The notes below the pieces were generated by a model. That model searched no databases. It saw nothing but the letters and a program-made list of their open reading frames with translations, and was not told the DNA's origin. Below, in pieces: positions 1 to 64,000 of a DNA stretch of 64,000 nucleotides. Source of the stretch: Calcarisporiella thermophila CBS 279.70 (Eukaryota; Fungi; Calcarisporiellomycota); NCBI RefSeq assembly GCF_041956535.1, contig NW_027192207.1:467374-531373 (forward strand), read 5' to 3'. Positions within the stretch are counted from its first letter, which is position 1. Each line of letters begins with the position of its first letter. Made by a program: the position numbers and the translations under genes.

Positions 1-736
1 ATATATACGTACATTTGAGATTGTAATAAATTAATAAGGAGTTAAATCTTTCTCTCTAACTAAAAACCCCCGTCACATAAATCATTTTCGAGCTAGAGGC
101 GGCAAAGCTAGCCCCACCCCTCCCCCCTTCTCCCGACGGCCCTCCGAGAGGATCCATCGTCACCGTGGAAGTGAAACCGCGGACAAAAAAGGATGAATTG
201 TGCCATCGCGTCAGGGAACTGGAAGGAGCCGAGAGCATGGAAAAGACGGACTTCTTGACGGGAAATCTGGAAGGAAGCATGGAAGCTTCCTTGATACTTA
301 GCGTGTGGCAGCGAGCCTACACACAAAGGCCTTGTGCCCCCTCAGCCCGCACCCTCACTTTTCTCCTAAGAATAGGCTCCTAGCGTGGAGTCGAGAGGAT
401 GCAAAGAAATGCACAGCCAATCAATTTTGTAGCTGATAGTTCTCGATTTGGGCATATTATTCGATCGACTTTCATTGATTTTCCCTTTTTATTCTCTCTG
501 AACAAATACAAGGCAGGTCGCTTCTCTTCTCCCCCTCTTCTATCCCCTGTGTCTCCCCCTCCCTCTTCTTTAATGGTACTTGAACACAGTAAGATGAGGA
601 CGATACGAGCGCTATAGGACTTTGTTGAACTCTGATTCGTGACGATCTCTCCTTTAATCATCTCCTTTACGCTCTTTTTTTCTCTCTCTCCACTTTCTGC
701 TGGCATTGTATGACTCTTAATGCACACAAGAGCCAT

Positions 737-2030
737 ATGATGATCGAATTAATTCTAACGTTCTTACAATACATCCTCCTCTCGAACGCCATAATGGTGC
801 TCGCGAATAGCGCCTGCGCAAATCAAGGTAAATCGGCTGAACATTCTGATGCCTCTTTCTTCCTTGCTAATCGGTCTCCCAGCAGATGACACACGGGATA
901 AAAACGACCGTAATGACCACAATGATTGTGCCGACCGCAATGATCGTACTGACCACAACGACCGCGTGGAACGGCCCTCTCCAACGCTGAGCGAGAAGCA
1001 AGAGCGCCCCAGTACCACGCAAAACCCCCCTCAGCAACAAAATTCTGAGCGCATAGCTCGCCAAACCAACGAATCCCTCGCCTCGCCATCTGCCATTTCA
1101 AACCTCAACTTAACACCCAACCCGAACGGGAATTGCCGGATCAAGTGCAAGACCCCAAAATGCCCCATGGAATGCCCTCCCGGCACTCAATGCGCATTCC
1201 TAACGCGGACATGTACAGAGTGCGGCCGGGCAGTGTGTCTCCCTCCCTCTGTCACGGTCCCGACAACCGCAGCCATAGACTCAGACGACGAAGGTGATGG
1301 GGGATCGAGCTCTGGAGTTTCCAGCGTGATCGGGGCTGCGGTGGCAGTGGTGGTCCTAGCCATTGGCGCGTTAGCGTTTAGAAAGTGGAGAAGAAGAAGA
1401 CGGAGCAGAGCGGTCAAACACGAAGCTTCGGTCGATGTCATCAATATGAATAATATGGCGCGGGTAAGTGGGCTACTCTGGCCTCTCGCGTACCACTTCC
1501 ATCCTCCAGCCTTGTACTCACGGTTTTTCTCTCCATGATAGAATCCCAGCTCTGGCTCAGCCATCGTTCCCATCCCCTACCTCCGCCATCATCCTCCCTA
1601 CTCTAACCCTCTTCCATTGCTCCCGTCTGGGCAGTCGCCCAGACAAGAGGACGTGCCACCCCCGCTGCCCCCCAAATCGCCCACCCTCCCCAACAGAATA
1701 TTCGTCGGCGAGAGGACTCCAGGAAATAGGATACATTGGCAGGCGCCCCCCGATTCTTGCAAGGGTGCCCAGCACGGCCTGCCACTTGCTTCACAGACAC
1801 TCTCCCCTGGCATACTCTCCTTTTTATCGAGGGCCTCCATCGTGTCCAAGACATCGTCCAGACCCAACTCCAGTGAAAACGCCAGCAACCGTAGCGTTGT
1901 CTCTTTGCTCTCCGCCCAATACCTAGGAGGGGGAGGGGTTTCGGCATCCAATTCGGCTCGGTCCTCCAATGTACAGAGTGTGATGAGCGAGGGGGATGGC
2001 GAGGTCATTACCATTGTGTGGAATGGATAA
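737..2030 (+). CDS. Opy2-like single-pass membrane anchor protein (signal peptide, Cys-rich Opy2-type domain, TM helix, Pro/Ser-rich tail); 3 exons
   Basis: ATG 737 opens a hydrophobic leader (MMIELILTFLQYILLSNAIMVLA). Introns ~828-882 and 1464-1541 join the 849 and 1617 ORFs in frame. 8-Cys motif CRIKCKTPKCPMECPPGTQCAFLTRTCTECGRAVC, then TM VIGAAVAVVVLAIGALAF followed by RKWRRRRR. Confidence 0.75.
897..968 (+). repeat. Degenerate 9-bp tandem repeat encoding D-x-N/D-x-x tripeptides
   Basis: gataaaaac gaccgtaat gaccacaat gattgtgcc gaccgcaat gatcgtact gaccacaac gaccgcgtg. Confidence 0.8.
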
Positions 2031-2522
2031 TGGCTGCATGTATTATTTTTTTGTCTCAATTATTTTATCAACTTTTTTTATAACCTGTTTACTACGACTC
2101 CCTTTCTATTATATGCTATTTTCTCCTCATCAACGCCTCTCCCCCCCCTTTTTTTTTTTTACTTCTTCCTCTTGTTGTTTGTGTATATTTACTTGGATAT
2201 CAAGCTCCCCATTAATGTGTTGTTTTTTCTAACCCTTTGTTGTCTTCACTTGGCATTTCAAGAGGATGCACTTTTATTAATTTCATATTAATTAATATAT
2301 ATATTTTTTTTTCTCCTATCAAAGCTCTATCTTCAATCATTCCTACAGTGAGAAACACGAGAAGTAAGCAAGTAAAAAAAAAAAAAAAAAGAAACGCTTT
2401 ATCCATAAAACAAGCAAGTCACTGAGCCACCTCCCTGATCGCATGCTATTCTGAGAGATTGGCTTCCAAAAGATAAGAAAAGGGAGGGAGGAGGTGGGGG
2501 GAATTGCGTATACCATGAAGTG

Positions 2523-5423
2523 TCAAGAAGCGGCAGCGGATCGGCTACGTTTCGATGTCCGGCCTCGTTTTTTCGCACTCTTCTCCTCGTCCTCTTCTTC
2601 CCCGTCCCCCGCACCCTCCTCCTCGCCCTCCTCCTTCTGGCTGATGGATTTTCTCGCCCGCTTCTTTTTCTCAGCCTCCCCCTCAGTTCCATTCTCCTCT
2701 CCCCCCGTCTTCTTCCCTTTCTTCTTCTTTTTCTCCCCCGGCCGCTCTTCCTCGTCGCTGGACTCCTGTTGGCCGGGTGGATGGCATTTATCGCAGAACC
2801 AGTCGCCCTCCGGAATGGTATCCAACGGAGGAGCAGCGCAGAACGTGTGTTGCATGGCGTCGCACTTGTCGCACACGAGCAGCTTGTCGCCGTTGTCATC
2901 GCGACTGCATTTGATGCAAAATTCACTCACCTAAAACAAGACCGCGTTAGGCTGAGTGGATCCCCGAGTATTGAGCATAAAATTCTTTATACAAGGACAT
3001 ACTTACATCGGGTAGCTCTGGATATTTCGGGAAATCGGGCAGTTTGGGGTCATCGGGTTTGACCAGAAAGAGCGTATGTCCGTATCCACAGGAGACGCTA
3101 GAGGAGACAGGGAGTTAATGAGGTGTCTAAGAGACATAGCTAGCATACTTACTCCAGGACCCGAACATCGTCTAGCGGAGCCACTTTGGTGGGTACTGTA
3201 CATGACCTTGGCTGATCCTCTCCATACCCTAGCTCGCCGTACTGCGCGGCCTGACCCCAAGCAATGGTGCATACCTCCGAGTCGGAATCGGGTATCAGGA
3301 ACATGCTCACGTTGCCTCCCGACATCCCCTTGAAACTAGAAAGGAGCAACATGAATAGAATGGAATGGAATGGATGAGCGCCTCTGCTCGACAATATGGG
3401 GGCTAGTGATATACTTACGCCCAGCCATTCAGTTGGATCATTTGCCGAGGATACTACATAGGGTGGAGGGGGGAGGTGGATAGAGGTTATGCTACATCAT
3501 GGTAGAGTTCGACTAGCGAAGAGGCCATTACCATCCAAGGCTTTCCCGCGGAGCCATCACCCGTATTTTTCCACTTTCCCCACAAATGGAAGTTTTTTTG
3601 GACTATTATCAAGGAGGAGGGACGTCAGTCCAACGCCAAGACTTCTCTCCGAATGAGGGGCTTTACCATCAATGGCCATTGAAAATGTGGTGCCGCAGGC
3701 TATGGCGGTTGCCTTTCGATACTCATTACTTGCAAAAATGGGAATACTTGTGGCTACGGACAAGTCTTTTTGTTCCGAGTGGCCTAGCCGCCCATATCCT
3801 CCTATTTAGATTTAAAAAAAAATCAATCGAAATAAGATCCATCCTCCAATAGCCTGTACACGTTCCGAGAAGTTTACCAAATCCCCAGGAAAACACAAAG
3901 CCCTCAGAGCTCATTGCCAGTGAATGGCTAGTTCCGCAGGCGATCGCGGTAATTTTATGCTCTTGTAGACCCTTTACCAAGCCTATCACAGGAAGAAATA
4001 AGAAATAGAGAAAGCTTAGACATTGGACTAGGATAAATCTGGGGATTACTTGGTTGAGGATAAGGTGCAGCTGGTGTCTCAGTCGAGCCTCCATTTCCCT
4101 TGAAAACGCGATATATTCAGTTTGGTGGAATACAGATCAGCTCCCCCCAAAAAATACTACATACCAGCTGTCCGTGCTCTGAAGAACCGAATGCAAAGAT
4201 TCTGCCCTTATCTGCGATGAAGCAACCATTCATTAAATTATTACATTGCTTTGAAAAAGCAAGGCGGCCAAACAATAACTCTACCCGTTAGAACCAGAGA
4301 AAAGTCGGCACCACAGGCAACATCCACAATTTTCTCCTTCTTTAATGTTGTTATTGGTACAAAAGTGGTGTAAATCCGCAAGTTATCTAGACCCAGCTAA
4401 ACATGGCAAAAATTAATTTTAAATAAAAAAGGAGGGACGCGTCCACCATCGGGAAACATTAATACCTGACCGAATCTATTGTCGCCGGTGCCAAACACCA
4501 GGCCGGTCGCTATGATCAGATAAGAGTGGTTAAGGCGAGCAGGCTTGTGAAAATGGAACTAAAGCCAGAAATAGGAAGAGGACCCTTACATGATACTAAG
4601 AGCGTGTGATTTCTCCCAGTCTAAAAGAGAAATAGCCTTGAAAAGCCATGCAGCCATTACAAGAATAGTCACCCAATACATACCGCCGCCTTAATAATCT
4701 TTTGCTTTCCGATGGCTGCTGAGCTTTTAGCGCAGGTTTTCAAACTCACCGGGTACGGACGCACTTCCAAATCGTCCATGCCCAGCTGGCCCTTATCATT
4801 CCTTCCCATAACATAAACTCGCCCTTTTGCTATTCCCAAAACAAAGGTGCATGTAAGTAAGCGAGCAAAATGGAGACGAGAAGCGAAACAATATGTACTG
4901 TCAAGCATCACGCTGTGACAAGAACAGCAGCCTGTCACAATCTTTTTTACTCTGAACAAAATGGTAGGTGCATAATTAGATTAGCCCTTTTCATTTGCTT
5001 TTCTCTCGCTGGAGTTCAGCTCAATGGGTACCTTATATCTACCAGGTCTCGCAGCAAATGCGGAGAGGCGAGATTCGGCCTAAGTTTGCATTGAAAAAAT
5101 ATGGTTTAGAAGGGGTTCAGCAGCCATGCTTTTCGCGATAAAATGCTCACCATTCATCGTTGTCGGAACCACCATTCTTCGTTTTTCCTCTTCCAATGTT
5201 TGCCCAGTCGGTCCCACCACACATGCAAACTTTGCCTATGGAAAAATAGAAGTTGAAATGAGGAAGGAATTAGTTCAATTTTATTTTTTTTTTTTGTTCT
5301 CTTTCGTTCCCCTCTTTCCTCTTTTTTTTTTTTAACTTGATTGAACAGTTATTTTTAATAAAATAGTAGAGGGGAAAAAAGGGGAGCTATCACTACTTTA
5401 CCCCACTCTTGTTCGGTGTCCAT
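2523..5423 (-). CDS. RCC2/TD-60-like RCC1-repeat beta-propeller protein with C-terminal PHD finger and acidic/basic tail; many exons
   Basis: Spliced start MDTEQEWG|KVCMCGGTDWANIGR. RCC1 repeats VKKIVTGCCSCHSVML, GRNDKGQLG, IACGTSHSLA, AWGQAAQYGELGYG. PHD CIKC...LLVCDKCDAMQHTFCAAPPLDTIPEGDWFCDKC. Confidence 0.85.
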
Positions 5424-8400
5424 AGTCGCGTCGCTTTTTTTTTTTTACCGTGTCTAAGTAGTGGGTTTGAACTTACAAGAAGCACCCAAAAAAAAATCCG
5501 TTCTTCGACGTCAACTATCAGACTTATCCCCCTAGGATATTCCAACAGGCCTTTCAAATCCCTTTTGATAGATGTCATAACGTGTGCGGTCTTGTCATTA
5601 ATGTAACTCTGATCCATGGAACACGACAACAATGAACCGCTTGAATGGGAGCCAATTTAAATCCAATGATAAACTCTAGAGCAAAATCATTAGCTTTGCT
5701 AGCCATCTATTCAATAAATTTATATTCCTCCATATTCCTCAATTACCGTATCTCTGGGTCCAACGGTTTCCCTTGGTATTACTCCTGGAGAGGCCAACCA
5801 TGTAACCGCAAGCCATTTGATACCCTGCTCTGCTTCCATTACATCAGCAAAAAAAGAGACACTGCAACCTTATTGTGTCCCACTCTTGGATTCGGTCTCC
5901 CGCACAGGGATATTACACTGAAATCTATGAGAAACCTTAATAGAGTTTCATGAATTTAAATTCGCAGAAAATTGAAGTGTCTACGACGGGAATGGGAGTG
6001 CACCTCATTGTCTCGAGTTTCTTTTCATCTCGGGGCTGCTTAGGAGCGCACATGGCCATCCGTGAACCGCCCCAAAAGTCTGGAGAATGGCCAAGATCAC
6101 TGCTTGCGTGATTTTTGAATGAGGAGAATATTCAATTAGAAACATTTATCCTGCAAATATCTGTATATAAGCACAAAGGAGCATGCAGAAGCCCAAGGAA
6201 AAACCGTGTTTCTCTTTTATTCTTTAAACTTCCCCTTGTCATTCACCGATAAAAAATATAGAAAAAATAGTGAGGGACGGGAATGTTTCTTGCGCTTCGA
6301 CGTGCTCCTCTGAGATGTTCTTACAAGCACTAATTTTATGCAGCATACGACTGCTCTGGGGTTAAGATCATTTTAGTGTCATGCAAAGAGCGTTAAGACC
6401 CTGTTTTGCCTGTGTATGTTGGTATGGTGGCAAAAGGTCACAAGAAAATGAGGTGAGGTGACCGTGTTCAGATGCTCAGGCCCCAGTGTCTTATCTTGGA
6501 TCGTTAGTGCATAATAATAGAAAGCTTCCGGTCCCGATGACGAAAGAGATTACCCAAAGAGGCGACCGAAGCGGCCACATTCAGGCGCTAAGAACGCGGT
6601 TGGTTGGGTTGCCAGGACATTATGTAGCGGTTCGGGGGGTTGAATGAATAGGCCCATATGACGGGACAAGGCCTCTAGCAGCCTCCCCCTGGACCTCACC
6701 GACGTTCAGCCCGCTTGTACTTGCTCTGATAACGGCTAAGAAAAGAAAGACGTTGGCCCTGACGGACCAGGGCTTGGCGCTCGTTCCTCCCGCTCTAACC
6801 TAAAGCGAGAGTCTTATCACGGTATTTCAGTATGCTAACAACGGCAGAGATTATCCAGACCGCTGAGCAAAAAACGGCCACGACTGGGAACGTGAGTCCC
6901 ATAGCTATTCCTCTCATTGTGGTGTAATATACCCATCAGGCTGGATAGTAGGCTTCCTCGCGCAATGCTTACCATGCCACGCCGGGGATCCCAATCGATT
7001 CCCTGCTAATGGATGTTTCGCCTCGGCGCTGAAGCGTCCACCAGAACCTTGTCATTTAAGGTAAGTTAGAGCTTGTCGTGAAGTAAGGATTAAGAGAGCG
7101 AGCAAAATTCTGAATTTAAAAGTAGCGTGGGAATCTTATCGCACATGTTTCTAGAGTTAGAGGCGGCTGGTTCGTCGCCGAGGATCGGGTTTGAGGTGCA
7201 ATACCACGCTACGCAAGGGCGTATTCCCAGCGGAATGCAAATGCACTTTAATTAAACACAGAGTGTCATCCGAATCATTGGGTGCCGTGAGTGCGTGTTT
7301 TCGCTACGAGGACTAAGCACACCTCCTCTACTATCCCTGTTGCGTGCTAATTCCTAATTTTGGCGATTTTCCTGTCCAAAGACGAGCCATCCTCCATCCC
7401 CAGTAAAACCTCTTAAACAAGCTCAAAACAAAGCCCTCTATCCTGCCCTACCCCACTGAATACCCACCGGCCTGAGGATGCTACACAGCACTTTAGGTTG
7501 AAACCACACTGTACTCGCGTTTTGAGCTCTAGTTCTATTTTTTTTTTTTCCAATTGAAGGTACCATAACTCCCTCCCCCCCCATGAGACAAATAAACTTG
7601 TGGCCTCTCCCTCCTTATTATGTAAGCTCATTTGTTAATTTGTGACCCGAGAACGCGCTCGGTACTCCATGGCAAGCATGAGCGTATATATGATATGGAA
7701 AAGTGCGTCTCCGCTAAGACCGTGTCCATAGCGGAGCTGGGGAGGCCAGCTCTGGATCGCTTTACCTCGCAAAAGGGGAGGGGGAGTGAGGGAGGCACTC
7801 AAGAGAACCACGGCCCCGCTAGTTCTCGCGACGATAACAAAGCATGGCTGCCATACCGCCGAGAGGGCTCCGAGGAACGCCCTCATCCCAAGTGTGACGT
7901 TGAATTCATATCCCCGAACCTGTGCTCGCAACGCAAAGGGGGAAAATCACATTCTATGTAACGTACTACGTTGACCGATAGACGCTTTAATCGGGCTCGG
8001 CCTCGGAACCTTGTCTCCCGATGGTTCTCAGGGCTCGATGGCTTAGCATGGGGTGGGCGCATTCCCCATCGCCGCCACGGCCGGGGACGGGCCCAGGGGA
8101 AGGGGAAGCCAAGGGCGACCAGGAGGCGCCAAGGACCTTGCAGAGAGCGGAACTCTATCGCCTGAGAAAGGTGGCCATCGCGCCCCCCTCCCTGTCCAAA
8201 AATAGAGGATTTGCGACCCCTAGCGGGCTAAGACATAAATGGAAGAGTGGCCAATGGCGGGCAGGTTGGAAAATAATTCTCCGAGGCCACCTGCCCTCCA
8301 CACGGATTGGCTGGCTATCATTTTTTTGACAAGCTTTTTTTTTTTTCATGAGAACCTCAACTGACGTAACAACGTCAAAGCGTCAAGCGACAGGGCGGAC

Positions 8401-8993
8401 AGGCCGGATAGGCGGGATATGCGCAAATTTTTTCTCGCAGGCCTGGTCCAAGCTAGAACAAAAGCGAAAAAAAAAAAATTTAACACAAGCATGCGGGTCC
8501 CGGCGACAGGATGGGTAGGAACGCGAAGGTCGAGGCCGGCAACGGCGATGCGAGGCGATGCGAGGGAGGGCGGGCGCGGCGGCTGGTGTGCGGCCGGGGG
8601 TTGGACGGGCGCGGGGAAGGGAGCAGAGGGCAAGTGGGGTAAGCGGGGCGGGGGCGCTTCCCACAAGCAAGTTAAAAAGAGACAATCCACTATCCTGTAA
8701 AATTATATTGTCCCACATAACTAAGAAGCCACGTGCGATGATGAAAAACCACGTGGTGATGATTGTTTTATATGCTCTGAAATAAAATCCTTCCAACTCT
8801 CTCTGGCCAAAGTGCTCCAGCCAGGCTCTATCTTTCCCCTCCATTCTGCAAGCTCCCCTTCTCCCCATTTTCCTCATTTTCCCCTCCTTTCTTTGCATTC
8901 AAATCACGCATCCATCATCGGTATTTCTCGCTGGCAAAGAAGGTGTGAAGTGAAGAAGTGAAGAAGGGACCCCGACGAAAGAAAAGTGATATA

Positions 8994-9404
8994 ATGTCCT
9001 CACTCAACCGACTCTTCACACGACGGAGGCAAAAATCACAGGTAAATCTTTGTAATCATTCCGTAATCAGCGGTGATCTTGGATGGCCCACTCACCCCCC
9101 CTGGATGATTGCCCTACAGTCACATTCCGAACCCATCCAGCTACGCATCCAATCCAGCAAATCCACCAAAATCCCCACCCCACCCATGACCGCCCCCCAG
9201 CAGGGAACCGACTCGTGGGACGCCTACATCACCGACTTACAAAACGACCCCCTCTTTGATGCTCCTCCCCCTCCGCCACCCCCGCCCCCCGGCCATCCCA
9301 CCATGGCCATGAGCGCCCCCATCTCCTATCACCACTATTATGCGCAAGGTTACGATTATCGGAATACACATACCAACTATTCAAACTATGGTGCTGGGTC
9401 ATGA
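8994..9404 (+). CDS. Small Pro/Tyr-rich hypothetical protein, probably with one in-frame 78-nt intron (9042-9119)
   Basis: ATG 8994, canonical cag|gtaaat donor and ctacag acceptor, open frame with poly-Pro, followed by a pyrimidine-rich 3' region. No family recognised. Confidence 0.5.
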   Translation: MSSLNRLFTRRRQKSQVNLCNHSVISGDLGWPTHPPWMIALQSHSEPIQLRIQSSKSTKIPTPPMTAPQQGTDSWDAYITDLQNDPLFDAPPPPPPPPPGHPTMAMSAPISYHHYYAQGYDYRNTHTNYSNYGAGS

Positions 9405-9865
9405 ACAATCGGACTTGTCGTTGTTTTTCTTTTCCTTTAGTTTTATTCGTTTTGCTCTTATTTTCTTTTGCTTTGCCGCCACCCCTCCTTCTTCTTCTCC
9501 TCCCCCCCCCCCCCAAATCCCCCGCTACTCTTACTACTCCCTCTCTCACTGCCATTTTTGCTACTCTGACTGTTACTACTCCCGCGACTCTCGCTTCACT
9601 ATATATCATTTCCATCATGTGTATTATTATTGCTTCTTTTTGTTCTTTATAGCTTTGTAAATATATAAAGGAATAAACACCGGGCGGAAACAAAAATACG
9701 AGGGTGTTCTATTGTCTCTTATTCACAGATCCATTGCGTTATTATTTCGGATAATATTATACTACTTTGCAAAGTTTTAAGAAGAGAATAGAAAAAAAAA
9801 ATGGCGGAAGGGAGAGAGTCGTAACAAAGAAAACTAATTTTATCCGCTGGGGCGTGTGATAGCGG

Positions 9866-10900
9866 CTAGTAAGGGGCATAGTAGCCACGACGTCCTCTGA
9901 AATGGGAAGGCATGAATTAGTAGGCTGAGGGATGGCCATGCTCTTCAACCGAACTTACCTATATCGACCGCGGCCGCGGCCATATGACGGATAATGGTGA
10001 CCGTAGCCCATGAAGCGGCCTCGACCACGCCCCCGCATGGCCATTCCGGGCACATTGGTTCTCTTTGAGGTCACCTAGAGCAGAAGAGGAAGTTAGGGGG
10101 TGAAAAGGTCTGCTCGCATCCGCGGGCGAACCGAACAGAAAATGGCTACCTTGAGCAGTCGACCGCGGAACACCGACTCGTTCAGCGCCATGGCGTTGGC
10201 AACAAACTCAGGCTCGGCAAACTCCACATAGGCATAGCCTTTCGGGTGGCCGGTGAACTTGTCGCACAGAATCGTCACTCGATTGATGGTCCCGCAGGAC
10301 TGGAAGTGAGCCTGCAGCTCCTCAGGCGTGGTGCCATAGTCAACCTAATAATGAAAGCGATGAGTGGGCGAATCACCATAAGGCTTGGCAGAGACAAGGC
10401 AGCAAGAAATATCAAAAGATAAACTCCTCCTCCTCCTCTTCTTCTTCTCTTTATCCATTTTATAGTATCTTATTTTTTTAACATACATTGCCAACATAAA
10501 CTGATCGTGCATCAACCGCCTCTTTGCTTTCTATTTTTTATAATATTTTTTCGTTTTTTTAATCATTGTTTTTCCTTTTTAAGCCCTTTCTTTTTCCTCC
10601 CCCATGATCCTCCAAAAATAAACCCAATCAATCATTAATTACCTTCGCTCATTTCCTTCTCCACCTCAGCCTGCAACTCCCGCAGCTTGGCAGCCTCGGC
10701 CTCCATTTCCTTCACACGCTGTTTCATGGCCTCAAGTTGCTGAGGGAGAAGAATAAAAAAATCGCCGTGTTATTGTACCACTTCATAAAGGGCATCATCT
10801 TAGATCAGCGCTGGCAAATACTTACAGCCTCTTCGGGATTTTCGATCTGGTCACCGCCAGCGGTGTTGTCCTGCGGTTGCTCCTCCGGATGTGATGACAT
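9866..10900 (-). CDS. PAB2: Nuclear poly(A)-binding protein (PABPN1/Pab2/Sgn1), single RRM
   Basis: [22 protein letters not shown] coiled coil. [53 protein letters not shown]-rich tail ending YYAPY*. Confidence 0.95.
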
Positions 10901-11306
10901 GGTGTTTGATTTAGATGATAGGCGTTTCTCGATGCAAATCTCAAATTCTGATCACGGATCGCGATGAACAAGAGCACAAAGGATCCAATTGTTTACATTG
11001 GTCCCAGAGAAAATAGATGCCAGATTTCCTAAGCCATTCCAATCCCAGACTGCGGCAGAGAGGGAGAGGGGTTAGGTGGCGAGAACGAAAAATCATTCGA
11101 TCAGAAGCAGTCCTGAATTGCTCAAGGGCGAGAGCCCTTGGATGGAAAGGAGAAGGGAAACGTGTTCGAGAGTAATCTATTTATCCGGTCTAGCCAACTT
11201 TATTCCCTCGCACTGCCCCATCTTTCACACACCTGCACTCCTCTCCATACCATTATTGCTCCCCTCCATTTCCCCGCAATTCTAGTGTTCCCTTGCCTCT
11301 ACGAAC

Positions 11307-12300
11307 ATGTCGCACCACCATTTGGTCCTGAAGGTACTCCCTCTGCGAGGCCCCTCTTTGGTTCCATTCTTACTCACCCGTTTGGCCCTAGATCACCAAC
11401 GTCATCTTCTACCTCTTCTTCTTGGGTACTGGCGTCTATGACCTCTCCACGGGGAGCACCCCGGATGTCATTGAGCGCCACGCCTCATTCTTCGCCCCAG
11501 CGGACTGGGTCCAATATGCGTGGATACGTAAGTCCCCATCGGCATCCGCCGTGGCGTTCTTTTCATATTGGCTCGTGATAGAGTGGTTTATTGTTTTTTT
11601 TTTACGCTGCCAACCTAGTGACCTACATCCTCTTGGGCGGCTTTGTGGTGTACGAGTTCTTCGAAGGTGGCCACGAGACGGCTATCCACGGAGTGGGGTG
11701 GTTCTTCCCCGTGGCCGTGCTATTGAACACCGTTTGGTTCGATACTTGGGTAGAGTATTTCACTTTGCATAGGTAGCCCTGGGCCAGGCCATTTTGATTT
11801 ATGGATGTCTCTATGGATAGAAATACGGCTGGGGCCTCCTCTCCTGGTTCTCCATCCTTATCGTCGCCGGATTCATCTCCTTCATCTACCACAACCTGAC
11901 CAAGAATCATCCGATCACTGGCTGGGCGGACGCGCTCTTCGTGCACGCGCCTTTCTCCCTCTGGCACGGATGGGTGGTCTTCTTTGCCGTCGTCAACACG
12001 TTCGCCACCTTCACGCACCTCAAGGACGAGCCCTCGACCTTGGACATCATCCTGGTGATCCTCGGGCTGCTCTTCCTGACCTCGACCGCGGTGGGCTACG
12101 CGGAATACAAGAGAGGCGATGTCGCCGGGGCCCTCGTGATCGCGTGGGGCCTCTACGCCGTATTCGCCCGGCAGACGAACCCCGTCATCCACTGGGCTTC
12201 CTTGGCGGCGGCGATCATTTCCACCCTCTACCCCGCGAAGCCCTATGTGTTGAAACTCCTCGGGCGTCGCACCGAAGAGCAGGCTCCGCTCCTTGGTTAG
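11307..12300 (+). CDS. Multi-pass fungal membrane protein, loosely TspO/MBR-related, with C-terminal acidic dileucine motif
   Basis: Spliced exons give several TM helices (FAPADW, GVGWFFPVAVLLN, FVHAPFSLWHGWVVF, DVAGALVIAWGLYAVF) and end in EEQAPLLG. Confidence 0.65.
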
Positions 12301-12819
12301 AGAGGGGAACAGCCAGAATTGATCCCCTTTCTTCCCCCCCATGTCCACTTCTTGCAAGCGGGCCCTCAGGGTATATATATAAATATATAAATCACGTTTA
12401 TATTTATGATTATCTCCTTGTTTGTACGTGTTAAAGTATGTTTATTCTTTCCATCTTATCTTCATACTCTGTATCCCACCTCCTGTTGCCAAGAGGCGGC
12501 GGAAACCAATCTACTTTTATAATTGCTATGTTTTTCTTTTCAAGGTCAGAGTGGTTTTAATTTCTATTAAAAGGCCCGTTGGTAGCTAGCTTGTTTGACC
12601 ATCGCCACCCTTCATGGTGCGTCTTCCATATTAAGCCATACCTTCCGAATGCCTTGATTTCCTTTTATGGGCAAAATGTCGCGCTGAAGCGCTAGTGTGG
12701 AATGCGGTCTAATTTCTCGGCTTTAATTAACAGTAATTTCACATTAATCAATGCGATATTAAAATAAGGTACCACACTAACAGACAAGGATAGAAAAGAC
12801 AAAGATGCGCTATTATATT

Positions 12820-13260
12820 CTAAAGCAAGAAGAAGGCCAAAACAGCGGCCTGTCCGGCCAAGAAGCCGTTGACCAGCACCTGTTCCGCCCCGGATCTTGC
12901 CGCCCCGGTGCCCGTGGGCCTAGCGGAGATGCCAGAGGAGGAGGAGGCGCTCTGGGAAGTGGCCGTCCCCGTGGCGGAAACGGCGCCGGAGCCCGCGGTC
13001 AGAACAGAGGCGGTTCCGGTGGAGGAAGCTCCTGCGGAGGTCGCGGAGGCGGATTCGCTAGAATCGGAGCTGGCCGAGGTTGCCGCGGCGGTGGTGGGCG
13101 CGGCTGAATCGGAGGAGGCGGCGGATGCACTCTCGTGCTTGTGGCCCGGCTCGTTGTGGTCACCGTGGTCGTGGCCGTCGTGACCGCGTACGTGAGTGGC
13201 GACGGCAAGCAGGAGGAGGATGCAGAAGAGGGAGAAGAGGGTGCGCGAGAACTTGGCCAT
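12820..13260 (-). CDS. Small GPI-anchored surface protein with His-rich mature N-terminus and Ser/Ala/Thr stalk
   Basis: Signal peptide MAKFSRTLFSLFCILLLLAVATHVRG, then HDGHDHGDHNEPGHKH, an S/A/T low-complexity stalk and hydrophobic C-terminus VLVNGFLAGQAAVLAFFLL. Intronless. Confidence 0.85.
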   Translation of the reverse strand: MAKFSRTLFSLFCILLLLAVATHVRGHDGHDHGDHNEPGHKHESASAASSDSAAPTTAAATSASSDSSESASATSAGASSTGTASVLTAGSGAVSATGTATSQSASSSSGISARPTGTGAARSGAEQVLVNGFLAGQAAVLAFFLL

Positions 13261-15197
13261 TGTCAGGGGCGAAGGAGAGAGGAGAGCTGGCTAGAAGGAG
13301 AGAGAGGAGAAACAAAGCAAAAAAACTGGAAGCGGAGGGAAAGCGGAAACGGGGGAGAAATATAAAGACGAGCGGGAGAAAAATGATCGCATCCCGTCAT
13401 CAGCGAGGGAGGAAGAAATGGAACGAGATTAGAGAGAAATAAAACCCGTCCAATCACTGGGTGTCAAGCGGGTCGGCTGATTGGCGGGAGCACAGAAGCG
13501 GTGGAGATTACATTCTTAATAAACGTTGAAGATGCTGCATGCAATGGGGCCAAACACTTTCATAATCGCCAGGCCAACCCATTGGCAGGCCCCGCTGCAT
13601 CGCGCAAGTTTCTGAGTCCTGTGCGCACCTGCTCTCTGAGGCACACCTCATTTGGGGCTTGGCGAGGTTTTTGTCGCTGCTCTCCCTCCTCTCCTCTCTC
13701 CGGCATCCTCGCGGGGAAGGGTCCCCTCGCAGGAGGCCCTGATGGGCTGGAAGGTACCCCTCCTAAAGAATTTTCCGCGGTGAAACGTGCCTATATCTAG
13801 CTTCTATTTTGGGCCTACGTATGGGATGCAGCCGAGGGTTTCTAGAATGGTGCAAGATGCAATTCGATCAAATCGAGGCCATGGCCTGAGCTCCGGTTTG
13901 TTTATTGTTCTTTTATTAAAAAACAAGGAGCGCTTGCTACAAGCGATGCCACCACCCTCCACCGGGAGAAAAAGGGTGGCTCTCGAAACTGAAACGTCCA
14001 TTGTGTAAATTGACTTTCTACAACGGCGGATTCTCTTTTGGGGGAGTCGGTTTTTGGCCACGGAATAGTAGGCACCATTTTTTAGGAAAATAATTGCTGT
14101 TTAGGTTATTTTTGGTGCAAAGGTTCAATCCCTGCGAGGATGGGGCATGTGAAAGCATAGAGATGGATGTTTCGTATCAATACAGCGCTTGCTTTAATGG
14201 GATCCACTGCGCTTCGATATCGGCGAGAATGTCGGGAAGAATGTATGTGCCCTGATCGCTGCCTATCTAAGAATATCTGAGCGCGTATTTCTGAAAAATC
14301 CATAATGGGCCAAAGGGGATATCTCCCGAGATGGAAACAAGGTTCGCCAAAGGGGTGGATCTGGGTTGGAATCGAATCAGCGAACCAAACCTCGATGGGA
14401 GCTGCTCAATTGGGTTTGCCTTGAAAGCATAGGAGGGTTAGAATTATCCGACGGCCGGTGCATCCTATTCGAATGAAACTCTAAAGCCGTCCAAAAAAGA
14501 AGGCGCCTATCCCGTAGAAGAAATAAGCTTTCCATGTGTTCTTGGGTTTCCGTGGTTTATCGCTGAGAAAGGAGCATCCCTGTGGCCGGCCTGATTTCAG
14601 ATGCCAGCAGGGTGGGAATTGGAGGCACTTGGGGCGATATCACGGCCATCAAGCTCGGGGTGCGTGGGCCGTTTCTATACTGGTAGCTTGGTGCGAGGCT
14701 TCTTGTTTGGGACGGGATGAGCAACGGGGCAAGCTTGCCCAGTTCAGGCCGAGTTGTACGACTGCATCACGCACTCGTGTCCGACCTGGCTGCGAGAGCG
14801 ATTAGATTACGCTTCAAAGGAGCGCGTCTTGGCTCTGCTAAAGCCGGCTCGCTTTCCCAGCGAGGACCGCCGCCCCACGCGCTATCTACCATCCTCCGCA
14901 ATGCATCGCTCCGGCCCATGCTGCGGGCTGAGAAGCCGAGGCAAATCGAGGGGATTTCATGCTCCCCAGCGATAGGTTACCCAAACTTTTCGACCGCTGC
15001 TGCGACAAGAGTACTTTTTATATTTAGTCTCACCTTTTGAACGTTATTTATTCTCTCAAATGAAACTCAATTCTTCATCGCTTCCTCCATTATTTCTCAC
15101 CCTCTCGCCTCTTCCTATTCTCCTCCTCGCCGCGCACCTCCTGGAATAGAGCGGCTGCGACGATAGCAAGCGAAGGAAAGGGCACCTTGAAAGGATT

Positions 15198-17115
15198 ATG
15201 GAGAGGAGCTCAGAGTTGCCACCGGGCGTGCCGGACCTAATTCCGCATGACCTCGGTCCCATCGATGTGGTCACCAAAATCTACGTTTTCTTGAATGTTA
15301 CGACCATTATTTGCGGATTGGTGGTGGTGTCCATCATCATTTTCTTAGGTAATTCAGCAACCGCGTCTCCCCATGGCTCTCTTGCATGTCGGAGGAGGAT
15401 GCGCGAATCAGCGTCGTTGGGTTTTGAGAGCATTTGCTCACAATTTGTTTTTTGCTCTCTATTCGCGTGGTGAATAGGCCGATTCGACAAGAAGTTGATA
15501 AGTCGCGTTTCACTCCGGCTGACGGCCGCCATATCCATCGTTGATGCATGTAATGCAGCCATCAACCTCTTATACGCGACTGCCTTACCGGTCAGCCCAT
15601 TTGTCTGCCAGTTTGCCGCGTGGGCAGTCGTGTTCACTAACCTTGCCTACATCTTTCTGACGGCCGCCATCGCAGTCAACCTGCAGCTCCTCGTGCTGCA
15701 CGAGAACCGTTTTCGGCCGTCGCTCGAAGTGGCTTATTGGACGGTCTCCTTGGGGATGAGCCTATTGTTAAGCCTGTTGCCTTGGTGTAAGTACTTTGCG
15801 CGGGGTCCATATAATGGATGTTCCAAGCATCAGACTATCCGTGCGACAATCCATCCTTCCTGTGTGTTTCACTGACGGCAACCTCTTTCCTCCTAAAATG
15901 TCTAGTCGCGGGCCGCTACGGCTATGACGAAGCCCAGGCCACATGCTGGTTCAAAGAGTCCTACACGATCCCCTCACGTATATGGGAGGCCGTATGGTGA
16001 GTAGTTGGGTTAATAAAAGGAGGAAAAGTCATAGACTCATTTTCTCTTCACCGCGGGTCTTTCGTAGCATGATTGTCTGGGTGTTGGGCCTGATAATCTA
16101 TTGCACCATTGTCGTTTTTCTGGTCAACATCAAACTCCATCGGCATAAAAAGCGGTTTCTCGCCTCCAAGAATATCAATCCAATGCTTCGACAGCGCCAG
16201 ACGCTGCTGAACAAACTCATAGCTCGAATTGGTAAGTGATCTCATGGTTAGCGAATCTCTCGTTGATGGGGGTGGCAAATACTGACGGTTACTGAACTGA
16301 CCAAGGCTTATACGCCGTCATCCCACTGATAACTCACTTGGGAATATGCATGTACGAGCTCAATATCATTATCAACTTACGGATCGAGATGTGGATGGGG
16401 TTCTGGAGTGCCATTGGCATATGTATGCATTCTTCTCGCCAGCCTGATTTTATTTATTTGGCTTCATGATGCTAAGCCTTTGCGTACGATAGCGTCCACC
16501 GGAATCTGGAATCTAGCCGCATTCCTATGCGACCCCGCCATTCACAACGCTTTTGACACCATTGCCTATAAAACGGTGCTAAAATACCATAAGCACGAGC
16601 TCCCTGGCCCGTTTCTCCAATGGATGGTGCGCCGCCTTCTCGTTCCTCGTTATCCGATCCCATCGTCCTATGTCCATAACCTGCTGCAATCGCACAGGCA
16701 ATCCTTGTCTGGCAAGAGAGCTCATCGGCCGAGCCTAGAGGGCTCTCTTCCCGAGGAAAACCAATGCCCTCCCTATCAACTCTACCAGCAACTCATGGCG
16801 GATTTCGGGCAATTCGACGGCGAGAGAATGAGGGCGTCTTCTCCACCCTCCTCGCAGCAACAGACGGAGGAGTGGAAATATTCAAGACGAATAGCTCTTC
16901 GACGCGACTCAGAGGGAGACAGTATCGATGACGACGAATTGCGCGAGGGAACCTTTATTCAGTACCAAGACGGCGTCGTGACCCATGTGACCCCCGTGCT
17001 ACCGAGTACCGAGGAGCCCATGCACTCTGGCATGATTGGAAGCCCCAGCAGAGTCAACTCCATAGTGAATGACAACTTGCGTTATAATGCGTATCTGGTG
17101 ATACGTGGATTATAA
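15198..17115 (+). CDS. 7TM G-protein-coupled receptor-like protein (cAMP-receptor/Git3-like fungal class); ~6 exons
   Basis: Exons give TM1 then DKKLISRVSLRL, CQFAAWAVVF...AAIAVNLQLLVL, YGYDEAQATCWF, ARIGLYAVIPLIT, GIWNLAAFLCDPAIH and a long cytosolic tail. Confidence 0.85.
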
Positions 17116-17698
17116 ACTGGCCCTTTCTGCTCTCGTCCACCCCACAAATCTTAGCCCTTTTTTTTTTCCACTATTGACAATGGAGACGTAGAAGGGTGCC
17201 TTCCACTTCTTCGTTCCTTTTTTATTTCAATGTTAGCCCATGCATTACACGTGCGTTTTTTGTATAGTATGGAATTCTTTCACTTTTTATTTTTCTTTGC
17301 CTCTTATTTAACTCCTAACTGTTTTTTTTTCTTTTCATTTTAATATCCAGCTGTTAATGTAATGTAATATATGCGTGGAATTGAGGATTGATTCGCTGAA
17401 TTGTCAATGGCCTCATGAATTAATTGGCATTTCCGTTTATAGAAATGTAAATAGGGATACTAAAGTGTATGTATATTTTATTGTTTTAAAAAAAAATAGA
17501 TAAGTAGATAAAACAAAAAGTCAATCCATGGAGAAGGAAGGATAACCCAAATAATATAGTTGAAAGCGGGGTAAGGAGTTCCAGCTCCGTGCACCGAAAA
17601 CACCCCCACACTACTCTTCTCCCGTTGAAATAAACAAATCAACCAAAGTACAACGAATTTATTTTGCAAGGGCAAATAGAAAAATAGGTAGGAATAAA

Positions 17699-19099
17699 TT
17701 AGAATGCGATGGCGTAGATACCGGCCAAGGCGGTCAGGGTGGCCCACATGGGGGAGATGGAGGCGGCCGATGACATTTGGGCATCGCCGGACGAATAACC
17801 AGAGGCGCCAACCAGGTTGGCGGTGGAAGGCTTGGGCTCGGCCTCGACAACGATGCCATCGGGAGTCTCGTTGGTCTGGGTAGAGGCTTGAGCAGTGGTG
17901 TTGGACTCGCCCAGCTTGCTGGATTCGCCAACGTTAACGCCCTCGGCAGCAGCGGTACCTGTCTCGCTCTTCTTTGCGGTCTCAGCACCCTCGCCTGCGG
18001 CTCCGGCATTCTTTTCGGTCTCGATCGAAACGCCGGTGCTGCCCTCCTTGCCTGCTTCCCCAGCGGCACCGGCCTCAGCCTTGCCACTCTTTCCAGCCTC
18101 CATCATCTTCTCCATCTCCTTCAGGGCTTCCTCGCTAATCTTGCCGGATTCCTTCATCTTCTCTAGCTCCTTCTTCATCTCCTCCATCGATTTGCCGGAC
18201 TCCATTATCTTCTCCACCTCCTTCATGGTCTCCTCGTTGATCTTGCCGGACTCCTTCATCTTCTCCATCTCCTTCTTCATTTCCTCCTTCGACATTCCGG
18301 TCTCGGCGCTTCCACTCTTGCCAGATTCGGCGCTTTCGCCTTTGCCAGACTCCATCATCTTCTCCATCTCTTTCATGGTTTCCTCGCTCATCTTACCGGT
18401 TTCCTTCATCTTCTCCATCTCTTTCTTCATTTCTTCCATCGATTTGCCAGATTCCATCATTTTCTCCATCTCCTTCATGGTTTCCTCGCTCATCTTACCG
18501 GTTTCCTTCATCTTCTCCATCTCCTTCTTCATTTCTTCCATTTTGCCGCCCATCTTCTCCCCCATCTTCTCTTCCGTCTTCTCCCCCATTTTCTCTCCCA
18601 TCTTCTCGCCTTCTTTACCCTCTGGCATTGGCATTTCGGGTTTGGGCATTTCGGGCTTGGGCATTTCGGGCATGGGCATCTCAGTGGTAGGCTTCTTCTT
18701 TGCCTTGCATTTCTTCAGGCGCTTCGCAACCTTGAGCACGCCTTTCATTCCGTTCTCGCAGTGCTTGCCGACGGTGCAGAAGTAGGGAACCTCGCCCACA
18801 TGCTTATCCTCAAGCGTGATGTTGAAGGTGAAACCGGCGGGGTGAGCGCCGGAGTCGAAGCCACCCGACATGGCCTCGCAGGAGTTTAGCTTCGCCGCCT
18901 GGGTAACGGAATGCATGCCGGCGACGAACTTAAACATGACCATATCTCCAACTCGGAGTGAGTCGGCCATGGGGGGGTCGTATTTGAGACCGCCTTTGCC
19001 GACCTCGATTTGCATGACCTTTCCGGAGGTATGGGAGGTGGCAGAGGCACCAGCGACTAGCGCGGCAATCGCCATGGAATATGTGATGAGGGAGCGCAT
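17699..19099 (-). CDS. GPI-anchored cupredoxin (type-1 blue copper) protein with Met/Glu/Lys-rich repeat stalk
   Basis: Signal peptide, VGDMVMFKF..MHSVTQA...C...GGFDSG, YFCTVGKHCENGM (His/Cys/His/Met ligands), repeat region, C-terminal SSAASISPMWATLTALAGIYAIAF. Confidence 0.92.
   Translation of the reverse strand: MRSLITYSMAIAALVAGASATSHTSGKVMQIEVGKGGLKYDPPMADSLRVGDMVMFKFVAGMHSVTQAAKLNSCEAMSGGFDSGAHPAGFTFNITLEDKHVGEVPYFCTVGKHCENGMKGVLKVAKRLKKCKAKKKPTTEMPMPEMPKPEMPKPEMPMPEGKEGEKMGEKMGEKTEEKMGEKMGGKMEEMKKEMEKMKETGKMSEETMKEMEKMMESGKSMEEMKKEMEKMKETGKMSEETMKEMEKMMESGKGESAESGKSGSAETGMSKEEMKKEMEKMKESGKINEETMKEVEKIMESGKSMEEMKKELEKMKESGKISEEALKEMEKMMEAGKSGKAEAGAAGEAGKEGSTGVSIETEKNAGAAGEGAETAKKSETGTAAAEGVNVGESSKLGESNTTAQASTQTNETPDGIVVEAEPKPSTANLVGASGYSSGDAQMSSAASISPMWATLTALAGIYAIAF
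18086..18541 (-). repeat. Four copies of a 102-bp (34-aa) Met-rich coding repeat, arranged as two pairs
   Basis: MEEMKKEMEKMKETGKMSEETMKEMEKMMESGKS twice nearly identical, a spacer, then two diverged copies. Preceded by PEMPK and GEKM short repeats (~18545-18680). Confidence 0.95.
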
Positions 19100-20401
19100 G
19101 CTTGTGTTGTTGTTATTGTTGTGGTGGTGGTGTTGGATATGTTACAGATGCTGGATGATAATGAGGATGCTATGAAAGTGAATGATCACTCAAGGATGAA
19201 GGAGTGGAGGTCTTGTTGGAAGGGGAAAGGGGAGGGAAAGGTTATGTATGGGGAGGGGTCGACGCGAATTTCTGAAGCAGAAATAGAAGGAAAAATTGGC
19301 TCGGCAAGCGAGCGAGGGGGTTTATATTGGTGCTTTGTTTGTTTTCGGTTCGTCGGGTATAGGTTATAGCTGACTCTTCTTTGGTGGAGAATCTATGTGG
19401 GTGAGTGTGCTCTCTGTCGTGTTGCGCTGTGCCGATTAGAGTTTATCAGAAGGGAAAGCCGACCATCTGCTTACCACTTCCGCTCTCAATCCAAGGCCAA
19501 ACCCGTAGCTTTTGTCCCGGGGTACTCGCCTGGCGGCCCAAGATAGAAAAGACCAAGGTTGGGTCCTCCAGACCATTCGAGGGATCTCGGAGCCACTATT
19601 TCAAACTCGGTCGAGCGCCTCTTCACCGTTCACTTTGTCATCGGGCGCACATTCGACTACCTGATTTACTAGAAATAAAAGCGGTCCCATCTCTCATGGA
19701 TAGCCTCTCTTCCCAATTTGGCAGCCGCAATTCGAGGTGGCCAATGGGCGGCCCAATTTCCAAAGTAGTCGAAATAGGGAAGGAGGAAAGGATCGAAGCC
19801 GGGTTTTGTGGCCAAGTGGGTTTGTACACTGCGTAGTTGAGTGGCCAATCCCCAGATCCTGATAATGGCCTAGTGGCCTTGGGCGATCCATCCTCGACTG
19901 AATACTTTCATTGCTTTTGGAAACGCTCGCCCATATCCAAGCGAGCTCTTGACTCATAGCCTGTTCCCAATCTGAGTTCTTCTCATCCTTGCTAATAAAA
20001 ATTTTTCATGGATTTACATGTATAAGCACTGGGGAGTTACTTTTTTAGCTTTTGCTTTTAGTCAAGTGTATTCAGACAGAGATCCTACACACCCTCTAAG
20101 CTCTATGATGCTAGAAACAGACATAAATAGAAGAGGAAAGGGAGAGGGGGGGGGGGCATGTTTGAAAGAAAAAAATGCCAAACACGGCCAGTATATCATG
20201 CAATAAATACTATATTATATCGAAACAAGTGAAAGAAAAAAAAAGCCTACAAAAATAGCCTTCAATAGAGTGGATAATGAAAAAGGACAGTGTAACAAAA
20301 GGGGGGATGCAAAATCAAGGAATGGCAATAAACACAGAAAAGTTTATGAGGGCAAGCAGGTCCAAGGAACAAGGCTTGCGATTATATTAGATCTAGCGCA
20401 T

Positions 20402-20887
20402 TTACAACTTCTTCTTTGCCTTGCACTTCTTCTTCTTCTTCTTTTCACCATTCGAGTTGCTGTTTGTGTTGCCATTGCCGTTGGTGTTGGTGTTGGTGGA
20501 GCCGTTCGACGAGCCTCCCGAACCTCCCGAGCCATCGGCCTTGCTGACCTTAAGCACCCCCTTCATGCCGTTCTGGCAGTGCTTGCCGACCTTGCAGAAG
20601 AAGCCCACGTCACCCACGTGCTTCTCCTCAAGGGTGAGGTTGAAGGAGAAACCGGCACCGTGGACATCCGAGTCGAATCCGCCCGCCATAGGATCACACG
20701 AATCTACCTTTTGGGCTTGGGTAACGGAGTGCATTCCCTTCACCCAGGTGAACATGACCATATCTCCAACTTTCGCCTGGGCATTGGGGGGATTGAACTT
20801 GAGGCCGCCGTCACCCACCTTCACTTCCACCATGGTGGCAAGAGCGGTGGATGCAAGGGCACAAAGGGTAAAGAGGGAGGTGCGCAT
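20402..20887 (-). CDS. Secreted single-domain cupredoxin, tandem paralogue of 17699-19099, with basic Cys-containing tail
   Basis: Signal peptide, VGDMVMFTW..MHSVTQAQKVDSCDPMAGGFDSD, FFCKVGKHCQNGMKGVLKV, G/S/N linker, KKKKKKCKAKKKL*. Confidence 0.92.
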   Translation of the reverse strand: MRTSLFTLCALASTALATMVEVKVGDGGLKFNPPNAQAKVGDMVMFTWVKGMHSVTQAQKVDSCDPMAGGFDSDVHGAGFSFNLTLEEKHVGDVGFFCKVGKHCQNGMKGVLKVSKADGSGGSGGSSNGSTNTNTNGNGNTNSNSNGEKKKKKKCKAKKKL

Positions 20888-22209
20888 GCTGGAGGGTTTT
20901 AGATTTTGAGTTTTAGGGTTTCTAGATGCAAGAAATGCAGGAAAATGAATGCCGAGGTATCGAAGCTACAATGATGCGATGATGGTATGCAAATGCAAGA
21001 ATGGAACAAAGGAAAGGAAGAAAGAAAAAAAATGTGCAAAGAGAGGAGTATTTACGAGTTTTGAAAACGGCACCGACGCCCCGGAGCTCATTTATTTATA
21101 CGTGTGTGCCTTTTTGTTATCCCAACTTTCAAAATAACCATATCCTTGCTTAATCGATAATATGATTATTTGGATACATATCACTCTTAGGTTACCGTGA
21201 CACGGAAGTCCAGGCCCTAAATCGACTGTCCCTTCAATTTTTCGGATTCCTTGATTTCGGATTCCTGCAAAATCAGTGGTGCTTGATTCAAATTTCAGCG
21301 AAAAAGTAGGGATTTAGGAGAGGGGGAAAAGAGGGAGAAATTTGTTTGTTTAATAACTTCTCCCATTACAGGACAAGGGGTTCGAGAAAAAGAGGGTGGA
21401 GCATACAATTCTTTATTAGTAAGTGTAGATCATATTTGTAGGTTTCTACCTTGCTTTATTGCGTGGTTTTAGCGTTGAGTGAGCACGAAAAAAAAAAAAC
21501 CATTAAGATGGGAGCTTGTGAGTAGAATGGAACATCGTTTGAAATAAAAGTGGTTGACCATGTCGTGCTTATACTGTCAGTGAGTCTTCTATTGCTTGGA
21601 AAGGCCGCTAACCCTTACAGGACTTATCTGTTTCAAAATTTCTTGGCCCGGGGGAGCTAAAACAACGCAGTGCACAGGAGCAAAATGGTTTTGGATAGGG
21701 CGTGGAGCCACTTGTAACTTCCGGTGCGTAAGATAAAAAGAGGATCATTGTGCTCTTTGAGAATTAATGGGAAAATCGGTCAACTAAGCACAAAGAAATG
21801 GGGGATCCTGTTTAATTCCCACCTCCCATCCCCATCCTCCTAAGCTTGGGGAGGAGCATTGGATTGGAGGCCCGGCCGTCCATCAAATAAGTTTAGAGAA
21901 GAAGAGAGGAAGAGGGGGAGAAGGTTGCGATAGCAATTTTTTTTTTCACCTGTCATCCATGATTTGCGGAATTGAAATTTGAAATTAATAGGCATGATCT
22001 AATGGCGACGATCATACCTTTTTGCCTTAGTTCGATGTCATTATATGAGCATTATATGTGTGAAGCTTGTTAAGAAGCAATACACATCTCATGTATTACT
22101 AGAAAACAGGTCACATTACATCCTCCATTCACTTATCACCCCTCTTTCTAAATCTATATAATCTGAACAAGTAACAACAGGAAAAATAAAACAATCTAAA
22201 GGCTCCTCT

Positions 22210-22551
22210 TTACTCGTTCTTCTTCTCGGCCGCCTGCGCCTTCATCAAGCACTCCTTTTGGCATTCTGCGGGCTTGCCGTTGGTCTGGCACTGAGCGACG
22301 CACGCGTTCGTGTCCATGGGCGGGGCAGCTTTGGCTCCAGCGGCGTGAGCGCCTCCGTCTGGCTTGGGCAGGATGCCTCCATCGGGCTTGGGGCCTTCGG
22401 GCTTGGGCGCGCCCGCAGGTCCGCCTTCAGGAGTTTGGGCACGCGGATCTGCGCCGACATCATTGGGCTTGGGCTGGGCCTTGGGGTCGGGTTTTCCGGC
22501 AGCGACGAAGGCAATGGTGGTGGCAAGGAGCAGAACAAAAGACAGCTTCAT
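22210..22551 (-). CDS. Small secreted protein with Pro/Gly/Lys-rich PKPxG region and C-terminal CX3C-X8-CX3C motif
   Basis: Signal MKLSFVLLLATTIAFVAA, CVAQCQTNGKPAECQKEC, TATA-like TATATAAAG on the minus strand at ~22672-22680. Confidence 0.85.
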   Translation of the reverse strand: MKLSFVLLLATTIAFVAAGKPDPKAQPKPNDVGADPRAQTPEGGPAGAPKPEGPKPDGGILPKPDGGAHAAGAKAAPPMDTNACVAQCQTNGKPAECQKECLMKAQAAEKKNE

Positions 22552-23494
22552 GGTGAATTGATGGGTTGGTTATTAAGATTAATAAGCTTGGGTTTAGTAG
22601 TTGAGTTGTTGGTTGGAAGACTAGGAAAATCTGTTTGATGAGGAGGAGGGGAAGAGGTTGAGGCGGCGGGCCTTTATATAGACTTGCGATCGCGTAGAGG
22701 AGACCTTCTTCACGGCCATTTGTGCTACGATCTACAATCCGGCGACGGGGGGAAGAGTACTTCCTGATCATTGTATATACGTAATCTACCAGATGCATCG
22801 GGTCATTCGCGTTTGGCTAGACGACGTTTGGTAAAGGCTATTGTGTTTTCGTAGTGCACATATTTTTGCACAGCCGTGTCTGTTCAGGGTCGTCGTCCTT
22901 AATATTCCTAAAAAGAATTTAGCGTTGTTCAACTATAAGCACTTTGGGGCGATCGTCCCCTGGCGACCTTGGTCCGGTGCACCGCATATTTTTCAAAATA
23001 TGATCGGGGTGTCCATCATTCGTGTCGATCAGTTTTGGTTCGCGCGAATATGATGTCAACTCGCTTTCCAAACGTACTTGGCGATCCAAGCAAGATACGG
23101 TCCAAGCCACCGCGAGGGTGGGGATCTTCGAAATGTTTATCGCTAAATTAGCTTAACTTCAACTCCTGCGGCCGCGTTCCATCCTCCCTCCCCCATGACG
23201 AGGACCGGCCATTTTGAGCGGGGAGGTATGTGGGCGGAGGGTTGGGTGGTAGTAAACCATTTTCGAAAAAGTCTCCTCCACACTCCAATCGCTAGTTCAG
23301 TTATGAACAACTTTTCTTTATTTTCAATCCAACAACAGGGGGGGGTGGGGGTGGGAGAGGGGAGGGAAAAAAAAATCTACACAATAGTGGCCATACCTTT
23401 TGAAGTGGAAAGAATAGCATATATGGGAAAAAAGCAACAACAACAAAAAGAAACAGCATGTATGAATCTCGACCTGCATATTGGGAGAGGCAAT

Positions 23495-24357
23495 TTAGAA
23501 ATATATACACATCTGATAATCCTTTAGCTTGAGGCCACATTTCTCGTAAAATTCGACATTGCGCTGGGCACAGTTCAATATCACCTTATAGCAGGAAGTC
23601 TCGCGACCTAGATGTTTCAACTGATCCACAATCCTACAAAAAGGGCCCCGGTGAGTAATTAACCATAGATGTATTCATATTGAGAACAGGCGCGATTCTC
23701 TTACATCAACCCCAGCTTCTTTCCTCGCTGAGAGTCATGTACAATCACGTCTTCGATATGCCCCGCCTACACAACAGAAATCGCTTAGTGGTTAGCACGG
23801 AACTTGACTGCGAGAAGGGGAGGAGCAATGCGCCCCTCCATGGACTCTCGATCGGCCCGGTGTGGAATTTCCCGCGAACCGGACAGAAAGAGGGTTGCAT
23901 TCACCAAATACATTACCTTTCCGCATTGATGGAGGAACTTTCGCTCTACCAGCAAAGTGCCGCAGGCAATCACCCGGCCCTCAGGCTCTTCGATGACGGC
24001 TGTGTAGTAATCGCCCGCTTTCTTCAATGCGCGGAATTGAAGGATGAATTCCTCCTTGCTAATTTCGCCGACAGTAGAGAGCTGCGATAAGCATTCCAGA
24101 AAGCCTATAATGGACAAGATTGATTCCGCAATTGTTTAGTGTTCCGCTTTGTACAGTCAGTGCTTTGGAAGACCGCAGAATAGACATGTGTGGGAATAAA
24201 ACGGACCTTTGTCATAGTCGTCAACATGGAGTGGGCGCAGTTTGTATCCCGAAGGAAGAACCGCCTTCACTTGCTCTGAGATCAGACTTAAGGGGAAAAG
24301 GAAGCCATCTTCGCCTGCTGATGCGTGAGCCGTGCTATCTTTGCCATTTGTAAACAT
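23495..24357 (-). CDS. GNA1: Glucosamine-6-phosphate N-acetyltransferase (GNAT); 4 exons
   Basis: LRPLHVDDYDKGFLECLSQLSTVG, GTLLVERKFLHQCGK|AGHIEDVIV...QRGKKLG, CYKVILNC...NVEFYEKCG. Confidence 0.95.
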
Positions 24358-24981
24358 GGTGATGGGTTTTGGAGATGATAAAAAAAGAAATCGGGGAAAA
24401 GCCTGGCGTGAAAAAAAAGGAAAAAGTCTATGTAGCTGCGAAAGCAATGAAAGAATTGATGTAAAAAGATGAAAACACAGACGGAAAAAAGAAAATGGCT
24501 TCTATAAGATTATGAACAAGATGGGGGAGCCCTCTAATTGAATAAAGAATGGAAAAAAAGTGTTTGGATGCTGCTTAGCCCAGTATGAAGAGCAAGCCTG
24601 GATTCCTCCAGCTCAGGGGTCGAATTTCCCCCGCACAAATCTATATTTACAGAGTGGCAGGTCAAACTTAGTTTTTTTTTATCGGCAGCCACTTCTCCAG
24701 CCAACCGCAGCCATAAACAAATCGGCATGGTGCAAGAGGTGATTAAAATTTTAATCACCTATTGTACCATTTGAATTAATCCCAAACTACTGTGGCTATA
24801 AATATACATTCTATTATGCCTGGCTATTTATGTTGCTTGAGAAACATCTGTTTTGTGGATATTTAGTATCAGGATACTACTCGACTATCATACCATTTAC
24901 AAATATGCATGGATCACTTGTAAATTAACTTGCAAGGATCATTAACTGGCTCACCTCCTTTTGATTTGATGGCTATACGTC

Positions 24982-26797
24982 TTAGCTTAGGGTGATGAAG
25001 AGCCTTAGAAACTCCTCCTTAGAAAGTACAGCTGACTTCATTTCATCCAATGTGACTGCCATCTGGTTTAGGAGCCATTGTTCAATGATGCCTTTGTTTT
25101 CAAGCGACTTCAACAGCTCCAACACCTGCACTAGCTCCTGGAATATCCTTCGCCTCGCCTTGATATCAGGATGTGCTAATACTATGAATTTGCTGCTTTC
25201 GCATATCAAATGTATACTCATAAAGGGGCAACCAATGCACCAATTCTGCAATCTAATGGAATCATAGATTGCCGAAATTGAACTGGATTATCCCTAGAAA
25301 ATTGGATTTGTTGGTAAGAATCAATGGAAAATGCATTGTTTCCTTTACTACCTTCATAAATTCTTCAAAAGCCTTCTCGCGCAATTCCTGCATCAAATCC
25401 GTTTCTAATCTACCCGGGGGGGGGGGCGTCTGACTTGATGAACTGGCGCCAAAGACTGCACCAGTCACTCCAGAAGTTACAGCGGAATTCAGAGAGAAAA
25501 CATTTTCGAGAAACAATCTCAAGACAGTATTGTAGCGTTTCGTCGTGACCACTTTGTAAAAATGCAGCAATACTGATCAGCTGTTGGATGATGGGATTAT
25601 CGGGAAGTGACCAGTCTATATCTCGTAGCTCAAGAATTTTGAAGTTGGACTGAATTGATAACAAAAAGAAAATCTTCCATGTTTTTTTTTGGGGGGGGGG
25701 GGTTAGTGTCTATTGGTAACAGCAAATTTGGATAGGTCCTACTTGGGATATTTTATAAAAGCCTGTATCGTCTAATGCTACTGTTGGTTTTGGAGATCGG
25801 ATGATTGTATCTAGGCTAATCAGCTCTGGTTTGCCATATCCAAATCTATAATCTAATTCATTGTAGCAAATAGCAGCCCTATATATATGATATGAAATTG
25901 TAAATATTTGTTTCAAGTGGATGCAAAGTTGCAGAAATATTGCTCCAACCAGATTCTTCTTCGAAATTCTATCTCAATAGGATCTACCACGTTCGGATCC
26001 TCCCTATCCATCTGGAGCGCAACTGCCACGAGCGCGGCTTGGGAATGAAATCGATAGGCGGTCTCAAAGCGTAAAAGCCATGTCATACAGAGATTCATAT
26101 TGAGAAATCCTGCGACTATCTGAGGTGAGGGTGTATCGAATGCATCCTCCGACGACTTCATCGCCTGCGCGAGTAAACTCCCTACTACGGAATGAAGTTG
26201 GTCTCTAATGGGAGTCTGTGGATGTGCCAATAGCAAGTGAATAGCCGTGCGCGCAACTGCAGTGTGAACGAGGATCGGTTCCAGTTCATTATTATAGTAA
26301 CTTTCGAGAAAAGAAGCATGATTTGGATGCATATGCAAATCGCCGTTAGAACACCCCTTAACATAGATGTGAAAGAGATAGTCTCTAAGTTTTCGCTTGA
26401 CGATAAGAGATTTCTTTATCCGGCTGATTTCCTTATTTTCAATCGGTTTTGGGATATGGTGCACCCGAAAATAAGAGCAGTGTTGAATTGGCCTGCTATT
26501 ACATACGTTGTCTGGTATCTGGAAGTGGAAAGGGAAATTGGATAATGGTTTTCCTTCAAGTACAAATTGAGCACTAAAAAGACGAAGTAGATCTGTGAGC
26601 GAGTTCAGTCTAAGTTGAAAGCGTATAGCATTTGGGGTAAAAGGTACGTTGTATGGATCAGTGTCTTCGCCACTACCTCCAGTAGCAGCATCAAGCGTGG
26701 ATGTGACGCAGGATATGTCTGGAGATCCATCCGAATACTGGGATGCGACCAAGCTCGGACCGGCAAGGCCATGAAGAGAGAGTTCTCCCCCACTCAT
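24982..26797 (-). pseudogene. Fungal-specific transcription factor (middle homology region) gene, apparently disrupted and lacking a Zn2Cys6 domain
   Basis: AYRFHSQAALVAVALQMD...DPIEIEFRRRIW|AAICYNELDYRFGYGKP. Frameshift at an 11-nt G run (25416-25426), apparent in-frame TAA at 25288-25290, and no C-x2-C-x6-C upstream. Confidence 0.6.
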
Positions 26798-27296
26798 TTG
26801 AGTGCGTTAAACAGAAACTGATGAGGCCTTGGTAATTGCTTTCTTTTTTGCATCAATAATCTTTATTCTTAATTACTGCAGATATTTGGATAGGTTTAAG
26901 AGTGGCTGAGAAATTAAATCAAGAGATTTCAATTTGACCACAGAATTTAAGGATTTGACTGAACACAAAATGTGGTGTATTAAATAATGTTGTGCTCAAA
27001 CAAAAAGAGGATGCGAAAATTTAATTTCCGTGTCCTCTTTTTGCTTCCCGTCCGTAATATCCCGGGGGGAAGTCAAGTATAACAAAAGCCAGGATTTTTA
27101 TTATTTTATCTATAACAATAACAAATAAGAAGTGGAAAGGAAAGAGTAGGTGGGGAAAAAAAAAATCAGAGGATATGTATCAGCTTGTCAGTATTTCAAG
27201 AGAAGAAAGGAGGAGGGGGAGAGAAGTATAAAGTCAAAGGGAGGAAGAGAAGAGAATAGATGGAATTAGAAGCAAAATTTTTTAGATTAAACATGG

Positions 27297-30200
27297 TTAG
27301 ATAAACTTCTGCAAAGCTTTCCGCTTCTCCGGAGTCATGGCATTCCACAGCTTGTCCTTAATTTCCTGAGGTATATTGCCAAGCAAGGTCTTCAGGGTCG
27401 CCACCATTCTTGCCCCGATCTCTTGATCCACTCCGAGGACGCCCTCGGCAAGGACGTCCGTGAAGATTTCCACCAACCGCGGCACATTGGCGCCATTGGG
27501 GCCCAGGATGGCCGGGTGTTGGGCATCGAACAGATCGAGCAGATATGCGTAGGTAACGGGGGCCTCCTCGCGATCATTCAGGATGGGCAGCGCGGCAAAC
27601 CACGAGGGAAGCACCTCGTCAACGTTGAACTTGTGGGCGCCGAAGCGGCAGACCTTGCCCACTGCGGCAATGGCGTTTTCGGTGACGTAGATGTTGTCCT
27701 CGGTGCGGGCCTCGGGGCTGTTGATGAGCTGGAAGAGAGGGTTAAGGGCGGCGGCACACACATCCCCATATTGCTCGCCACCAAACTGCGCACAGACTCC
27801 CATGCCATAGGCGGCGGCCTGTCGTACATCGGCGGCAGGGTCGAGCAATGCTCCCACCAGTTTCTCCACGAAATGGGCCTGGTAGTTGGAGCTTGCACTT
27901 GTGAACTCGACAATGTCGTCCCAGACGCACACCGCAAACTGACGTGCGGCCGGGATGGGGTGGGAAAGCATTCCGGAGAGCATCGGGATCAGCGTCTCAA
28001 AGTGTGGCAGGTAGGCATCGCGGTGGGTGCGCAAAATAGTGTGCAGCGCCTTGGACAGCTCTCCCAAGACCATCTCCTCGTTGGCCTCCTCCTCCAGCAG
28101 ATTCTCCTCGTCCTCTGCATCGTAGTCTGCACTCTGGCGGGTGGCGGCGTGCTGCTGCAGGCGCTCCAGCAAATCCTTCAGCTGGGCCTCTGAGTGGCGG
28201 GTGAAGGCGGCCATCTCCTCGGGGGTCATGCACTGCTCCGCCAGGACCTCGAGCGACTCGTGGAAGCAGCTGTACACCTGGAGCAGGAAGCTCGGGTCGG
28301 CCTCCGACGCGATCACCTCCACCAGACGGGTGCAGATGGTGTGCCACATGGCCAAAAGATACTCACGGCTCTGGCCGGCGAGTTTGGCATCCTGCAGCAG
28401 CAATGGAATCACCGCGGCGGCAGCGTGGCGCACTCCGTCATGGAAGTAGAATTTGAGCAGGGGCAGCACGATCTCGAGCACCGTCTCGACATAGGGCTGG
28501 AATCCGGCGCCAAGCTCTTTCGCGTAGCAGATCAACATCTCCGTGGCCGTGCACTTCTCCTCCAACACAGTGGTTCGGATGCCGATCTGTTGCCCGTCGA
28601 CGCCCACGAACTCCCATCCGTCCTCTTCGGCATAGCGCGCCTCGTCCTCCTCGCCGTCGAGGATGGCGAAGTCGGGCTTGAGCTGAGCAGACTTGAGAAG
28701 GGGTGGCATCACCACCGGGAGGTAAGGCACGAAGTCCGTTCCAAGCACCTTGCACACGCGAGCCCACGCCCCAAGGAGGTAGGAGATCTGGGGGTCGTCC
28801 GCTTCCGTGATGGACTGCTGGGTTTGCACCAAGAGGTCAATGAAGTCGGAGGCATTGGGGGCGAACACCTCCTTTCCAACCGCGAGCGCAATCAAAGTGG
28901 CGCACTCCATCGCCTTGCCTCTCAACAACCGATATTGCGTGGGAGCAGTCTGCCGCAACACGTTGATAAGCAGTGGCATAATACGATCGTAGTAGCGAAC
29001 AAATGCGTCCTCTGCACTGTCTGCGACGGTGGCAATGGTGGTGATTGCCTGCTCCTGCACATAGGTCTTGGTGTTGTTAAGGAGAAGCAATAGCCGTTCA
29101 AAGATGGCATCGAGGTATGGCGAAAGCACAGCCTTGTCAGCAGCCTCGCAGAAGTTCACCATAGCGGCGGCGGAGTGAGCCTGGACGCGGGGGTTTATTG
29201 CGTCGTCCATCACGGGAACGAGACCGGACAGCACCTGCGAGTGGTACAACTTCTGCATTGTCGGGGCGAAGTCCGTCGACATCTGTCCAATGGCATTGCA
29301 TGCGGCCCAGCGAACACGGGCATGGGGGTCCCGAAGGTATGGAAGCACAAGTTCGATAACTTTGCCGAGCTCAGCCTCCATGATCTTGACGCAGCCCTCG
29401 CCGATAGCGGAGATCGCCATCAGAGCAGCATGACGTTGTTGCCACTGCTGGGAGCCAAGCATCTGGGGAATGTATTGGAACGTGACCGGGAGAACGGATT
29501 TGCCACCCAGAGAGCGAGCGAGACGGTCCATTGCCTGCTCACCGATGGCGTAGTTTTCGTCGTTATCGTCCTCCTCCAACTAATATCCCCCCCCCAGCCC
29601 CCAAAAAGAAGATAACTTATAAACAAAAATATTCCAGAACAAATCCAGGAGAGAAGGTAGCTTACGTCGTCTGTTGTGAACCAGCTCTCGTCCTCCTCCA
29701 TATCCGTCATCATTTCCAGTGCCACGGGGACGATTTGCTGGCAGAAATCGGCCGCCTTGCGCATCATGGCTGGGTTGGCCTCCGCAAGACTGACCAACAG
29801 CTCAAGAGCAGTCTGCCGCGTGCGGTCCTCGAAGGACTTTTCCTTCATAATGTTGACCATGAATGGGATTAACTCGGAGAGAACAGGGCGGAAGAGTCGG
29901 GGCAGGTTCTCGGCAAGATCGATCACGGTTGTAAGGGCATCGAAGAGATGGTCCTCCTCTTTTTGAGCAGCCAGAGGGGTTAAGACCTACAAAAAGTGCG
30001 GTAAAAAAAATCACATGTAAGCACAGCTGAGAGAAAAATAAGAAGCATTTATCCTGCACGACTCACGTTCAGCATCAGAGGCATCAATTCCGCGGCCACC
30101 TCTCGGCTGGTTGTCTGTGTAGCAAGCAGGAACTGAACCGCAGCTTTCAACGCGGCAAGCCGAACTTCTTTGCTCTCGTCGGCAAGACTCGTTGCGAAAA

Positions 30201-30819
30201 CGCCTTTCACTGCGTCGGTGTGCTGGTTAGAGATGAGATGAGGCACGCTCGAAAATATCCGGAAAGCAGACTCGCGATGAGAGGGGGAGGGGGATTTGGT
30301 ACATTCGAAAAGGGAGTTCAAAAGTTCCTGCCATGCGTCTAGAAACATCCAAATCATAGACATAGCACATCAGTATAGGTGCGGTATGGCCACACAGCGG
30401 CATCGCCGTGACTACTTACGCTCCTCCGATTTTGCAACCTCGGCAATCGTATCGCACACCTTATGTCTCACTCCTGCATTTGTCTCTGCCGACAACGAAT
30501 ATAAGAGCGCGTTTTTGACCTGTTGCCTAGTTCCTTCCGCGACAGCCATCCACAATGTGGTTTCCTCTTTCCCTGCAGTCAGGACCCTGAATGCGATCCG
30601 TCGCAGCAATACACTCGAGAATGACTGAATATCCGGCTGCGCAGGTGAGTTGATGAGCTGTGCGAGACCTAGCAGAAGGACATCCGGCTGATGCGCGACC
30701 CAGTGATCATTAAGGCGCTGTTCTGCCTGGGAGCGAATAGTGTTATCAGCGTTGGAGAGCTGCGCAAGGACAGGAGTCAGCTGGGAGAGGACATCTTCTG
30801 GCACAAGCTGCTGTGACAT
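27297..30819 (-). CDS. PSE1: Importin beta-3 / karyopherin Kap121 (IPO5 family), HEAT repeats; 4 exons
   Basis: DNTIRSQAEQRLN, GEQAMDRLARSLGGK, RHAALMAISAIGEGC, RVRWAACNAIGQMSTDF, RLLRGKAMECATLIALAVGKE, FYFHDGVR, YVTENAIAAVGK. Confidence 0.97.
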
Positions 30820-31527
30820 CTTATGAAATGGGGGCTGATTAAAAGAAATTAATGGGTATTTTATATTTGCGTTGTATATAATGAGATGATCAAGACAAAA
30901 GGTGGAGAAGAGCTCTCTCCTGAATGCTTGAAAAGTTTAGCTCTTTTTTTTTGTTGTCGTTTAGAAAAAGAAAAAACGCGGTCCATCAAATTTTTTGCGG
31001 CTTTTGATTGGGCGATGTTTCGAGTAAGTCAACAAGGGAAAATGATGACTGACATCTCTCCCAGTCATTTCGGGCAAGGCTCATTCCATTGGGGGCCGAG
31101 GCTCGCTGCATAGGCATCTCGCTGAACAGGCCCAGAGCGTGGCCTGAAACCCCCATGAGCGTTGCTGCTTAGCTCGCATGTGTGCTCACTACGTCAGAGA
31201 CACGGGCAACAGGCTTCAGACCTCGAGTCGGATATGTTTGGAGAGTATGAGCAAGGACTCAATGCATTCTGCAACGGTCGCTCCTGGAAGCGAGCTCTGA
31301 TGAGAATCGATTTACTGCACCACGCAACCCCATGCCGCCCATCTATCTCCCTTCTACAAGCGGTTTAACAGCAGAACCCGTTGTACTAATAAGCTACTAC
31401 GAATCAAAAATTGGTCGGAGTTGGGGCGAGTTAAACCTAGATCCTCGTTCCATACCTTGGAACCGCCCGTCATATTCTTGAGTCCCAGAGCAGACCTCTT
31501 TCTTTCGTTTATGACTCTCTTTAAAAC

Positions 31528-33549
31528 ATGCTCCTTCGAACCTTTCCTGTTCTTCTCCTATACCTCTCCGCGGCCTCATGTCAGGATTTCCACCGCTTCG
31601 ATCTGCGGCTAGACAAATCTACCTTATTACATCGGTACGATTATTCTCATTCACAAAAATTCCAGCGCCGCGATCCTCCCCCTTCGCCTCCTCAGCCCCC
31701 TCTCGCTACAAACACCGCTCAAGACAGCCCATCGGGGCCGCCTCTAAACTCATCCGCATCTGATCCGATTATAAAACTACAGGATGGGGTAGCTGTCTTG
31801 TTCGCAAACAGCTCGCTCGCGGCCCCACAAGGCACCGTTTTTCAGATAGATTTGAACTGTAACATGTCAGCTGCATCATGCAATCGTATCGGCCAGGCTG
31901 CAGCGAATGCCGCAACTTGGATCACTTCCCTTCTAGATATAAGAGAGTCAAAGAAAATCAAGTACGTGAGCAAACCGCCGATTTTTTTCGAGCTAGAGTG
32001 ATTAATGGGTTGTTCTTAGATTGAATTTAGCTTATCGAAGTTTTTGTACCGAAAAATGTGACAACAAGACTCTCGGATGGTCTTCCTCTTCAGCACAAGT
32101 ATGCGTTGGCATTTTTCTTTGCCCCCTTATTATTAGCTCACTGTCCTATTATATAGTGGACTCTCCCGGGACTCCAAGGCATTGATCCAAATTATCTCTA
32201 TCCCCAGTCCCTCGCAAAGCAACTTTCGCCTTTCGATTTGCAGTGGGCGGATTATGATATTATTACCGAGTTTAATTCAGATGTGGTCGAAAACAAGATC
32301 TGGTTCAAGGTAAAAAAAAACCAAGATCAGCAATGGCCTGGTCTACTGGTTGTAGGCAACAATCTTTGGGATCTAATCTCCGTAATGTATAGGCCGATAA
32401 CACCACAATTGGTCCAAAGCAAATTGATTTTGAGTACCTGTTGTTACATGAAATAATACACGGTCTTGGGGTGATGAGGTAGCGATGATAATTTAACACC
32501 CTCTCCAATGGACATCCGATTCTAACTCAAAATACCCTTTAGCTCATGGGCGCCCTATTTTCTGCCGCCGTCCTCGTTCTATACCCCACTGATATCACCT
32601 CCGTTCACTCCTGAGCAGTTAAAGATACTCACGCCGCCGCCCTCGTTTAACCAGGATCCTGAAACCAACGTATGTGTATTCAAATTTATAATCAGCATAT
32701 ATATATATATATTCACGACCATCTAATGCCTCTCTGTTGCTATAGCTAACGCGGCTCTCTGGCTTTCTTCCCAGCGTCATTTTTGACAAATATCTACTGA
32801 TGAATGGCGTGAACGTGATGTATCCGCCGCTGGATGAGATGTCACAAAAAATCCGTTCGGTATGCTATGAGGGCAACGGCACCCTGGCCCTCAACTTTGT
32901 GCAGTCCTTGCTGGAGAGCCCGGAGGCTTACAATCTATCACGATTATTATACGATACTTCCGGTTACCCCAACTCTGTTTTGTTTCGCTTCCCTCCCAAT
33001 GTGCGGCTGAACCCTCCCACAGCACCCCAAGGGTTTATCGTGATGCAAACCTCCAACATGCAGCAATCGATATTGGCCCAATTCCCTGAGCATCCGGGGG
33101 CCAAGAATGCAAGTGAGGTCAGTGCCGGGGAGAACATTCTTTTGCGGGAAACGGGATCCCTCTTTGCATCCACCACCCCCTTTTCTCATTTTGCCGACGG
33201 TAGTCCCATCATGAAAGAAGAGGTGATCTATGGAAAGACCTTGGAGGAAATAACTGGAGTTGGCGAGGGGAATCGGACCGCCAACCCAGCTCTTGCGGCC
33301 CAAGTTCTAGGAAATGCAGTGCTGGGGATGCTGGAGGCTCTGGGGTATAGCACCAAAATCAAGCGACTGGAATTGCCCGCCGCTGCCAGCGCAGATCCTC
33401 ATTGGCTGCCTCGCAAGCCGAAGTGCAGACCTGTTCCCTCCCACAATGCGGTGGACGATGGGTCTAGCTCCAAAGCATCATCGCTGCCCGCCGAGGTGTT
33501 CTGGGGGGTTGGCACCTGGCTAGCCGCCGCGTTGATTTTTGTTGTATAG
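31528..33549 (+). CDS. Secreted, probably GPI-anchored zinc metallopeptidase-like protein (HEXXH zincin)
   Basis: Signal peptide. Exon ~32393-32478 encodes DFEYLLLHEIIHGLG. Distal SHF...IM motif. Hydrophobic C-terminus VFWGVGTWLAAALIFVV. Confidence 0.75.
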
Positions 33550-33889
33550 GGTTGGAGGGCGCGTTTTTGCTTATCATATTTATTTCATGTTTACAAGTTA
33601 GGTCAACTTTACACACTTCATTCCCCATCTCCCTCATTTATTTATTTGATATATTCCCTTTTTCCACTGGCATTGCTGATTGTATTATAATTCTCAACCC
33701 CTCTTCTTTTTTGTATGTTCTGTTTCCCGCACGGTCGATCCGCCCCCTCCAACTGTAACTTCAATTTAAGATGCCACCAACACGATGTAGTCACAATTTT
33801 AATAATATAAAAGTCCATGTGAGTCTGGAGTCTCCCTCTCCCCCATTCATAATGCAGTCCATGTTAATTTAAACAACAATCTAGTAATT

Positions 33890-35128
33890 ATGCCGATACC
33901 GCCCACTATCCTCCCAGACGGCACCTACCTTCCCCTTCCGTCCTCCTCCGATTCGCTCCCGCGGATCCTCCCATACCGATTTCTTGTTACACTTCTTCTT
34001 GGTCAACTCCTTTCTCTTTGCATCACAGCCACCAACACCATTAATGAGCAGCTGCATAGAAACGCCGGCATCTCAGTGCCAACCACCCAAATCTTTCTTG
34101 CCTATGTGGCGTTGGCCGTGGGTTTCGGGGGTGTCATAGTATGGAAACAGGGATGGAAAGGGTGGTGGGAGGTGATGAGAATAGGAGGGTGGAGATGTAA
34201 GTGTGCTAATATTTGGACTATGGATCGATGCGGATTTTGGATCAACTTACCATTCCACCTAATCAACTAGACATTCTCTTGGGTTTTGTGGATGTGCAGG
34301 CAAACTATTTCATCAATAAGGCATTTTCGCACACAACTATCCTGTCTGCAATGCTGATCGACAGCTGGTCGATCCCTTGCGTGGTGCTGCTCTCCCGCAC
34401 TTTTCTACGGCACTCGTATCACTCCACGCAATATCTCGGCGTGGCCGCATGCCTTCTGGGACTCGGCCTGCTCATATGGAGCGACGTGATGAGCGGGCGA
34501 ATAAAAGATGGGAACGACATAGAAGGAAAAGAAAGGATTTTGGGCGACCTTATGGCGCTCGTCGGCGCAACGTGCTATGCGATCTCGAATGTGGCGGAGG
34601 AATGGATGGTGCGTGGTGGGCGGATACGGGAAGTCGTGGGAGGATTGGGGCTCTGGGGCGCCATCATTAGCGGTATTCAACTGTAAGTAAAAAGTAGAGT
34701 AGAACCGATGTTTTGACGGAAAAATGGCTAATGCTTTAAGTTGCCTATTAGAGTGGTCCTGGAGAGAAATGAGATACTCGCTATTCCCTGGACCTTCTCA
34801 GCCATAAGTTTAATTCTAGTCTTTGATGTAGCGCTTGTCTGTCTATACTCACTTGCACCTGTCCTCTTCTGCCTCTCCTCGGCAACCTTCTTTAACCTCT
34901 CATTGCTAACGAGCGACTTCTATGGCCTGCTAGTGGCCATGATCTTCTTCCACATTCAAGTAAGTGATTATTCTTCTACTCCAGAACCTATTGCCTGCGG
35001 GCGCTGCGCTTCTTTTGGAGAAGGAAGCCGCTAATGCACCCTGTCCTTTCTAGGCCAACGCCTTGTATTTCCTTGCGTTCCTGACCATCGTGGGAGGCAT
35101 ATTTGTGTACAATATGGACTCTACCTAA
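33890..35128 (+). CDS. SLC35F1/F2-type (DUF914) drug/metabolite transporter; 4 exons
   Basis: LLLGQLLSLCITAT, PTTQIFLAY, DVQANYFINKAFSHTTILSAMLID, GDLMALVGATCYAISNVAEE, SSATFFNLSLLTSDFYG. Confidence 0.92.
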
Positions 35129-35396
35129 GCACCAAGAACCCATGTTTCTAACTTATCATCTATATACCACATTCATATTTATGCTGTCCCACCCATTCAA
35201 GCCATCATTAAATTATTTCTTAACTGGGAGGGGGGGGGGGTAGCGGGAGAAGATAAAGTGTGGAATCGGCCAAAGCAGGCAGACAAATAAAAATAATGCA
35301 CTGAAAAACGACAAGGATGAATCATGAATGGGGTGTGTCATAAGATTGGGAGAGTGGGGGAGAAAGATAGGGAGAAAAGACATGACTTTAAAAATG

Positions 35397-36696
35397 CTAA
35401 TTAGCCATCACCTCACACCCCTCCTCAACAAACGGAGTGGGAGGACAGTGTGTGAGTAAGAACTCCAGCTCGCCCTTCAACTCATTCACGAACTCCTCGA
35501 TCTTCAGATCATTTGGATCATATCCAAAAGGCGATTCGATCTCGGAGGCTATACCATCGATCCCAATCAAGGTGAATGCGATCAAAGTGACGACGGGGAT
35601 CACAGCCCATTTCAGCTCATGCACCAGCGTGAAAGGAAGCGCGACACAGTACATGGTGACGGTTTGCTTGAGGTGGATGTTATAGGCGGACGGGATGGGC
35701 GTGCGCAGAATGCGTTCCAAAATGGTCAGAGTGTCGGTGAGGGTGGAGAGGGATGCGGAGAGTGAATTGGAGAGGGTGGAGTCGATTTTGCTATTACGGC
35801 GCTGCTTGGCGATCCAGTAGGCAATACGAAGGAGTATTTCGAGAGGCAGCGACATCGTCGGCTGACCCAGGTATTTGGGGGGCATGTTGGGACCGGAGGA
35901 TTGATAGGATTGAAACCCGTTATAGAGAAGAGGAGCTATTTCATCGGAAGTGGTGATTCCATTTGAATTGGCCGGAGTGGGGTAGGGGCGTGAAGGGGCT
36001 TTGGCATCTGGGTGAGAGTTTCGGGGAGGCCAGTCATCTGGAAGGAGGCCTACCATATCTGTTCACATAGAATACAGGTTGGCATCAATATATGCTCTGC
36101 AATCCATTGTTGGATGAATACCACCTTCATAGTCAGCCCCAAGTTCTCCTCTCAAATGATGCTGGACAGCCACGATGAATGCAATTGTCAGCCGCATTGC
36201 TTTCACCTTCTCCGCCCTATCATCCTCTCCTTTCTCTGGAACTGCGTACCACATTGTCCGTAAGAGGGTTCTGATGGTAGCGGTAATTTGCTGAAACGCG
36301 CGCCGTCCCTCATAGAAGCGGTCATATGCGCCATTGGTACGAAACACAAGCAGCATTCCAACCACGATGGACATCGAAGGCACGATGGTGATTGGTAGGG
36401 CAATATTCCACCCTCGGCTGTAGGCAAAAGCAATGAGTGCGGAGAATAGGCTTATTAACAGAATGCTGGGGAAGATGTTGGGAAGAACCTAAGAGGATAG
36501 AGTAGCGAATTAATGGTGGATTCCATGCACTTATGAGAATGGGACCGCGTTTGCATTGATGTAATGGATCAAGTGTCCAAACTGCGCGCTGCAAACTCCC
36601 GTTCAACGCGGCTCCATTTCCCACCAAGCTTACCGATCCCTTCCACCTGAGAAAATCAGGCCGCCTCCAGGCCGAGTATCTACACCGGTTGTGCAT
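35397..36696 (-). CDS. Bestrophin / UPF0187 family anion channel; 3 exons
   Basis: WKGS|VLPNI, GMLLVFRTNGAYDRFYEGRRAF, LERILRTPIPSAYNIHL, GIDGIASEIESPFGYDPNDL. Confidence 0.92.
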
Positions 36697-37318
36697 GATT
36701 AGGGGGTATTCAAGGAAAGACTAGGCGAGATGGAAAATGTTAAATAAAATGAAGGATAGAATGATGTCTCAATAGCCAGAGAACGATTAGTTCGGGCTCC
36801 AAGGGGAAGGATTTTGGATGTCTCGGATCCTCGGATTTGGAGCCACGCTCTAAAAAAGAATTTAAGGTTATCCAGTTCGCGGTCCTCCGCCAGCCTTGTT
36901 GCGAGGAAAAGAGAGTTTGAAGTTTTTCTTACATTTTTTTTTTTCTTTAACAGACTCCGGACCTGATCTTGTTAGCGCATTTCTTGTTCTTCCTCTCCTA
37001 ATTCCCTCTCCTTCGTTTTGCTTCGTTGACATTGGTCAAGGCCGTAATCCTCATCCAAGGCCGAAGCTTTTTTTACTCCTATTCTTTTTTCTCGGCTTTT
37101 CTTTTCTCTTCTTTTCTTTCCATTTTCTTCTCCACTTGCTCCATTTTCTAAAGGGTTTGTGAGATCTCTCCGACTTAGTTTTATTTTTGACGGAGCCACG
37201 ATCCGAGCTGGAGGATAGCCCACCCAAGCACGACCAAACTGTTCGCTGTTACGCGTAGATTTCTATCGCGAAAACCGTCCTTGAAGGACCCCCATCAGCT
37301 CCCATTTCCATAATCCTA

Positions 37319-38988
37319 ATGGAAGAAACCGATTCTCCTACATCCGATCCCTCCTCTCCCCCTCGATCCCCAATTCTCCCCTCTGCCATCAACGAAGATG
37401 AATTTCCCCAGAAATCTACAACTCAGATTCCTTCTGAGAAGGAGGATTCACCCCTGCCCTCTCCTCGTCGCACCCCTAGTCACCCCACCACCTCTTCCAC
37501 GACGGTGACGGAGCGCAAGCATGTGTTGCGGTACGATGCATCCTGGCCAATCTACGGCCTCGACTGGAGTCGACGGCCATCGGAGCAGGAAGCATGGCGA
37601 TTAGCCCTAGGGAGTTTGATGGAGGATTGTGTAAATAAGGTGCGGCATTGGCCCTTCTTTTTGGCTTAGCTCTGCACAGCTGACCATCTGAATTTCATTT
37701 TGGTGTGTAGCTTCAGGTTGTAACCCTCCCGGAGTACGTTGCCTCCGTGGAAGTGCATTCTTCGCGTGGAGACTTTGCTGTGCTAGCAGAGACGGATATA
37801 GGATACCCGGTGACTAAAGTCTTGTGGGAACCGTGGAAGGTTGCTATTCCTACTGTGTTCTCCTTTCCTGCGTGTATGCGTCTCTAACCCTACTTTCTTT
37901 TCATGCAAAGGGGGGAAGCAGTTCGACCGACTTGCTGGCAACCACATCGGACTTTGTGCGAATATGGGAGCTTGGATCGAGTGAATCCGAGGACAACAAC
38001 TTGGTGGGCAAGGGTGAGAGCGCGCCACGACAGAGTTTGGGCTTGAAGGCGACCCTGAAAAACGTAAGATGTCCCCATCCTATTGTTCCGCCTTGGAGAA
38101 GATCAGGGCGTGGTGCTGATGATTTGCATCTACGTTTTCTTTCTCTCCCTCCTCTCTAGACAAAATCTGACTTCTCTGCCCCCCTCACTTCGATCGACTG
38201 GTGTGAGTCGGATCCCGCCCTCCTAGTCTCAAGTAGCATTGATACAACCTGCACGCTCTGGAACGTGGAGACCCAACAGACGACAATACAGCTCGTGGCG
38301 CATGAAAAGGAGGTCTATGACGTAGCCTTCATGCCTGGAAGCGCCTCTATTTTCGCAACGGTAGGGGCCGATGGGACAGCGCGTCTATTTGACACGCGCT
38401 GCCTGGAGCAGTCGCGCATCATTTACTCATCTCCCTTCTCGCCTGTGAACGCAAATTCCCTCCCCGTGATTCCCGGCGTGTCTCTGCTTCGGCTGCAGTT
38501 CAACAAGATCAATGCAAATTTGATAGCAACCCTACACGTGGCCACCAATATTGTGCATGTACTGGATATTAGGACATCGCAGCCACTAGTGGAATTGAGG
38601 GGCCATTCTTCTCCAGTGAATGCCATCGGCTGGGCGCCCCATTTGTCAAATTTGCTGGTGTCTGGAGGTAATGGGTGCAATAGAGATGGAAAAAGGCGGC
38701 CATTCTTGCATGCTAACCCATCCCCCCCCCCCCCCCTCCTTCTCTTTTTTTTCTTCCTCTTCATTAGGGGATGACTCTCAAGTGCTGGTGTGGGACCTTG
38801 ACGATCCTAGCTCGTACGCCCCTCATCTCCCGCCTGGTGCGCCTCCCCCAACGGCCCAAAAAATTGTTCACCATCCGATCCTCGCCTACACCGCGGATGC
38901 AGAGGTGAACCAGCTGTGCTGGAGTGGAGTCATGCCAGACCGAATGGGCATCAGTTTCGGAAGGCGATTGCAGGTGTTGAAGATTTAA
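37319..38988 (+). CDS. DCAF7/WDR68/AN11-family WD40 scaffold protein
   Basis: WPIYGLDWS, YPVTKVLWEP, DLLATTSDFVRIW, APLTSIDW, SSSIDTTCTLWNVE, QLVAHEKEVYDVAF, FATVGADGTARLFD, GDDSQVLVWDL. Confidence 0.92.
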
Positions 38989-39759
38989 CTTATTGACTCT
39001 TACCAAGCTAATCTTATGCCTTTGAAGTTGGAGAAAGGACGCTTAATTCTTCTTTTTTTTTCTATTTTTCATTGGTCTTCTTTTTTTAGCACACTTTACC
39101 CTTTTTATAGTCTCCTTTTCTTTCTTTTTTTTTTTTCTTTTCTCGCGAAATGTTGTTGTTTATTTCTCCTTTTTCTTTTTTTTTTCCCACCGCTTATTAT
39201 GGATAGATGATTGCCTTTTTTATCTAATTAAAGGTGACCTAGTAGTATATCGGGATAGGAATGAATGGATTTTCATTATGTTTCAATCCATTTAATAGAT
39301 GCGGCGCATTTCCAGAGTCAAGATTCTCGTCCTCTCCATACTCGCTCTATTAACTTGGATCCATCGAGCCTACTTCTAAACCAAGCTAAGCTTCAGAAAA
39401 CAATAACAAAGCCTCTTTCGCGTCCACCTATCACCTCTTTCCACGGACAAGTGCTGATCGATGCATGTCAATCCCCCCCCCCCTCCCCCAATGCAATCCC
39501 CCCAAGTCCTTCCTTGAAAGGGTTTGATGAGGGATCAGGGCAAGAGTCGATCGCGAACAAAACCTATTTAAGGGACCAGGAATGTAAGGGAAGAAGAGGT
39601 GTGCTCCTTATCACTACCCTCTACTCTCTCCACCACCACCACCACCTCCTCCTCCCCCCTCCACCACACACTCCTTCTCTCAACTCTCATCTCTACTGCC
39701 TTTCCAGCCTCTACACTCCCACACTTAGAACCCACTCAGATTCCTCATCGAATCATAGT

Positions 39760-39942
39760 ATGAAGTTTTATTATCTTCTCCTCCTCCTGGCCACGCTCCT
39801 TTTGGTGAACGCCCACTCATTCACCATTGAAGACGCTCAAAACTGTATCAAGGACTGTAACGACGACCACGACGACTCCGAAACCGTGACCGAATGCCAG
39901 ACATGGTGTCTGCAGCGCTACCGGGATGAACAGGAAAACTAA
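39760..39942 (+). CDS. 60-aa secreted acidic peptide with CX3C-X12-CX3C motif
   Basis: MKFYYLLLLLATLLLVNA signal, then HSFTIEDAQNCIKDCNDDHDDSETVTECQTWCLQRYRDEQEN. This is the real coding part of the 39265 ORF. Confidence 0.8.
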   Translation: MKFYYLLLLLATLLLVNAHSFTIEDAQNCIKDCNDDHDDSETVTECQTWCLQRYRDEQEN

Positions 39943-40688
39943 GCTAAACTAAATATACGAGCAAAAAGAACCAACCTCCTCTTCCCCATTTTGACGAATT
40001 TTTCAGCCTTGTTCTTAATCTTTCCTGTAAACACATTGCCACTAGAACATCATTGAATAAAGACAGCATACATACTCAGCGACTATCTGAAAACTCCCCC
40101 CCCCCCCCCCCCATGATGAAATGTTGACTAGGCTGTATGTAAAGAGGCAGAATGGATATCATACCGATCGTAGAAATTCTCTCAGGGGGGATCATGAAGG
40201 GAGAGAGAAGATCGGATCAGCCTCACCGCTTCAATTATGTTGACATGCGATCTGCGGAAAATGTTAATTAGAATGGAATGACATGATTGGGGGGGGGAGA
40301 GGAACGTGGCAAAGTGTGGCCCTAAACGTGGTTGCGTGAGTAATCGCATGCGGAAGTTAATTCTAACACGGGGATGCATGGGATGGGAACACTCCGAACC
40401 TTAGGCAATTCGACTCGCTTGGCATAAAAAGCTCTAATTCTTTATTTTTTTTTCTCTATAGAAAGATATTAAACGGTATCATTTAAAAAGATAAGGGATT
40501 ATAACACCATTCAATCTTGGGGTATTTCATAAAGGAAAAAAAATTCACGGGATAAAAAGAATATAAACCACTTCATAATTAGAAAATCATAATAAGAAAA
40601 TGGGGAGATAGTCTACAAATGTGGGACGCCCCATCGATCCAATGATGCGCTCACATAAGACGAAAATATAGTGGGAGAAATAGGATTA

Positions 40689-42178
40689 TTAGTAGGTCAA
40701 CATATTCAGGAGCTGTGTAAATGGACTGTTTTCATCCTCAACATCCAGGCCTTCTGGAAACATGCCCGCAGTGGGATCTTGTGCCTCCATTGCAGCCTCG
40801 AAATTGCCCTCTGCAGAGAGCATGGACGGATCCTCTTGCTGGGGTTCCATGGGTAGTGTGGCGGGCTCCTCCTCAGGAACAGGGAGAGCATCCGAATTGT
40901 CTAGTTTTGTGTAAGCCTTTTGGGCGTGGGCTTTGTGATGGTGGTGACTTTGATGATGGTGATGGTGATGAGCGTTATGGTGGTGATCGTGGTGATGATG
41001 ATGGTGGTGGTGGTCGTGGTGGTGGTTCGAGTGGTGATGATGGTGATGATGATGGCTATTATGATGGTGGTGATGGTGGTGGGAATGATGGGGGTGGTCA
41101 GCGGCATCGACCTCGTCATCCCCCTTGTTTGTTTCGTCTGTCTTCGTCATCTGGTCATAGTAGGGTGTCTTACTATCTTCGCCATCATCACCATCGTCCT
41201 TCCCGTAGGAATAGTAGACCTCGGGTCCCTCGTCCTTGTCGTCATCCTCGTCCAACTTTTCGTCGTCGCCCTCGTCATCGCCTTTATCAAAGTCAACGAT
41301 TGAATTGTCCAGGTCGCCAGCTGCCTCCCACCCAGGCAAGGATTCCTGTTGATCCCCTTGCAAGAGGTTGGGGACGATGGCATCGAGCAACTTGGAGGTA
41401 TCCAGGAGGTTGCCGGACAGATCGAGGCCACGCTTATGCTTGCTTCTCCGCATGAGATCCATCACGCTTTCGAACGCAAGATCAATATCGGCCAGGTCCC
41501 CGTTGCTCTCCTCCTCCTCGTCGTACTCTGACGGATAGTCTTCCAATCGATTGAGCCACCAGAGAGAATCGGCGGGGCCGTTGCTGGCGTAGATCGAGTT
41601 GTGGGGTGCCATTGGCCTTATCTTCTTTGGCATCTCCGGGAAATTGCGGAAGGGTGGGTAGTCCTCGTCGAAATCAAAGTCCTCCTTATCCTCCTCCTCT
41701 TCGTCATCGTCTTTGGGAGGTGGGGACATGTACACCTTGTGATGATTGGGTTTGGATTTGGGTTTAGATTTAGCTTTGGCTTTGGCTTTAGGTTTAGGCG
41801 TCACAGCATGAACGTGTTGGGGATGTGGGTGTTCAGAAGGAGAATTGAGACTGCAAGGTAAGGAGAAAAGAAAAAGAAAACAAAAGAATACACAATGCGT
41901 TAGGATCGAGCTAGGGCCTTGGCTTTCCACGGGAGCCATGAGAGTCCCCTGAGTTGGCTTATCTCAGGTAGGAGAGATGGGGAGGGGGATAGGATGGGAT
42001 GGGATGGGATGGGATGGGATGGGATGGGAGGGGAGGGGGCGAGCACTTACAGAGGTAACACCGACATATCCAGCCCCAAAGGGGTGTCTAGATTCAAGCC
42101 TCGGCGTTCATTTAATGCGACCGGCGCTGCTGTTGTCGTCACAACCAATGCCAAACTTATTAGAAAAAAGGATTGCAT
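40689..42178 (-). CDS. Secreted acidic, poly-histidine protein with dibasic (Kex2-type) sites; 2 exons
   Basis: Exon 1 (42178-~42049) MQSFFLISLALVVTTTAAPVALNERRGLNLDTPLGLDMSVLP splices (gtaagt...ctaac...ttgcag, phase 2) into the 40689-41939 ORF at LNSPSEHPH. His tract at ~40926-41099. Confidence 0.85.
41986..42029. repeat. (GGGAT)n pentanucleotide microsatellite in the intron of the His-rich gene
   Basis: About 8 copies visible directly. Confidence 0.95.
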
Positions 42179-42297
42179 GTCCTTTTTTTCACTCTTCGAT
42201 GCTGTGCTCTAAAAAGCTTCTTAAATGCCAAATATGCTACAATAAAGAGAGGCTGGATTGAGAGGGGGGGAGTGGGAGGGAAGGGGGTGTGAACAAT

Positions 42298-42330
42298 GGA
42301 GTGGAGTGGAGTGGAGTGGAGTGGAGTGGA
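42298..42330. repeat. (GGAGT)n pentanucleotide microsatellite upstream of the His-rich gene
   Basis: About 6 copies visible directly. Confidence 0.95.
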
Positions 42331-43088
42331 AGTGATATGGTATAATGCAGTGCAATATGGTGCAGTGTGGCGGGATGTGATATAGTATGAAGGAGGTGAG
42401 AAAAGAAAGTGTGGTATTATCTAATAATACAGATAGGAAGCAAATGCAATAGATGCAAGGTAAGTGCGTGCTGTGTGGAGGAAAATGGGGATGTGTAGGG
42501 AGGTTTGATCGTTATTCGCGAGAATAAATACTCTTTCGAGAGTCGACTGGAACGTTTCAATTTCGCCGAGCTTATTATTTATTCAGCGCTTCCCAAGACT
42601 TCGACCTCCACACCACATTCCAATTATAAATGAAAACCTTCCAAATTGGGACAAGATATGATTTAAGCTTTGATGCCTAGATTGACGTTATGTTCGTGGC
42701 TCTGTTTCCTCCCTCCCCTCCTTCCTTTTTAACTGCCCCTTCCGTTGTAAGACGGCGGGAATATGTTTTATTTTTAACCGGAAATCATTTTAGCTAATAC
42801 CGGCAAATATGGAGGATGGAGGGGTGAAATACCTCATATTACGTTTCTCAGCCTAAAAGGGGGAGGAGTTGACAAGGTATTCTTATTCAGTTGAAGCGAG
42901 AGACAGGAGAGGAAAGATCGTATCAAGCCCAATACAGCATAGTAAAAGAGAAACCCACGTGTAGAGAAATAGATAGAGACAGTGAGGGAGAAAGAAGGAA
43001 AATAAATAATAAATAATAAATAAAAGTGTCTGAAAGTTCTTCTGCGTGTACTTGGTACAATAGGATGGGATTGATGTAGTAGTACAGT

Positions 43089-44168
43089 TCATCGAGACGC
43101 TCGTTCTGAGTCGGAGGCGGCCGCATCGTCTCCAATCCTGAAGTTCTTCCACGGGCCTGCGTCGCTCACCTTGCATCCCTCAGGGCATCTGCACTTGCCT
43201 CCAAATTCCTCTGGCAGGTTCTGCGGGTCCACATACTTGAGCAGTTCGGTCTGGTACTTGCTACCAAGAATGACGATTTTGCTTGCCGTCACTTCATCAA
43301 GGAACGGCTGTTGTTTGTTATTAGGGGTAGAAATGGGGGAGGTGAGACTAAAGGTAAGATTAGTTACGGAATTCGATTGGCTTGCTCACCTTAATCATGT
43401 TGAATGCTCCAGAGAAAAGAAAAGGCGCATTGATGATGATCATCTTGCCCATCAATTCCGGGTAATTGTCCTGCGCAATTGCAGCAATTCGCTTAATGAA
43501 GCCCAAGGCCATGGGGACTTGCCTGAGTGACAGGCCCTTCAAATCGGTGATGGTGAATGTCTGTTCCACTCGTTCGCCAGCTGCCTGTGAGCAGGCTGGG
43601 AACCGCTCATGGATCAAATGTTCATACCCAACAATGAAATGCTTAATCATTCGGTCTTCCGTGGTGATTTTGAACATCCGCGCCACATCAATGCCACCCA
43701 ATTGCTCAATGTACACTGGCCGACCCTTCCTATCTGTCTTATGGTAAAAGCGAGGGTAGAATTTGGCCATCTCTTCGGCCTCGGGGAACACAAAGTTTTG
43801 GACCAGGGAGTCCACGTCCATGTCCCGGCGCCACTGCTCGGTAGCAGTGAACATGGCCTTTGCTGCAGCATGATTGAAGCGCCGTGCACGGAGAAAGCGG
43901 AGTAGAGTAAAGTCATCGTGAGCGGAGGAGATGAGGCCTTCTTGCTCAAGATCCTCACGGAAACGGTGGAGGGCAGCCTCTTGTTGAGGGGTCAGATTGC
44001 CCACTATAAAGTTATGGATGCCAATAAAGAGCGTCGGTGAGTCTGTCTGGGAGAGCCTGCAGGAAGAGTCTGGTAGTTCTTACCTCTGCCCGTTCCTTGG
44101 AATCGCATAGACAAGGTAGACAGAGTGCGCTGGTCGTCGGATGGTGGGAGAAGGGTGCTTGGGGACAT
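43089..44168 (-). CDS. SEC14: Sec14 family phosphatidylinositol transfer protein (CRAL-TRIO); 3 exons
   Basis: GRVGNLTPQQEAAL, DDFTLLRFLRARRF, YPRFYHKTDRKGRPVYIEQLG, QDNYPELMGKMIIINAP, LPEEFGGKCRC...SDAGPW. Start could be 44168 or 44108. Confidence 0.93.
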
Positions 44169-44396
44169 TCTAATGAAGAGCTATGCTGATTCATGGCAGA
44201 TCGAGATTAGTATGCATCACTAGATGATCACCAATGCAATCCACGCAGCATCCATGTTATCAACGGGGAAGCGATCGAGACTTACTCAGGATGAGATTAT
44301 CGAAAGGGATGATGGGATTGCGGGAAAGGAGCGACAAGTATAATTAGGAAATATGGATTGAATGAAGGGGATAAACAAACAAGCACACAAACAAAC

Positions 44397-44424
44397 AATA
44401 TAATATAATATAATATAATATAAC
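44397..44424. repeat. AT-rich short tandem repeat (AATATAAT)n in the SEC14/JSN1 divergent intergenic region
   Basis: aatataatataatataatataatataa. Confidence 0.8.
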
Positions 44425-45582
44425 GTAGTGCTATTTCCTATTCTAATATTTAATACGAGAGAGTAAAAGAAAGTACAGGGAGCAAAACTTAAAACGAGGT
44501 AAAGAGACCAAAGAAAGAAAGTGGACGAATTTTAGGGCCATAGAAACCCGTCGCGGAGTCTTTGCGCCGATAAGTTCGGGCTGATAGGGCAGCCATTTAT
44601 TAGAAAAGCTTGTTTCTGGGCCCTCTTCTCGGCCTTGTGATGCTCGCCGATTCAGTCCAGCAGAGCTGATTTGCCACGCTGGCTCAGCTCGATCCGGCCG
44701 GCCGTACGACTGGGGAGGAGATGCATGGAGCTATGCGCGCATGCGTGCTTGCATTCATTGAAATGAACATCACGGCCACATTTCGGCTAAGATCTTTAAC
44801 CCTTAATACGCGGCATATTTGGGCAGCGATTTGCAAGAGAGAGGGAGGAAGGGGGGAGGCCTTTGCCTTACTCGCCCGAAACCAGAAAAAGTAGGTCGAC
44901 TTTCAGAAAACCACTGGAGCCGCTTCGAGGAATCTCGCCTGCTTTGGTTGGTTTAGCTCCCAAAATATTCGCCCAAGGACGAGGCTTATGAAATTTTTAT
45001 TTTTGGACCAAAAATAAAAAAGCTTACTTTGATTGCTGCAGTTCTAAATCTATTAGTTTTATTGCTCTTTATTTTATTTTTATTTTTTATCGCCGACTTG
45101 TTTCTTTTTTCTTCTAATTTTCTCATCACGCCGGTTCATTCTCCTTCATTTTATACTTCTGGATTAGATATCACCCTCGCATATCATAATACCGACCCCT
45201 CCTCTCTATTTCCTCTAGTGTACTTATGCATTAGGATTCTGCATGTATTACCAGCAGAACGGTTTCCCTTTCATATTTCTCTCTCGCTTCATTAGTCATT
45301 AGGGTATTTCATTGGATATAATCTAGTTCGAGCTCTCTTGCTCCATTCCCTCCTGGCTCTACATTTAATTGTCATATTCCCTCCGTCCCTCTAATCCATT
45401 TATACACTCATTGTGACTTATTTATCAACTATTTTTATCCTAAAAAGGTTTGCTTATCCCCCTAATTCCCGGGAGTTCAGCCCCCCTTCTTGTGATCTAT
45501 TTGTTCTAATCGATTCTGCTGATTTTCGCTCACAGCCTTCTAAGGGTATACCTGCGCCTCGACTCCCTTTGAATGTTTCGTG

Positions 45583-48500
45583 ATGAATAACGGTATGCAT
45601 TAATTGATTATATGTGGATACAGAGATAGTTCTGTATATGCATTGGTCTCGAGCCGCCTTTGCGGGGGTGCTTGACGCCCATGTCTTTATATCTGAATCA
45701 CCTAATTTAACTCTGTGTACTCTCTCCTCTCCTCTAGCCCAAAATCCCGCCCTTGGCTTACTAAGGAGATCAGTGGAGAACTCGGCGGCCGCAGCGAATA
45801 ATGCACAGCTATCCAACCCTGACTACTTCGGCCTTGATGGGCAAGGAGTGTCCATCGCCGGGGGAAAGCGGCAGCGTGCCGACACAATGCCTTCGCGGCC
45901 GACTACCTCCCTTCTCTCTGCCGCTGCTGGTGTCCACCAGCAGCAGCAACAGCAGCAACAGCACAGCCATCAGCCGATTTCAAATCCTCCGGTATTGGCA
46001 CCCAATTCGCGGCCCTCCTTAACTCAAAATCCAACGCCCCGCAAGCCTTCTCCGCTGTCCATTTCGACTCGATTTCGTTCCGGCTCACTGACCCTCCCCT
46101 CTGCGTCATTATCCAAAGCGTTTGGTCCATCCATTTTCGCTTGGTCTGAGCGCGACACCAATGCAGTTCTCTCGCCAACTACTCCGGGCGGTGAGCTGAA
46201 CGAGGAGAGCGCCAACTCCATTGCGCGCACCCTTGGCGTCCTTGGTCTGGACGATCCAATGAGCCCGCGACCCAAGCTCTCGCCTGGCTCGACGCTCCCT
46301 GAATTCTCGGTCACCCCGTCTCCGAAAGAGGATGCGTCCGCAAGTTCGACCGTGGCCACCTCCGCGAACCCGCTCTTGCGTGCGAAGCTCTCCCACCTGA
46401 ATAGGGTTCGGTCGCTTTCCACCTCCGCAACCAATAAATACGACGATGAGTACGTAGAGGGGGGAGAGAACAAGGAGTGGGCTGGCCAAGCTGGAGCGTA
46501 TTCGCAGCTCAATGCTGGCGGCTTAATCCACCCCAACATGGGAGTCCACCGCCTGCATCAAGCGCTCCTCCGCCCGCGCGCTATCTCAGTGGGGGTCCTG
46601 GACTCGCCAAGTTCGCCCACCTATCCGGAAACGGGTCCCAACCCGGGTGCCACGTCGCCTCCGACCTCGGACGCATACGCGTCGTTCATGCCCGACACCG
46701 ATAGCGTCAACATGCTATCGGGAAATGAAATACTGGGTCTCCTCGTCAACGGAGTGATAGATGGGAAACCGCTGAAGGCCTCACCGTTAAACACAAATTC
46801 TGTATTCCCCTCGCGAGAGTCGTCGCCGTTGCTTGGAGATCCATTCGGTAGTCCGGGCGCTTACATGGGGTCTCTGGCAGGCAACGCACCGGCCCCCAAT
46901 GTGTTCGGCACGTCACAGATACCTTCCCGTACCCTTTGGGTTGGGAATCTGGATCCCACGCTAAGCACGGCGGATCTGCGCCAGATCTTCATGTCGCTGG
47001 GTCCTGTGGAGAGCCTGAAGCTTCTCCCCGACCGGGAATGTGGATTTGTGAATTTCACAACGGTGGAGGATGCGGTGCGTGCTCGGGATGAGATTTTGCA
47101 CCGCTTGGGAGGCAGGATTGGAAAATGCGCCGTCCGCCTTGGGTTCGGCAAGGCTGAGCACAACTCTCCCGCTGAGACGCCTACCCGTGCCCTGTGGATC
47201 GGGAACATCCCGGCCACCACCACGACCGAGCAGCTTCAAGAGGTGTTTGCCGCCTTTGGGCCGGTTGAATCAGCGCGAGTTCTCACCCACAAAAACTGCG
47301 GCTTCGTCAACTTTGAGCGCATGGAGGATGCGGTGATGGCCAAGCGCACCATCCAGGGGAGGGAATTGTTTGGAGTGAGCGGCAGTGCGCTAAGAATTGG
47401 GTTCGCAAAGGAGCCCCCGCCCATGCCGTCTCCCATTTTGGGGCAGTCGCTCCCTGGTGCAGTGGGAGGGCTGGAATCCGGCGAGAGAAATGGCAAGGCC
47501 GCAGGCCCGAGCCCGATGAGAAGCGCAGAGGCCTACCAGGCTAGCGTGCAAATGCTGGTGGCCGGCCTGGACCATGTCGAGAGCTTGGAAAGGGAGCGTC
47601 GGGCCATCTACCGTGAACTGGCCATCGAGGGTGAAGATCGAGTGGGGAGCCCTTCAGCCTGCGAGGAGGAGCCGAACCCGGCCGAACCAGTCGTGTATCA
47701 TGCCTCGATTCCATCCGTGCCCGACCCCAATCCACACCGCCGCGTAGACGCCGCTCGACTCCGCGAGATGCGCAAGCGCCTCGACATGCAGCACGTCACA
47801 CAGAAGGAAATCGAAACCATCGCCACGGAGTGTATGGAGGATATCGTTGAACTCTGCAGCGACTACATCGGGAACACGGTCGTGCAACGACTCTTTGAAA
47901 AATGTTCAGAGCCATTGAAGCTCATGATGTTGGAAAAGATTGCCCCGTACTTGGCCATGATCGGAATCCGTAAGTTTATGGCTGTCTCAGCACTCGCAGA
48001 ATGGCACAAATCTAACGCGGTTTCTTCTTCTCCTCTGCTCTATAGACAAAAACGGGACATGGGCGGCGCAAAAAATCATCGAGTGCACCAATGCTCCCGA
48101 ACAGGTATGCCTTGCTTTTTGTTTCTATCGAATAAACAAAAAAAAATATGGACCCAAGCTGATCATCGGAGTTTCTTTTTTTTTCTTCTGCTCTCTTTAG
48201 GTCAATCTGATTAGTACTCATCTTAGGCCTTATGCTCCTGCGCTTATGCTCGATCAATTCGGAAACTATGTGGTACAGTGCACGCTCAAGTTTGGCCCCG
48301 AGTGGAATCAATACGCGTTCGACGCCATGGTCGATCGGACTTGGGAGATTGCCCAGGGGCGGTTTGGGGCCCGGGCAATGCGCACTTGCTTGGAGAGCCA
48401 GTACGCCACTGTGAAACAGAAAAAACAAGTGGCCGCTGCCCTTATCCAGCATGCGCTCCTCATGATCACCAATCCGAACGGCGCACTCCTCCTCACCTGG

Positions 48501-49430
48501 CTGCTCGATACTTCCGCACTCTCCGGTCGCTACCGTCTGCTCGCCCCGCGGCTACTCCCTCATCTGGCCTACTTTTGCATGCATAAGCTGGCCTCTCTCA
48601 CGATCCTCAAGCTCCTTAGCCAGGAGCACGAGTTAGAGGCGCGCGACCTTCTCATCTCGGCCCTCTTCAACTCGCCCGGCGACAAGTCCCTGGCCGAGGT
48701 GCTGTGCGATCAGGTCCACGGGGTCGGGGTCGTCCACAAGGCGCTCACCCTGTATCCCAACGGAACCGAGGCCAAGCGCCGTATGGCGATGCAGATCAAA
48801 CAGCTTTTGGTGCAGCAGAATGTACAGCACTTGCAGGGATATAAGCGCCTCCTAGAGGAGATTCATGGTCTGCTGCAGCATGCCCCAGTGCTTGGCGCTG
48901 CACCCACGACCACGGCTGCCGCCGCGAAGCCAGCCGAGATGCACTCCCACTTGGGCTATCTTGCCATCCCGCGGGAAGGGGCGAACAGCCCCCAGCCGCA
49001 ACCCATGCCGCAGCTACGGTCCCCCACCTTGGCCACATCATTCCCGCCCCCAGCCTCGGTGCCCATGGCCGAATCTTACGGCTACGCTGCACCGCCTCCG
49101 CCCATGGGGGCGCTTCCCCATTACCAGCCCTACCCGCAGCCACCTCAGGCACAGCCACATCTTGCTCCGGCGTCGCAACCTCTCCAGGGTGGACTCTATG
49201 CGGGGCAGCCGGCGGGCTATTTCATCCCCACCTACAATGGCATCACCCCTCCGATGACCCCTCTGCCCCTGCATCATCACAAACCGCATTCAGCGCCCGC
49301 GCAGCATCCCCATCCGCCATCACTTACTCAGCAACCCCCGGTTGGGAAGGGGGAGAAGGGCTGGCATCCCACTCCCCCCTCATCCTCACCCTCATCGATC
49401 ACCTCCTTGGTTGAAGAGGACGCTTCATAA
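45583..49430 (+). CDS. JSN1: Jsn1/Puf1-2-type RNA-binding protein (two RRMs plus Pumilio repeats)
   Basis: Probable micro first exon MNN|AQNP. PSRTLWVGNL and PTRALWIGNIP...KNCGFVNF RRMs. SDYIGNTVVQRLFE, IGIHKNGTWAAQKII, DQFGNYVVQC, QGRFGARAMRTCLE. Confidence 0.92.
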
Positions 49431-50039
49431 ATTAATTATTTCTTATTTAGATTACTTTTTTTTTAGAATATTTTAAAGTCGTTCTGTAATGTTATTCTAT
49501 ACTACATGCTCTATTCTCACCTCTTATTCAAAAAAAAAATCTCGGATATTCTTCATTTTTTGGTCATGGGATATGATTCAGTAAGGTCTTTTTTTTTTTA
49601 CTATATAACGCTTCTTATTCTTAATTTTTACAGTACTCCAAGCCTATTCTATTCTATTTTTTTTTTTTCATATATCTTTTTTTCTTTTCGAAAATACAAA
49701 TGTTCTTTTTTTAACCATTTTTATGCAAATGGGTGCTTATCGTTACCAAAATTGCCCGCCCACCCGTCATTTTGCTGCAAGGCTTTGCATACCGCCGGAA
49801 ACTTTCGTGGTGCCTTTTCCTGTGCTGTGCTTTTTTCCCTACAAGCTCCTTGGACCCTCGCCCTCCCTCCCTATACGCTTGCCATTCCCGAACTGTATAA
49901 CGCTTCCATTTTTCTTTTCGACAGTCCCTGCCGATACCAAGACTGCTTACACACTCCGCCCGCCCTCTTAAGCGCTGTTCCCCTCGTTGAAAGCGGCCCC
50001 CTCCTACTGCGTCTCTCCATTCATAGAGGCCATCGATTA

Positions 50040-53000
50040 ATGCAGGCATCCACCCGCGACAAACGTGCCTCCACAGCACGGCTTAATTTCTCGGCATCGG
50101 CGGGCGATCCCGTGGTGCAGGAACTTGAGGCCGCACACAAACACTTGAAGGATTTCGCAAAATGGAGCCAAGAAGATAGCGACAATGTGCTCTCCTACTT
50201 CAAGGAAAGGTAAGAGGAAGGATCAGGCTAGCCGAGGCTGATTTCTTGAACCCCCATGGCCGTAGGGGCAAGAAATCAGTGGGGGGGCCCTCTCAAGTTT
50301 CAATGACGAGATGGAATGACCTTTGTTGTGTTATCATGTATAGAATCGAGATTGAAGAGAATTATATCAAGGTGAGTGTGCCCCATCTTCCTTATTATTC
50401 TTGCCATTCACAGCATAATGCACTAACTGCAGTCGCTCGAGCGCTTGGTAACGAAGCAATCCGAGCTGGACGCATCAAGAAAGTGAGTCGCCCCATCGTC
50501 ACCTATGGTTGCTCCCACAGTAATTTCTGACTCTCTTTCGAAGATCCCTTGACAATAAGGCCCGCTGCACCACCTACTACCAAGCCTGGTCCTATCTCTA
50601 CCAAACCACCGATGGCCTTGCTTCGCGGAGACGACAGTTCGTCGCCTCGCTGAGCGAAATCGATCGAAAGCTAAGGGATATGCTGGTACGACCTGGCATC
50701 GTGCTCGTTTTGAATCTTCAGACGCTGAATGGACCCGCCCCCATCTGGGGCGTTTTCTTTGTGTAGGAGCGACATGATCAGATGCGCACAAGGTCCAAGG
50801 ATGCCCTGAAGAATATCACCTCGCAATACCTCGATATGCGGGTCTCCACCGTTCCCAAGGTATGGACTCCGATTCCGGCCCCATTGCTTGTCCCGCTCGA
50901 TAAGAGCAGCCTTCACTGAGCCTTTAAAACTAGCTTAAACGTAGCTATGAGGCCAAATGCCGTGAGCTCGAGCAGGCGCTGCACGCCCAAGCTCAAGCGT
51001 CCAACTTCGATACCCCTCTCCGCGGGAGAGGCGACTCTCAAAGCGCGGGGTCCGAGTTGCGCGACAAGACCTATACCACCTCCCTCGCCGATGATTCGCA
51101 GCCTCATAAGGAGCCGAAAGCACTGGAGAAATTTATGAGCATGTTTGCCAATCCAAATGCCGACCTACTGAAAGCGTCCAAGACACGCAAAGAGATCGAA
51201 GAGAATGGTACGTTGCTATCTGGACTACAGGAAGCTAGCCCTTGCGTTTTTTCCTACCCATTTGCTAACGTCGCTCTGTTTCTTGTAGAAAACGAATATA
51301 GAAAAGCTGTAAGTTGCCTCCCCCCCCTCTCCCTTCCCCCCTTTGCAACCCCCCTTGGTGGTGGTGCTTATTGTTGAAACCTCCCCTTTTTTCTCTCTAA
51401 AGGTGGTAGAGCTTGAGACGCTTCGAGAAGAACAGATCAGCACCATGAACTGGGCCTCCCAAATGGTCAATCTGATGCTCAAGGAGAAAACCTCGTATCT
51501 CAAAAAGATCTTTGGGCGCTACGTCAATTTAGAGCAGACCTTACTTCAGGCCATCGACGAGGTATGGCCTCTTATTTGAGGCTACTTATAATACAGCTTG
51601 CCTTTCGATGGTAGCCTCTAACCGAATAAAATACGCCTTTAGACTGTGGGACAGTTCAGGATAGCGATCGACTGTGTGAATCCGGAATTGGATGCGGAGA
51701 TTTACATGGATGCGCTCAAAGGTGTGACGATGTATCGGATCCCTAAAGTCTTCTATGAAGTAACGTATTCGTGTCGAACCTGGTTTGGAGACGGATGCTA
51801 ATGGGCTTGTGTTTTCATGCGACTCTAGAATTACTACGTCGGCCCCTGCAAAGACATTATCTTCGGAATCCCGTTGACCGCTTACGCTCGAACTAGAAAA
51901 CGCAATGTTCCGTTACTTGTGCAGAAATGTATCCAGTTCATTGACGAGAGAGGTTGGTACCCTCCCCCCCTTTCCCCCCCCAGCGATAATTTCTAGTGGA
52001 TAGAACATGTATTTTTTTTTAATAATACCTCTACGGCAGGGCTCAGCACCAAGGGCTTGTATCGAGTGTCAGCGAGACAGAATCTCATCATCAAATTACG
52101 ATATGCGTTTGAAAAGGATGAGGAGGGAACGGTCTTTGGGCAAAATGGGATCACCGACGATCTGCCAGCCATTGCCGGGCTTCTTAAGGTATACATTTTG
52201 GATATCTGGTTTATATTTTTTTTTTATTTATTTATCGCTGTACTAACACATGGATGTATCTCACTCTCGAATGAGTAGAGCTATTTTCGTGAGCTGCCCG
52301 AGCCTCTGTTCTTGTTTACAGTGCAAGATCGCAAGGAATACTCCAGTGCGTACATTTTACACGCCATAACGCGGCTAACTACTAAATGGGTCATTTTCAT
52401 TTCCGAGTAGGAATTGGCGATGAGTCGTTGCGTCTCACCATCCTAAAATCGCGCCTCCGCACCCTCCCGGATTGCTTGCTTGAGACCCTTCACGTACTGG
52501 TCAAGCATCTTGCTCGCGTGGTTGAACATCAAGATGTGAACAAGATGACCCTCTCCAATCTCTCGCTAATATTCACCCCTGTCATCTTCCATGACCATAA
52601 TCAATCGGATGCACCATCGCAACCCAAGGCCACCGGGATGAGTGGACTGGACTGGTTCGATGACTGCGTGCTCTCGGATTTGATCTGCTATGCCGACGAA
52701 GTGTTTGAAGTCCTCCCGCATCTGGCCGCACGAAACAATTCCATGACGAGCCTGACGTCGGCCGTAACGATAACTGCGGCCGGGCCCGAAGGAAATCCAT
52801 TGGAATCGACATCCACCCACGCAGGTATCGTTGACGATCTGATCAAGGGGGAGCTGAGCGGCGCCAATGGAAAGAGAATCAGCTATGCATCCATCACCGA
52901 TTCCCCATCGGCGATTGCACCCATCGTGGTTCGGCTGGAGAATAGCGTGCCCATGGCTCCTCCAGTGGACGAAATGAACCTGCCTCCCCCCCCTCCGCTA

Positions 53001-53162
53001 CCAATCCATTTCTCGCTGCCTTCCTCCCTGGAGTATCCAATGGATATTCCACCCCGCCCGAGCACCCCCACCCCCGAGCATTCCATGCTGCCGGAACTCA
53101 ATGCGACCAAGGCTAAAGATCCTCGTGCGCCAGGCCAGCCACCGCGTGAATCATCACTATAG
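50040..53162 (+). CDS. F-BAR (FCH) plus RhoGAP protein (Rgd1-like); ~12 exons including micro-exons
   Basis: SYFKER|IEIEENYIK (F-BAR). IFGIPLTAYA...VPLLVQKCIQFIDERGLSTKGLYRVSA, IAGLLK|SYFRELPEPLF, NKMTLSNLSLIFTP (RhoGAP). Confidence 0.88.
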
Positions 53163-54328
53163 ACACGGAGATGGATGGTGGTGGTTTCGAGCATGTGTTT
53201 AACTTCCGAATAATCATGTCTATTTTACCCTGCATCCCCTCCGTCTCAATTATCCGCTCTAATGTTGACAACTGTATTTATATGTCTTTGGATCCCATGC
53301 TATCCCTGTTATTTAATTGTTTTGTTTTTGAAAGATGTTTTTTTTTGGTGCTGGCTGTTTAGTATCAACTCCTTGCTGTTGGAATGCACAGCTAATATAT
53401 AATTGACTCTATCTAACAGGGCCTGCTCGCGCTGCAACCTTCCTTTTTTTCCCCCTTTCCTAATAGGCAGGCGTAGTGTCTAATAGGGTGGCAGATGCGC
53501 GTGCCATCTTGGCCCGCATGATCCGGCAATACTGGTGCAGGATCGTGGCAACCATAATTGTGAAAAGCAGGCACAGCTGGGCGTGTACTCTATACGGAAA
53601 CCCTAAAATATAGCCTCGAAAGAAAAAAGAGCGTCTCGTCACCAAGCTAGCTCGTTCCCGTGGTCAGCCAAAGCCTGCCACGTCGCCCACCACCGCACTA
53701 GGACGGCGGGGCGGCTGGCCGGAAGACCTCCCTAGTCTCGGGCGGAAATGCAGGCCGGCCGGAGGAGCGCTTCTTAAACGCAGGCGCTCTTTGTGGGGGG
53801 TGGCCCGCGCTGGAAAAAAAAATCTCTGGAAATGGCCATTAAACGCGTTTCCATCTGTCGCGATCTGTGTGGCTTTTACGGACCGCCTTCGCATTTTCAG
53901 CACAAAAAATCACACTCTTTCTTACCCTACCTAATCCCACATCTCCATCCCAGAGTTGGTTGCTCCCTACACTTCTCCTCGGATCAGGCCAACTTCGCCA
54001 GGATCAATCATCCCCTCGTCTCCTCCTCTCTCAGCTGCCATATAACAAACCGCCTGCTGCACCCACAGCCCTCTTGAATTGCACTGAAGGATTCAAAACA
54101 TTCAATTGGAGAAAAGAGAAACCTTGCACAACCCCTCACTGATCTGTTTCTATTTTCTCTGGTTTATTTATTTTTTTTATTTCCATCCTATTTCCACTCC
54201 CTTGTTTAACGTCCACGTTGAACGCCAAGCAGACGCTACAAGGCTGGTTCGCGAGCCTCTTTCGGCCCCGCTCATTTTTTCGATTCTCCACTACAACCAC
54301 ATCGGGACGCGGGTCTGAACTAGTTTTT

Positions 54329-55983
54329 ATGGGGCAAACACTTTCGGAACCGATTGTCGATAAACATTCAACCCATGGTGAGGACGATGCGAGGCGGCTT
54401 GCCTATGGAGCATCGTGCATGCAGGGATGGAGACTTAGTAAGTGATCCCTTCCCGCCCTCCCCCTCCCCCCCCACGCCCTCATTGCATCTGCGCATCGTA
54501 AAATGATTCGAAATTCATCTTTTCTTTCTTGGATCTAAAAATAGCCATGGAGGATGCACACACAACTCTACTTAAAATCGATGAAGCCCCAGGCCTGGGA
54601 TTTTTTGCCGTCTTCGATGGCCATGGAGGTAGGGTTGCTGCCTTTTCTGCCCCTTCACCCAATCCATTTTCCCCTGGTTAGAAGGCTCACAATCTCACAT
54701 CTTGCCCTGTCATTGCTAGGCCGAAGTGCGGCAGTGTACTGCGGGGAACAGCTGCACAGCAGGATAATCAAAGACGACGCTTTTGGGCGCGCAGACTATG
54801 CGACCGCCATCAAGAACGGGTTTCTAGGCATCGATATGGACCTGAGACAAGGTAAGATTGGGGCTGCTTCGTTTTCCTCCACCTCGTTCACGGAACAAGC
54901 CCTCTTCCTCTCTGGCTGTGCCCATGCAGACCCTGAATTCGATGATATGTCCGGATGCACCGCCGTCGTTGCCCTGATCACCCCCGACGACCGCATTTTT
55001 GTTGTATGTATAGGCCCCCTCTAACCCCAGCCCAAAAGGCTCATTCCTGTGGCTAATCTCTGGCTCTGTAGGGCAATGCGGGAGACTCCCGCGCGGTCAT
55101 GAGCATCAACGGGGTGGTCAAGCCGCTCTCATTCGACCACAAACCCGCCAATCGCTCAGAGTCTGCGCGGATTGTGGCTGCGGGTGGGTTCGTGGAGTTT
55201 GGACGTGTGAATGGTAAGAGGACTGAGAATAGATGACGCCTCCCTTCCGAGGCAACTGGTATGGAACGTTTTCTCAACGGGTGGGTTGTAGGGAACCTGG
55301 CGCTCTCCCGGGCCATTGGCGACTTTGAGTTTAAGCAGAACATGAATCTCAGCGCCGAACAACAGGTCGTCACCGCCAACCCCGATATCCTGGAGCACCG
55401 AGTCGCCCACGAGGAGGACGAGTTTGTGGTGCTGGCCTGCGACGGAATCTGGGACTGCATGTCGTCACAGAGCGTGGTGGACTTTGTGCGCGAGCATGTG
55501 GCCAACGGCGAGTCCCTCGCCACGGTGTGTGAGAAACTGATGGACCAGTGTCTGGCCCGAGAGAACGAGTACTCTGCCGGCGTGGGGTACGACAACATGA
55601 CGGTGATGGTCGTTGCGCTGCTAGGAGGGAGGACGCTGGAAGAGTGGTACGCCATGATCAGAGACCGGGTCAAGGAAAAGCGAAAGATGAAAGAAGCCCG
55701 CATTGACGACCACGAGGGCATCGAGGAAGATGCGGCCTTCGATCGCCAAGTCGCCCTTGACGCCGGGGACGAGGGAGACGAGCCGGCCACGAATCATGTG
55801 GAGGTCACCTCGACCTCCACCGTCACCCTGGTCAAAGCCGAGGGGCTGGATCAGGCGGAGACGGGCCTGGGGCCGATCGGCCAGGAGGACGCGATGGAGG
55901 AAGCCGCGGTAGCGGGCCAAGCGCAGCAGGGGGAGCGGGCAGCCCAAGAGCAGTCCCCCTCGGGTGATGAAAAGGGGGGATAG
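54329..55983 (+). CDS. PTC2: Protein phosphatase 2C (Ptc2/Ptc3 type)
   Basis: [83 protein letters not shown]. Confidence 0.95.
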
Positions 55984-56752
55984 AGAAGGGGAAGGGGGTA
56001 TGCACTCTCTACGCAGCGTCTCCACACCCTCTCTCTCTCTTTCCCCTATTTGTGAAATATATATAAGTTGCTATATAACGTAGGTGTGTTCTTTTCTTTG
56101 CCACGAACAATGCGTTTGTTTTCTCTTTCCTCTTTTCCACCCCTTATTGCCGTCTCCTTTTTTTTTTCATCCTTTACTTTAACTCTAGAGAGGTTGGCGA
56201 TTCAGGCTCATTTATAAGACTTTCCTCCCCCCCCCCCCCCCGCCCTTTATCCCATCCCTCCCTGCCCCCCCATCCCCATCCTCACCCTTTCCATGAACGT
56301 GGTTCGCTTCTCTTCTTTTTTGATGCTGTGCAAGGAATTTAGGGAGTTAGGAGTATTCTATATATTTTTTCTCTTTTTTTATTTCTATTGTTCTATGTGT
56401 GTCTTTATAAATCATGAACAGAAAAGATCCAATATATAAAATTAAAAAAAAAGAAGAGCGAGAAGAAAAAGTAAAACACTGAAGATAAATAGGGGAGAGA
56501 GGGAAGATGGAGCATCGATACGAGTCGACGACCAGGATCTGCTATTGATTCCAGTATTCATACAAACTTGAATAGAGCCTTTTTTTTCCTGAATGAGAAG
56601 CAAACTAAAAACAGTACCCCTAACACTCCAAAGGCAAAGTAAAAACGATTATTTTTGAGGGGGGGGGAGGGGCGAGAGGTGACGGAGGAAAGAAACAAAT
56701 GGTTGAATTTCTATCCCTCGTCGCTATCCTCAGCATTAAAATGAGTAGCTCA

Positions 56753-57634
56753 TTACTGTTGTTGTGATGATGGTTGTTGTTGGTGGGGGTGGGGATGCTG
56801 CTGCTGTTGCTGCTGTTGCTGCTGTTGGTGCCGCTCCTTCATCCTTGCTCTCCGTCTTGCACGATAGCTGGCCCGGTATTTCTCAAAGCCCTCCTGAAAC
56901 CGTCTGGGCACTCTTCGTGTGAAGGAGATCTCCGCACGATCGTCCCGCACGGTGAACAACATGTTGAAGACACGTAACGAGCGGTTGCACTGCGGAACAA
57001 ATCTACGGGAATCCAAAATGAGAATGAGGGATGGATATGTAGGAAAACCATCTCTCGATGAGGAGGGGTGGGCACATTACTTACTTGTTAGCATAGGAAA
57101 TTTTCTCGCGATAAAATCCAAGGGTAAAGAACAGGGCCATGGAGCCAAGTGCACAGAAGAGCGCCGATTTGTTAAGGAGATGGAGGAAGGAGTTCTATTC
57201 AAGGGGGGGGGGAGAAATGTGGAATCAGAACTTGCTCGATGGGGGAGGTGGGGATAAGAATGGCCATGCTTACACAACTAGGATCAATAAACACCATCCA
57301 TGTGAAGTAGACAATGGTGAGCACCAGACAACCCAAAAATGCTAGCATGGTTTCCGCCAAACCAGATCATCGCGTTAGTGAAGCAGATCCACCGATCGAG
57401 GGAGATCATCATCCTACCTTCATATTGCTTGCGGGTTTTTTTAAGCCGCCGCATGTTGCTCTTCAAGCGCTCCTCGAATATGACCAGATCTCGGTAGGTG
57501 GTCGGGTGCAAGCGCGGGTGCACAGGAGCAGAGCCGGAGGACGAAGGGAGGGAAGATGGGCGAAGGTCATGAGTGGCAGAATTCGGGTGGTATTGCGTTA
57601 TGGGTGAGGAAGGATCGTACAGAGGGGTTGACAT
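56753..57634 (-). CDS. SPO7: Spo7, regulatory subunit of the Nem1-Spo7 phosphatase, with poly-Gln tail
   Basis: YRDLVIFEERLKSNMRRLK, two TM segments, RRFVPQCNRSLRVFNM, FQEGFEKYRASY, CAG/CAA tract at ~56757-56830. Confidence 0.88.
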
Positions 57635-58706
57635 TATATGGAGACGAGAGCTGGACGGGTGAAAATGGTAATGGGGAGGATGGCTAGATCATGGTTCACA
57701 TTCTTCCCTCCTCTTTCCTCCTCCATTTAAAATCCCCCTCATTCTGACGACGCAGCATATTTTCCAAAATGATGGAGGCAGCCCTCGAATTAGACACGTG
57801 AATCCTGCATCTGCGTGCAGAGGAAGCCTTTTCGACAGCAGCATTTGCCCAATCGTGATCAGCGCTGCGGCACATCCTCCCTGATCCCCACTCGATTACA
57901 CGGCCCAATATTGGAGCCATTGCAGGCAGAGGGGTCCAATTTTTGTATGCTTGAATAATGGTGTAGGTTTGATTGTGCGTCCCACCGTTGGGGAGTTTAG
58001 TTAATGGAAAAGCTGATGAGAACGTTTGAGAAGGAGCGAGGCTATAATCCAAGAGCTGGCTGAGTTCCGGGCGAGCAGTACGAGACCATGTCCATTTTCC
58101 CAATAGCACAGGGTGAAGCGCTGGTAGGAACAAGGAGCCGACATTTCAGGCTGCAAAAATGCCAGCCTAAACAGGAGCTCTAAAGTTGATTTCGCTCAAA
58201 CCATAGACCCTCTCCTGACGGGCTCGAGTCAAAACAAAGGGGAGAGTTGTTCGTGATACTGCTAATACTATTCAATGGAATCCTGGACTTGCTATCCTGT
58301 CTATGTCACTAGCCTTGTGATAAGGTTTTCCGCCAGCCACGCCGTCATTCTATATTAGAGGGAATCTACCTGACGACAGCATTGGGTACGCAGCTCTACA
58401 GAGCATGGATTGGAGAATTCTTTAGCAGGCCCACGGTGGAAAGGTTAATGCAATGCTTGCCGAGGGCCAATTTTCTTTGTCAGCATCCAAATACTAGAAC
58501 TAAACAGCATCTGGTCTTAGAGTTTTAAGCCTTGTTTTCTCTTCCCGTCAATCCCACTTCTAAAATAGGGAATCGTAGAGTTGTGGAAAACTTTTCAAGA
58601 ATTTCATTCTCATGCAAATCATGTTGTTGTCAGCATTTGGCTGATTTCTTTAGCCAATTATTTAAAAACATCATCTCGGCCCGTCCATTGGAACCCTCTC
58701 GATTGC

Positions 58707-59896
58707 ATGCCTTATCTACCCGCCATTGTCCCGCAAAAACCTACGCATGAGACGGCCATCCCCCAAGAATGGTCCCCCCGGAAGCAATCGGACCTCGCCT
58801 TCCGCACTGCTGCCTCCATCTTGCTCCAAACCCCTCTCGCCCATTCTCCGGCGCCCCCGTCCTTCGCGCCTCCTCGCCCATATATAAGCAGAGCGGCAAT
58901 ATCGTCTTGCCTGTGCTAAAGCCGTCTCCTCACTGGGCCGCTGCTGGTCTACAGAAGAAAAAAGTGAGGTTTGCTTGGAATCTTGACGTAAGGTTATTCG
59001 TCCAGGAAGGCTCAGGCTTAGAATGGGAAGCGGTGGAAGAGTTCCCATTTGAAATTCGGGGTCAGAGCGACGATGAGGAGGCTGGGACTCATATTGAAGA
59101 TACAATGAGCCGGGATCGTGAGGATGGAAGGCGCACGATATCGGTGTGAGTGGAGGGGGGCCAGAGGGGAATACAGTCCAGACCGAAATGGTGAAATGAA
59201 GCTTGCCCTTAATTGAAGCTTTGCTAAAGAAAACCGATACACCTCTGTCTATCGCGTCTCGTTTCAGAGCATTCTGTGTATGCTAACCACCAAGCCTGAC
59301 TTTATACTTATCTCTCCATCTGAGGGAATCGTTGGATCCCTAAGGGGACTCTGAGCTATCCATCCTTTCCAGATATCATTGCGCGTTTCACACTGCACGG
59401 TTGGGCCAGTGCCCAAGAATCAAACCCGGCGGGTTGATCTCCCGTTCAACACCGACACGCGCCTTCATTCAGCAATGACCAAGAAGATGACACGTCTCGC
59501 CTCAGCCTTTCGATAATGAGCAGAGGGGATGGGCCGGCGGTGGAGCTGGGACAGTGACCATTTCAGCCTTTGCCACGCGCTCCTCGGGCCAAAACGCAGA
59601 GGGGGATGCCGGTATCGTCTCGAGCGCACGTGAACAGGGATCAAGTGGTCGATAGAGTGAGCCGGGATATGGGTGGAGGCAGCTGTGGGCCGACCTTAGC
59701 CTCTGCGTTAGGAACAGGTGAGACTCGGGCTCTAGACCTTGCTCTGCTACCGCCCGAACCCCCATCTTCGCCCACTCGATCGAGGATGGATTCTTTGGGG
59801 GCGGCCGTTGAGATCCCCCTAGCATGGGACTCGGTTAAAGGAAAAGAACTCCCCTTCGAAGAGAGCCTTCCAATTTTCCATTATTCATCCTCTTAG
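58707..59896 (+). pseudogene. Decayed PP1 glycogen-targeting regulatory subunit (Gac1/CBM21-like)
   Basis: MPYLP start. KQSGNIVLPVLK...KKKVRFAWNLDVRLF resembles fungal KKSGExVKPxLK plus RVxF. IIARFTLHGWAS and SRLSLSI resemble CBM21 strands. Interrupted by a frameshift and several stops. Confidence 0.55.
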
Positions 59897-60553
59897 TTTT
59901 CCTTTTCCTTATTTGCCAATTTGGCCCCTTAATTGAGGCAGACTTTGTACAGTGAACCTACCATCAACCTTTGCCGACCCCGAGGCTCCTAGTGGTTTTT
60001 CATATTCCACGGCCCAAACGGATGCAGAGAAGTGGTCCGCCGAGACTCTGTCGAAGACAAAGAGGGCAATGTAACCGTGGCATATGGCCTCCAACAAAGA
60101 CATTAAAGACAATGTCTTTTGGGTAAATTTTCTTGATTTAGCCAGCATTGTTTCAGCAGCAACACATTCACCGACACGGCCGAGCCAGGAAGGCGATGGC
60201 CTCCTTAAATGGCCGGAATCCGGCCAATGGGATTTTCTCACGCCGTCTTGCATTTTATCCGGGAAAGCCCAAAAAAAGACCATCTGGCCCTAGCGTCACA
60301 AAGAAACAAGTGACAGCGGGCCGCGATTGGCCGGCATGCGGGCGAGAAATGAAATGTATCTCGTGTGACATGAATTCTCTTTGCCACTTGAATCCTTTTA
60401 ATATCGGCCGTGTGGAGCTTCAGCTTGATCTATTTTTTTCCACCGGCGCTTGCCGTGCTTCTTCCCTCTCCCGACACTCACCTTTCCTTTTCCTGCTGCC
60501 TCCCTGCCGAACCCCTTCCGTCTCGAGGAATCCCACATCCTTCTTCTCGCACC

Positions 60554-62477
60554 ATGTGGCTAAAGGTAATGGGCGTGCTTGCTCTCCCCGACGTGTCTCC
60601 CGGGTGCTAATGATGCTCTCCAAATGTAGCGGGAGATTGAGTTGTGGAATCTAGCTGTGAATCACTTCGACAAGAAGCAGTATGAGCAGGCGATTAACAC
60701 TTTCAAGGTAATCTCGTGCTGCCTGCGGGCCTGTTCATGCAGCCCCCTCCCCCTCCCATTATACTCACTCGCCCTCTTGCTGGATCGGTAGACTATGGCC
60801 GACTGGGCCAGAGTGCGGTTCAACATTGGAATGGTGTATGCAAACATGGGTTTACAACAAACAGCGGTAGGTTGAGCCCCGAGCTCCACGGATGCCATTG
60901 TCATTGAGTGGCTTTCTCACTAACACGATGAGTGTAGATCCGGTGGTTTGACAGCGCAGTAAAACTGGACAAATACCTTGCCATCGCCTACTTTCAGCGC
61001 GGTGTATCGAACTTCTTATTAGGCAACATGGCCGCCGCTCAGGGCGATTTCAGCCGGGCTCTTATTGTGAGTGACTTTTTGTTTTTAAAGGCTGCTCTCC
61101 TCTTCAGCCTCTAACCCGTGGTCCTCCTTGCCTGGGCTCTTGTTGCTGATAGTGCTTTCGAGGGAATAATACCATTGACTATTCTCAGCTGGGCCTGGAC
61201 TTCAAGCTGTATTCCTGTGAGGTCTTGTTCAACCGGGGACTGAGCCTGATATATCAGGGAAAGATGGAGGAGGGACTTAAGCTGCTGGAGCGGGCACGGG
61301 CAGAAAAGTTGACGCCCGACCACAACGCCATCGACGAGGCCATCGCAGCAAGAGGAGAGGTATTCCAAGAACTGCCATCCCTGTTTATATACAAATGTGA
61401 CTCACTGGTTCTTTTATCCTTCTTCCATGCCGCCAGTCCTTTACCGTGTTCTCGCTCTCTGCAGGCATGCTCTTCCGCCCTTGCAAAGACAAAGTCAAGC
61501 ACACGGCACGGAGACAGTACCTCGAGGAGGCTCGGGTGATCGCCTCCACCGAAGGAGACTTCTCCACCGGCTTCAAAGGCAACGATCAGAGTAATATGGT
61601 GGTCGAGGCGTGCAGCGAGGAGCTGCTCAGCTTCCTCGACAGCCACTCCGACAGCACCCCCATTTCTCCCGGCGTGTTCCCTCCGGCGGCCCCCCTGCAC
61701 GCCAACGCCATGCCGGGGCCGGTGACGCCTGTGGACGGGATGTACCCACTGAAGCTGACGGTGGACACCCCCACCACCTGTAGCCTGCTGGACGAGGATA
61801 TCTCAGTGTCGACCGCGGATCGCGCGGCGAGATCCATCCCCACACCGCCCGAGGAGAAGTCCTACCCTCGCTCGTCGACCAGGAGGCACAGCCGGTACCG
61901 ACCAAGGGGGATGGAGACGGAGGGCGTCATGTACGACGAGCTGCAGATTGCGGAGGAGTACATGACCACGATGCCTTCTCCCTCCGACATGAGCTCCTCC
62001 TGGGACCAAGACTATTCCGTGGCCGACCTGTCCCGCGACTACCCCACCCATCTTCCTTCCCCCCACCACAGCCCCCTCGCGACGGGGGCGGGGATGTACC
62101 CGCACTCGCCGTCGCCGAGAGGCGGGTATCTCTCCGTCCGAAAGGATTCACTATTCTCGTCGTCGGGCGTGTCCGCCGCCTCCTCCTCCGCGACGGACTC
62201 CCAACTCGCCACCAAGATCAAAATCAAGTGTATACCCACGTCCCAGCCGGACCAGATGCGAGTCCTCCTTCTCGACAAAGAGGGGCTGACGTTCAGGGAA
62301 TTGATGCGTCGGGTGCAAGAGAAGTTCCGGATCGATGATCGCGTCGTGCTCCGATATCGCGATGAGGATGGCATGATGGTTATCATGGCCGACGACGAGG
62401 ATCTGGACTGCGCGAGGACGCTCTCCTGCAACTCCAAGCCGGGGAGGATGGAGCGACTGGAGATCTGGGTTTCCTAG
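60554..62477 (+). CDS. noxR: NADPH oxidase regulator NoxR (p67phox-like: TPR domain plus C-terminal PB1)
   Basis: MWLK|REIELWNLAVNHFD, AVKLDKYLAIAYFQRGVSNF, FRGNNTIDYSQLGLDFKLYSCEVLFNRGL, PB1 KIKIK...LRYRDEDGMMVIMADDEDL. Confidence 0.93.
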
Positions 62478-62487
62478 CCCTCACTCC

Positions 62488-62517
62488 CTCCTCCTCCTCC
62501 TCCTCCTCCTCCTCCTC
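62488..62517. repeat. (CCT)n microsatellite just 3' of the noxR stop
   Basis: About 10 copies visible directly. Confidence 0.9.
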
Positions 62518-63025
62518 TTCCCCGAATAGCCCCACCTCCGATCTTGCCGTTTATCCACTGTTGCATACTCTGAAAATTATTTATTTCCCTCCACCTATTT
62601 CATGCTTGTAATTACTAAAATCGAAGAGGGTTAGAGGGGAGGGGGGGGAAGCTAGATCCCCCTCCTCTCCCCCTTAATAGTCAGTTTCCTTTACCTCTTG
62701 TTCTAATCATTTCATTTCCTCGTGGACCTATTTCTCCTTTAATGTAGATATTTCATGTTTATTTCGTTGCTTTCCACTTTTCATTTTCCTATTCGCCCTT
62801 TGATTTCGCTGCATCATTAAAATATTCAATAAAGCATTTCCAAGATACGAGATCCTTTATTTTTGAGTGACGTTGAATACTCCGCGTCCCCGATTTCGTG
62901 TTTTTTCGCGTTCCAACCAAAGTAAGATTCAGGTTGAGATCGCTCCAAGGATCTTCCCGTTGTATTGGATTGAAGAGGCTAACCGCAACCCCCCCCCCTC
63001 TCTCAGAAGGTCGCCCATATCGATC

Positions 63026-64000
63026 ATGCTTTCCACCCAAGCATCCAGTTCGACCTCGTCTGCATGGTAAATCTCTCACCTCTTCCCCCTCTTCTCTGTG
63101 AAATTTCAATGAAGGATGGAAACCTAACCCCTTCCCCCCGTTTTGAATTGGAAGGATCACGAATTCCAGCGAGGCCATCGAGATCCAGTTCCTTCCCGCT
63201 CAAGATCCTGAGGAGCAGGAGAGCTTCCATCCGGAATTTACCTACCCCATCTTTGGGACGCATGAGCAGATCTACGGCTACAAGGACCTGCGCATTCAGC
63301 TGCTCTACGCATGCGGCTCCCTCACGACCTATCTCTCCATCGACCACTCCGCCGTCGCTGGCTCGAATGCGGACGATGTCATCGGAACCCTAAAGAAATT
63401 CATGCCCGATGATTTCCTGACGAACCGGGACGTGTTCGAGGAGAGAGTGCAGAAGGAAGCCAAGGAATTCCGGCCGATGGGCGAGAAGATCGCAGAGTAT
63501 CGGGTGAGCGAGGACGGCGGCGACGATCGGGTGTACGAGATATTCAAGGCGAGCTTTGTGACGCCTCGCTTCAAGGCGTACCACCGGCGGCTCCAGATAT
63601 TCATGCTCTTGTTTGTGGAGGGGGCGAGCTACATCGATGAGGAGGATGAGCGATGGGAGATCGCGCTAGTGTGAGGATCGCAGGGCATTCCCACTCGCAT
63701 TTGCCCCCGCCCCTATTGACTGTATTCGTGTTTGGCTTAGGTTCGAGAGGTCCGGGGGCGGCAGCGAGCCGCTGTACCGGATTGTCGGCTACGCTACCAT
63801 GTACCCCTATTTCCACTATCCGGACAAGCTGCGCATGCGCATCAGCCAATTTCTGATCCTGCCCCCATTCTCGAACAAGGGTCACGGGAACCGGCTGTAC
63901 CAGACCCTGTACCAAGAGTTCCTGTCGCGCGAGCAGATAGTCGAGATCACGGGTGAGTGGTGTGTTAGGCTGCTGCGGCGCCTCTCCCTCCCTATCAGCC
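63026..64000 (+). CDS. HAT1: Histone acetyltransferase type B catalytic subunit; 5' part only, runs off the window
   Basis: W|ITNSSEAIEI, FHPEFTYPIFGTHEQIYGYKDL, YHRRLQIFMLLFVEGASYID, RMRISQFLILPPFSNKGHG. Probable 5'-UTR intron at ~62922-63006. Confidence 0.95.

Follow-up and report, generated by a model that had tools for sequence, protein, structure and literature searches.

A tandem pair of surface-type cupredoxins in Calcarisporiella thermophila, one with a methionine-rich, predicted helical stalk that may hold copper

We analysed a window of DNA (the whole stretch under study, 64,000 nucleotides) from Calcarisporiella thermophila, a thermophile of an early-diverging fungal lineage, that encodes two neighbouring cupredoxins, one of which carries a long Met-rich stalk. 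In our preferred reading, to which we would give an even chance, the locus is a tandem pair of lineage-specific, phytocyanin-like blue-copper proteins of the cell surface, the stalk is a likely Cu(I) buffer, and a nearby His-tipped protein and a 7TM gene are unlinked neighbours. Cupredoxins of this kind are already known; the unusual element is the Met-rich helical stalk, which may hold copper.

Results

Co-oriented secretory ORFs and a 7TM gene

Three uninterrupted ORFs lie within 8 kb on the minus strand of the window, with a multi-exon gene on the plus strand between them. The features referred to below are as follows.

9401-9652, strand opposite to the four co-oriented secretory ORFs: signal-like small ORF from a crude scan
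12820..13260, minus strand: His-tip ORF, 146 aa; its translation has a signal-like start, a His-rich tip, a Ser/Ala/Thr stalk and a GPI-like tail
13132..13194, minus strand: His-rich tip, residues 23-43 (HVRGHDGHDHGDHNEPGHKHE), 7 His in 20 residues by translation
15198..17115 (about), plus strand: multi-exon 7TM gene with several introns and seven hydrophobic segments, from exon frames and GT..AG candidates
17699..19099, minus strand: Met-stalk cupredoxin, 466 aa; signal peptide, cupredoxin domain, KKCKAKKK, Met-rich stalk, Ser/Ala/Gly/Glu spacer and GPI-like tail
18065..18694, minus strand: Met-rich stalk, residues 136-345 of the 466-aa protein; PEMP(K/M) repeats, GEKM repeats, then eight ~17-residue units (SMEEMKKEMEKMKETGK / MSEETMKEMEKMMESGK)
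18695..19039, minus strand: cupredoxin domain and basic Cys motif, residues 21-135 of the 466-aa protein, from alignment A1, AF2 and Foldseek
20402..20887, minus strand: short cupredoxin, 161 aa; signal peptide, cupredoxin domain, Gly/Ser/Asn/Thr linker and KKKKKKCKAKKKL end, with neither stalk nor GPI tail

Every sequence feature that an earlier note on this DNA had reported was recovered in the ORF translations where that note had placed it, and its description of three metal-ligand chemistries (His tip, type-1 Cu sites, Met stalk), co-oriented and behind signal-like starts, was borne out by translation and Pfam. The 146-aa and 466-aa ORFs, like five further paralogues of the cupredoxin family, show by eye a signal-like N-terminus and a hydrophobic C-terminal tail after small residues; signal-peptide cleavage and GPI anchoring of the locus proteins are predicted from sequence. 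In the window, secretory ORFs are densest between 9.4 and 22.6 kb, where four are co-oriented (at 12820, 17699, 20402 and 22210), and given this concentration some local co-regulation may exist. In the remaining ~40 kb, a crude scan that missed both cupredoxins found no further plausible secreted ORF, and its three other matches there look spurious. An atlas look-alike search with a neighbouring CX3C peptide gave no usable match.

The gene between the ORFs had been called a GPCR. It does encode seven hydrophobic segments, but the label derives only from language-model atlas look-alikes of the Dicty_CAR/7tm_2 type, which score 0.89 and so fall below the tool's 0.9 line, and Pfam was blank when run exon by exon. 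We refer to its product as a putative cAMP-receptor-like protein. A 7TM exon has at least 15 matches elsewhere in the genome, all of them away from every other cupredoxin copy.

Both cupredoxin domains are predicted blue-copper modules

We are confident that both cupredoxin domains are blue-copper (type-1) modules, with the Greek-key fold and the ligands present and copper occupancy predicted. The two complete His/Cys/His/Met type-1 Cu sites previously proposed for them held up in Pfam, in the AF2 fold, in Foldseek and in the invariance of the ligands. Pfam placed the 466-aa protein in Cu_bind_like (PF02298; 24 bits against a cut-off of 20.8) and the 161-aa protein in Copper-bind (PF00127; 33.6 bits against 21.2). 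The ligand sets, H63/C108/H113/M118 in the former and H53/C98/H103/M108 in the latter, have the spacing C-x4-H-x4-M, and the ligand columns of alignment A1 (H36, C81, H86 and M91) are invariant in seven paralogues. Also invariant in these seven is a Cys pair (C47 and C87 of A1) that aligns with the HC motif of umecyanin and stellacyanin; in the 466-aa protein, C74 and C114 are disulfide candidates, while C131, inside KKCKAKKK, is unpaired.

An AF2 domain model built from an alignment of 39 sequences reached pLDDT 94.8 and pTM 0.86, and was used instead of a single-sequence run in which the domain came out unfolded (pLDDT 27-44). Foldseek with this model returned plastocyanins (TM 0.67-0.74, best E 7e-7) and also plantacyanin, pseudoazurin and AcoP, whilst the top sequence matches among solved structures were umecyanin (E 0.003), stellacyanin (E 0.004) and plastocyanin (E 0.006); phytocyanins thus rank first by sequence and plastocyanins first in Foldseek. 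The 161-aa ORF matches NCBI VTP21DRAFT_3424 of C. thermophila at 100% identity. The exact 466-aa product is absent from the public protein collection, and its own frame has the best codon score. By their architecture, these proteins appear to be built for the cell surface.

The two cupredoxin genes are tandem paralogues

Cupredoxin matches in the fungus's own genome number at least nine, including the locus pair, and in most of these paralogues a predicted signal peptide comes with a low-complexity stalk and a GPI-like tail. Other paralogues have stalks rich in Ser/Ala/Pro or, in one case, extremely acidic, and one paralogue has lost its copper ligands. A family search of a representative library yielded 8533 matches at E<=1e-3; chytrid proteins are the closest named relatives, and UniRef labels one of them 'Phytocyanin domain-containing'. 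Phytocyanin-like relatives of GPI type are thus present in chytrids. A word-index protein search with the short cupredoxin found only itself, a result that is uninformative about distant kin.

The 466-aa and 161-aa genes are tandem paralogues whose domains are 66% identical, which is explanation enough by itself for the adjacency of two cupredoxin genes. Three paralogues form one clade and have a basic, lone-Cys motif, KKCKAK, directly after the domain. In the tree, this clade (short161,(Met466,Met335)) is supported at 100/97, and the 161-aa gene is sister to the two Met-stalk copies. The inner branch (94/77) suggests an initial split of the tandem pair and a later dispersal of one copy to contig C12; there, the KKCKAK motif is followed by a Met-rich E/K/M segment, as in the 466-aa gene. 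The 161-aa gene ends right past the motif and is therefore stalk-less, presumably a released form.

The Met-rich stalk is a predicted array of amphipathic helices

The earlier description of a stalk with dozens of MxxM/MM methionines proved accurate, as the translation holds 40 Met in residues 136-345 (19% of 210 residues), with 12 MxxM, 9 MxxxM, 3 MM and 2 MxM. This enrichment is far beyond chance. Overall, the stalk is 27% E, 21% K, 19% M and 10% G, and its DNA consists of tandem repeats of 51 bp (x8.6), 102 bp (x2, 95% matches), 12 bp (x4.9) and 15 bp (x3.3); much of the Met count reflects recent repeat expansion, as seen in the 102-bp units, rather than site-by-site selection. AF2 predicts short helices for this region (pLDDT 72-87). 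Met residues are spaced i, i+3, i+7, i+10, and the helical moment of the hydrophobic positions in the repeats is 0.68 vs 0.38 for shuffled repeats, a value exceeded in 0/5000 shuffles. Met occupies 30/36 of these hydrophobic positions and I, L or V the other 6/36, and neither His nor Cys occurs in the repeats. Sequence and model together point to a repeat-expanded E/K/M array, probably a string of short amphipathic helices with a hydrophobic face made up almost entirely of Met.

The richest 60-residue window contains 17/60 Met in the 466-aa protein and 12/60 in the C12 copy, and no Met-rich segment like those of these two copies was found elsewhere among the best 150 family representatives. 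A word-index search with the stalk returned nothing, itself included, among 8000 scored candidates, probably through composition filtering, and is uninformative about distant kin.

The His-tip ORF

All His residues of the His-tip ORF fall at positions 23, 27, 30, 32, 35, 40 and 42, and the protein is low-complexity beyond residue 43. The His-rich tip would lie at or near the mature N-terminus, and by itself it is a plausible candidate for binding Cu(II)/Zn(II). Pfam gave no match, an own-genome search gave low-complexity matches but no paralogue, and a word-index search found no homologue among 5444 candidates, a blank that is uninformative about distant kin. A genome-wide search for a second HDGHDH-coding gene turned up a single exact match; it runs antisense to a ribosomal-protein gene, and we set it aside as chance.

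Copper buffer or spacer, one system or chance neighbours

We posit that the stalk would most likely serve to buffer Cu(I) (or Ag(I)) at many low-affinity thioether sites, beside the one-electron copper centre that the protein would hold at the membrane or wall, in the manner of the Met-rich segments of CopI, CueO and SilE. A structural role is a serious rival to such buffering, though a somewhat unlikely one in our estimation: the stalk would be a spacer only, its amphipathic E/K helices lifting the copper domain off the membrane and its Met residues binding no metal, the same job as that of the Ser/Thr-rich stalks in other paralogues. The heptad-like Met spacing with its strong helical moment, the regular short helices predicted by AF2, the I, L and V that stand in for Met at equivalent positions and the lack of His and Cys in the repeats are all consistent with a spacer, as are the quite different stalks of other paralogues and the repeat expansion that explains the high Met count. 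However, so high a share of Met at the hydrophobic positions is very unusual for a structural helix face, and Met richness persists in two paralogues with domains ~0.47 changes per site apart, even though Met has a single codon. The stalk is moreover fused straight onto the copper domain, and the PEMP and GEKM repeats, which lie outside the helices, are also Met-rich.

The earlier note had gone further and proposed a single wall-tethered system for copper capture and relay, its genes clustered by joint function, made up of the His-tip protein, both cupredoxins (Met-stalk and short) and perhaps the 7TM receptor. All three chemistries are indeed co-oriented within 8 kb, in the part of the window where secretory ORFs gather, and the same three elements cooperate inside bacterial CopI, whose His-rich peptide has GHDHG like the tip (PMC13308877). 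By a rough estimate, nine cupredoxin loci and ~15 7TM-exon matches in 28 Mb would give ~0.05 expected pairs within 5 kb, but the partners were chosen after the region was seen. Against joint function, two of the three genes are tandem duplicates, the 7TM matches are dispersed, the His-tip ORF is an orphan with neither homologue nor paralogue found, and no Ctr, Fet3 or FRE gene was found in the window. The C12 Met-stalk copy is flanked by unrelated genes (a tRNA-synthetase-like gene, a permease and a chitin synthase), with no His-tip or 7TM gene found in its neighbourhood. Nor was the linkage of the three genes and the GPCR, which the note had proposed to check in relatives, present beside three very distant chytrid homologues, whose neighbours are unrelated and include no His-tip or 7TM gene. 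No promoter motif shared by the three genes rose above control: 7 8-mers are common to the three promoters (control mean 3.0, max 14), the common words are A/T-rich only, and a single shared 9-mer is within the control range. Mac1/MacA-type elements (TTTGCKCR, TGTGCTCA), which may not be this phylum's motif, are absent from the three promoters and at chance level in the window. Nothing tested ties the cupredoxin pair to the His-tip or 7TM gene as one copper system, and co-location of the three genes beyond chance is, unlike the Met enrichment, not established. We therefore regard a single system as very improbable. The integrated-cluster reading is only partly supported: the idea of a wall-tethered copper system keeps its surface-type blue-copper domains and a Met arm with a precedent in CopI, but loses the integration of the neighbours.

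Part of that proposal would fall away altogether were the His-tip ORF an artefact, an open frame arising from GC-rich low-complexity DNA, so that the third chemistry was unreal. Such an origin would fit the lack of a homologue among the candidates searched, the three other-frame ORFs of 100-120 aa that overlap the ORF, and the absence of the exact product from the public protein collection although the genome is annotated; the last is weak evidence, because the 466-aa cupredoxin is missing there too. We nonetheless consider an artefact unlikely, since the signal-like start, stalk and hydrophobic tail after small residues make up a coherent secretory/GPI architecture, the frame has the best codon score of six, near the level of the short cupredoxin (0.19 vs 0.25 bits per codon), and the ATG has a good context and is preceded by a CT-rich leader. 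A more ambitious scheme, in which the Met-lined stalk is a eukaryotic surface multi-Cu(I) sponge wired to the blue-copper centre, an independently evolved counterpart of the CopI/CueO Met arms, with the KKCKAK Cys as a hand-over or dimerisation site and the His-tip as the Cu(II) end of the pathway, strikes us as highly unlikely.

Discussion

Our preferred reading of the locus, a tandem pair of surface blue-copper proteins with a likely Cu(I)-buffering stalk, has a functional parallel in bacteria. CopI, a periplasmic copper-tolerance cupredoxin of Rubrivivax gelatinosus and other bacteria, combines an N-terminal His-rich Cu(II) site (DAGHDHGSAHAGAHAHDA), a cupredoxin centre and a Met-containing region, and in the published model the Met-rich region takes Cu(I) and hands it over to the copper centre (PMC13308877). 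The earlier note had seen no such arrangement described; the same three chemistries are in fact known within this one bacterial protein (PMC13308877), although CopI holds them on one chain and here they are on separate genes. The likeness extends to a Met-rich arm beside a type-1 copper site and to the N-terminal DAGHDHGSAH... of CopI, which resembles the His tip. In contrast, all elements of CopI sit in one small periplasmic protein, whereas the His tip here is on a separate gene 4.4 kb away; in CopI the Met region forms a short, conserved His/Met loop within the fold, whereas the stalk is a 210-aa C-terminal repeat without His; and the host here is eukaryotic. When judged by the hallmarks of CopI, the locus cupredoxins have no internal His/Met motif, and their mature N-termini are not His-rich. 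We treat CopI as an analogy and not as a matter of membership, because no sequence kinship was found beyond the common fold.

The Mets motifs of Ctr1, the Met-rich helix of CueO and SilE/PcoE are Cu(I)/Ag(I) binders with MxxM and MxxxM spacing on helices, and in CueO the Met segment adjoins the type-1 copper site. Segments of the Ctr1/CueO/SilE type usually mix Met with His, or are short. The stalk has a similar helical spacing and, as in CueO, stands beside a type-1 site, but it lacks His, carries strong charge (E+K 48%) and forms regular predicted helices, and its metal binding is putative. One report (PMC11840665) describes the role played by Met-rich domains as elusive.

GPI-anchored cupredoxins are widespread in fungi, with related proteins in other eukaryotes. 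A Met-only amphipathic repeat that directly follows the copper domain and persists in two unlinked paralogues amounts to a natural experiment, and it points to copper (or silver) handling, beyond electron transfer alone, as a role of the family. If the stalk binds copper, the CopI/CueO principle, so far one of the bacterial periplasm, would reach the surface of fungal cells; a stalk that binds none would be a curious case of Met as a structural hydrophobic residue. The ~17-residue units offer a compact, expressible module for probing Cu(I) binding by thioether-lined helices. The cluster idea would matter only if co-regulation were demonstrated.

Among described fungal 'surface copper capture' proteins, the nearest to the His-tip gene is Bim1/Cbi1 of Cryptococcus, an X325 LPMO-like, GPI-anchored protein that binds copper via its N-terminal histidine and, when copper is limiting, supports uptake that depends on Ctr1 (PMC9258870, PMC10952591). 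Bim1 has a folded LPMO-like domain with a histidine brace, whereas the His-tip ORF has neither a folded domain nor a family match.

The cupredoxins themselves resemble the phytocyanins (stellacyanin, umecyanin, plantacyanin, uclacyanins and early nodulin-like proteins) in their single His/Cys/His/Met cupredoxin domain and in a Cys after the second ligand His with an upstream partner Cys, the bond being predicted here. With phytocyanins and with the fungal 'GPI-anchored cupredoxin' and 'extracellular serine-rich protein' entries they appear to share a signal peptide and, the 161-aa protein aside, a low-complexity stalk followed by a GPI-type tail; in the literature that we found, fungal family members appear in expression lists only. 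They differ from phytocyanins in the basic lone-Cys motif KKCKAK after the domain and, in the 466-aa protein, in a Met-rich E/K helical repeat where phytocyanin stalks are Ser/Thr/Pro (arabinogalactan-like). Ligand loss, as in one C. thermophila paralogue, also occurs in early nodulin-like proteins.

Gene content and cupredoxin domains of the locus

The window (C17:467374-531373 of a 28-Mb assembly) belongs to Calcarisporiella thermophila, a thermophilic fungus placed in its own phylum, Calcarisporiellomycota. The three co-oriented minus-strand ORFs described in the earlier note are present and uninterrupted, and lie among further secretory-looking ORFs.

Features of the locus
9401-9652, plus strand: small ORF, 83 aa, with signal-like start, Pro-rich stretch and hydrophobic tail
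12820-13260, minus strand: His-tip ORF, 146 aa, uninterrupted
Between the His-tip and Met-stalk ORFs, plus strand: multi-intron 7TM gene, seven hydrophobic segments
17699-19099, minus strand: Met-stalk cupredoxin ORF, 466 aa, uninterrupted
20402-20887, minus strand: short cupredoxin ORF, 161 aa, uninterrupted
22210-22551, minus strand: secretory ORF, 113 aa, co-oriented with the three and 1.3 kb upstream of the cupredoxin pair

Both the Met-stalk and the short protein exceed the Pfam curated cut-offs for plastocyanin-like domains, and their best sequence matches among solved structures are umecyanin and stellacyanin, with alignments spanning the C-x4-H-C-x3-M loop. Modelled by AF2 with 39 family sequences, residues 21-135 of the Met-stalk protein reached a pLDDT of 94.8, and Foldseek matched this model to plastocyanins, plantacyanin, pseudoazurin and AcoP. 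Seven paralogous domains of this genome, once aligned, show invariant His/Cys/His/Met ligands and an invariant extra Cys pair; the phytocyanin counterpart of this pair is a disulfide next to the copper site. Taken together, the Pfam hits, structural matches and invariant ligands establish that the two complete type-1 copper sites proposed previously are real at the sequence level. The earlier note's interpretation is partly supported, in that both products would be copper proteins of the cell surface. By architecture, both appear to belong to the phytocyanin-like GPI-anchored cupredoxins known from plants and annotated across fungi, on which the Met-rich helical stalk and a KKCKAK motif are new variants. 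The literature found on fungal 'GPI-anchored cupredoxins' gives expression lists only, with no function.

The short ORF is 100% identical to NCBI VTP21DRAFT_3424 of C. thermophila. Its public model (P0001, 199 aa) adds 38 residues ahead of the signal peptide; because the frame upstream of the ATG at 20887 stays open for no more than 26 codons (region 20888-21010, minus strand), the first 12 residues must derive from a spliced upstream exon. As the added residues bury the signal peptide, this start is probably mis-modelled.

A cupredoxin family with a Met-rich branch

The cupredoxin domain finds at least nine matches in this genome. Five further copies have a signal peptide and retain every ligand; their stalks are of low complexity and their hydrophobic tails GPI-like. 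Two have degenerate sites, one of which lacks ligands and bears an extremely acidic stalk.

Paralogues discussed in the text
L003 / L010 8931-9878, G000:C12: Met-rich cupredoxin P0025, 335 aa, with the motif KRKKCKAKTK
G000:C2:1317178-1317438 and downstream (L008): intron-containing cupredoxin-like paralogue in which the His/Cys/His/Met ligands are lost

The stalk of the ligand-less L008 paralogue is Glu-rich with scattered Cys, followed by a GPI-like tail, and this protein parallels the plant early nodulin-like proteins. Beyond this genome, a profile search of 1.84 billion representatives returned 8533 matches at E<=1e-3, many of them multi-domain. Among named proteins, the closest relatives come from chytrids (Borealophlyctis, Quaeritorhiza, Spizellomyces, Kappamyces and Gonapodya), and UniRef labels one of them 'Phytocyanin domain-containing protein'.

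Phylogenetic analysis placed both window cupredoxins in a clade with the C12 copy (335 aa, VTP21DRAFT_1569; support 100/97), within which the short protein splits off first, leaving the two long Met-rich ones as sisters (94/77); tandem duplication explains the adjacency of the window pair. All three share a basic single-Cys motif immediately after the domain (KKCKAKKK, KKKKKKCKAKKK and KRKKCKAKTK). The short protein ends one residue past this motif, no stalk-like coding sequence was found downstream of its ORF, and the best reading is of a derivative that is truncated and lacks an anchor. Directly before the motif, both long paralogues carry the dibasic residues KR (AKR↓L, GKR↓K; window 18709-18720, minus strand) that is absent from the short one and could be a Kex2-type processing site freeing the copper domain from the stalk.

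The Met-rich stalk as a candidate copper buffer

The most interesting object is the Met-stalk cupredoxin pair. Residues 136-345 of the window protein contain 40 Met (E 27%, K 21%, M 19%, G 10%), arranged in 12 MxxM, 9 MxxxM, 3 MM and 2 MxM motifs, with neither His nor Cys in the stalk repeats. The underlying DNA is a hierarchy of tandem repeats: 15 bp x3.3 (PEMPK), 12 bp x4.9 (GEKM) and 51 bp x8.6, as well as a 102-bp unit x2 with 95% matches. Single-sequence AF2 modelling of the stalk gave eight 12-13-residue helices with S/TGK turns between them (pLDDT 72-87). Among the best 150 family representatives, no other protein has a Met-rich segment; that of the C12 paralogue is shorter, diverged and clearly related, with 12 Met in 60 residues. 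In P0025 the KRKKCKAKTK motif is followed by this segment, a long Ser-rich stalk and a GPI-like tail, so that a Met arm and a conventional Ser stalk are compatible within one protein.

We weighed two readings of the stalk, as a Cu(I)/Ag(I) thioether buffer adjoining a redox-active copper site or as a purely structural amphipathic spacer. The eight units place hydrophobic residues at i, i+3, i+7 and i+10, a heptad-like spacing that suits a spacer, and the hydrophobic helical moment of 0.68, as against 0.38 for shuffled sequences, was reached by 0 of 5000 shuffles. I, L or V also stand in for Met at 6 of the 36 hydrophobic positions, as a spacer would allow; the other 30 are Met, and this strong predominance over aliphatic residues favours the buffer. 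So does the retention of Met richness in two unlinked copies despite the single Met codon, as well as the direct fusion of the stalk to the copper domain. From these features of the sequence we place the buffer somewhat ahead of the spacer: the stalk thioethers would hold Cu(I)/Ag(I) beside the redox-active site, and a copper-handling role for the Met arm is plausible.

Among described systems, bacterial CopI comes closest in proposed mechanism: this cupredoxin carries a His-rich Cu(II) site at its N-terminus, and its His/Met-rich region is considered to take Cu(I) and hand it on to the copper centre (PMC13308877). The Met region here lies outside the fold and lacks His, which sets the protein apart from the CopI family. 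The earlier note knew of no description of such an arrangement; this needs qualifying, because CopI unites the same three chemistries in one bacterial polypeptide (PMC13308877).

The His-tip ORF

The His-tip product has seven His within residues 23-42, at or beside the point of signal-peptide cleavage, whether this is AVA↓T or VRG↓H (both are plausible), followed by a Ser/Ala/Thr-rich region and a hydrophobic tail. That this is not a real or characterised gene would fit the lack of a Pfam match, of a homologue among 5444 word-sharing candidates and of a paralogue in its own genome. Its exact 146-aa product is also missing from a 15-billion-protein collection in which neighbouring genes of this genome do occur; this says little, since the 466-aa Met-stalk product is missing too, and the public annotation either leaves the two genes out or models them in another way. 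Against that reading, codon score ranks this frame first of six, and a CT-rich leader precedes an ATG in good start context; we consider the ORF probably real. Asp/His-rich tips of this type favoured Cu(II) over Zn(II) in a study of CopI peptides (PMC13308877), a preference that may extend to the tip here. Among fungal proteins that capture copper at the surface, Bim1/Cbi1 of Cryptococcus comes nearest, with a folded domain that is absent from the His-tip ORF. An exact HDGHDH(G)HDH-coding string at L017 ~1500-1530 (G000:C18:549661-549690), considered as a second His-tip gene, is a chance open frame antisense to a ribosomal protein uS5-like gene.

Organisation of the locus

The earlier note had proposed these genes as a candidate cell-surface copper capture and relay cluster; its surface copper proteins and plausibly copper-handling Met arm stand, whereas an integrated cluster is not supported by the sequence comparisons made, every one being negative or uninformative. 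At the C12 Met-stalk locus the neighbours are genes resembling those for glycyl-tRNA synthetase and acetylglutamate kinase, an amino-acid permease and a chitin synthase; no His-rich ORF and no 7TM gene is among them. The 7TM exon is matched at least 15 times in other parts of the genome, always away from the other cupredoxin copies. Words common to the three promoters are all A/T-rich and stay at control level; no Mac1/MacA-type copper element occurs in these promoters, and no Ctr, Fet3 or FRE gene lies within the window. The synteny comparison that the note had proposed, carried out at the loci of three very distant chytrid homologues, found unrelated genes around each and no such linkage. 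One of the three, P0124 of Borealophlyctis nickersoniae (contig L024, 237-2109 and 10001-10654), is the closest non-self homologue, with a domain 48% identical; a gene of the ferric/cupric reductase type (Ferric_reduct, FAD_binding_8, NAD_binding_6) stands 8 kb away from it, a single case that may be chance.

The 7TM gene is a putative GPCR, a label made plausible by a language-model search in which the TM2-4 exon resembled Dicty_CAR/7tm_2 clusters at 0.89, a lead only by the tool's rating; Pfam was blank exon by exon.

In the 22210-22551 product, a signal peptide is joined by a Pro/Gly/Lys-rich region and, at the C-terminus, by a CX3C-X8-CX3C motif, whose four Cys could be metal or disulfide sites; it had no Pfam match and no usable look-alike in an atlas search. 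A scan of the remaining ~40 kb, crude in that it missed both cupredoxins, showed no further plausible secreted ORF, its three matches there looking spurious. Four co-oriented secretory ORFs (12820, 17699, 20402 and 22210) fall within 9.4-22.6 kb, with the small signal-like ORF at 9401 on the other strand adding a fifth, and this concentration speaks in favour of some local organisation.
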